Assembly: GCF_963676685.1 (NCBI RefSeq)
Contig: NC_092353.1
Location: 4,526,001 to 4,590,000 of the forward strand
Length of the DNA: 64,000 nucleotides
Direction: 5' to 3'
Source: Mytilus edulis
Taxonomy: Eukaryota
Shown here: in pieces, positions 1-64,000 of the stretch
Numbering within the stretch: the stretch's first letter is position 1
Layout: every line of letters begins with the position of its first letter
Program-made: the position numbers and the translations under genes
Notes under the pieces: generated by a model
What the model was told of the DNA's origin: nothing
The model's input: only the letters and a program-made list of their open reading frames with translations
Databases searched by the model: none

Positions 1-1260
1 TCAATAAAAAAAAAAAAAAAAAAAAAATCGGGAATATTTCCCGAATTTTTCATTCTACTAATGAACTCAAAATCGTTAACTTTTTTTTCAGATCTAGTTC
101 CTGTTCCGGTTTTCCCCGCATTTGCGCAGAAATCTGTCTTGTTTGCATGAGACTTTGAAAAAAAATTATATTTATCAGTCTAGTAAAATATAAGATTGGA
201 ACTCAATACAGTTTCATTTTTAATAATTGTTTGATTTGAAAAAAACGTTACCTGATGGAAGCGTTTCTTTTGTTTACATTGAATATGACGTCATAAATTA
301 AAGAACGTCACAGCTAAATCCCTAACAACAGAACCAAAATCGGGAACGTTACGGTATTTCCGTATCCTTTATTAACATGTTTGAAGTAAAAAAATAATAC
401 ATACAGACTTCGTCCCCATTCACAGGTTATGCCTGCCTCATATTAGTAGCAATACGTTAAAACACACTTCAATTACCCTCCCTAAAAAATAAGCTTATTT
501 TAGAACAATGTCCGCCATGTTGGATTTTACCGGAAGAAGGGTTTTGTAAGACATCTAATCTATATAATACATCCAAAAGTAGTAACAAAAATGTTTGTAC
601 TGAATATTATGATAGTAGCATGATATTAACACCTATTCACATACTAGCCTTCGATATTGGGCTGATTTAAGTATGATGTCCCCCATTTTGAATTTTACCG
701 GTAGTGAGACATTTTGTTTAAATGCCTCCCTATCTGTAATCAAAGAGTAATAGTTGAGGAAGGTGCCAAATTTCTTGCTTGTAGCAGGATTTGCCCAATT
801 CGTCTGAAACGCGCGTGTAGCTGCCGGACTAGTAGAGTTTTAAATATCGAAAACGGCAATTCAATGAAACGTTGGAATATGATCAGTTATAGAATCGCAA
901 TTTTAGGATTAATTCTGTATAAACAAATTTCGACCTCGATCTCATAGAAGAAGAACATCCGTTGACCGACGGTAAATCGGCTTAAATTACATCATTAAAC
1001 AATATCGACTCTAGCGTGTCGTGAGGTTACACAAAAAGCGTTGTTATATTTAATAGAAATGTACGGGGAAGTACACGAATGTTGACGTCCAGTATACCTA
1101 ATGTAAAGATCGTATGATATATTACAGTTCAACTGAATTAAAAAAAAAGTCATTGTTTAAAAAGTACACATCATATATCTACTATCTATTAGTGGTTATA
1201 ACTCTGCTTCGTCATTATTAATAACATGATTTTGCGATCGATTTCATAAAATATATATAC

Positions 1261-4200
1261 CTGAGAATCCATACAACCTAATTCTACAACAATCTGTAGA
1301 TCATTATTTAGCTTCTCGTATCCATAGCAAACCTTTAACGAATAAAATTCAATATAATAATAAAAGATATATCATACGATTAATATAAACAATTAAGGTA
1401 ATCTCCTTTTAATGTGTTGTTAGATATACGTATATATGTTACAGTGAATTTGTATAATCAGGGATTATGTAGAATCACTGATTTTTCAGGGATTATGTAG
1501 AACCACTAAAAATATAGTGATTATATAGATTCCCTGAAAATGACCAGTGATTTTATATAATCACTGATAATTTTAATTATTACTAGAACACACCCGTGAT
1601 ATCACGGGTCCGTGATTGAATTAAAGTATATAACTATGCGCAAGCCTTATTTTAGTATTAGTATTGTCATCTGTTAAAGTCATGCCGATTATAAGATACA
1701 CAGTTTTTCTCTGCTTTCAAGTCTTTCTGTTTGAACCCGTCGAACTGGAACTTATCAATTATTGGTAATATTAATTATTTGGAAAACAAAAGGTCCTGGA
1801 ATGGAGTATTTTTTAATCAACAGCATTGTCCTATATAAGTTATAAGTAAAGTTGAATTCTTTGACTCGCTGTTTAACGTCATGCCCACTAACAAATTGAA
1901 AACTGTACCTATACGCCTTATTTTTAGTCCAGATTTTTAGTATTCGTATTGTTATCTTAGAAAGTCTAACTGATTAAAATACTACAATAGGTAACAATTT
2001 GACAATTTAGTAGTGCATGTCAACCCTGTGGTTATGACCCGTGTATATAGCATATTAATCCTGAATACAACGTTTGGTGGTGCGCCTGTCAGATGCGGAA
2101 CGTACAGATAAGGTAATAGGTAACAGGTGAATATACTATTGGTATCGGTAGCGGACTCGACCCGGAACTTCTTTATTATTGGCAATGTTAATTACGTGGA
2201 AAACAAAAGGGCCTAGAGTGGTGTAATTTTTAATCTACACCTTTGTACTATATTAGTTATATATAAAGTTAAATTCTGTGATTCGTCGTTTTTACGTGAT
2301 GACGGCTGACAAATTGGACCTCGTAATTTTAGTATTATAGATTCTACAACTTCCCTAATATGATTTCAGGGATTATCAATAATTAAAAGCTTCAAAGATG
2401 ATATCTCAAACCAATTACACAAGTGGTTCCAGCAAGGATTTGTATAGTCTTACTATACAAATCCTTGGTTCCAGGAAAGGGAGATCCCAAAAAACTAATG
2501 GTCAATATTCACGAAAAGGCTGAAAAAGAATATCGCCTTGCTATATAGCATGGAATCCTGCTCGGATCTTTAATACAAGAAATCAGTTTGAGGTTGCTGA
2601 TTACCCTTCATTGGTACAATTTGTACCTTCAGATGTTTGTGCTGAAAACTCTATTTCTCTGAGACGTGCCGTAATTTTTATCTTATTTGATGTGGAGGAC
2701 AAGGTTTTTTTAATGTTGATATCGTGGTAAAAACAAATGTGAATTTGATAGATATGCCTGTAGAAAATCAGGGCAAATGTGTAATAGTCAATGCCATCCA
2801 AATTTAGTTTGTAAATAAAATGTTTAATATTAAAATATTATACATAACATTAACATTTATCAAAACAACTGTACCCATAAAAATAGTTTTAATGACAATT
2901 TCATTTTAAATTATTTCATATTCTCAACCTAAAAACAATTACTAAAACAATATGATAAAAAGAATAATCATTATGCAATTTAATATTTTCATACTGACTT
3001 CATCAACCCGCCCGTGTGGGCTCGCTTGGTATTATTAATATGTACAGTCAATATCAAAAAGGACCCGCTTGATATTATTACTGATAAAGTCAGTATTAAA
3101 AACAAAACATCAATTATTCCATATATATTTTGCTTATCATTTAATCATATTGTGCTTATCATTTGATTATTTTGTGTATAACATTTCAATATTTTTGTGT
3201 CTTTCATATTAATAAATTATGCCTAACGTTTTACAATATTAAGGTTATTATTATGATATATTAAGGTTAACTTAAGATATTTCAATATGTTATATATTTT
3301 AGTATCATTTCAGTTATTCTACATATAATCCCTGACGTTTTTTCTAGTGATTATACATAATCCCTGAAAGTTTTAGTGATTATATATAATCCCTAAACTA
3401 ACCAGTGATTATACATAATCCCTGAAAATTTTAGGGATTCCACATAATCCCTGATTATACAAAATCACTATAACATATACATAATATTATAGGGTTATTG
3501 CATGAATATTGGGGAATATTGTCCCGAGTAGAATTTTATATTGCACGAGCTTGCGAGTGCAATATATGTTCTACGAGGGACAATATTCCCCAATATTCAT
3601 GCAATAACCCTTTTATTGTATAGCAATATAATATTTGAAAGTAAAAATTGGTTTAAACTAAGATTTTGTCGTTAATGACGTCATGAATTTTGAAGATTTA
3701 TTGCACTAGTGCAATATTAGAATTTATTGCACGCTAACTTTTGGTTACGTTCTGTGGGAAATATTATATTGCTATACAATAAATGTCATTTATGGATACC
3801 CCATAACCCTTTGTTTTTCTAGTCATTAAAAATTAGAAAAAATACAATATTTGAAATGAACGTTTTAAAGCTTGGTTGTTGAACCTTCAACTATTTATTT
3901 ATTTAGATTAATTTAAATGTGTACTAATGAAGTGTAATGAGTTGAGTTATGTAAAAGAAGGAGGAAAGATACCAGAGGGACAGTCAAACTCATAAATCGA
4001 AAATAAACTGACAACGCCTGTCTAAAAATGACAGAAGACAAACAAACAAATAATAGAACGCATGATACAACGTAGAAAACTAAAGAATATGCAACACGAA
4101 CCCTACCAAATATTAATGGTGATATCTGATGCTCCGGAAGGATAAGCAGATCCTGCTCCATCCGTCGTATTGCTTATGTTATAACAAATCCGATAATAGT

Positions 4201-7200
4201 CGGTAGGTCTCATTCATGAAAGGGGAGAGGATTTTAGTTACGACGTAAGGCAATGTGACGTGACGTCTGCAGCCGATATCGTCATATGCCCTTATTACAA
4301 TGAGTCATATGCCCTTATTACAATGAGGTATTGTATACTTACTGTTCCATTACCACAGACGGTTATCTGCTGACATTGATTTGGGTTTGAAATTCCATCG
4401 CAGTTAAGACAATAGACTAAAAGAATAAACATAGATATAAATATAGGAATGTAAACATAAACTTTGAACCTATTTATATTTTGTTTATCCTTGTTTATCC
4501 GTGTGTATCAGTTTTACGACTTTCTTTGATATTTGGACACAATTATAAATAAACTAAAGAAAAACTCAATTGATATCTTGACAATTTATTTCGTGACCTT
4601 TATCTTACGGGCGCTGACTAAAAACCTGTTTATAGATAAAAAAAAAAAAAAAAAAAAACAATGTGTCGCCAGTACACGGATGCCCCATCCGCACTATCAT
4701 TTTCTATGTTCAGTGGACCGTGAAAATGGGAGAAAATCTCTAATTTAGCATTACAATTAGAAAGATCATATCACAGGAAACATGTGTACTAAGTTTCAAG
4801 TTGATTGGACTCAACTTAATCAAAAACTACCTCGACCAAAAACTTTAATCTGAAGCGGGACAGACAGACGGACGAACGCACAAACCAGAAAACATAATGC
4901 CCATAAATTGGCCATAATAATGGATCTTCGTTCCTCGTCCGTCGTTATACTCACTAAAGCCTTCATAAAAAAATCCTTAGTTCTGGTCAATAAGGTCAAT
5001 CCTCAAAATATGTAGCCATATTGAAACATATAAATATGTAATTTTCAGCATTCTTGACACACTCAACCTCTTCGTCTTTTGGAGCATTCGTACTGAAATA
5101 TATGAGTTGCTGAAAAAATCATTCATATAAGTTGTTACTCATGCGGGCATAGTGCTTGACAATGTTTGATATTGGCATAAATATATATAACTACATTACT
5201 TACAACATTGCTGACACATGTGGGGACACAATGCTTTGACGCAGTCGTACTGACATGGATTAGGGTACAGCAGAGCAAATCTTTGACACGTGTCTTCGTC
5301 TGTGTTGACGCAGAAGTCACTACCGGAAGTAGGCACTGTTTTATATAAATAATGAATAAGTTATTGAGACTTGATAGAAGACATTTAATATCATTAACTT
5401 CATGTTATCATTAATTTGACAATAATATGAATTAGCTGTCATATAATTATATACTTAGTTTAACTTATGTCTTTACATTATAGTTACAAAAATGTGCTTT
5501 TGTACATGTGTAGATTATGAGTATTTGTTTTAATTCCCAGATGGTTGTTTTTAGCATCTGACATTAGTCTGTTTGTTTTACTTGGATATGTCAGCAGAGG
5601 TATCGACTAAGTCTGAAAATGAAATAACACGTTGTAAATGCGCTTTTTTCATTTATCTTCATCAGGAAACAGTTTTGCAGTTTTGAAATTATTAATATTT
5701 ATAAAAATGTTGGACATTTTGAATCTGTTGTTATACTGAAATTGTCCTGAAATTGTGTTTTCCTTATCCAGTCTATATCTTGTACCTCTAGCTTGATTTA
5801 TTGCTCTGTTAACTATTTTTTTTTATTTCTAATTATTTATATTTCAGTCTTTGTACTTACTCTGGTGGGGGTATATATATGAACTGATCGGGTTAGAGTT
5901 TGGTACTTGTCGTTATGCGTTAACCTATGTACATACCTATTGGGTTAGGTGTTGGTAATGGCGTCGAATTTAATAAAGATGGTTGTTTGTTGTTACATTT
6001 ATCATGGTTACAACAACCTGCATCAAAATTTACTCTCTTGTCTTGCGAACTGGCAAACTGTTCACAAGTCTAAAAGAATATGCTATATGTTTATTCATTA
6101 TTCACGACAAAAATAAGAAAAAAACTTAATATGTCGTCTATATGGTTTCTTATACTTGATTGGAAGTATGAATGACAACGTGGTAAATATCCAATTATTT
6201 TAAATGACGTAGATTTTAAAAGCAATAACACAGCACCGGAGGTTTTCAACAATCAGCAACACCCCGTATACTACGCAAATAAAGGCTCCATCGATTCTAA
6301 ATGTGAAACAATTCATACGAAAACAATCAACGGCCCTTTTTGTGACTAATCAATAAACGACCAAAATAATTATATACCAAATAACAACCAACGACCATCA
6401 CTACAGGTCTCTAGTTTGTTTACAATCACTGACTTACAGGTCTCTAGTTTGTTTACAATCACTGACTTACAGGTCTCTAGTTTGTTTACAATCACTGACC
6501 TACAGGTCTCTAGTTTGTTTACAATCACTGACTTACAGGTCTCTTGTTTGTTTACAATCACTGACTTACAGGTCTCTAGTTTGTTTAGAATCACTGACTT
6601 ACAGGTCTCTTGTTTGTTTACAATCACTGACTTACAGGTCTCTAGTTTGTTTACAATCACTGACTTACAGGTCTCTTGTTTGTTTACAATCACTGACTTA
6701 CAGGTCTCTAGTTTGTTTACAATCACTGACTTACAGGTCTCTAGTTTGTTTACAATCACTGACTTACAGGTCTCTAGTTTGTTTACAATCACTGACTTAC
6801 ATGTCTCTAGTTTGTTTACAATCACTGACCTACAGGTCTCTAGTTTGTTTACAATCACTGACTTACAGGTCTCTTGTTTGTTTACAATCACTGACTTACA
6901 GGTCTCTAGTTTGTTTACAATCACTGACTTACAGGTCTCTTGTTTGTTTACAATCACTGACTTACAGGTCTCTAGTTTGTTTACAATCACTGACTTACAG
7001 GTCTCTAGTTTGTTTACAATCACTGACTTACAGGTCTCTTGTTTGTTTACAATCACTGACTTACAGGTCTCTAGTTTGTTTACAATCACTGACTTACAGG
7101 TCTCTAGTTTGTTTACAATCACTGACTTACAGGTCTCTTGTGTGTTTACAATCACTGACTTACAGGTCTCTAGTGTGTTTACAATCACTGACTTACAGGT

Positions 7201-10200
7201 CTCTTGTGTGTTTACAATCACTGACTTACAGGTCTCTAGTTTGTTTACAATCACTGACTTACAGGTCTCTAGTTTGTTTACAATCACTGACTTACAGGTC
7301 TCTAGTTTGTTTACAATCACTGACTTACAGGTCTCTAGTTTGTTTACAATCACTGACCTACAGGTCTCTAGTTTGTTTACAATCACTGACTTACAGGTCT
7401 CTTGTTTGTTTACAATCACTGACTTACAGGTCTCTATTTTGTTTAGAATCACTGACTTACAGGTCTCTTGTTTGTTTACAATCACTGACTTACAGGTCTC
7501 TAGTTTGTTTACAATCACTGACTTACAGGTCTCTTGTTTGTTTACAATCACTGACCTACAGGTCTCTAGTTTGTTTACAATCACTGACTTACAGGTCTCT
7601 TGTTTGTTTACAATCACTGACTTACAGGTCTCTAGTTTGTTTACAATCACTGACTTACAGGTCTCTTGTTTGTTTACAATCACTGACTTACAGGTCTCTT
7701 GTTTGTTTACAATCACTGACTTACAGGTCTCTAGTTTGTTTACAATCACTGACTTACAGGTCTCTAGTTTGTTTACAATCACTGACTTACAGGTCTCTAG
7801 TTTGTTTACAATCACTGACGTACATGTCTCTAGTTTGTTTACAATCACTGACTTACATGTCTCTTGTTTGTTTACAATCACTGACTTACAGGTCTCTTGT
7901 TTGTTTACAATCACTGACTTACAGGTCTCTAGTTTGTTTACAATCACTGACTTACAGGTCTCTTGTTTGTTTACAATCACTGACTTACAGGTCTCTAGTT
8001 TGTTTACAATCACTGACTTACAGGTCTCTTGTTTGTTTACAATCACTGACTTACAGGTCTCTAGTTTGTTTACAATCACTGACTTACAGGTCTCTAGTTT
8101 GTTTACAATCACTGACTTACAGGTGTCTTGTGTGTTTACAATCACTGACTTACAGGTCTCTAGTTTGTTTACAATCACTGACCTACAGGTCTTTAGTTTG
8201 TTTACAATCACTGACCTACAGGTCTCTTGTTTGTTTACAATCACTGACTTACAGGTCTCTTGTTTGTTTACAATCACTGACTTACATGTCTCTAGTTTGT
8301 TTACAATCACTGACTTACAGGTAGTTTGTTTACAATCACTGACTTACAGGTCTCTAGTTTGTTTACAATCACTGACTTACAGGTCTCTAGTTTGTTTACA
8401 ATCACTGACTTACAGGTCTCTAGTTTGTTTACATTGAGTGTTTACCTGCTTAGGATTTAACGTCAATTACTAGTATATCTATTATAACAAATTATAGCTC
8501 TTCTTAACACAGCCCCAGTCCCACTAGACCACAATCGCAAAATTTTCGTTGCTTTCACGATGCTACTACGTCCTCATTACGCTTTTACAACGATTCTGCT
8601 ACGATTATACCACGTTCTCACCGCGCTTATTCTGCGACTTTACTACGCTAATCAGGATTTTTCTACGATCATCACGTTCTTACTACGACCATACAACGAT
8701 TTATCCGAATGCAACACGATATGTTCACGCTTCTACTGCGATTATAGCACGTTCTTACCACGATTATACTACGTTCAAACCGCGATCTTACTACGTTCTT
8801 AGCAATAACGTCAATACGTGTTCCATATCAATACAGCCCATTCCTTCTATTTCTGATTAATATGTAGATTTATCGGAAACAATACTGTCATGCCACCACA
8901 ATCTACAAAAACACGTGGGCGTGGTGGAAGGGGTTGATTTAGAGCCAGAGAGAACTCTGATAATAACGAATCCTGATCAAGCAGAGATGTCTGACCGACC
9001 AATCCAACCTAAATTACAACATATTGCTGGTCCATAAAGCTCAAATGACGATATTTTAGTGAACGATAGCAGAGATGACAGATGTGGCAAAATATATAGG
9101 AATATGTGGTACGAGTGCCAATGAGACAAATCTCCATCTAAGTAACACATAAAAGTAAACCATTATAGGACAAGGTACGGCCTTCAACACGGAGCCTTCG
9201 CTCACATCAAACAGCAAACTATAAAGGGCCCCACAAATTACTAGTGTAAAACCATTCAAACGGGAAAAACAACGGTCTAATCTATATAAAAACGAGAAGA
9301 ATGGTTGAGCCGTTAGAGAAAATGGAAAAGTAGTCCTAATTGCATACAGACAAACAAAACCTGAAGAGATTCAATATGTTTTATGTGAAAATGACAATGA
9401 GAATGAAGGTCGTAGTATGAACATAGTCAGGTCGTAAGAAGAGCGTGGTGAGGACGGTAAAAACGTGCTAGAATCGTACTATTGTCGTGAACAGCGTGAT
9501 ATAGTCGTATCGGTAGCGTAGACGGGTCGTGGTGAGAACGTGGTGGTCGTAGAGAGGTCGTATTAACGTCGCTGCGAGATCGTATCGCAGTCTCTCCGAA
9601 TAGAATCACGCTTTCGCTACGTTCTCGTCACGATGGTACAGCGACCTTTGCGATATTACTACGACCTTAGTGTGCTCTCACTGCTCTTCTACTACAATTT
9701 GATTTTGCCACGACCGCACAACGATTGTTTTGAACATGTTAAAATTTGGCCACGCTCATCAGATGTTGAAAACCTTACTGCGACCGTGATACGACCTTAC
9801 TGCGATCTACACGATCGTACTATGATCATCAAAATTTGCATTTTTATCACAGACGGTAGTGCAATCGTTGCCTAGTGGGACTGCAGTATTAAATACGACA
9901 AGTACACACCCGTGATATCGCGGGTCCGTGACTGAATTAAAGTATATAACTATGCCTTATTTTAGTAATTGGTATTGTCATCTGATAAGTCATGTCGATT
10001 ATAAGATACACAGTTTTCTCTGCTTTCAAATCTTTCTGTTTGAACCCGTCGACCTGGAACTTATCAGTTATTGGAAATAACAATTATTTGGAAAACAAAA
10101 GGTCCTGGCTATCCAGGAATGGAGTATTTTTTAGTCAACAGCATTGTCCTATATAAGTTATCTTAGAAAGTCTTGCTGATTGCTGAATAAAACTACAATA

Positions 10201-12407
10201 GGGAACAATTTGACAATGATTGAATTTAGTAGTGTCAGTCCTTTGATTATGGCCCGTGTATATAGCAAAATCCTAAATACACCGCCTGTCAAATGCGGAA
10301 CGTACAGATAAGGTAATAGCTGAATATACTATTTGTATCGGTATCGGATTCGACCCGGAACTTGTTAATTTTCGGCAATATTAATTATGCTGAAAACAAA
10401 AGGGTCTGGAGTGATGTAATTTTTATTATCTTACCTCCTATACATTTCTAGGAATATGATTGGTTAAAAGCGACCTCGTGGAGACCGTGTATATTCAATA
10501 TTAGGTTAGTAGGGAGGCGGGGCTTATTTCAATATTAGGTTAGTTGTGAATTTGCGACTTAGGCACTGTTTGATTATTTCAAATATTGAAAGTTCTTTTT
10601 AATATTGTTATATCAAGGTTGTTTTTTATAAATATCTATCGTTTACATTAGTTTTTTTTTAGTGCATATCAATTGAAGTAGGTTCTTAAAATTGAACACC
10701 TGAACACTTTAATACAGAAATAAGGAGATGTGTTATGAAAGCAAATAAGACAACTTTAGTCTAAATTCAACACATAAAGATAGTCGGTAAGATAAATTCG
10801 TTACATAGTGTGCTAGTGACCTAATATGATATATACAGGGTAAGTAAATTCCATATGGGGTTCGAGCTTCGCTCTCACCCCATATGGAATTTACTGACCC
10901 TGTATATATCATATTAGGTCACTAACACACTATGTAACTAATAATCTACACCATTGTCCTATATTAGTTATATATAGAGTTGAATTCTTTGATTTGTCGT
11001 TTTTACCCGATGACGGCTGACAAATTGGACCTCGTAATTTTAGTATTATAGATATAATTCTATAGATAACTAATCCAATCATAGTACTAAAGTACTGAAA
11101 ATCAAATGACCGCAAGTTCTCGTGAATGGTCACAAGCACTTGTCTAAGAAAACCAATCACATCTCTATACATAGATATATGTTTTACTGAGACAAGTTTG
11201 TGCGTGGATAATGAATAAATGACAGGGAATTCAACCTCACTGTAATAATTATTATTGCATAGCAATATAAATGTTTCCCACAGAAATAACCAAAAGTTAG
11301 CGTGCAATAAATTCCAATATTCCACTAGTGCAATAAACCTTTAAAATTCATGACGTCATCATCGACAAAATCTTAGTTTAAACTAATTTTTACTTTCTTA
11401 TATTATATTGCTAAACAATAAAAGGGCTATTGCATGAATATTGGGGAATAGTGTCCCTCGTAGAACATATATCGCAAGCTCGTGCAATATAAAATTCTAC
11501 TCGGGACAATATTCCCCAATATTTATGCAATAACCCTATATTATATTGTAGTGATACAAATCAGTTATTAATTTTGTTATGTTTTATATTAATATTTGTA
11601 TAAGATAGTTACGCGAATATGTAATTTTCATCCATTTGTATATCATTTTATCATTTATCTTACCTCCTATACATTTCCAGGAATATGATTGGTTAAAAGC
11701 GTCCGCGTGCAAACCGTGTATATTTGATATTAGGTTAGTAGGGAGGCGGGGTTTATCTCATACACGGTTAGTAGTGGAGTTACGTCCCTTTATATTCCTT
11801 ATTAGGTAAGAAGGGGGCGGGGCTTATTTAATACACGGTTAGTAATGGTGTTATGTCCCTTTGTAAAAAACAAAACGGTACTGAGAAAAAATCTTAAAAG
11901 TTCCAACAGACGAAGAAATTGATGATTCAGATTGAAACAAATTCATAAAACACATTTACACATTTAAACCTTACAAGTCGTTATTGTTGGCATCTGTTTT
12001 TGTAGGATTAATGGAAGTATTTTCCTAGCGCTAACAGTATTGAAGACTTGCTTGTTTTGAGAATCACTAGTCTTAATTTCACACGTTAAGATAGTCGGTA
12101 AGATAAATTCGTTACATAGTGTGCTAGTGACGTAATACGGTATATATGGGGTCAGTAAATTCCATATGGGGATTCGAGCTTCGCTCTCACCCCATATGGA
12201 ATTTACTGACCCCATATATACCGTATTAGGTCACTAGCACACTATGTAACTAATAATATTTAGTACAAAATACAGCTATTTTGTATATCTAATAAAGGTG
12301 CGTTTTTCCAGTCTGTATCCCCTTCCCTGTATCACATACCCCGTATCGCATAGCTAAACCCGTATCGCATACCCCGTATCGCATGGTGAAACCCGTATCG
12401 CATACCT

Positions 12408-12438
<31 letters not shown>

Positions 12439-15400
12439 ACATAAAGTCAGTTTTTTTTGTTTTTTTTTGTTTAAGAACAAATTTCCTCAAAATAGGTCAA
12501 TTTTTTGAATGACGTCATTAATTGGTATGTAACGTCACGAACGTCAAGTTTTCATATTGTATGTGACGTTACGAACATCAAGTTTTCACAACATATTTTT
12601 TGGAACACTAAATGCAACTATAAAAATTACAAAACACTCAAATAAATACCATTATAAAACAAAAATATTTTTAAAACAACAGATTATAAGGTAACCCAGG
12701 TGCTTCCTATAAATAATTGAGCAGTTATTTTTTTAAAGGCTTTGAAACAAGACAAAAGCAGAACTGAAGGTAACCCAGTGCAGCTATGGATTAGAAAACA
12801 TCTCATATAATATTATACTCTTCTGTTGAAATATATGATAAAGCGTATAATACATGGCAAAATCCGTATCACATGCCGTATCACCCTCGACCAATATCAT
12901 CCCTCGGGCCTAAAGGCCCTTGGGCTGATATTGATGTCTCGGGATGATACGACATATGATACGGATTTTGCCATGTATTATTCTCTATGTATTCTACTAC
13001 TCTAATAATAGTGCAGTGCAAGTGCATATTGGATACTCTCCTGTAATAATTCGATTGTCTTATATATTGGATTTGAGTAGGCATTCAAAGGAGTAGGTCC
13101 GGTCAGGGCCGATTTTGGCCTCAAATTTCAAATTCATCGAACGAAAGATGTTGGACACTTTTTAAACACTTAAGTGTCTATTTAAATTAGTTTTTGTAAA
13201 GAATTTTAATTGATTTAGTAATTAAAAACGCTCCGATTCAAGCTTAAATATGAAAAATCTATCAAATATGCAAAAAAACGTCCTTTTTCGAATGATTTTT
13301 GTCAAAAATGAAAGTGGCCGCATCTGTGTTCATCCTCAACCTTTATATATGTTATGTATTATCATCAAATACAACTTACATTTTAATATTATGAATGAAC
13401 ACGAATGCGGCCACTTCCATTTTAGACGGAAACCGTTTAAAATTTAACTAAAATGCTCAAATTGTGAAGATTTCAGTAATTTAGCATGACTTAATGATGC
13501 TAGTACCCGATATATGTGCATTGTTTTGTCAATAAGAGCCCATATTTATGTAGCAGAAGCATTCTACTTTCCAGTAAATAGCTAAAAGATTACATTTTCA
13601 TACTTTTGTAAAACTGCTATATTTTGGGGCCAAAAAGGGTTCTTACTGAACCTACTCCTTTCGTGCAAAACGTTCTTGATATATTCTTCCGCCATATCAA
13701 TATTTTCTTTTCTTTTGTGTATTATTCTATTCTTACCAAATAATTGACATAATTGGAAATGATAGTAACACTTACATCTTTAGTACTGCAACCGAGACGA
13801 AAAGCCTGATGTAAATCGTTAGTAAATGACTGGGCACTGAAACAGTACTGTAATATAATTTTAAGTTTTATTGTACATTATAAATATAATGAGAAACATG
13901 AGAAAAACTGTTTTATAACAAATCTTTAAAAGATTGTACAAAAGGAAATACTCATTCACATTTTCTGTTCTCCGTGAACAAAACCCGACCAAAGAACAGA
14001 TAACAAGACTATCACATACACCCTCCGAAATAGAATAAACATACACACAAAGATAAACCAAAAACATGGTTTAGGAAGCGCGACTGTGTAGTTGAGTCAA
14101 ACTAGTAATGTGCATGAACAAACATCTCTTTTTCCCTCTTAAGTTAAAATTTCATAAAATTAAAACACCCAATGATTTTTTTGGTCTTACTACCAAAAGG
14201 TTAACCACTAACTAAGCTACGAAAATAAAAGACATCTCATAATTTCAATAGCAGATTCAGTTTTAACTTGAACGTTGAAAATGTTTTGTGTCATTCAAAA
14301 TATCAAGGTGCTCATAGATACATGTAAGCATACTTCATTGGTGTCGAATTTTTTTCTCGAAATAAACAAAAATCATGTATTTTAACTGGTTTAATCGATA
14401 TAGGAAGATCAGGTATGAGTGCCAATGAGACAACTCTCCATCCAAGTCACAATTATAAAAGAAAACCATTAAAAGTCAATGTACGGTCTTCAACACGTAG
14501 CCTAGGCTCACACCAAACAACAAAAATTACTAGTGGTAAAGCATTGTTTTTCTTAAAAGGAATGCATCACGAGTCATATAAATAAGTAAATAAAATAAAA
14601 AAAAAAACATATTTAAGTAAGATTCTCTATTTTACTATCCTGCTTAACATAACATAAAGTCATAACGTTGTTTTATTGTTGGGGTGATGTCTCATTGATT
14701 TCCTTTTCTTTTTAATCACAACGAAGAGATAAAAGAAACAGCATCTTATCTGATGTTAGAAGATAACACGTGACTAATTACCTCATCATTACTGGAACAT
14801 GTCTTAAAGCTGGTACAGTTACCCGGATCATTGATATCAGTACAATCATAACATTTCAGGGCTTTAAAAGAAAACAGACAAATATATTATAATCGTCAAA
14901 GTATTGTTATAAAGTACATGTACATATTGAATATTGAAAAAGTCATAATGCATAGTACATACTAGGACTATCATACTGGTAAACAGAAAAACAATAGTAA
15001 ACAAAAACCTACAAGAAGAAAAATACAAATAAATTTTATAAGTATTTTTAGTTATTTGTTTGCACATCATACAAACTGTCGTGGTCTCGCGGTATAAGTA
15101 GAGGAAAACAGTTGTTTAGTTCGAACCAGCGCGTCACAATCGACTTTGTTTGATAATTTTCCTGCCCAGATCCGGTGGTTCTACATGTATTCTGGAACGC
15201 CAGCTTTTACACCAATAAACACCCACCATCGAGATTAAACAAAGAGTGCTTGCAGTGATGTTAAATACCACCAATCAATCAGTTCATCAAAAAGTCCTAC
15301 ATCTGTCATTTAATAAAGAAATTGGGGTTATGATTATATGTAAACTGTACATGGGTTGTGCTGTAATACTAAATTGTAAATGTTTTAAACGAAAATTTCC

Positions 15401-17794
15401 CTTGATATGGTCCTCTCAGGTACACAGTTTAAATCACCTGTAACCGGAGAGCTCGAATTTCATTACAAAATTACTTGTCTCCACCGGGACTCGAACCCGG
15501 GACCTCTGTGTTACAAGGCAGCGCGCTAACCGACTGAGCTAAAGAAGTACTTCCTTAGCTCAACCGCTTACGGCTGACTAAGTATCTACAAAATGTTCTA
15601 AGGGAAGCAATCCCGTCACACTCCCCCCACCTCAAGAGTCATCATACCATTATGACTCTCACACAAACATACCCTAGCTAGAATTCCTCTCTAACTACCG
15701 TGGGTTTTTTAGTTGGGCGCCAATGTAACCGGAGAGCACGAATTTCATTACAAAATTACTTGTCTCCACCGGGACTCGAACCCGGGACCTCTGTGTTACA
15801 AGGCAGCGCGCTAACCGACTGAGCTAAAGAAGTACTTCCTTAGCTCAACCGCTTACGGCTGACTAAGTATCTACAAAATGTTCTAAGGGAAGCAATCCCG
15901 TCACACTCCCCCCACCTCAAGAGTCATCATACCATTATGACTCTCACACAAACATACCCTAGCTAGAATTCCTCTCTAACTACCGTGGGTTTTTTAGTTG
16001 GGCGCCAATGTAACCGGAGAGCACGAATTTCATTACAAAATTACTTGTCTCCACCGGGACTCGAACCCGGGACCTCTGTGTTACAAGGCAGCGCGCTAAC
16101 CGACTGAGCTAAAGAAGTACTTCCTTAGCTCAACCGCTTACGGCTGACTAAGTATCTACAAAATGTTCTAAGGGAAGCAATCCCGTCACACACCAATTAT
16201 TGTCAGGTATCTATTGTCCATCTATTGTCCCTGTCAATCAATACAGCTCACTTCAATTATTATCTGTGGGGAAGTTCTCAAACCTGTTTCCAAACTTAGT
16301 TTATTTTGGCATTTCCTGGAGGAACGAAAAAAAGTGCACTGCAAAATCCTGGTAAGTTTCTATTTTTCTAAAACATTAAACATATTTGAAATTTATTTGT
16401 CTAGGGCATGATATGCCTTAAAACTTTTCCAGAGACTTCCCGAGGAAAATGATCCATTTTTGCACTTCAAGAAAATAAAAAGTCTAAAATGGAACTACCT
16501 TTAGAAACAGAAATTTCTTTTCAACCAAATACAAGATTTACCAATACCACAATCTGATTTGCAGGATGAACAGGAAGAAAACGTTATGGAAACGCATGGA
16601 GAACATTTTTTAGATACTGATAATTCACCGGAGTTGTATGAACTTTTACCGGCAGTTATCCAAACCCTTAAGAATGAAGGGGAAATGGACTCTTACGTGA
16701 AGTTCAATAGGCTTCTGGACGGGAATAAACTGCCTCTAAAATATATTGCATTCTTGTTATTTAAGGATGTTGTTTCGTGGTATTCGTTGGACGACTCTCA
16801 TAAAATGCGTTATTCCCCGGAGGTGAAACAGTTTTGGCGAATAGGCCTCAAACTTTTTAAGGGAAGGTTTCTGAGATTTATGTGTGGCATGAAAAATCAA
16901 GGTCAAGATATCCAGAGACATTTGAATCCCGAAGATTCAGCAATTAACTTTGCAGTACCAGATCGTAAATCATTATGGATGGCTTTGGTGTGTTCTAGAT
17001 CTGTTAGGGAGGATTTTGATGACACAACTAGTTGGCACACAGAACACTCATAGGTGGTTTTCTCCTCTTTGCTTCTATGGCAGGTATTGTGATGTTGAAG
17101 TAAAGATTTCTTGTATTGGTATGTTGCATTACAAATACTGCACCTTTCCTTAAGTGCAGTATCATGAGATGCAAGGTGACCCTTGTAGTTCCAAAGGGTA
17201 GCAAACCCCTTTTGGCAAACGTAACACTGATATCTAAACACCTTCTCGTGTATTGTTTTTACATGTAGTGAGAGTCCGTAAGTAGTTTTGTACATTTCCC
17301 ACAAATGCTGCAAAGTTGTGTTTTTGGTGTTATTTCATGTCCAGGAGATGGATGTTAACTATCCATGTGGCGTGTCAAGTTTCTTTTGTAGTTGCTTGAA
17401 AACTGACAAACGTTGCATTTAAACTCATTTTGATTTTCTGTCTCCACTTCAATCGTTACAAGCGATTCATCAATTCCTTCTATTTCGAAAGATTCATCCA
17501 TGGTCAATTTCTTAAATTTGAAAGAAACGAAACTTTATTTTCCTTGCATGGTTTTGTGTTGTGAAATAAAATATGTAGGTATGATGTTTTGCGTTTCAAG
17601 AAGATTGAAATTATGATATAAAATCCATCTTTAAAGTTTCAATAATCTTGATTGTCATCTAGGTAAATTAGGTGCACTATGCACTCCTGTTTACATGTTA
17701 AACGTTTGTTCATTGTTGAAGACCATAACGGTGGAAATGTGAAGTTTGCCGCTGTCAATGTCATATTCAAGCGCTGTATATGTAAAGCACAATA

Positions 17795-17829
<35 letters not shown>

Positions 17830-20724
17830 AGCGCTTAACGCTAATACATTATATATACTAATATAAAGCGCCGAAAAGGAGAAAGAGACATACTCGCTCT
17901 TTAAACTTAAAAAAATTAGGGTTTTCAATTTTATTTGATTTAGATCTTAATAATTAAGAGATGCATTTATAATATTTATCTTATACAAAAAAAAGGTTGT
18001 GGTTTTGAAGACAAGCGTCATAAATCTTAAAGTACCCCTTTTCACAAAAAGTCTTAAGTGTAGAATTAATGATCTTACCACAAAAATGTTTAGTTGAATT
18101 GTTAAGGAATATTTTAGACTTGCATGTAAGATGCATGTAACACTTAAGATTTTTAGTGAAAAGAGGTCGTACAGAATCATAGATTTAAAGTCCAGCGCGG
18201 AAGATCTAAAGTCCACATCTTAACATTTCAGCTCAAGCGCTCGGGATGTAACAAATCCAGTGGTCGACTTTATATCTACACAGCGCACGACTTTGTATCT
18301 CAATTGCTTGATTTTAAATCTTTAGCAGTGGATGGATTTGAAATCTGCAGCGCTGGACTTAACATTAACGGCTCTGGATTTTTATATCTCCAGCGCTTGA
18401 TTTCACCCTCAGTAGGAAGCAATCGCAAAATTATTGGGATCGAAATAAAATACCATGTTTAAAGTTAATAAGGGAGGGGTATTGTTTGTCTACATAACGA
18501 TGGGTTGTATGTTTACTTTTTATTGATAAATTTTGGAACAAGTCTATGTATCTTATTATATGAAAAATGGAACTCCAAATTGATTGGTGCTTTTACATGC
18601 TTTGTATCATCATAAAATCGTTTTAAAAAAAGAATTAACAATGCCATAGCAAGTCGAACAAACCGCGCTATATATTGCAGGATTGAAACACGAAGTTTTA
18701 ACAAATAAGTTCATTTTATGTTTTCTCCATTAATAAACAAACAAATTCAAAAATGTATCGTGTGTTTGTATTTGTCAGCTAGTTTGTTAATAATAATATA
18801 GATCTTACGTGTGCGTCATTGCACAATTCTGTGAATGTAAATGATAAGGACGTCTCGATTACTACTTACTTTGGAGTGAATTCAATAATTTATAGGAACA
18901 CGACAGCGAATGATATTAATATAAATATATAAAGAAGTTTATCAGATTTAAAAATATCCCAATGGTTATAAAATATAATCTGAGGTTTTTTTTTTAAAGA
19001 TATTTGATTTGTAAATTTCCTTTTTCTATATACATTTGTACTAAAATCGAGGTTTCTCATGAATACTGTAGCCAAAATCATTACTCTGCTCCCAAGCGAC
19101 ATTACAGAACTGCTCCAAGTGATAATACAGTCGAATGTTGTTTACCGACAAGCGACCGTACAGTGAAAATATTTAGTGACTTCTGTTTTCAAAGATTTAG
19201 AACTATTTGCTAGTGTAAACATGGTGAAGTTGAATATGATGAAAAATATATAATAATTCTTATTACACCAACTTAAAATTTTGTTAAAAAAACCTTTTAA
19301 AGTCAGATTTTCAGCTGAATGAAGACAATCATTTGCATAATTTGGGTCGGAGCTCTTACTTTTATTCCATTTTTTCCCTGTTTTCTTGCCTCTAGAATAT
19401 TTTCTGACCCCTGGAATATTTAAATATTATTGACAGATGCAATACCTTTCTCATATGCATTAAAAGTGAGCCCAGAGATAGTAATTATATAAAACACTTA
19501 CCTTCTCCGTAGCTGAAAATGCTCTCGAATGTCGGAGCCCCAATGACCAAAACATTAAAACACCGTACAGTTCCGTTCCCACACTGTGGTACAGGTAACT
19601 AAACAAGGTGTATAGATGAGAACAAATTTAATGTGAAACTAGTGTACATTACATTAAACCCAATGTAAACATGTTTACTGTACACGGCGTTTGGTGTGAA
19701 CACGGCCTTAAATGTCAACATTTTTTGACACAACATAAACTATGTCTCAGACAGATTCATGTAAGACAAATCATTGGATTTACATAAGATCTAGAGACCC
19801 AGCACCAGTCTTTGGTATATATAATACATACCACAGTTCCCACATGATCGTTTACAGAACCTAGACAGACATGAGTCGGTACAAGTATCTGGTACCCTGT
19901 GGAGTAACAAATTACACAGTATGTTGTCGACGTCTGAGCACAACTCAGAATTGACCACACTTATCAACAGCAAAGTAACTGAAAAACGAATGCAATTATA
20001 TTATCGTTTTTATTTTCAAGGGTATTCCATGGATTTACATAATTGAAATACATTAAAATATGTATTGATATGTTTGCAAATTGGGGAGGGTTGGCACCTT
20101 CACACATGTTTAGCACCGCCTTATTATGTATGTGCCTGCTCCAACTCATGAGTATATAGTTCAATGGCTGTCGTTTGATGCTGTATATCATATTGTTTTT
20201 CAATTTTTGTTTTGTACATAAATTTGCAGGTCGTAAATTTCTCGTTTGAATTGTTTTGTGTTTGTAATTTTGGGGCCTTTCATAGTTGACTATGTGATAT
20301 GCGTTTAAATTATTGTTAAAGGCCGTACGGACCTGTAGTTGTTTACCTCTACCCATTTGGTCTCTGTTGGAGAGCTGTCACCTTGGTAATCATACCACAT
20401 CTTTTTATAGCCAGGTTAGTCATGTATTTGGGATGACATACCTATCCCGTATGTATGATTATAAATATTCTGATGTTCTAGCTTGTCAAATATTTAGCTA
20501 TCATTGACGTACTAATATGTCTTCAAGAAATCTAAAGGTGTTCTTACATGCTAAATTTTATATACATTTAGTTTATCTTTGTCTGAAATATGGAAAGTCA
20601 TTAACATAATTATTGTTATTTCTATAATTTGATTTAAGAAGTTAAGACTGATATAAAAGTTCCTGTATCTAAACAATTCTTTCGATTTTAGATAAATATT
20701 ATTTGTCATACCTATAATCAACAT
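1261..20724 (-). CDS. Gene 1 (3'-partial): secreted ShKT-like/Ly6-uPAR tandem-domain protein, paralog of genes 2 and 3; remaining exons presumably lie left of the window
   Basis: Manually spliced GT-AG exons: 20712-20724 (ATG TTG ATT ATA G), 19832-19978 (TLLLISVVNSELCSDVDNILCNLLLHRVPDTCTDSCLSRFCKRSCGNC), 14782-14861 (LKCYDCTDINDPGNCTSFKTCSSNDE), 13776-13847 (YCFSAQSFTNDLHQAFRLGCSTKD), 5937-6069 (TCEQFASSQDKRVNFDAGCCNHDKCNNKQPS...), 5204-5335 (PTSGSDFCVNTDEDTCQRFALLYPNPCQYDCVKALCPHMCQQC), 4343-4416 (YCLNCDGISNPNQCQQITVCGNGT), 1261-1332 (VCYGYEKLNNDLQIVVELGCMDSQ). Phases are compatible and exon sizes match or nearly match the paralogs (13/147/80/72/133/132/74/72 nt). No exon 9 was found in 1-1260. 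Confidence 0.88.
1583..2341 (-). mobile_element. Non-autonomous Helitron
   Basis: Minus strand starts TC(TATAATACTAAAA) and ends with hairpin ACCCGTGATATCACGGGT followed by CTAG; inserted between A and T with no TSD. A second copy is at 9900-11051. Confidence 0.8.
2433..2467. other. 35-bp perfect palindrome flanked by a 7-bp direct repeat (P-element-like footprint)
   Basis: GTTCCAG | CAAGGATTTGTATAGT CTT ACTATACAAATCCTTG | GTTCCAG. Confidence 0.7.
3485..3781. mobile_element. Long-hairpin dispersed element family A (inverted copy at ~11255-11545)
   Basis: ~120-bp imperfect hairpin AGGGTTATTGCATGAATATTGGGGAATATTGTCCC...GGGACAATATTCCCCAATATTCATGCAATAACCCT plus a ~170-bp tail; reverse-complement copy near 11.3-11.5 kb. 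Confidence 0.75.
4657..4918 (-). mobile_element. Short Helentron-associated (HINE/DINE-1-like) element
   Basis: Sits next to an A-run; GACA/GACG microsatellite (4859-4878); short terminal hairpin ATGCCC..GGCCAT. Confidence 0.55.
6402..8432. repeat. 33-bp minisatellite, ~61 units, in intron 4 of gene 1
   Basis: Unit TACAGGTCTC(TA/TT)GTTTGTTTACAATCACTGACT, highly homogeneous; explains the 500-670-aa periodic ORFs. Confidence 0.97.
8511..9886. mobile_element. MITE / non-autonomous DNA transposon (Harbinger-like) with long degenerate subterminal repeats; SINE-like fragment inserted at ~9095-9297
   Basis: CAGTCCCACTAGACCACAATCGCA at left vs reverse complement CAGTCCCACTAGGCAACGATTGCA at right; ACGAT/CTACG-rich arms. 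Confidence 0.65.
9900..11051 (-). mobile_element. Second copy of the non-autonomous Helitron, interrupted by a hairpin element at 10426-10943
   Basis: Collinear similarity to 1583-2341 on both sides of the insertion (...GTAATTTTTA | ATCTACACC...). Confidence 0.8.
10426..10943. mobile_element. Long-hairpin dispersed element family B, no TSD
   Basis: Starts TTATCTTACC; internal inverted copy GGTAAGATAA, then a ~140-bp hairpin (10800-10938); ends GTAACTAATA. The empty site is defined by the Helitron copy at 2222-2241. Confidence 0.75.
11255..11545. mobile_element. Long-hairpin dispersed element family A, second copy in opposite orientation
   Basis: Reverse complement of 3485-3781 with scattered substitutions. 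Confidence 0.75.
11656..12255. mobile_element. Long-hairpin dispersed element family B, second copy
   Basis: Same termini (TTATCTTACC...GTAACTAATA) and same hairpin (12111-12250) as 10426-10943. Confidence 0.75.
12285..12990. mobile_element. Long-hairpin dispersed element family C with internal CCCGTATCGCATA repeats
   Basis: Hairpin ATAATACATGGCAAAATCCGTATCA...TGATACGGATTTTGCCATGTATTAT (~12847-12981); short tandem repeats at 12315-12405. Left boundary approximate. Confidence 0.55.
13087..13661. mobile_element. MITE (Kolobok-like termini)
   Basis: AAAGGAGTAGGTCCGGTCAGGGCCGATTTTGGCCTCAAA vs reverse complement AAAGGAGTAGGTTCAGTAAGAACCCTTTTTGGCCCCAAA; TSD not recognisable. Confidence 0.7.
15439..16190 (-). 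mobile_element. Tandem-array TRIM (LTR-int-LTR-int-LTR) with tRNA-derived Pol III cassette in each LTR (Helenus/TRIMp3-like non-autonomous LTR retrotransposon)
   Basis: Three 182-bp LTRs (15439-15620, 15724-15905, 16009-16190) read TGTGAC...GTTACA on the minus strand, with two 103-bp internal segments. PBS TGGCGCCCAAC (15712-15722, complementary to the tRNA-Lys 3' end) sits 1 nt after the LTR; PPT AGGTGGGGGGAG (15621-15632) precedes the next LTR. 4-bp TSD CACC at 15435-15438 and 16191-16194. Confidence 0.92.
15477..15548 (-). ncRNA. tRNA-like (possibly Thr-TGT-derived) cassette inside TRIM LTR; identical copies at ~15762-15833 and ~16047-16118
   Basis: Minus strand CTTCTTTAGCTCAGTCGGTTAGCGCGCTGCCTTGTAACACAGAGGTCCCGGGTTCGAGTCCCGGTGGAGAC: box A TAGCTCAGTCGG, box B GGTTCGAGTCC, intact T-stem CCGGG/CCCGG. 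Acceptor and anticodon stems are imperfect, so this is not a functional tRNA. Confidence 0.8.
16540..16970 (+). pseudogene. Fragment of an uncharacterised, probably transposon-encoded, protein
   Basis: Protein-like stretch LPLKYIAFLLFKDVVSWYSLDDSHKMRYSPEVKQFWRIGLKLFKGRFLRFMCGMKNQG...SAINFAVPD that stops abruptly where the antisense zinc-finger remnant begins. Confidence 0.5.
16970..17501 (-). pseudogene. Intronless C2H2 zinc-finger pseudogene (about 5 fingers), probably transposon cargo
   Basis: ATG at 17501: MDESFEIEG...FKCNVCQFSSNYKRNLTRHMDS*H (in-frame TAA), LCSICGK (frameshift) YKTTYGLSLHVKTIH, YQCYVCQKGFATLWNYKGHLASH, CSICNATYQYKKSLLQHHNTCH, YECSVCQ...; truncated at ~16970. Confidence 0.75.
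17789..17827. repeat. (TA)n microsatellite
   Basis: About 19 TA units. Confidence 0.95.
18180..18410. repeat. Degenerate ~20-bp tandem repeat
   Basis: Recurrent (A/T)ATCTCCAGCGCTGGA(C/T)TT-like motifs. Confidence 0.55.
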
Positions 20725-21089
20725 ATCAGTCCATAATTTCTCCGGCTTTTCTTATCAGAGATAAGTAAGGAAATGAACTTTAGGTAAATCAGTACTGTAA
20801 ATACAAGCCAGATCAATAAAGTGTCCTCTCGCAGGATGGTTGTTTCTGATAAACAAGGTACAAAACAGAACAAGGAAGTTAGGAACTAAGAAATAATCCT
20901 GATAAATACGGAGTTAAATATATCAAAATGGAAGCATTTGGCGATCAGTTCAAAACAAACTTCTTAGTGTTAAAACTGAAACGTAGAAGTGAAACTCATT
21001 CTTTCAAAAATGAGTTTCAATGACGTATTTTCATGTTATAAAGTCGTTGTCAGTTTCTAATTGACTTCGACAAGTTTGTGTCATCAGCC

Positions 21090-21720
21090 CTTTTTTCTAT
21101 GATTGTCAAACGATGAGAATCTTTCAGTATTTCGACTTACCTTTGGGATTGTCAAACGATGAGTATCGTTTGAGCTTTTAATTTTGCCATTTTATTAGGG
21201 ACTTTCTGTTTCGGAGTTCAGTATTTTTGTGATTTTACTAATTTTAGTTGACCAACTTATCTTTATGATTGTCGACCTACTGAACTATTTTTACCGTTTG
21301 GCAATCATAGAGGTTAGCCGATCTATTAAACGATTTTGATTGATTGACAATCACATATAAGTACGTCGGTTTTCTGAAACTTCTTATGGTTTGACGATCA
21401 GAAAGGTTAGTCGATCGACTTAACGATTCTTAATGTTTGACAATGATAATGATAAGTCGATTTACCATTCTATTAGGGACTTTTCGTTTTTTGAATATTC
21501 CTCGGAATTTAGTATTTTGTGATTTTACTTTTCTCAGTTGACCGACTTACACTTATGATTGTCAAATAATAGAAATCGTTCAGTAGACCGACTGACCTTT
21601 ATGGATGTCAAACGGTAAACATCGTAGTGGAAATTGCCTTATATTTGTGATTGTCAAACGATAAAAATCTTTCTATACATTAAACCTTGATCCTGTTCTA
21701 TTAGTCGACCTATCTATCAT
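21090..21720. repeat. Degenerate ~45-bp repeat in mixed orientations upstream of gene 1
   Basis: Recurrent CGACTTACCTTTATGATTGTCAAACGAT..GAATCGTT and its reverse complement (e.g. 21133, 21252, 21543, 21590 forward; 21300, 21388, 21436 reverse). Confidence 0.65.
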
Positions 21721-23022
21721 TGTGTCTCTCTTATTCTTTGAATGTTTTAGTCGTCAAATCAAACCTGATGCCCGTTTAACTCTGCGACTATTTCAGATCA
21801 TCCATCAATCCATCAGTCTGTGTGCCCTATAATCCCATAGAGCTTTTCCAATCATTCAATTAACCTTGGTGCTTATAAAACAAAATAATGTTTTTAAAAT
21901 ATATATACAGGCAAGTTCATGTTAAAAGCCAATCTGTCTAAGAATCAGGTAATGGCAAAATACAAGACAAACAAATCAAAACACCCTCAACTTTACATTA
22001 ATGCTAGTTTAAAATGTATAATAGAACACGAATACAAATTCGTTTCTTTTAAATGGTCTTGTATTCAAAGATATATTTGGTTGAAAATGCAAAAGAAATT
22101 TACAGTTAAGAGGAGCTTATATGCATAAAAAGAAGCATATGTGGTATGCCTGCAAATGAGACAAACTTAACACTTCACAAGTTATCAAATGATATAAAAA
22201 TAAACAATTGTTGGTCATTATTCGGCCTTCAACAATGAGCTATATAAGCCCATATCGCAAAGTCAGATATAAAAGACCCCTATATGACAAAGATAATAAA
22301 ATTAACGGTACCAATTTTCTTGCACCAGATGCGCATTTCGACAATACATGTCTCTTCAGTGATGCTCGTGGCCCAAAAAATTGAAATCCAAAACTTATAT
22401 AAAAGATGACGAGCTATAATCCAAAAGGTCCAAAAAGTATAGCCAAATCCGTGAAAGGATTCAAACGATTAAACTCAGTACTAAATTTATTTGCAAAACG
22501 ATGAAAGTGAAAAACAAAGTTGAGAATTGAAATTTAGAATGTTTCAAAGAGACAACAATCCGACCAAAGAGCAGAAAACAGCAAAAGGCCTCCAATGGGT
22601 CTTTAACACAGCAAATATTTGACGCATCAACACACGACAATCACTGAATTACAGGCTCTTGGCTTCGGACAGGCACATACCTACAGAGTGTGTAGAAAAT
22701 AACTCAGTAATTGGTTATTATTCTTACATTTGTACAAAACTTTACCTAGATATTACACAAATTAAAATACATGCAGAACCGAATTGCATTTCTAACTCGG
22801 GATGAGGGTAGTCTTAAATAGGATGGTTAGGTCGGCGGGCTGTTTTTCATCCATGTTTTTAAATATTTCTAAGTTGCCGGATATTCACAAAGACTAAGAT
22901 TTTAAGTATGGAGTGATTTGTTAAATTGACTGATAAATTGACTGATGACATACATTTACTTGAGGCATGATAAATCATAGATATTGGACGGATATAGTTG
23001 ATGATAGAATAATACAATTATT

Positions 23023-23028
23023 TTTATT
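23023..23028 (-). terminator. Candidate polyadenylation signal (AATAAA) of gene 2
   Basis: tttatt on + strand, ~17 nt downstream of the TAG stop at 23045-23047. Confidence 0.45.
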
Positions 23029-23044
23029 GAAATTATTTAAAGTA

Positions 23045-26000
23045 CTATGATCGTGTAACATAGCACATAGGAATGGCATGGTGATTGCAATCCACAGGTG
23101 ACAAACCATAAGCATATACTATATGTCCGTTAGTTCCTGTGAAGTATGATATGTAGGCTACTACGCATGTGTTGTGAGTAAGATGGAAATCGTGTTCAAT
23201 CAGTTGGGGATTCGCTGTCGTCTTGTCACTGTCCCAGATCCAATGATCCAATAAATCTTTAGACAAGGATGTAAATACCTCTGGAAAATAGCAGCAGTTC
23301 ATTAATAGTTGCTAGGATTTAAAAAAAGATAAAGTATGATTTCCATTGAGACAACTCTTCACAAGAGACCAAATGTTACAGAAATTAACAACTGTATGTA
23401 ACGTCTTCAACAATGGCTGGATCAAACATGCTAGGACGTTCATTTATGTTTGCTGTCTTGCGTTTAAAAAGTAAAAATAAATTATTCAAAGATTTAAGCT
23501 AAGGAAGGACCTTAAACTTCCTATAAAATAGAAGAGCACAAACAAAATATTGTTCTGCACCTATCATATTCTAAATTATGCGCTTGTTATTCAGTGGTTG
23601 CCGTTTGTTGGTGTGGTTCATTGGGGTTACTCTCGTTTTTTTATTTTGTTATATAGAATTGTATTACACTAGTCATTTGCGGGCCTTTTATAGCTAGCTG
23701 TTCGGTGCGATCCAAGGCTCCATGTTGATGGCAGAACTTTGACCTATAATTGTTATCTTTTTATACATTGTGACTTGGATGGTGAGTTTTCACATTAGAA
23801 CTCATACCACAAAGAAATCAAAATATTGATAAATAGTCAATAATCGATTCTGTTCCAAAAAATATAAATTTTCGCACCTAGTTAGTTTAAAATGTGGGTC
23901 AGAGCTGGGACTGTCGGAATGGTTGATTAGGTACCCCTAATGTTATATGTATGACGATGTTTAAGAGATGGCTTTACTTAAAAAAAAATATCACCTAACG
24001 AGTAGTAGATTTCTAACAAGAAGCAATCCTCTTTTTTTTAAAAAGAAATCCTTAGGTATTTCTGGAATATCTTGTCACCTATTTTGTGCAAGGAGATATG
24101 TGTTCAATTTGCTGTCTCGGTATTGCTTCATAAAACGTAAAATTGCGAAATAGCCTTTTATATGATTATATTTTTACTTTAATTTTTAATTATAGAAACT
24201 TACCGTCACCATGGTGATGATTGTTGTCATAGTGAGAGAACACGTTCAATATTTCCACTTTGTCTGAGAATTTAACCAGATGAGCACACCTATCATGACA
24301 GTAGCGCTAAAAATAAATTTATAGTCTATCATTAGTAACAGATATATTTTTACAGTAAAAGAACATTAATACCACACTTCGAGGAAAATTCGACAAAACA
24401 AACGCACATAAAGTAAACACATCTTAGGTCTAAATATTACTACCTCAGCATTGACTTTGGTCACGTTTATGTTCGGTGGCATGTGGTAACAGTTTTTGCC
24501 TATTGGTTTAAATCCCGCTGGACAGGTCAGATGATACTGATAACTACAATCTGAAAAATGCAATGTGTCATTGATTACAAATAACGCTTTGTTTCATACC
24601 ACCGCTGTTCATATAAACTATGTAAAAATTATTCGTCATTTCAATGTAAACGAACCACACCATTAAATATTATAAATGACTGGACATTAAAATTTTTCTC
24701 ATATCTTCTTTTATCAAAAGTAATGTGTGTTGGTTCTTTTTATGTTTGCTGTTTTGTCGACAATGATCTATACATATTCCTCTACTCAAATTCCATTAAT
24801 TGATATCAAGCGTCAATCACAATAAAAGAAAATCCAGAACAGCGGTTCAGATGTAAAACATTAAGTCTGATACTATTTTGATTTTAATACTGATAAAAGT
24901 ACATCCAGACATGCGGTTCGGAAGCTCCAACTTTTTAAGGCGTTGTTATCAATATGAAAGTTTGATAATCTAGAAACACTTGTTTTCTTTATGTTGGTTT
25001 GCCGACGTTTGGTCTATTTCTCTAACACTCTTAATACATATTGATTAATGTTTATTTCAAGAGTCATTGGCGAGGAATTACTTTAGAAATGCGTAATTTA
25101 TATCATTGATTGGATTGTTCTTAAGAATTAACTAAAGGTGTTTTCAAATAACGCTTTGGGAATAATCGTTCACATACATATCAGATTCAATAAGTACCCA
25201 ACTATAAATGAACACATTTGACTGTTTGTAGATCATTATTTGCTCTTTATTGATCTTACGTGTTCTAGCATATATAATTTTTCATTTTTCATACTTTGTC
25301 CAACTATTGCAGGCGATGAAGTAGAGACCGTAGCGACTGAAGGTTGAGTTGTCACCGCACCATCGGGATGTGTATTGCAAAAGTCACCAACACAGCATCC
25401 CCCGGTGAAGGTAAACTTATCCCGTCTACCTAATACGTGACCTGATGGTGTTTGCAGAAGGTTGCATACCTTTAGAAACAAAATACATATAAAAATGAGT
25501 ATGTGAAAAGTGTTAATAACATGATAACAAGATATCTTACAAGTAATAATTCTGAGGATATCAACAAATAAGTTTTTATTAATACTTTGTTAATAAAATA
25601 AATTATTAAAGATGTAGTTTGATTGCCAATGAGAAAGCTTAGGAACAAAAAGACTAGGCCACAAACATGTTAATTAATTCATCCAATGACCTTGCTTTGT
25701 TGTTGTTGTTTTTTTTTTGTTTGGAAGGGGGGGGGGTTACCTTGGCCTGTATGAGTACAACCACAGAAGTTAATAAACTGAATTTCTCATAGGACATGTA
25801 GAAAATTCGTCTGTTCGGAACAAATTTCAGTAGCTTCATGCATACGGTTCCTGGCTGTTTTTCGCATATTAAGTTTGAAAGCGTTTAAAACCAACGAGTA
25901 CCAACAACAATGGACTTAACTAGTAATCTTAACAGTACCTGTTCGTCAATGCACCCTAGTTCGACTGCTGGCAATCTGTTTGATCCTATTTTCTCATAGC

Positions 26001-29000
26001 CATAACATTGCTGAATCAAAAGTGAAATTGTATAAACCTTTTTTTTTTAAGTATTTCTGTCAGACAAGATACACAGCCTAAAGATTTAAAAAAAGTACCA
26101 GCTATAGTAGTTCATATTCAATTGATCAAGCATTGCAATTGTCAAATTTTCAAATAATACTGTAGAGAAAAGATCTTAAATTTGATATCAATAGCCCTTT
26201 AGCATTTTTTTTGCTGTCTTAATATATAGTACTATTCAATATTTATAAAGAAAAAATGCTTTGATTTTATGTTTTGCTATAAATTCATTCCAATAAAATG
26301 TGTTATTGTAATAAAAAGAGTCATCTGCATCAAATAATATACTCGCAAGGCAACACTAAAACTTAACTTCTTTGCACCTGTCCAGATATGTCCAAGCCAG
26401 GAAGCCTTAGGCTTTGGTAGTCTTGTGGCGATATTGTTGTCATTTGTATGTCTCAAGGTTTATAATTGCGTCCATTTCGACGATCATTTATTAATCATTT
26501 TTTCTATTCTCTATTTCATTTAACCAGAAACACTTACACAACCTTGTGAAAGCACAATTACTCTAATCACATGGCCGGTAAGACGTGATAACCAATATAA
26601 GTATTTGTGTTGTAGGTACTTTTATCCAGTCAGGGAAAACGTCAACCAATTTAAATAAGTCTTCATATCGTTTTGCAAGAAATCAAACGTGCAAATTTAA
26701 AGCATTCTCCTTTAAACACAATGATCGACAGGAACCGCACAATATCCATTTTTTTCGTAAATAAAGTACTGACAACTAACCTTTCCATATCCACATGCTG
26801 TTGTTTTAGTACAATTAGCTGGATGATTGACTTCATTGCAGTCAAGACAATAAACTACAACATTTATAAAATGAATGAAAAATTGTTCCATTAAAAAAAA
26901 CCAATTGGTTTAAAAGAAGGGAAAACAAATAAAAAAGATAAGGAAGGAAAGATATCATTTAGAAATTTTCCTCTCGCACGTAAAACCCAAAGTTACAAAA
27001 GGAACACATTGAGTTCTTTGCACTTTATGTTTTTGAATTAAGTATAGTTTGAACTATTTTACTAAAAAGGCAATATCAACAAAAAATGTCAAGAATTCTA
27101 TTTTTGCAAGCTATTGTGACATGTCCTAATCAGCAAGTAAAGTCACACTTGAATTATTTATATATTTTGTCTACTTACAACATTTCTTACACATATGAGG
27201 ACATATTTTGGAAGCGATACAGTCGTCAGAGCAAGGATTAGGATGAACTATTGCCAGCCTTGTACATACATCGTCGTCCAGGTTCACACAGAAACTTTTA
27301 TCAGTAGTAGATACTATATAAAATTAAACACAATGTATATACCATATATCGTCTTTTCGTTTTCAAAGGGGATCAACACATCTTCCAATTTAAAAAAAAA
27401 AAATGTGTAAAATCGAATTATATAATATTTCAAATACTCAAATGCAAAAAGGTAAAAATCACAAAAATACTGCACTCCGAGGAAAATTCAAAACGGAAAG
27501 TCCATAATCAAATGTCAATATCAAAAGTTCAAACACATCAAATGAATGGATTACAACTATTATTATCATGACTTGATACAGGCATTTTGTTAAGTACATT
27601 AAGAAATTATTCGCTATGAAGAATTTTGATATTTAAAGGATTTCTTGTTACATTGTTTGAATGTTGAACTGAATTGTAGAATCGTTAAAACAGTTTCAAA
27701 TATATGAATTTATACATAAACTATTTTGTTCGAATTTCCTTGTTCATATAAATGATTTATATAAGTTCTTTTAATGTTATATAATCGTAAATATGGAAAC
27801 TGATTGCAGACATGGTGGAATGTTTTGAAATCATATATCATTATATTGTCATCTTATTAATTATTAAACATATTCAACATGTTCAACACTTTCAACACTT
27901 ACTTGTTGCATTAGTAAAATTTTGTTTTGGTATCACTTTCATGAGAGCGGGCGGTTTATTGTTACATTTATCAGTGTTACAGCATCCGGCATCTAAGTTT
28001 ACTCTTTTTGTTGATATCGAGGCATATTGTAGACAGGTCTAGGATACATAGAAAACATATTACATCTCAAAATATATGAATCGACGCTTCTTATCTGTTC
28101 GATATATAGTAAAATCATGCTTTCAATTATTACAATGACTAAATTAAGATTTGGGGATTAAAGCCAATGAAACAAATAGTTATCAAATGTACCAGGATTA
28201 TCATTTAAAACGTCAGACGCGCGTTTCGTCTACAAAGACTCATCAGTGACGCTCATATCAAGATAGTTATAATGCAAAACAAGTACAAAATTGAAGAGCA
28301 TTGAGGACCCAAAATTCCAAAATCATTTGAGTCAAACACGGCTAAGGTAATCTACTCCTGGGATAAGAAAACTCTTATTTTGTCTAAAATATTTAATATA
28401 AAAAAGAATATGTGGTATGATTGCCAATGAGACAACTATCCACAAAAGACCAAAATGACACAGAAATTAACAACTATAGGTCACCGTACGGCCTTCAACA
28501 ATGAGCAAAGCCCATACCGCCTAGTCAACCATAAAAGGCCCCAATAAGACAATGTAAAACAATTCAAACGAGAAAACTAACGGCCTTATTTATGTACAAA
28601 AAAAATGAACGAAAAACAAATATGTAACACATAAACAAACGACAACCACTGAATTACAGGCTCCTGACTTGGGACAGGCACATACATAAATAATGTGGCG
28701 GGGTTAAAGATGTTAGCGGGATCCCAACCCTCCCCTAACCTAGGACAGTGGTATAACAGTACAACATAAGAAGAAACTATAAAAATCAGTTGAAAAAGGC
28801 TTAACTCATCAGAAGGACAAATATACAAGTGGACGTGGCCCGGTACTTATACATCTTGACACAAAAAGACACAATAAACAGATCTGAGAGTACTCGCAGT
28901 TATCTGACAGCTAGTTCAAAGTTAAGTTTTGTCAACAGGAAATTTATTAAAATTACCATATAATAAATATTCATGTCAACGCCGAAGTGCTGACTGCTGG

Positions 29001-32000
29001 GCTGATGATACCCTCGGAGACCAAACGTCCACCAGCAGTGGCATCGACCCAGTGGTGTACCAGGATTATAATTTAATTCGCTAGACACGCGTTCCGTCTA
29101 CATAGACTCATCAGTGATACGCAGGTCAAAATAGTTATAACGCCAATCAAGTACAAATTTGAAGAGCATTGAGGACTAACAATCGTTGAGGAAAAAATAT
29201 GCATTATGCTACAATGTGGCAGAGGTATTGTCATATTGTATTGTTCTGCAATTGTGTAGCTCTATGAATTACAAAATATGCATGCAATTAGAAGAAAACA
29301 AAATTAAAGAAATAAAAGATGATCAAAATATGTGTTCGTCTCGAAATCGGACAATTATAAACTCTAGTTAATTAAAGGATAAAATGAAAGGATGATGAAA
29401 CACGAACTCTAATATACAAACCTTAATCGTACCACAACCAAAACGATAAGCCTCAGCATATACAAACCTTAATCGGACCACAACCAAGACGATAAGCCTC
29501 AGCATATACAAACCTTAATCGGACCACAACCAAGACGATAAGCCTCAGCATATACAAACCTTAATCGGACCACAACCAAGACGATAAGCCTCAGCATATA
29601 CAAACCTTAATCGGACCACAACCAAGACGATAAGCCTCAGCATATACAAACCTTAATCGGACCACAACCAAGACGATAAGCCTCAGCATATACAAACCTT
29701 AATCGGACCACAACCAAGACGATACGCCTCAGCAAAGTTAATGGTAAAAGTCTGGGCAGTAAAACAATACTGTAATATAATAATTTATCATCAATTGTTA
29801 TTTTTTTAGCTTTTTCTGTCAGCGTATTTGTTATTATCATTATCTATTTGCAGCTAGAAAATCTAAACGGTCTCAAATCCTATCTTTTAGAAGTATAGAA
29901 AAACAACAATTCAACATCTACCATTTTAAATTAAGGGGATCCTATTACGAGAGAAAAATTGTTGTTATTGGTTTTGGTAGGCGGCTTACTTATGTAGTAA
30001 TTGCGTCTTAAATTCATATAACATAAATATAAAGTATATATACTTTCAGTCTTTAATTTATTTTTAGTATTACGTTTTGGCGAGTAATAAAATGAAACTT
30101 TGACGAACATGGTTGAATGAATTACTAGGAAATATGTATATGTTGAGAGACAAAAAAAAATACATATCAGAAGGTACATGTAATAGGAAAATGAAAAAAA
30201 GAGCCAATGATAGTTCCTAATGAAATGTACATTATTAATTGATAGGTATCAAAAAAATTGTTTAGAAAATTTATTTGGTTGTTCACCTTTGATAGAAAAA
30301 TACAAATTGATATCCCGGTCGCTGCTTACATTAATCATATTTGCTAAGGAAACTATCAAAAATATTTTGGACCAAAAATTTGACATTATGCGGTAACGTT
30401 TCTAAGAAACTTTCAATATAGTTATGCATAGTGGTTTAGGAGAAGAAGTACGTTAGTGTTCACATATGGCAGGTACACCAAATAATAGGAATCGCATAAC
30501 GAAATGGAAAATGAGTTGAAAAAGTACATTATGTGAAAATTTAAAGTAAAGTGTCAAGCGGTTATGAAGCAATTGTGGATACATATGTTGGACAAACGAA
30601 CGAATTCTATTATCCCTACATCTACTGTCAGTTCTTGACAGCTTGTGCTATACCAATATTACACTGTCTTTACCTGATCTTTGGCACATGTCTTTACTGT
30701 AGTACATTGGGTAGCGTCGTCAACATCGATACATTCGTAGCAGGTCAGAGCTAAAAGCATTAGAAAACAAATGGAATAAAGAATAACAAGAAACATCATT
30801 TCGGTATATTCTTTTAATTTATGATAATAAATCATGTTTATATAGACTTGAATAAAATATCATTATAATAAATACACCAATCATTCATACGCGGTTAAAT
30901 AGTTACAACTCATACAGACGTCGCGCAAAATACTGGTGATAATAACGTAACGTCGGAAATATAGCAAAAAGCCGTCTTATTTTCTTGTTTTTTACGTAAC
31001 GTTTTTCTAATGTGATTTCTAATGTGTAAGCATTGATTCATTCAGGGTTTTTTTCATGGGAATATTTTTTTTCAGTAAAGATATTCATGTATATTTTATT
31101 TAACGAAAAATGTATATATATATATATATATATATACAACTCGTCTAAACATTATGTTTAGACGAGTTGTATATACATTATGTACACAGCCATGTATCAC
31201 CATCATTGATGGCGATCCGATGGATACATCTGTTGTAGGGTTGTCACTGACTCAGACGTACTTATATATATATATATATATATATTTTATATTTTTTAAT
31301 TATAAGCAGAGCCACGTTGAATCATTTCATTTGAATCGGAAAGGTCTACTAAAATATTTTATGAGTGGCTAAACAACAGTGCATGATGTTTTATAATTTA
31401 ATTCTTATTTCAATCCAAATTGTCCAATACAGAAAGAATGTCTAGATGGGTGTCCTCTGAAATAGTTATACGATAAGAGGCATCTACATCAGCAAGTATG
31501 TATAGCAGAGATTTCGTCGGTACCAAAGCAGTCTTTGTCTTTAAAAGTTTATATTTTAACGGATCATTGTCACTGATTTTGTCATAATAATGACCCCGGA
31601 AAACCTCGAATCCAGGGGGATATGTAGCACCCCAGCTGTCACTCTCTGCTGAATTCAATACGTGTGAACCTTTGGAAATTTTCATTAAATAATAGTCAAA
31701 GTTATCATCGTCGGTTTTGACAGCCACAACAGAGTTTATGGATACCAAATCTGATATGTCTTCTGAAAGAATGTCAGTGTCTTGTGCTACTTCTTCTTCG
31801 TTAGAAGTTTGTGTTATTTCGCGTGGCTTAATAGTTTTCTTTACCCCGGTATTTTCTACATTTAAACAGTTAAGATAATTCCCCAAAATGCATTGATCGC
31901 ACGTGTAACAAGAGAGATCGGAAACAATGATTTCATTACATGTACTAGTAAAAACATGATGTATTTGTCTATTTTGCTGGATCGGCTTAAATATTTTGGA

Positions 32001-35000
32001 ATTGTGTCTATCAATTGAGTCCACATATCGAAATACCCTTCTTTTAAATAATGCACTTCTTGGCTTTTTAAGGCTACTTTCGCAGAACGTAAATAAATCC
32101 TTCGCATTCTGAATCACTGTATTGCCACGTAGAACAGATATGTCCGCCTGTCTTTTTATAAATCCCCCCGCGGCATCTTGAGGCCCTTTTGCATGGCTTG
32201 TTTCAAAGAAATTTCTATGGAATGTTTTATATCCGAAATCAGGGATGGCAGTAGATAAACTTCCTAAACAGTGCCGCGATTTATATTGGCTAGAACAACC
32301 GTCTGTGAATTCATGCATATGATCAACTGTGTATGATATTGAATCTAAATATTCCTTAACTTTCTTTTGGACATATTTTGTAAAATCATTATCATGTTGC
32401 AGGTCCGGGGAAATTACGAAAAAATGTTCCGTAATTATTTCCGGAAATTCTTCTGTACTGTCTACACCATCGTATTCTAAAATGGCGTGTCGGTGCATGA
32501 CGGTTACATGAATGCTGCATTCAGTTCTTTGGAAGTAATTGGATTGGATTTCTTCTTTCTCGACACAGCGATAATTTTCCGAATAATCGTGGATGCATAT
32601 GCAATGATTGACTGGCAAGTTCTGAACAAGACTTTTAAGTTGATTGCTTTGCCAGTTTGATCGGTGCTGGTGAGCGGGGAAAGTTTCGAGAAGCTTTTTT
32701 AAATTGAGAAACATTTCGTTTACGCTAGTTTTCTTTTTTATCAGGGTCAGTCGGCGCCTTACATTTTTACCCTTCGATTTTTCAGTTATATATTCATATT
32801 TTTGCCATTCAACAGTTGAAGACGACTGTGATTCGTTGGGTGAAAGTTTGAAATTACCAACTCCGCAAAGGCTACATTTTCGGTCAAGACAATTTTTTCT
32901 ATAAAATCCATTTACTTTTGGACATAGCGTAATATGTATAAGGTCTGACATTTTCTCAAATACGGGATAGTCACTTTCTTGCGAATCGGTTTCCCTGTCA
33001 CACGATTTTCTGAACTTCATACATGCTTTGAAAACAAGGTTTGCTTCCACGTGATATCTACAACAGCATGTATTTCTATCTTTTTCAGATGCAGGTCTTA
33101 CGAAAAACGGTCGAAGTTTCTCAAATGCTCTTTGTCCAATTTTAATTTCCGGATATTTGGCGACAAAATCTAAATACGCATCAGTTTGTGTTTTTTCCAG
33201 CACGTGTGTCATATGCGAAGTATATAAGTTTGGTCCCAATCGTTCTCTTTTGATATCGGATTTGTTGCCGGTCGGGTGTGATATGCCATCAGAGAGCCAA
33301 AAGTTATAAACTGTTTTCTTTGTTTCTTCTGAAATGGAATCTTTTTTTGTTTTCTGTTGCGTAAGAGCCCATGCAGACGTTTCACTTTTAAGAATTCTAG
33401 ACCTAATACGCTGGCCTCCAGCAACCCTTCTTGCTGGCAAACCTAAATTTTTACACAGTTTAATTTTACCTCTCGAGTTTGCTAAATTTCCCCCGCTGAT
33501 TGATGCAGTAACAGAATTCATTACCGAACGTGCATTCTTAGATCGCTTTAATTTTGTAGATTTTATTATTTCTTGAATATCTGCAACGACGGCCATTTCA
33601 ACTGGCGAAACTGAATGTTTCAGATTAGCTATTGTTGGCGATCGAGGGGATCTGCGGGCCAAATAAGTCGATATAACTGCGCATCGTTTAGATGGAGATT
33701 TTGGTAAACCTTCTTTAAATTTTCTTAGGGCTCTGGCCTTTTCCATTCTGTTTTTGAAAACATTTGAACCTTCTGGTACAACAAGTGACATTGATGAAAG
33801 TTCTACATTTTTTTTACCTCTGTGTTTACGGACATTCATTTTATTTTTTAGTTTTCTTTCATTTATTTTCTTAGATTTCTCCCTTTGTTCTCTCTTTTTT
33901 CTTGCATTAATCGTTTGACTATATGTTTTTGTCTCGCTCTCTTTATTCTTGTACAACTTTCCATAAGATTTTCTACTCGTTTCATTTTTCTGAAGCCTTT
34001 TTCGTTCTCTGTTCCTAATAAGTATTTCCTTAGCCGAAAGTTTACTTTTTTTTCTGTTATTCATATTTCTGAAAGCATATTTATATTTGAATGTACACAA
34101 AATTTTGGTCTGATTTTTTTAAGTCCGATTATTTTAATTGATTGTTGGTTTATAAATACATTCAATAATTAAATATGAGTCTTTTTTGTCTCGTGTTTTA
34201 TTTTTTTGGAACTAATCATTCTCCTGAAACACCAGAGATCATTTCGGTTGTTTGAAGGGATTGGTGCCTCTTGTTTTGTCTACGAAAATTATCTAATATG
34301 GTAACTCTTCTTTTAGATTGTTCCAGAACTTCCTAAAGTCAAATCATTTTTTACGAATTTTAATATAGAATAATATTTTTATTTCATTAAGGGAGCAACC
34401 ATTTGATTTTAATGGGGGGGGGGGGGGGGGGGGGGGGGTGCTAGGATGAAAAATTTTGTCCGGCATTTTTTTTAGTTGTTATCTCGGTCCTGCCTTTTTA
34501 TTTTCACTATATTTGGTCCTGCCTTTTTTTACAAGTTTATCCTGGGTTTGTTTGCCAACTGCTCATCCTGCCCTTTTAACCCCACCGCAGTTCGCGCCTG
34601 TCCTAAGTCAGGTACCTATAGCTTTTGTTAGTCTTTTATATTTTTTTACTTTTAGTTCATCTCTGTGTTTCGAAGTGAAGAGTGGCGTCCATTTTCTTGA
34701 TCTAGTATACATTAGGATTTCGGGGCCTACTCAAGACCTCCTCTGGGTGCGGGATTTCTCGCATGTTGAAGACCCATTGGTGGCCTTGAGCTGTTTTCTA
34801 CGTTTTGGTCGGGTTGTTATCTCTTTGACATATTCCCCGTTTCCATTCTTATTCATTATTTTTTTACTCGAAACTCCTGTCTGCCTTTTTTTTACACTCA
34901 AAACCCCTGTCCTCCCTCTTTTTCAAATTTCATTCTAGCCCCCCCCCCCTTAAAAATCAAATGGAAGCTCCCTAAGGCAAAAACATGCCCATATCGTTTC

Positions 35001-38000
35001 ATGTTTGGAGATCGATTCTTTACAAGTTCTTCTTATAATTTCTTTTGCGTATTGACTCTGTGTGAAATATGACGTTTCATTATTTTTCGACGTTTTTTGT
35101 CTCATTGGACATTTTTTCTGATTTTTCTTTTCTTTATTTGCGAAAAGGATAAAATATAAAAACAGCCAGTATTTATATTATCATGTTCAGTATTTGTTGT
35201 AATTTTTGAAATCTGTATCAGTATTTTTCTTCTGATTTAATCGCGATACATCGTAGATCCCGAAATCGTCAAAATGGAATATTTGTTTGGATTTCAGATG
35301 ATACGGGACATTTTTTCTGATTTTAAATTTTTTCAATAGTTTTTTTTTTAAAACAAGTAAACTCAAAAAGTTTGGTACCAATTTAAACAGAAATGTTTGT
35401 AATTTATAAATTATAAATATAAACGATATCCTTTTAAAATTACCTTCAGTATATGAATTTGATCTTCAAAGTTTGCAGTTGGAGTCTAGATTATTTGTCA
35501 CCATTACAAGATCAAAAAGTTGCTATGACGTCATTTTTCTACATGTATGACGTCATATATGTAAGTAAAATTATGTAATTCAAAACTTTACATATGGTTC
35601 TTAATTCCTTCCAAATGAGAACTACCTTTGGCTACTCAATCCATATTTCATTCTCAAAAATGTTTGGAGATCTCAATGTTCAATGTTACGCATTACACGG
35701 CAAAATTGCCTATTTCATAAAATTTAGCGCTTCAAATCGAAACCTATTCGTGAAAAAAATATCATGAAAAACAGATATTTTGTTGCCATTAGATTGGGTA
35801 ACGAAAATTATTTAGCGATTCTGCAAATTGTTGCGTCCTAAACGGACAGTTAGCCTTTTCGCCGATTTTTCTCGAATCACCTTCAAATTGTCACCAGTAT
35901 CTTGCGCGACGTCACAACGTTTTCTGAATGGTTTCATTTTAATATGAGTATAACAATATGAAAATGGGGCATGATTGCCAATGTGATTACAATCCAACAG
36001 AGTCAAAAGGACGAGTATTTAAGCAACTATTTGTCACTGTGCAGTTTTCAACAATGAATAAATGACATACCGTATACAAATATTATCAGGTATCTTTTTA
36101 TCTTCATATAAATTTATCGTTTATCACATTAAAGCATACCGTTTAGAATGTTCAACAAAGTAAATATCTTGGAGAAAAAAAAAGGATTGTGAAATTGTTC
36201 ATCACTTGTTGATTATATATACTTACGACATAAACCACAAGTTCTTTTACAGAATTTAGACAAACAGGGATCACCACACATGTCTGGTATCCGACTTTGC
36301 ATCAAACTACACAACGATTTACTATCATCATCACATATCTCAGCCAACGTCACAGTAAACAATACACATATTACTGAAAATAAAATAAAAAACTTTATAA
36401 AAGTTAATGAAATGAAGAGCAAACGTTATAATAAACAAAACAGATGATGAGTTTTCCAAGGTTTTAGTTTGTAACCAGGGTTTGGTTTTGCTTAAAGATT
36501 TATGAATATTGAACAGATGTAAACTATTGTTACTTTTATTTACCACAACTTAAATGAGTGAAAACACAAATATTTCATTAAAGTTGTTGTAATGATTAGC
36601 AAACTTTACTGTTCACACAACACAAGTTACTAAAAACACAAAAAACTTCATAACTGTAAGTCGAATGATCGGCGAACGTTAAAGAAAAAACAACACAAGT
36701 TACTGAAAACACAACTTCATTAGAGTCAATTTAATAATTAGCATGCGTAGGAATAAACACTACACAGTGTACTTAAAACACAAAGACTTCATTATAGTCA
36801 ATAAAATAATCATTAAACGTAAGAATAAACACATAACACAAGTTACTGAATATTCGAAGACTTCATAAGAGTCAATCAAATGATAAGAAAACATGAGAAT
36901 AAACACTACACTATGTACTGAATGCATCGAATAGTTAGAAAACGTAAGAGTAAAGACAACACAGGTTACTGAAAACATAAAGACTTCATAAGAGTCAATA
37001 TAACGATAAGTAAATTTTACTACATTGTCAAATGATGTTGTACACATTGAAAACGACATTTCTTATTCGTCCTTGATGTATTTAGAAAAGGAGTTTATAT
37101 AAAAGAAAATGTCAGATGAACAGTCCTATAGTTGTACTGACCTGATAGAGTAACAATTCTGTAATATTTCATGGTCGACATTTTAGGTGACCTTGTTGTC
37201 TTATCCTTTTATCAGTTCTGTGGCATGACTTTATATATTTCTCTATTGATATTGATCTAAATCTGTTGTTCACGAATCCAAACAGAAATGTAAACATGTG
37301 AACGTGTTCAACCTCAGCTTTTCGTAACATTTATGAAATAATACAATATCACAGTTTTAAAGACGAAGGGAACTATTGTCGTGAACATATATTCACGAGT
37401 TTAAAACACAGTTTTCAGAATATTATTGAACCAGTCGAGGATTATATATATATAAAAAAAACGAAATGCAAGAAAATGGAGACATATGATCTAATTCCGA
37501 ATAGGTTAAGGTCGTGATGTCGTTGATACAAATTATAACTTTATAAAGTGTTAATACTCATGCTACATCTATCTTTAAAACACTTAAATTTGCTAAACAC
37601 CTTATCTTATTTTAATGATAAATATGTTCCTTCCCTCCGACCAACTGCGTTGCGTAAATCGTAAATCATTTAGAGGAATCTGCTTGATAACGTTAAAAGG
37701 TATTTTCATTTCATCCTGTAATTCAAACAATACGACCACGACACTTACAAAAGAAGAATTTCTGTACATACATATTTATTTTACTTTGCTATCGAATTTT
37801 AATCAGAGATGATGAACTTGATCTTTGTTTACTGTACTCGATGACAAAATTGTCCTTGCACAAAATAAGCTTGCTCGATTTGTCAAGTGCTCTTTCTATA
37901 TTATTAACACCAATATTATAAGCAATCAAAACAGGATTTTTTAGTTACTGTGACACTTCCCACTCTAAGGAGGATATATATCAGATGTGGATACTAGAAA

Positions 38001-38573
38001 GTTTTGCTAGAGAACATACAATCTTAATCGGTCTCTTTTAGCAATAAAATGAAAACGTTTGACTCTAGTATACCCTAATCTAAACTTACAGACAAATCAA
38101 AAGAAAATAATGACCACAGAAGACACAGATATCTTGTTTTAGACGGGATAAACATTGTAAAATACAGCTTTAATATAGACAAAAAATCCTCAAAAACTGA
38201 CATTGTCAAGATCCTTGACTTTTTGATTGACAAAATGTTCATGACGTTTACAAGTAGCATTTTGTAACAATTAGTATTAAAAAAATATACGTCATTTAGC
38301 TGTTATACCATATAATCATAGTACGTCACATCCGGCTGCATATGAAAAAGGGCAGAACAAATATTCCTTTGAATGTGAAAGTTGTAGGAAATTGATCATA
38401 CATTTAATTGCAGTAAAACATATCCGAGTCATAAAACATACCGGTATATCTTTGGTGGTTTCAAAGCATCATTATTTTTTCATTTGGTGTTTCTATAGAT
38501 TACTTTCGAAATTCGTGGTTACATGGGTAGTCTGTAGTACTGGACATGATATAACTTTACTCATGCCAATCAT
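23045..38573 (-). CDS. Gene 2: ~448-aa secreted protein, SP-ShKT-LU-ShKT-LU-T/S linker-C-type lectin-like domain, 12 coding exons
   Basis: Exons: 38561-38573 (MIGM, 13 nt, least certain), 36227-36373, 30674-30750 (PLTCYECIDVDDATQCTTVKTCAKDQ), 29698-29769 (YCFTAQTFTINFAEAYRLGCGPIK), 27903-28038 (TCLQYASISTKRVNLDAGCCNTDKCNNK...), 27179-27313, 26781-26854, 25939-26010, 25295-25469, 24444-24550 (CSYQYHLTCPAGFKPIGKNCY...), 24204-24306 (RYCHDRCAHLV...), 23045-23280 (...HWIW...CNHHAIPMCYVTRS*). Total 1347 nt, open frame, all GT-AG; AATAAA follows the stop at 23023-23028. Confidence 0.9.
28175..28390 (+). repeat. Second dispersed repeat family; copies near 29055-29180, 40215-40380 and 39230-39390(-)
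   Basis: Shared GTACCAGGATTATAATTT...CAGACGCGCGTTTCGTCTACA..AGACTCATCAGTGACGCT...GAAGAGCATTGAGGAC. Confidence 0.7.
28400..28920 (+). mobile_element. Abundant SINE-like dispersed repeat; fragments also near 6200-6400, 9095-9297, 14400-14530, 20110-20410(-), 22135-22290, 23330-23415, 23575-23810(-), 41140-41250
   Basis: Shared head ATGTGGTATGATTGCCAATGAGACAACT and body AAAGGCCCC...AAACAATTCAAACGAGAAAACTAACGG...ACAACCACTGAATTACAGGCTCC in many copies. Confidence 0.75.
29412..29733. repeat. 46-bp minisatellite x7 made of the last 36 nt of gene 2 exon 4 plus 10 nt of its intron
   Basis: Unit ATATACAAACCTTAATCGGACCACAACCAAGACGATAAGCCTCAGC; the last unit overlaps the real exon (29698-29733). Confidence 0.95.
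31410..34100 (-). CDS. DDE/D-type transposase, 896 aa, uninterrupted
   Basis: Basic N-terminus, TCCCRYH Zn-binding motif, catalytic-type motifs IHDYSENY...EEIQSNYF, FTDGCSSQYK, FFETSHAKGPQDAAGGFIKR. I associate this pattern with Sola2 transposases; the family needs an HMM check. The true start may lie upstream or be spliced. Confidence 0.85.
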   Translation of the reverse strand: MCTFKYKYAFRNMNNRKKSKLSAKEILIRNRERKRLQKNETSRKSYGKLYKNKESETKTYSQTINARKKREQREKSKKINERKLKNKMNVRKHRGKKNVELSSMSLVVPEGSNVFKNRMEKARALRKFKEGLPKSPSKRCAVISTYLARRSPRSPTIANLKHSVSPVEMAVVADIQEIIKSTKLKRSKNARSVMNSVTASISGGNLANSRGKIKLCKNLGLPARRVAGGQRIRSRILKSETSAWALTQQKTKKDSISEETKKTVYNFWLSDGISHPTGNKSDIKRERLGPNLYTSHMTHVLEKTQTDAYLDFVAKYPEIKIGQRAFEKLRPFFVRPASEKDRNTCCCRYHVEANLVFKACMKFRKSCDRETDSQESDYPVFEKMSDLIHITLCPKVNGFYRKNCLDRKCSLCGVGNFKLSPNESQSSSTVEWQKYEYITEKSKGKNVRRRLTLIKKKTSVNEMFLNLKKLLETFPAHQHRSNWQSNQLKSLVQNLPVNHCICIHDYSENYRCVEKEEIQSNYFQRTECSIHVTVMHRHAILEYDGVDSTEEFPEIITEHFFVISPDLQHDNDFTKYVQKKVKEYLDSISYTVDHMHEFTDGCSSQYKSRHCLGSLSTAIPDFGYKTFHRNFFETSHAKGPQDAAGGFIKRQADISVLRGNTVIQNAKDLFTFCESSLKKPRSALFKRRVFRYVDSIDRHNSKIFKPIQQNRQIHHVFTSTCNEIIVSDLSCYTCDQCILGNYLNCLNVENTGVKKTIKPREITQTSNEEEVAQDTDILSEDISDLVSINSVVAVKTDDDNFDYYLMKISKGSHVLNSAESDSWGATYPPGFEVFRGHYYDKISDNDPLKYKLLKTKTALVPTKSLLYILADVDASYRITISEDTHLDILSVLDNLD
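34391..34972. mobile_element. PIF/Harbinger-type MITE inserted upstream of the transposase ORF; itself carries a SINE-like fragment (~34580-34850)
   Basis: TIRs GGGAGCAACCATTTGATTTT..polyG..CTAGGATGAAA / reverse complement GGGAGCTTCCATTTGATTTT..polyG..CTAGAATGAAA; 3-bp TSD TAA at 34388-34390 and 34973-34975. Confidence 0.75.
36615..37010. repeat. Degenerate ~70-bp tandem repeat (~6 units) in intron 1 of gene 2
   Basis: Recurrent ACACAAGTTACTGAAAACAC..AGACTTCATAAGAGTCAAT...AACGTAAGAATAAAC near 36621, 36693, 36760, 36835, 36905 and 36958. Confidence 0.8.
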
Positions 38574-39752
38574 TTCTTTATTTAAAGGTAATTAGATAGG
38601 ATAGATCAATTGTGGTATGTGCATTATGAGGAGCTGTACATGCACTTCGACTGTTACTCTCCTTTGTTAAAATGTCATGCTGTTAAGTGAAATACCACAA
38701 AGATGATTTATTCTGAGGAATTTAGTATCGAAAAACACATCATGATTTTATGAGAACATTGCCAAAGATGTCCATTAGTTGTATTTATAATCCAAGAGTC
38801 ATCTTTTGTATCATATTGAATTTTTCGTAGGACAATGAGATAAATTATCACACTATGTTCTACCATGATGCAGTTTGATTTGGATTTTTCCCGAATCGCT
38901 TTAGACTTACTTTATGCTAATTTTTTCTCAAATTATAGAAATGATAATAACAAAACTTGACATTAAAGTCTGAGTTAACAAGTAGCACAATGAGTTGGAG
39001 GGGGGGGGGGAGGGGGGGGAAAATTTGATTGTTTAACAAAAAGTCTTCTTTTAATAAAATATATATACCACCTAATCTTAGAATGTTGCATACGAAAACT
39101 TTTCGAAAAATGTTTCCTTGCATTTGACAGTTGTATTAAAATATTTCTGAGTCATAAACATATCTATCAGGTGTTTCAAAGCACAGTACTTTTTTATTTG
39201 GTATTACTATAGAACATTTTGGAATCTTGAAGTACTTCCACCTCAGGAATAAATAACCTTAGCTGTATTTCACATTACTTTTAAGAATAATTGGTCCTAT
39301 GCTTTTTAACTTCGTTCTTTATTTTGCCTTTTTAACTTTTTTTTAATTAGAACGTCACTGAAATTTTAATCCTGGTATATATGAAGATATTATTTACATG
39401 GTTGTTTGTTGTACACAGTGGGAAAAGGGGCGGACATTTGATTGGTTAACGTTCAGGGATGGTTATAGAAATGCAATGTTAAATTCTTTCTATAGTACTA
39501 AACAGGTTAAAGTAGTATTTTATTCAACTTAACACCAGTTTAGATCTTAATCGATTCTTGATGCGTTCTTTATCTGCAAAAATACAAATGAAGTGAAAAA
39601 TCAACACAACTCGGTAAACGCATAAAAGAAACTTTTCAATGAAACAAGGCCCTGTTCATGTCCTTGAATGAATCCTAAAAAAAAATATTATGTTTGAAAG
39701 ATCAGCTAACATTTGTTTCAAGTGTATAAAAAAACTATAAGTATATGATTAT

Positions 39753-39758
39753 TTTATT
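39753..39758 (-). terminator. Candidate polyadenylation signal (AATAAA) of gene 3
   Basis: tttatt on + strand, ~45 nt downstream of the TAA stop at 39804-39806. Confidence 0.4.
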
Positions 39759-39803
39759 TTCCAAAGAAAATTGAATACACAAGACAATGATTAAGTAACA
39801 ACA

Positions 39804-42800
39804 TTATCCCATTTCCAGTTTACAAAACGGATGATGTAAATCTGTACAAGATACTGCTCTTAAACTATAATGGCCATTGTTATTTCTGTATAGGTAATTA
39901 GCTGAGGCACAATTTTGTCCAGTTACATGTTGATTATAATTAAGGAATAGATCAACCTGCAAGGACTGCTGGATCGGCAAACCATTATGGCTCCAAATCC
40001 ATCCCCGACGTTGATCTCTGACCAACCCCGTAAAGACGTCTAAAATAAAGAAAAACCATCAACATACATGTATTTACAAGTTATAATATTGTTATTCTAT
40101 ATTCATGACAGAACGCTGATTTTTTTTATTTACATTACTTTAAAAATAAACTAAAACAAGGCTTTGTTAATCAGAGACAATATAAACGCTGATACGATTT
40201 TCCTAATTCGGTTAAAAACTATCAAAGGTACCAGGATTATAATTTAGAACGCCAGATGCGCGTTTCGTCTACATAAGACTCATCAGTGACGCTGATATCA
40301 AAATATGTATAAAGCCAAACAAGAAAAAGTTAAAGAGTATTGAGAATCCAAAATTCTAAAATGTTGTGCCAAAATACGGATAAAGAACACAGCTGACGTC
40401 GACGACAAACTAAGCCCTAATATTGTAGTTATTGTTGTTAATTAGACGTCTCCATAAATTGGATGCTTCTAGATCTTCATTTCCTCCATAACATATTTTA
40501 CCGCAACACTGTTTTCTTTTGTATGCAAACAGAGAATCAGATGGTAAATCACAAATTCATTACTTAAAACAAACCAAAACCGTTTTGAAAACAATTGAGA
40601 AACGGGTCCATTAATTTTGAGATTGTTTTTGCCAAGCAAAATATATGTATTAGGTTTCAACTCTATAAAATAAGATGATAAAGGTATCAAAGCCAATGTA
40701 TTGCACTATCTATAGCTGAGCATGGACAACAGTTTATCATTAAGATTTGAACATACTAAGTGTCCCTCACTGAGTGTTTAGCCAATCTCAGACAAAGCAT
40801 GTATGAATGTTTATGTGTGTGCATATGATATGAGAGCATTCACGACCGGTTCAGTTGCCCATCATGCCATACAAGGTCATCATAGGGTTTGCTAATATGA
40901 TCTGATACAATATGTTTTGTTTATTATATATTTTAGAGATTTACTCTTAGGTTTATACTTAGTCGTATATTTCCGTAAAACATATACTTTGATCAATTTA
41001 ACCGAGTAAATGGTTGTATCCTCTCTAAATAAAAGGTTCTTTGATTGATTTCATCACTTAATACTAACATATTAATTGATATAATGTAAACCTAAACCAT
41101 GCGACTATGCACTTAAGCCTATATTTTCCCATTGATATATGACGATGGGGGTATGAGTGCCAAGAAAATACTCAATCCAAGTCACAATTTACAAAAGTAA
41201 ACCGTTATAGGTCAAAGTACAGTCTTCAACACCGAACAGTAAACTATAAAACATACCTATATATCCATTGTGTTGGTATTGTTTGAATGCAGAAAGTTCA
41301 GAGTCAGACTGAATATAAAAAAGGTCTGCACAATGACTTCGACAGAATCTCTACAAAAATAATTTGTATATGTAACAGTAAGTGGCATTATAAATTCTAA
41401 AATCTTGAAGTTGTACATTGTTGTAGTAGGTATCTCAAATTGTGCACTCATATACACTTTATACATATTAATACAAATTTGACTTTTTAAAAAGAAAACT
41501 ATTTACTTTAGTAAATTGTACAGTCTCTAACACACAACAACAGTTAGTTAATAAATTTAAAAAATAATTATAACTAAGGCACAGTCTACCTTAGACGGAT
41601 TTAGTTATTTGTTAGCTTTTAGTTTGTCATACAGCTCAACGACTGTTTCTGATTTTATTCATTTACGGCTTGAAATATTCAGAGTTCCCGATGAAGGTAA
41701 ATCAAGAAAAACACTTCGGACGAATGCAATTATTTAACATGTTGTTTTCATATAAAATGCAGAGCCTACTTGATACTGTGGTATATATAGATTGAACTTA
41801 TATTTGAAAGATAACCCTCTCATTATACCTATAATCATGTTCGATGTCATATTATTAGAAGAGATAAACGTGGTAAGAGGAGAAAGCCAATGTCATCAAT
41901 AGCTTTTCTAACAATAACGTATTTATAAATATTAGAGGTCATGATGTTTTTTCGTATTCATTTTGTCCAATACTGCTTATTTGTTTCCACATAATTATGT
42001 TTAAAAGTACAACTATACTTACAAGAGCTTCATGTTTGGTTACCTTCTGATTACCAAAGAGATAACAATTATTACCATGCTGACGAAAACCAATCGGGCA
42101 TCGATAATACCGATTTGAACAGCCTAAAAATAAAAATAGTTTAAACAATATTAAAACGATTAATAGTGATGTAATATATTAATGAACAAAAATTCATATC
42201 CGACATGAAATTTTACTAAAAATGACATATACTACAATTGATATGTTCTAAATTGACAAATAGAAATTGTCACAACTTGTTGAGTATTAATTTTAAACTG
42301 TTCTAAAATCATCTGACATACGTGGTTGAGCCGTGGTTGTCGTAGTCGTAGTTGATATCGTTTTAGAATTAGGATGTGCGTTACATTTATCTCCCTTGCA
42401 GCATCCACCAGAGAAGGTAAAATCTCTTCGTCCAAATACATGACCTGAAGGTGACTTTAGTTGATCACACAACTGTAATATGTCAAACGATAATTAGTAT
42501 TGGTATGTTTTTTATAAGTTTCAATTCAAAGATAAATGATCACATGCTCTGTTGTTGATTACTTAACATTTGACAATTTCTGACAAATTGTTGAATCAAA
42601 TTGATTGTCACAATCTTAAATTTGTTCCAAAAAGAATAGGAACAATACCGAGCTCAAAGGTTCATTCAAAACAAAAAAGTTCATAAACGAGATTTAAGTT
42701 ACAACAAAACGTTATCAAACTCGCAAAAAATATTCCCTTTATCAAAACGAATAATATCTTTGTAACTTTCCCCCAAATGTCTTCGTCTCTCACATTTTGT

Positions 42801-45800
42801 TATAAATAAAATAAGTATACAGTTCATAATATATTTAAATTAGTACAGCTTTAAACTGTCTGTAAATAATTACTTGTACCATGTAAAAACCTCAAATATT
42901 ATAATTCAATTATATATAACTTGTATATTTGTTCTATGACCACAATACTTGGCTTCCTCCTATATTTAACAAACTTACGCTCCGTTCAATGCATCCGAGT
43001 TGAACTACAGTTTTAAAGTTTGATCCCAATTTTTCAAGTCCATAACATTCCTAAAAGTTAAGAATAGAATAAAAATAGTTAAACAGTGAACTAACAGTAA
43101 CAAAAGATAAATACAGATAAGTTTTTGTTAATTTCATATATGAATTGTTTATGTTTAACAATCAAAGAAGCGATAATATTCAATGTTGGTCAACAATACA
43201 ATGATTTTTTAAACGAATACCAACTTCGAATGCTATGTTTTCAATTTATATTTTCAAATGGACTATTAAAAACTATTTGCACGCATGTGTGTATGTCTAT
43301 GGAAATAATTAATAGGAAGTGATAACATGGTAGCATAAAATCTTGTACATCTTCAAGCCTTACGGATTTGGGGTTAAATTTTTAATGTGAGAATGAACAA
43401 GACTAGTATTTGCTAACATCATTGTTGCTTTCTTTCTACTAAATATGTGTAACTTGCAATCATATTACAATCCCAAGGGTGACTGGGGTATAGAAATATG
43501 GTCACTTGGTCTTCTCCCGACCGGCAGTAAAACGCTTGCTGAAGTGGGGCGCCCGTTTGGCTGTGCAGGATGTATCAAATTCGCAGTCACGTCCGGTCAG
43601 AAGGGGGACGTTAAATCCGATGCCTCGTGTAAAGAGAGTGCCACGCTCTTTGCACGTTAAGAACCATTGCAATAACTCTTGTAGGGGTCCGTAGGTGGCC
43701 TGTTGCAAGGCAAAATTTCTTTCCCTATCCAATATACCCTCATTTTCCAGTGGTAGTCCAAATTTCCCCGACCATCATCCTAAATGGCCTCTATTTTACA
43801 ACAACCTACCTATTGTATTTATTGTGAACTTATTCTCGTCCTGAATATGCATGAAATATTTGCCACTGAACGTTAAGCAACCAACAATCAATCAATCAAT
43901 CAATCATATTACACCCTAGTTCGTAGATGCATTGATGACCTATTGGTGACCTTCTGTTGTTGTCTGTTCTATGGGTGGTTTGTTGTCTCTTTGACAGATT
44001 CCCCATTTCCATTCTCATTTTTACAGTATTTGCAATCTTCCAGAAAGTTAAATTTACAGGTTAACTGTGAAACTTTTTAAAAATAATTAGTAAGGGATTT
44101 GAAACTTCCTGGACAAGCCCGTGTGCGTCCCATGGATTACTACACCTACATTGTTACCTTTGAGCTTTGACGAATCAAAAATATTAACAAAATTTCTCAG
44201 TTTCAAAGCTTTTGTATCTATGACGAGTTGTTTTGCTATGTATATCATAAGTTTTGATTTTACCTTTTTTTTTATGAGTGAGGAAAAATTTGAAATATGT
44301 TATTATATTATCCACACATTTTGAAACATTATAACAAATGGCGATCCAAGGGCTATTTGATATGAGAAAGAAAGAAAAATACGGGTTTACTCATGCGCAC
44401 TTAATAATGTCTAAACTGAAAACATTACTCATTAATATTTTAATTCACTTTATGTAAAGTGTTTGATGTGAATTTTCCATGAGCAAATGACAAAACTCGT
44501 ATATCAATAGTTGATTATAATACAAAAATATTTGTGGAACAAAACTACTAGTTATGTTTCTGGTGAAATTATAACAACTTTGAAATAATGGAAAATAACA
44601 TTTTATTTAGCGACATGAAGAATTTTTTGTTGTTAATCGTGTTAATATACATAAGGATATATATTTACGTTTACAATGTAATCACATCGCTTTGTTAAAT
44701 TGCATTGTAGAAAAAAAACCACATTCAAATATAATGCAACATGGCAAATATGTGTGCATACCTTCCCATCACTGCAAGCTGTTGATTGAGTGCAATTGTC
44801 TGGATGATCAACTTCATAACAATCAAGGCAATAAACTGTAACGAAAAATGTTACTTTGAGTTCACTTATTACATTATAAACAATTAAGTTATTGATTGTA
44901 TTTCATATAACAAGAAAAGTATACAAATGTCATTCGTTATTTTCTATTTTTGTTTTGCTATCAGCTACTATCTTTTTTAAGATTTCTTTTAATATGAATA
45001 CAATAACAGTAGTGTATCGATACATTAATTAAAACAAAATATTTATACCGAACTCTAAGGTAAATTAAAAAAGGAAGTCCAGGAAACTTAAAACGCTCGA
45101 CTATAGCAACCAGCGGACGTAATAGAGAACACCTGACATATTGTTAACTAGGTATGGATACTTTCTGAAAACAATGGTTGATTACACCGGCTTTAGTACC
45201 TTTATAAACTTTCCGCTTTAATGGCAGTTGTTTATAGCATCGTTCTATTGACCAGTTTGGTTGAGCAACAACTCATGATCAAACACAAAATTAAAAGGGC
45301 ATTCTATGAAATTCAAAAGGGACAAAGCCGGTTACATTGTGTCAAGAGGTTTGGCGTCTCCAGCGTTACATAATCATCGTCACTAAAATCTACATTCAGT
45401 CAAAATGTCATAATGAGGAATAGGACACGATGAATTACTCTAAAAAAACATAGATATATATAAAATACAAGTATAAGCAACATAATGCAACAGAATAAAC
45501 ATTATTATTCAGCTCGTAAGACAAGTGTCATTTATGTACAGGAGATTGACAAATTATTATTATTATTTACAGTGCTTATATAGCGCTTATCTAAATACAC
45601 ATTTACTCTAAGCGCTTTACAATGCATAAAAAACAATGAAACAAGTACATATAAACAAATGACGCATAAAGCCTATAAGATACGAAAGATCAATCCGGTA
45701 AAAATACAACAAACTTAATTTGGATTTCCTATATGGAGAGAATAAACTAGAGGCTCTTAAGAGCCTGTGTCGCTCACCTTGGTTTATGTGCATATTAAAC

Positions 45801-64000: not shown

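What the first reader, a model, noticed from the sequence alone, without database searches (positions are those of the whole stretch)
15435..16194. Tandem-array miniature LTR retrotransposon whose LTRs carry a tRNA-derived Pol III promoter
Seen: what looks like a 285-bp tRNA tandem repeat is LTR-int-LTR-int-LTR, with TG...CA LTR ends, an 11-nt tRNA-Lys PBS, a PPT, a clean CACC TSD and intact A/B boxes mid-LTR. I see only one substitution among the three LTRs (GAGCTCG vs GAGCACG), so the insertion is very young. Established: plant Cassandra TRIMs carry 5S-derived Pol III promoters and form tandem arrays; as I recall, a tRNA-bearing counterpart with 4-bp TSDs in animals has been named Helenus (TRIMp3). 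Inference: this is a SINE/LTR hybrid that could be transcribed by Pol III and mobilised in trans by a Gypsy-type partner using the same primer. The sense strand has TTTT runs, so full-length Pol III read-through needs explaining.
Basis: partly seen in the sequence, partly recalled or inferred. Interest (0 to 1): 0.85.

Follow-up and report, generated by a model that had tools for sequence, protein, structure and literature searches.

The report
Three-LTR copy of mussel Helenus TRIM
This is a very young three-LTR copy of Helenus-1, an already published miniature LTR retrotransposon of Mytilus mussels with a tRNA-derived promoter in its LTRs; public RNA reads add a discrete sense RNA starting where RNA polymerase III should start.

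Summary
Observation confirmed. Window 15439-16190 (sense strand is -) reads LTR(182)-internal(103)-LTR-internal-LTR between CACC target-site duplications. It has TG..CA ends, an 11-nt tRNA-Lys primer site, a polypurine tract, and a degenerate tRNA-like module with intact A and B boxes in each LTR. The three LTRs differ at one base.

Interpretation supported, but not new. LTR and internal region match Helenus-1_MyGa and Helenus-1_MyCo of Mytilus (Kojima 2024, PMC10886601). Published sizes for Helenus-1_MyCo are 182/102/466 bp with a 4-bp TSD; this copy gives 182/103/467/4. The 1.37-Gb genome holds at least 600-700 LTR candidates as solo, two-LTR and multi-LTR copies, and 17 of the first 21 have perfect 4-bp TSDs.

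- Three stranded RNA runs show an abundant discrete RNA of about 229 nt. Its 5' end is at LTR position 68, 12 nt upstream of the A box. It reads through the conserved T4 and ends 10-11 nt into the next LTR. U3 is covered at only 4-8%.
- At least three other arrays each lie inside one TSD pair. One is a Helenus-1/Helenus-3 chimera, which points to template switching before integration.

No autonomous partner was identified.

The parts
15435..15438 (.). Target-site duplication CACC, on the 3' side of the element in sense orientation
   Evidence: Read directly; script check of flanks
15439..15620 (-). 3'-most LTR (182 bp); carries the single derived substitution at 15453
   Evidence: Homology to other copies starts exactly at 15439 in nearly all hits
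15621..15723 (-). Internal region b (103 bp): primer site 15712-15722, 9-bp hairpin, polypurine tract 15621-15633
   Evidence: sequence read directly
15724..15905 (-). Middle LTR. Landmarks: RNA 5' end at 15838 (LTR 68), A box 15815-15826, B box 15772-15782, conserved T4 15752-15755, RNA 3' ends at 15895/15896 (LTR 11/10)
15906..16008 (-). Internal region a (103 bp): primer site 15997-16007, polypurine tract 15906-15918
16009..16190 (-). 5' LTR (182 bp), identical to the middle LTR
16191..16194 (.). Target-site duplication CACC, on the 5' side of the element in sense orientation
15476..15548 (-). tRNA-like module of the 3'-most LTR. The same module lies at 15761-15833 and 16046-16118. Thr-like anticodon position, mispaired acceptor stem
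   Evidence: Rfam RF00005, 26.7 bits, E 0.004, below gathering score 29; ARAGORN finds none

Best explanation
The stretch is one insertion of Helenus-1, a non-autonomous terminal-repeat retrotransposon in miniature (TRIM) of Mytilus mussels. Its LTRs carry a tRNA-derived RNA polymerase III promoter. This copy is present as LTR-internal-LTR-internal-LTR.

Shown:
- It is a dispersed LTR element with TG..CA ends, an 11-nt primer site complementary to the 3' end of the host tRNA-Lys, a polypurine tract and 4-bp target-site duplications.
- It belongs to the published Helenus-1 family.
- The family is recently active, because many two-LTR copies have identical LTRs.
- In RNA runs of a species carrying the family, one strand yields an abundant discrete RNA of about 229 nt. 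It runs from LTR position 68 through the tRNA-like module, the T4 at LTR 151-154, the primer site, the internal region and the polypurine tract, and ends 10-11 nt into the next LTR.

Inferred:
- The RNA is sense and made by Pol III from the A/B-box promoter. Position 68 is a G 12 nt upstream of the A box and 5 nt upstream of the tRNA-like start, which is where a type-2 promoter initiates.
- The LTR would then divide into U3 = 1-67, R from 68 to about the conserved T4 at 151-154, and U5 up to 182. The T4 would be a leaky terminator.
- The major 229-nt RNA has no terminal redundancy and lacks LTR 12-67, so it cannot be the replicative template. The rarer read-through RNA, seen as 4-8% depth over U3, would be the template.
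- A Gypsy-type partner supplies reverse transcriptase and an integrase that makes 4-bp duplications.
- The three-LTR form arose in one of two ways. Reverse transcriptase may have switched templates and made a concatenated cDNA before integration, which a chimeric sister array supports. Or unequal LTR-LTR exchange at the site followed a normal insertion. For this particular copy the two cannot be told apart.
For: Structure.

Family identity: 12-15-nt words of this LTR and internal region hit only the Mytilus Helenus-1 entries in DataS1 of PMC10886601. The entries read align by eye at roughly 95% to both LTR and internal region. Table S1 gives Helenus-1_MyCo as 182/102/466 bp with TSD 4.

Dispersal: at least 672 first-look LTR candidates in the genome. 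17 of 21 top loci have perfect 4-bp TSDs, as solo, two-LTR and multi-LTR forms.

Host primer: at least 20 copies of a tRNA-Lys-like 3' end ...CCCCACGTTGGGCG in the genome.

Promoter: tRNA match. A box present in 49 of 55 LTR copies, B box in 46 of 55, conserved T4 in 51 of 55.

RNA: 921, 2810 and 2522 reads in runs X21-X23, more than 98% on one strand. There is an 'end' peak at 15838 and 'begin' peaks at 15895/15896, with Illumina adapters abutting both. The permutation joint 15956->15672 is seen in 298, 1112 and 1169 reads. The depth profile is that of a 229-nt molecule read from both ends, and depth over 15842-15891 is only 4-8% of the rest.

Array origin: arrays L032 (4 LTRs, TSD ATAA), L057 (TSD CTAT) and L060 (TSD ATTA) each lie inside one TSD pair. 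L060 reads Helenus-1 LTR, then Helenus-3 internal region and LTR, then Helenus-1 internal region and LTR.
Against: Sense orientation of the RNA rests on the usual convention that the first mate is antisense. The kit is not on record.

The RNA runs carry a species label (organism A) that differs from that of the best DNA holders of this window (organism B), so this particular locus is not shown to be transcribed.

No test of Pol III dependence was made. The RNA's 3' end has no T-run, so it is not a canonical Pol III terminator. The expected roughly 87-nt product ending at the T4 would be lost from these libraries and was not seen.

A random-primed run (X24) gave only 48 reads, mostly joined to other sequence.

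No autonomous partner was found.

Identity to the published consensus was judged from word look-ups and by eye, not with an aligner, because the supplement's sequences have no reference in the tools.
Confidence: 0.9

Rival explanations
1. The three-LTR array formed in place. A normal two-LTR Helenus inserted at CACC, and unequal exchange between the 5' LTR of one chromatid or homologue and the 3' LTR of the other then added one internal-plus-LTR unit. This rivals only the template-switching route within the best explanation.
For: The units are identical and one TSD pair is kept, as this route predicts. All three LTRs share a private variant, TTTT at LTR 28-31, so they come from one source copy. 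Solo LTRs with TSDs, the reciprocal kind of product, are common. The route is proposed for Cassandra and BARE1 arrays (PMC7215508).
Against: Template switching predicts the same picture. The chimeric Helenus-1/Helenus-3 array L060 inside one TSD pair cannot come from sister-chromatid exchange, so the other route operates at least sometimes. At least 7 arrays among about 45 loci is a high rate for 182-bp repeats.
Confidence: 0.45
2. The replicative RNA is not a Pol III product. Full-length RNA with U3-R comes from Pol II, either from host read-through or from a cryptic U3 promoter, and the tRNA-like promoter only makes a dead-end small RNA.
For: The major RNA lacks terminal redundancy and LTR 12-67. 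The T4 at LTR 151-154 should stop Pol III. In run X24 most reads continue into unrelated sequence, as read-through transcripts would.
Against: Across copies the 5' leader, the A box and the T4 are the best-conserved parts of the LTR, and across bivalve Helenus families the A/B boxes are conserved (PMC10886601). That points to selection on the promoter for propagation. Sense-strand depth over U3 is 5-8 times the antisense depth. All Helenus families stay short, as expected under Pol III processivity.
Confidence: 0.2
3. It is a genuine tRNA gene cluster or a local satellite, not a mobile element.
For: A 285-bp tandem period and a tRNA-like match in every unit.
Against: ARAGORN finds no tRNA, and the Rfam score is below the gathering threshold with a mispaired acceptor stem. 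Hundreds of dispersed copies have exact boundaries and different 4-bp TSDs. The primer site and polypurine tract sit exactly at the LTR junctions.
Confidence: 0.01
4. It is a tRNA-derived SINE mobilised by a LINE.
For: A tRNA-derived Pol III promoter, short length and high copy number.
Against: There is no A-rich or LINE-like tail. The unit has terminal direct repeats with TG..CA ends, a primer site and a polypurine tract. The TSDs are a fixed 4 bp. Solo-LTR and two-LTR forms exist.
Confidence: 0.01

Closest known systems
Helenus-1_MyCo and Helenus-1_MyGa / Helenus-1B_MyGa (Mytilus coruscus and M. galloprovincialis; Kojima 2024, Biology 13:119, PMC10886601)
   Same: The same 182-183-bp LTR with the same termini, tRNA-like module and T4. 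The internal region is of the MyCo type (102 vs 103 bp). The tRNA-Lys primer site plus the extension TAAAAAACCCACGG, the hairpin and the polypurine tract are the same, as is the 4-bp TSD. The 480-488-bp copies in this genome fit the MyGa and 1B types.
   Different: About 5% sequence divergence, judged by eye. This copy has a private TTTT at LTR 28-31. The three-LTR form is not described for the Mytilus families in the paper.
LTR-11_DR and other fish Helenus (Kojima 2024)
   Same: A TRIM with a tRNA-like LTR and 4-bp TSD. The paper states that tandem arrays of LTR-11_DR are observed.
   Different: Unrelated LTR sequence, a different primer tRNA (His, Leu or Lys in vertebrate families), and a much higher copy number.
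Cassandra (plant TRIM with a 5S-derived Pol III promoter; Kalendar et al. 2008, cited from my own knowledge; Kalendar et al. 2020, PMC7215508)
   Same: A Pol III promoter and terminator inside the LTRs, and tandem LTR-internal arrays for which both unequal exchange and template switching are proposed. Transcription has been shown.
   Different: A 5S-derived rather than tRNA-derived module, 5-bp TSDs, plants only. No sequence relationship.
Complex three-LTR elements formed by template switching (Sabot and Schulman 2007, PMC1950507)
   Same: LTR-internal-LTR-internal-LTR inside one TSD pair, including fusions of two different parent elements. The chimeric array L060 is of this kind.
   Different: Described for large autonomous plant elements, not for a 467-bp Pol III-type TRIM.

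Membership tests
TRIM (terminal-repeat retrotransposon in miniature) | Two or more short LTRs in direct orientation with TG..CA ends, around a short non-coding internal region | tested here: met
   LTRs of 182 bp and an internal region of 103 bp with no room for an ORF; ends TGTGAC...GGTTACA
TRIM (terminal-repeat retrotransposon in miniature) | Primer-binding site next to the 5' LTR and polypurine tract next to the 3' LTR | tested here: met
   TGGCGCCCAAC lies 1 nt after each upstream LTR and is complementary to the host tRNA-Lys 3' end ...GTTGGGCG plus CCA. GAGGTGGGGGGAG abuts each downstream LTR.
TRIM (terminal-repeat retrotransposon in miniature) | Dispersed copies with target-site duplications, and solo LTRs | tested here: met
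   At least 672 candidates; 17 of 21 loci have a perfect 4-bp TSD; 7 of those 21 are solo LTRs
Helenus (TRIMp3 with a tRNA-derived LTR; Kojima 2024) | tRNA-like sequence in the LTR with conserved A box (TRGCY..YGG) and B box (GGTTC) | tested here: met
   Rfam tRNA 26.7 bits, E 0.004. TAGCTCAGTCGG and GGTTCGAGTCC are present, in 49 and 46 of 55 copies.
Helenus (TRIMp3 with a tRNA-derived LTR; Kojima 2024) | Animal members make 4-bp TSDs | tested here: met
   Table S1 lists 4 for all Mytilus families
Helenus (TRIMp3 with a tRNA-derived LTR; Kojima 2024) | Sequence similarity to a published family consensus (Helenus-1_MyGa or Helenus-1_MyCo) | tested here: met
   Word look-ups in DataS1 hit only these entries, and the sequences read side by side. 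No aligner score, because the supplement sequences could not be passed to a tool.
Helenus (TRIMp3 with a tRNA-derived LTR; Kojima 2024) | Functional Pol III promoter. The paper expects this but says it is unvalidated. | tested here: inconclusive
   A discrete RNA 5' end lies 12 nt upstream of the A box in three stranded runs. Polymerase dependence and strandedness of the kit were not tested.
Helenus (TRIMp3 with a tRNA-derived LTR; Kojima 2024) | Mobilised by a Gypsy-type autonomous element that uses the same primer | tested here: inconclusive
   Other Lys-primed LTR elements exist. One family has Helenus-3-like termini but nothing else in common and no recognisable gag in the 1.5 kb read. Further genome sequence could not be fetched.
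Cassandra / Ajax (5S-derived TRIMp3) | 5S rRNA-derived module in the LTR | tested here: not met
   Rfam search of the region at E up to 1 finds only tRNA
tRNA gene | Cloverleaf that passes tRNA gene finders | tested here: not met
   ARAGORN finds none. Rfam score is below gathering, with non-canonical acceptor and anticodon-stem pairs.

The most novel reading that the evidence does not exclude
The dominant Helenus transcript is not a genomic RNA. It is a precisely ended RNA of about 229 nt (LTR 68-182, internal region, then 10-11 nt of the next LTR) with no terminal redundancy. Its 3' end sits at the foot of a stem formed by the LTR's terminal inverted repeats. It could be a processed product with a role of its own, for instance a decoy or carrier for the partner's Gag and reverse transcriptase that holds the primer site, hairpin and polypurine tract. 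It could also be a template for a non-canonical strand transfer. In either case, Pol III-type TRIMs would solve the 'same terminator in both LTRs' problem differently from retroviruses.
Probability: 0.15. Interest if true: 0.6.

Novelty: already known. Interest (0 to 1): 0.33.

Why it matters
The element itself needs no new name. It should be annotated as Helenus-1 so that its three tRNA-like modules are not counted as tRNA genes or as a satellite.

Two side results have some value. First, Kojima 2024 states that a working Pol III promoter in Helenus is unproven. Public reads now show a discrete RNA whose 5' end lies where that promoter should fire, which makes the question directly testable in mussels. 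Second, a chimeric Helenus-1/Helenus-3 array inside one target-site duplication is natural evidence that multi-LTR TRIM arrays can be assembled during reverse transcription and not only by recombination in the chromosome.

Tried and rejected
1. tRNA gene array or satellite: rejected.

2. SINE: rejected on structure.

3. Ribozyme-bearing retrozyme: Rfam at E up to 1 finds no ribozyme, and no circular junction appears among the read joints.

4. Partner hunt by primer site plus its conserved extension, outside a Helenus LTR: no hits. The 23-mer occurs 16 times, all in Helenus. One pattern was badly designed and only re-found Helenus.

5. Partner hunt by ...GTTACA plus a Lys primer site with a non-Helenus continuation: 12 places in two main families.
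   - Family F2 (L078, L085, L087) has an LTR of about 1.3 kb with Helenus-3-like termini.
   - It shows no further similarity to Helenus, and its ORFs after the primer site have no Pfam match.
   - It may be non-autonomous or unrelated.

Their coding capacity is therefore unknown.

7. Hairpin plus polypurine tract followed by a non-Helenus LTR start: one place, C9:27405305, which could not be read.

8. Whole-RNA fold: not more stable than shuffles (z -0.74). Only the local stems are worth noting.

9. Empty-site haplotig in the assembly: none; the flank is single-copy.

10. Earlier scan notes gave no partner lead.
Full report
**What is there**

Window 15439-16190 is a 285-bp unit repeated 2.6 times. 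On the - strand, which is the sense strand, it reads 5' LTR (16190-16009), internal region (16008-15906), middle LTR (15905-15724), internal region (15723-15621), 3' LTR (15620-15439).

- LTRs are 182 bp and internal regions 103 bp.
- The two internal regions and the first two LTRs are identical.
- The 3' LTR has one derived substitution at 15453.
- CACC flanks both ends.
- LTR ends are TGTGAC...GGTTACA.
- One base after each upstream LTR lies TGGCGCCCAAC. It is found nowhere else in the window.
- That motif is complementary to ...GTTGGGCG plus CCA. The genome carries at least 20 tandem copies of a tRNA-Lys-like gene end GGTTCGAGCCCCACGTTGGGCG.
- GAGGTGGGGGGAG abuts each downstream LTR, preceded by a 9-bp hairpin (GAGAGTCAT / ATGACTCTT).

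Each LTR holds a tRNA-like module at LTR 73-145. It scores 26.7 bits against Rfam tRNA (E 0.004), below the gathering score, with a mispaired acceptor stem. ARAGORN calls nothing. The A box (LTR 80-91) and B box (LTR 124-134) are intact.

**It is a mobile family, not a local repeat**

The 1.37-Gb genome has at least 14 chromosome-scale contigs and gives at least 672 first-look candidates for the LTR.

- Among the 21 distinct best loci there are solo LTRs, two-LTR elements of 460-488 bp and arrays. 17 of the 21 have a perfect 4-bp TSD, each of different sequence.
- Homology between copies starts exactly at 15439.
- Many two-LTR copies have 100% identical LTRs, so the family has been active recently.

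**It is a published family**

Kojima 2024 (PMC10886601) defined Helenus as TRIMs with a tRNA-like sequence in the LTR. Animal members make 4-bp TSDs. Helenus is grouped with Cassandra and Ajax as TRIMp3.

- The paper lists Mytilus galloprovincialis and M. coruscus among the hosts.
- Words of 12-15 nt from this LTR and internal region hit only Helenus-1_MyGa, Helenus-1B_MyGa and Helenus-1_MyCo in its sequence supplement.
- Read side by side, the LTR matches both MyGa and MyCo, and the internal region matches Helenus-1_MyCo, at roughly 95% by eye.
- Table S1 gives Helenus-1_MyCo as LTR 182, internal 102, total 466, TSD 4. This element has 182/103/467/4.
- The paper assigns these families to tRNA-Lys priming, reports tandem arrays for the fish family LTR-11_DR, and says seven bivalve families look tRNA-Thr-like. 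That fits the UGU at the anticodon position here.

The host is presumably a Mytilus-type mussel. The session did not name it.

**Transcription**

I laid four raw RNA runs on a permuted single unit, window 15672-15956, which is the 3' half of the internal region, the whole middle LTR and the 5' half of the internal region. The runs carry a species label coded organism A. The best DNA holders of this window are coded organism B.

In three runs of one study (2x151 nt):

- 921, 2810 and 2522 reads lay on the unit out of about 8 million records read per run.
- More than 98% had the first mate on the + strand.
- Molecule ends pile up at 15838, and molecule starts at 15895 and 15896. Illumina adapters directly abut both positions.
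- The permutation joint is crossed by 298 to 1169 reads.
- Depth doubles exactly where two 151-nt mates of a 229-nt molecule would overlap.
- Depth over 15842-15891 (LTR 15-64) is only 4-8% of the rest.

In most stranded kits the first mate is antisense, so the RNA is sense. It would then start at G68 of the LTR, 12 nt upstream of the A box and 5 nt upstream of the tRNA-like start. That is where a type-2 Pol III promoter initiates (established knowledge of tRNA-type promoters).

The RNA runs through the T4 at LTR 151-154, the primer site, the internal region and the polypurine tract, and ends at position 10 or 11 of the next LTR. Loose ends show that the MyGa-type internal region and Helenus-3 LTRs are expressed in the same way.

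The fourth run, random-primed and from another study, gave only 48 reads, mostly joined to other sequence.

Kojima states that Pol III promoter function in Helenus is unvalidated. I found no later paper on it.

**Reading of the RNA**

- The TTTT at LTR 28-31 is private to this copy (3 of 55 LTRs).
- The TTTT at LTR 151-154 is the best-conserved stretch of the LTR (51 of 55) and recurs in other mytilid families.
- The reads show that the T4 at 151-154 is read through by the molecules these libraries capture. A product of about 87 nt stopping there would be lost to size selection.

The 229-nt RNA lacks LTR 12-67 and has no terminal repeat, so it cannot regenerate an LTR. I infer the following:

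- The minor U3-containing sense RNA is the template.
- R runs from LTR 68 to about the T4.
- The conserved T4 serves as a leaky terminator that is passed in the 5' LTR and used in the 3' LTR.

The 3' end of the major RNA has no T-run. It lies just past a 10-bp stem that pairs the end of one LTR (UCCGGUUACA) with the start of the next (UGUGACGGGA). That stem appears in the centroid fold. Trimming back to the stem or a structure-guided cut are possible explanations, and this is unresolved. The fold as a whole is not special (z -0.74).

**Origin of the array**

At least six other multi-LTR arrays are present. Three of them lie inside one intact TSD pair:

- L032: four LTRs, TSD ATAA.
- L057: three LTRs, TSD CTAT.
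- L060: three LTRs, TSD ATTA.

L060 is chimeric. It reads Helenus-1 LTR, then a Helenus-3-type internal region and LTR, then a Helenus-1 internal region and LTR. The junctions fall in the U5-end and primer-site stretch that the two families share.

Exchange between sister chromatids cannot make this, and exchange between different loci would break the TSD. A reverse transcriptase switching between co-packaged RNAs can make it, as proposed for complex plant elements and for Cassandra arrays (PMC1950507; PMC7215508).

For the window's own array the units are identical and share a private variant. Template switching and later unequal exchange both fit.

**Partner**

No element outside Helenus carries the primer site with its conserved extension.

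Twelve other Lys-primed LTR elements end in ...GTTACA. One family (L078, L085, L087) has these features:

- an LTR of about 1.3 kb that starts TGTAGCGGAAT and ends GTCTCCTGTTACA, close to Helenus-3 termini;
- an 18-nt Lys primer site;
- no other similarity to Helenus;
- no Pfam match in the first 1.5 kb after the primer site.

More sequence could not be fetched. One place, C9:27405305, has the Helenus hairpin and polypurine tract followed by a different LTR start and remains unread. The Gypsy partner is thus still an inference from the 4-bp TSD and from Kojima's comparison.

**Limits**

- Read laying was limited to one call, so I ran no strandedness control and did not test this specific locus.
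- The published consensus sequences have no reference in the tools, and I did not type them in. Identity is therefore by word look-up and by eye.
The alignment tool printed its own consensus line for the LTR comparison, and I did not use it.

**Verdict**

This is a real, very young three-LTR copy of the known Mytilus TRIM Helenus-1. The RNA ends and the chimeric array are modest new observations worth a bench test.

Noticed in passing
L060 (G000:C10:71869831-71870588): A three-LTR array inside one TSD pair (ATTA) is a chimera. It reads Helenus-1 LTR, then Helenus-3-type internal region and LTR, then Helenus-1 internal region and LTR. The switches fall in the shared U5-end and primer-site stretch.
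   Followed up: partly
window 15820-15846 (LTR 60-85) and the same place in the other two LTRs: A 26-nt near-palindrome GAGCTAAGGAAGT/ACTTCTTTAGCTC spans the RNA start (G68) and the first half of the A box. Its only mismatch is a G.T pair, which would be a wobble pair in sense RNA only. Helenus-3, other bivalve Helenus families and the coelacanth LTR1_LCh consensus show a palindrome at the same place with different central bases. No explanation found.
   Followed up: no
window 15634-15660 and 15919-15945 (internal region 64-90): A 9-bp hairpin lies directly 5' of the polypurine tract. Other bivalve Helenus families (Argopecten, Saccostrea, Pinctada, Mizuhopecten entries) have a hairpin of different sequence at the same place. 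It may be a signal shared with the partner element.
   Followed up: no
G000:C3:20498009-20519353: At least 20 head-to-tail copies, about 1122 bp apart, of a tRNA-Lys-like gene 3' end (GGTTCGAGCCCCACGTTGGGCG). This looks like a tandem tRNA-Lys gene array and the likely source of the primer.
   Followed up: no
L079/L080 (G000:C6:47746785 and 47754387, - strand): Two Lys primer sites of another LTR family lie 7.6 kb apart on the same strand, with 99.8% identical surroundings over 3 kb. This could be a tandem LTR-internal-LTR-internal array of a larger element or a segmental duplication.
   Followed up: partly
G000:C9:27405305-27405341: The Helenus hairpin and polypurine tract (GATGACTCTTGAGGTGGGGGAAG) is followed by a different LTR start, TGTTTCAGGATTAT. 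This is the only such place found. It may be a partner element or a rearranged copy, and it could not be read.
   Followed up: no
L032 (G000:C14:69594445-69595303 and downstream): A four-LTR Helenus-1 array with TSD ATAA. Its last LTR is split by an unrelated insertion of about 650 bp.
   Followed up: partly

Follow-up and report, generated by a model that had tools for sequence, protein, structure and literature searches.

A seven-copy minisatellite across the exon-4 donor of a Mytilus edulis Ly6/uPAR-type gene, probably tolerated rather than regulatory

What becomes of a gene whose 5' splice site, together with the end of the exon before it, has been copied over and over into the intron that follows? 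The question is raised by gene 2, a minus-strand gene of the window, by which we mean the whole 64,000-nucleotide stretch of Mytilus edulis DNA analysed here. It had been proposed in the initial annotation that an exon end plus donor is amplified seven times in this gene, and that the array might tune productive splicing or give rise to a short secreted peptide. We conclude that the array is genuine and young, and is probably a harmless feature, not a switch by which the gene is controlled. The features on which the argument turns are these:

23045..37181, minus strand: host gene 2, with a 457-aa product from 12 coding exons (same as public model P0004)
29698..29769, minus strand: gene-2 exon 4, 72 nt, in the middle of the first LU domain, with the authentic donor (RNA contig, paralogs)
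29412..29734, minus strand: tandem array of 46 bp x 7.0, made of the gene-2 exon-4 end plus donor (TRF)
29412..29688, minus strand: units 2-7 (276 bp), each with its own pseudo-donor, skipped in the contig of run X5
29683..29685, minus strand: TGA reached on reading through donor 1 (VCIC, then stop), at the joint of units 1 and 2

Gene 2 runs from 37181 to 23045 in twelve GT-AG exons, and use of the first of the repeated donors (donor 1) leaves the 457-aa frame intact, giving exactly the product of P0004, a model labelled Mytilus edulis. Its layout reads as a Cys-rich (ShKT-like) domain, an LU domain, a second ShKT-like domain, a second LU domain and a C-type-lectin-like domain. The Pfam UPAR_LY6 profile matches the protein with 25.3 bits (cut-off 24.8) over residues 64-139 in two stretches, and on its sequence we assign it to the Ly6/uPAR (LU) domain proteins, with two predicted LU domains; a paralog of gene 2 also scores as a C-type lectin in Pfam. 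The Pfam ShK profile has no match on the gene-2 exons or on the whole protein, and the ShKT label, which we take from a UniRef name and a six-cysteine pattern, is presumptive. The protein is predicted to be secreted, the signal peptide having been called by eye. At least six paralogs with a common exon plan lie in two clusters (G000:C10:4.50-4.58 Mb and 6.26-6.28 Mb), and we found no published description of what this LU-lectin family does. From the first protein cluster assembled for gene 2, 11 of 16 members were dropped as an unrelated neighbouring gene brought in via a fused model (10 aligned, 1 not listed). Intron 2 of gene 2 holds an element of about 5 kb (30917-35913) bounded by terminal inverted repeats of 27 nt; its open frame of about 880 aa (31416-34064, minus strand) has no Pfam match at cut-off, and the element is presumably an intact DNA transposon.

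The array itself is simple. TRF returns a period of 46, 7.0 copies and 98% matches at 29412-29734, each unit joining 36 nt from the end of exon 4 to 10 nt from the start of intron 4. The genuine end of exon 4 lies in unit 1, and the minus-strand donors fall at exon ends 29698, 29652, 29606, 29560, 29514, 29468 and 29422, in steps of 46 nt, each with the 9-mer AAG|GTTTGT (7/7 units). The sevenfold amplification first reported is thus borne out by TRF and by the donor positions, and the unit sequence quoted at the time is exact for units 2-6, which are mutually identical; it does not hold for unit 1, the coding copy, which has a single, synonymous change, or for unit 7, the last intronic copy, which has two changes that would be non-synonymous were they coding. 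The resemblance of the exon-4 junction to its own intron is not chance, with a score of 94 against a shuffle maximum of 35, and in a search of its own genome the unit was matched at the gene-2 locus only (a lower bound). We regard the array as young because its units diverge by just 1.9%, because a search beyond the array found no older copies of the unit, and because the locus is single-copy in run X5. It is an exon-intron-boundary minisatellite (mirage or F7-type), with four of the five defining features of that class present: among them, it is a head-to-tail repeat within the 10-160 bp unit class (46 bp x 7.0), the unit at its edge straddles a genuine exon-intron junction (RNA contig exit at 29698; 72-nt exon in 6/6 paralogs), and the splice signal is reiterated within the intron in every unit.

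Is such an array an accident of assembly? Of 24 sequencing runs on record, seven were compared with the window; the three DNA-type ones among them (X1, X2 and X5) carry three different organism labels. The array is present in X1 and X2, which come from different studies and each yield array-internal contigs, and is single-copy in X5, where array depth is absent and a 376-nt contig skips exactly 276 nt, or 6 x 46. This contig has none of the private changes of unit 7 and represents a one-copy allele, as compared with the seven copies in the window. In X1 the internal contig, which forms a closed loop of 76 nt (46+30) when words of length 31 are used, has a depth 5.8x that of one flank contig and 3.1x that of the other, the expectation for seven copies being 5.5x; in X2 one contig carries both private changes of unit 7 with zero differences, and the array-internal contig stands at 20-29x its very shallow flank, a depth which hints, if no more, at an allele longer than that of the window. 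These ratios were back-calculated from bin means, and depth is no copy number. An assembly artefact, or a badly mistaken copy number, would draw support from the fact that no contig in X1, X2 or X5 bridges the whole array and that the evidence comes from contigs rather than long reads; set against this are the internal contigs from separate studies, the exact match to both private changes of unit 7, and the five- to sixfold depth in X1, so that we consider such an error extremely unlikely. As far as contigs can show, the array is no artefact. Because X1, X2 and X5 bear three organism labels, the difference in copy number may lie between species and not within one.

One RNA contig bears on the choice among donors. 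This 1464-nt contig from run X16 joins 30674, in exon 3, to 29769 and continues into exon 5 after 29698, in base-for-base agreement with the offsets of the donor-1 model. The same junction appears in 4/4 full-length models under three species labels (gene models, not reads), and we take donor 1 to be the ancestral donor because exon 4 is 72 nt long in all six paralogs. At three exon-4 SNPs (29725, 29746 and 29749) the X16 contig agrees with the one-copy allele of X5, and for that reason it is probably uninformative on how the array allele is spliced. Use of donors 2-7 was seen in none of the reads or contigs, with the X16 haplotype probably array-less, exon cover thin, and contigs of this kind omitting minor isoforms; in raw RNA runs X22-X24, interspersed repeats dominate and the exons of the gene are almost without cover.

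What a later donor would do to the message can be read directly. The claim that read-through of donor 1 adds VCIC and then meets TGA is confirmed in the sequence, and so is its corollary that any later donor brings a premature stop: donors 2-7 all lead to one and the same 116-aa product, with a stop 833-1063 nt before the last junction. A stop so far upstream of the last junction makes a transcript a target of decay by the usual animal rule. The premature stop needs no design, because early stops are the default here: in 16 of 24 modelled introns an in-frame stop lies within 46 nt past the donor (median 32.5 nt), and on the one-copy allele, too, read-through of the donor would stop at codon 18. 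The gene does present one hallmark of an NMD switch, an alternative-isoform stop far upstream of the last junction, in which the same 16/24 introns are much alike. The conservation that marks such switches is not seen: the array is absent from X5 and from 4/6 paralogs, and the array in gene 1 is a separate unit. A 30-nt in-frame micro-exon beginning at the GAG of each unit was considered and rejected, since the nearest gaps would be short (16 and 62 nt) and GAG is seen in 0/11 real acceptors.

Gene 1, a paralog in the same window, holds an array of its own at the homologous donor, an observation that goes beyond the initial annotation and is new:

49694..50908, minus strand: gene-1 intron 4, array of 52 bp x 23.4 derived from its own exon-4 end plus donor (TRF, shuffles)
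50920..51468, minus strand: exon-proximal part of gene-1 intron 4, decayed copies of the 52-bp unit, period 52/58

Copies of the exon-4 end plus donor make up nearly all of gene-1 intron 4 (49631-51468, minus strand), and of the 38 minus-strand CAG|GTR words in the window, 26 fall in this intron and 12 elsewhere. The authentic gene-1 donor is at 51469, and the further ones follow 84-1735 nt downstream of it. The 52-bp unit matches its own junction with a score of 52, reached by 0/2000 shuffles, and the gene-1 exon-4 peptide and junction are invariant in 8/8 models under five species labels. The decayed copy nearest exon 4 lacks its GT, a loss that could mean selection against a near competitor. 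The gene-1 array is the older of the two. The homologous exon-4 donor was amplified twice, independently, in genes 1 and 2, because each unit matches its own gene's junction and is found only at its own locus: the 52-bp unit is identical to its own junction at 41/52 positions and to those of the other five paralogs at 26-33/52, the 46-bp unit at 45/46 as against 22-31/46, and the own-genome search for the gene-1 unit likewise matched only its own locus (a lower bound). A single ancestral array for both genes was rejected on these own-junction matches and on the existence of a one-copy allele in gene 2, and a dispersed satellite family as the source was rejected on the single-locus matches of both units, themselves lower bounds. 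A tree of the six paralogs has no starred branch and gives no order of events.

Two arrays at one exon might suggest a hotspot, and we surveyed 96 distinct junctions (48 donors and 48 acceptors) of the six paralogs for copies of the junction in the adjacent intron, some boundaries outside the window being approximate. Clear duplications number 4/96, namely the exon-4 donors of genes 2 and 1, the exon-2 acceptor of gene 2 and the exon-5 acceptor of a distant paralog, while among 276 positions drawn at random from these genes 29 have a local copy, a control inflated by positions inside arrays. Junction duplication is no commoner than background, and no hotspot is shown; given two donor hits, the chance that both fall at exon 4 is about 0.09-0.13. 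The gene-2 acceptor case is as follows:

36598..36994, minus strand: gene-2 intron 1, old array of 72-74 bp units from the exon-2 acceptor plus the exon-2 start (0/3000 shuffles)

In the distant paralog (L003, about G000:C10:6278950-6279090, minus strand) a two-copy duplication of about 69 bp crosses the exon-5 acceptor, and the upstream copy reads AA in place of the acceptor AG. A match at the gene-1 exon-7 acceptor failed on retest (p 0.11), and marginal donor matches at gene-3 exon 6 (p 0.008) and in two outside paralogs (1/3000 and 2/3000) were left uncounted. Intron 4 of gene 3 contains a 33-bp x 61.7 array (6402-8433) with a coding-strand GTAAGT word in each unit; it was rejected as a third case, being unrelated to the exon-4 end (score 15, p 0.27). 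A metagenome pattern scan gave 0 matches. Elsewhere in gene 3, intron 2 carries a tandem of 285 bp x 2.6 (15439-16191) with a tRNA-like piece per unit, which scores 26.7 of 29 bits in Rfam (below cut-off) and is not called by ARAGORN; the unit is probably a tRNA-derived SINE.

The reading that we prefer, at a probability of about 0.72, is that of a variable 46-bp donor minisatellite, near-neutral and tolerated since copy 1 stays exon and the later donors are mostly silent. A recent one-step tandem duplication of 46 bp across the exon-4/donor junction would have begun the array, and unequal exchange or slippage would have lengthened it; the upstream donor would be chosen via exon definition or 5'-to-3' scanning, and any leaked, stop-bearing transcripts would be removed by nonsense-mediated decay, hiding the leak from selection. 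The array could then persist because the upstream donor wins and decay clears what leaks. The synonymous change in the coding copy, set beside the two non-synonymous ones in the last intronic copy, supports tolerance with a tiny n; the probably array-less origin of the X16 contig and the location of both donor arrays at exon 4 count against a neutral reading. It is possible, though unlikely, that the allele is instead leaky, identical donors 46 nt apart competing while NMD removes part of the message, so that copy number acts as a dial for dose, whether accidental or selected. All seven donor 9-mers are indeed identical, alleles do vary in copy number (with the X2 depth hinting at a longer array), each later donor does bring a stop 833 nt or more before the last junction, and there is precedent for such competition: the human genes CBS and 6-16 use two extra donors beside the authentic one, leaking to the next two (2/5 human cases cited in passages of PMC1557585), and in HeLa cells splicing goes almost wholly to the downstream site when a strong donor is duplicated at a distance of at least 45 nt, according to passages of PMC3413131, the spacing here being 46. 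However, no read or contig seen uses a later donor (weak evidence), early stops are the default in introns here, the rate of junction duplication does not exceed background, gene 1 is conserved despite far more extra donors that lie closer to consensus, and the first donor dominates in the published cases as described in portions of PMC1557585 and PMC3087553.

A bolder variant makes the exon-4 donor a recurrent site of amplification, the gene-2 array a copy-number dose allele and gene 1 the final stage, its nearest competing donor gone; we hold this composite to be unlikely. That the array yields a stable, short, secreted peptide is very unlikely. Such a product of 116 aa would comprise the signal, the first Cys-rich domain, the first half of the LU domain and VCIC, and it is true that the later donors converge on this one product, with eight cysteines in its LU part. 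The LU domain (residues 64-139) would nevertheless be cut short before its C-terminal CC..CN end, the five gene-2 models seen (4 full-length, 1 fused) include no form of this kind, and the array-less allele would yield a different tail. Seven further junctions also follow the stop, the last of them at a distance of 833-1063 nt, and the message should be short-lived if decay works here as in other animals.

As a neutral repeat, the gene-2 array does little more than give a published class an example from a mollusc. It has a modest value as a test case, in that alleles of one and seven copies, together with the older array that arose independently at the corresponding junction of a paralog, allow competition among donors spaced 46-52 nt apart to be studied without engineering. 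Were leakage to scale with copy number, the array would offer a simple route to variation in the expression of a likely secreted mussel protein, and if the dose-allele reading were true, the matter of which identical donor wins would be directly testable in wild invertebrates.

The class of exon-boundary minisatellites is already published, for human F7 and CBS and for the amphioxus "mirages"; our literature search found no report of one in Mytilus, and the passages of PMC10078293 consulted contain no boundary repeats. A more distant relative is the gain of introns when an AGGT site is tandemly duplicated (PMC3265369, PMC4974935), with which the mussel array shares an AG|GT in each unit. The mussel duplication, unlike those, runs into an existing intron and creates no new one, and its last AG, used as an acceptor, would not restore the coding frame. 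Boundary minisatellites in human CBS intron 13, 6-16 (IFI6), lamin B2 and PDGF, as cited in passages of PMC1557585, likewise place reiterated donors after an exon; the use of extra donors recorded there for CBS and 6-16 is not seen in the mussel data.

The closest vertebrate parallel is the 37-bp VNTR of human F7 intron 7, in which, according to passages of PMC1557585, 5-9 identical donors are present and the most upstream alone is used. In F7, as here, the first unit spans the exon-intron boundary, the donors are identical, the authentic one is the upstream one, the array is polymorphic, and a premature stop would follow from the use of most later donors. The two differ in that the F7 unit takes 4 exon and 33 intron nt, the mussel unit 36 and 10, and the donors are accordingly spaced at 37 nt as against 46. 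A one-copy allele exists in the mussel, unlike F7 as those passages describe it, and donor choice in F7 was tested in minigenes, whereas on the mussel array allele it is a prediction. Nearer in kind are the amphioxus mirages of the globin and Adh3 genes, which by RT-PCR leave splicing undisturbed (passages of PMC3087553). Those, too, are minisatellite-like duplications in an invertebrate, at donor and acceptor boundaries, several to a gene family, with haplotypes that vary in copy number and border units that escape homogenisation. The mussel arrays differ from them in belonging to another phylum and another gene family, and in that two paralogs amplified the homologous donor independently.
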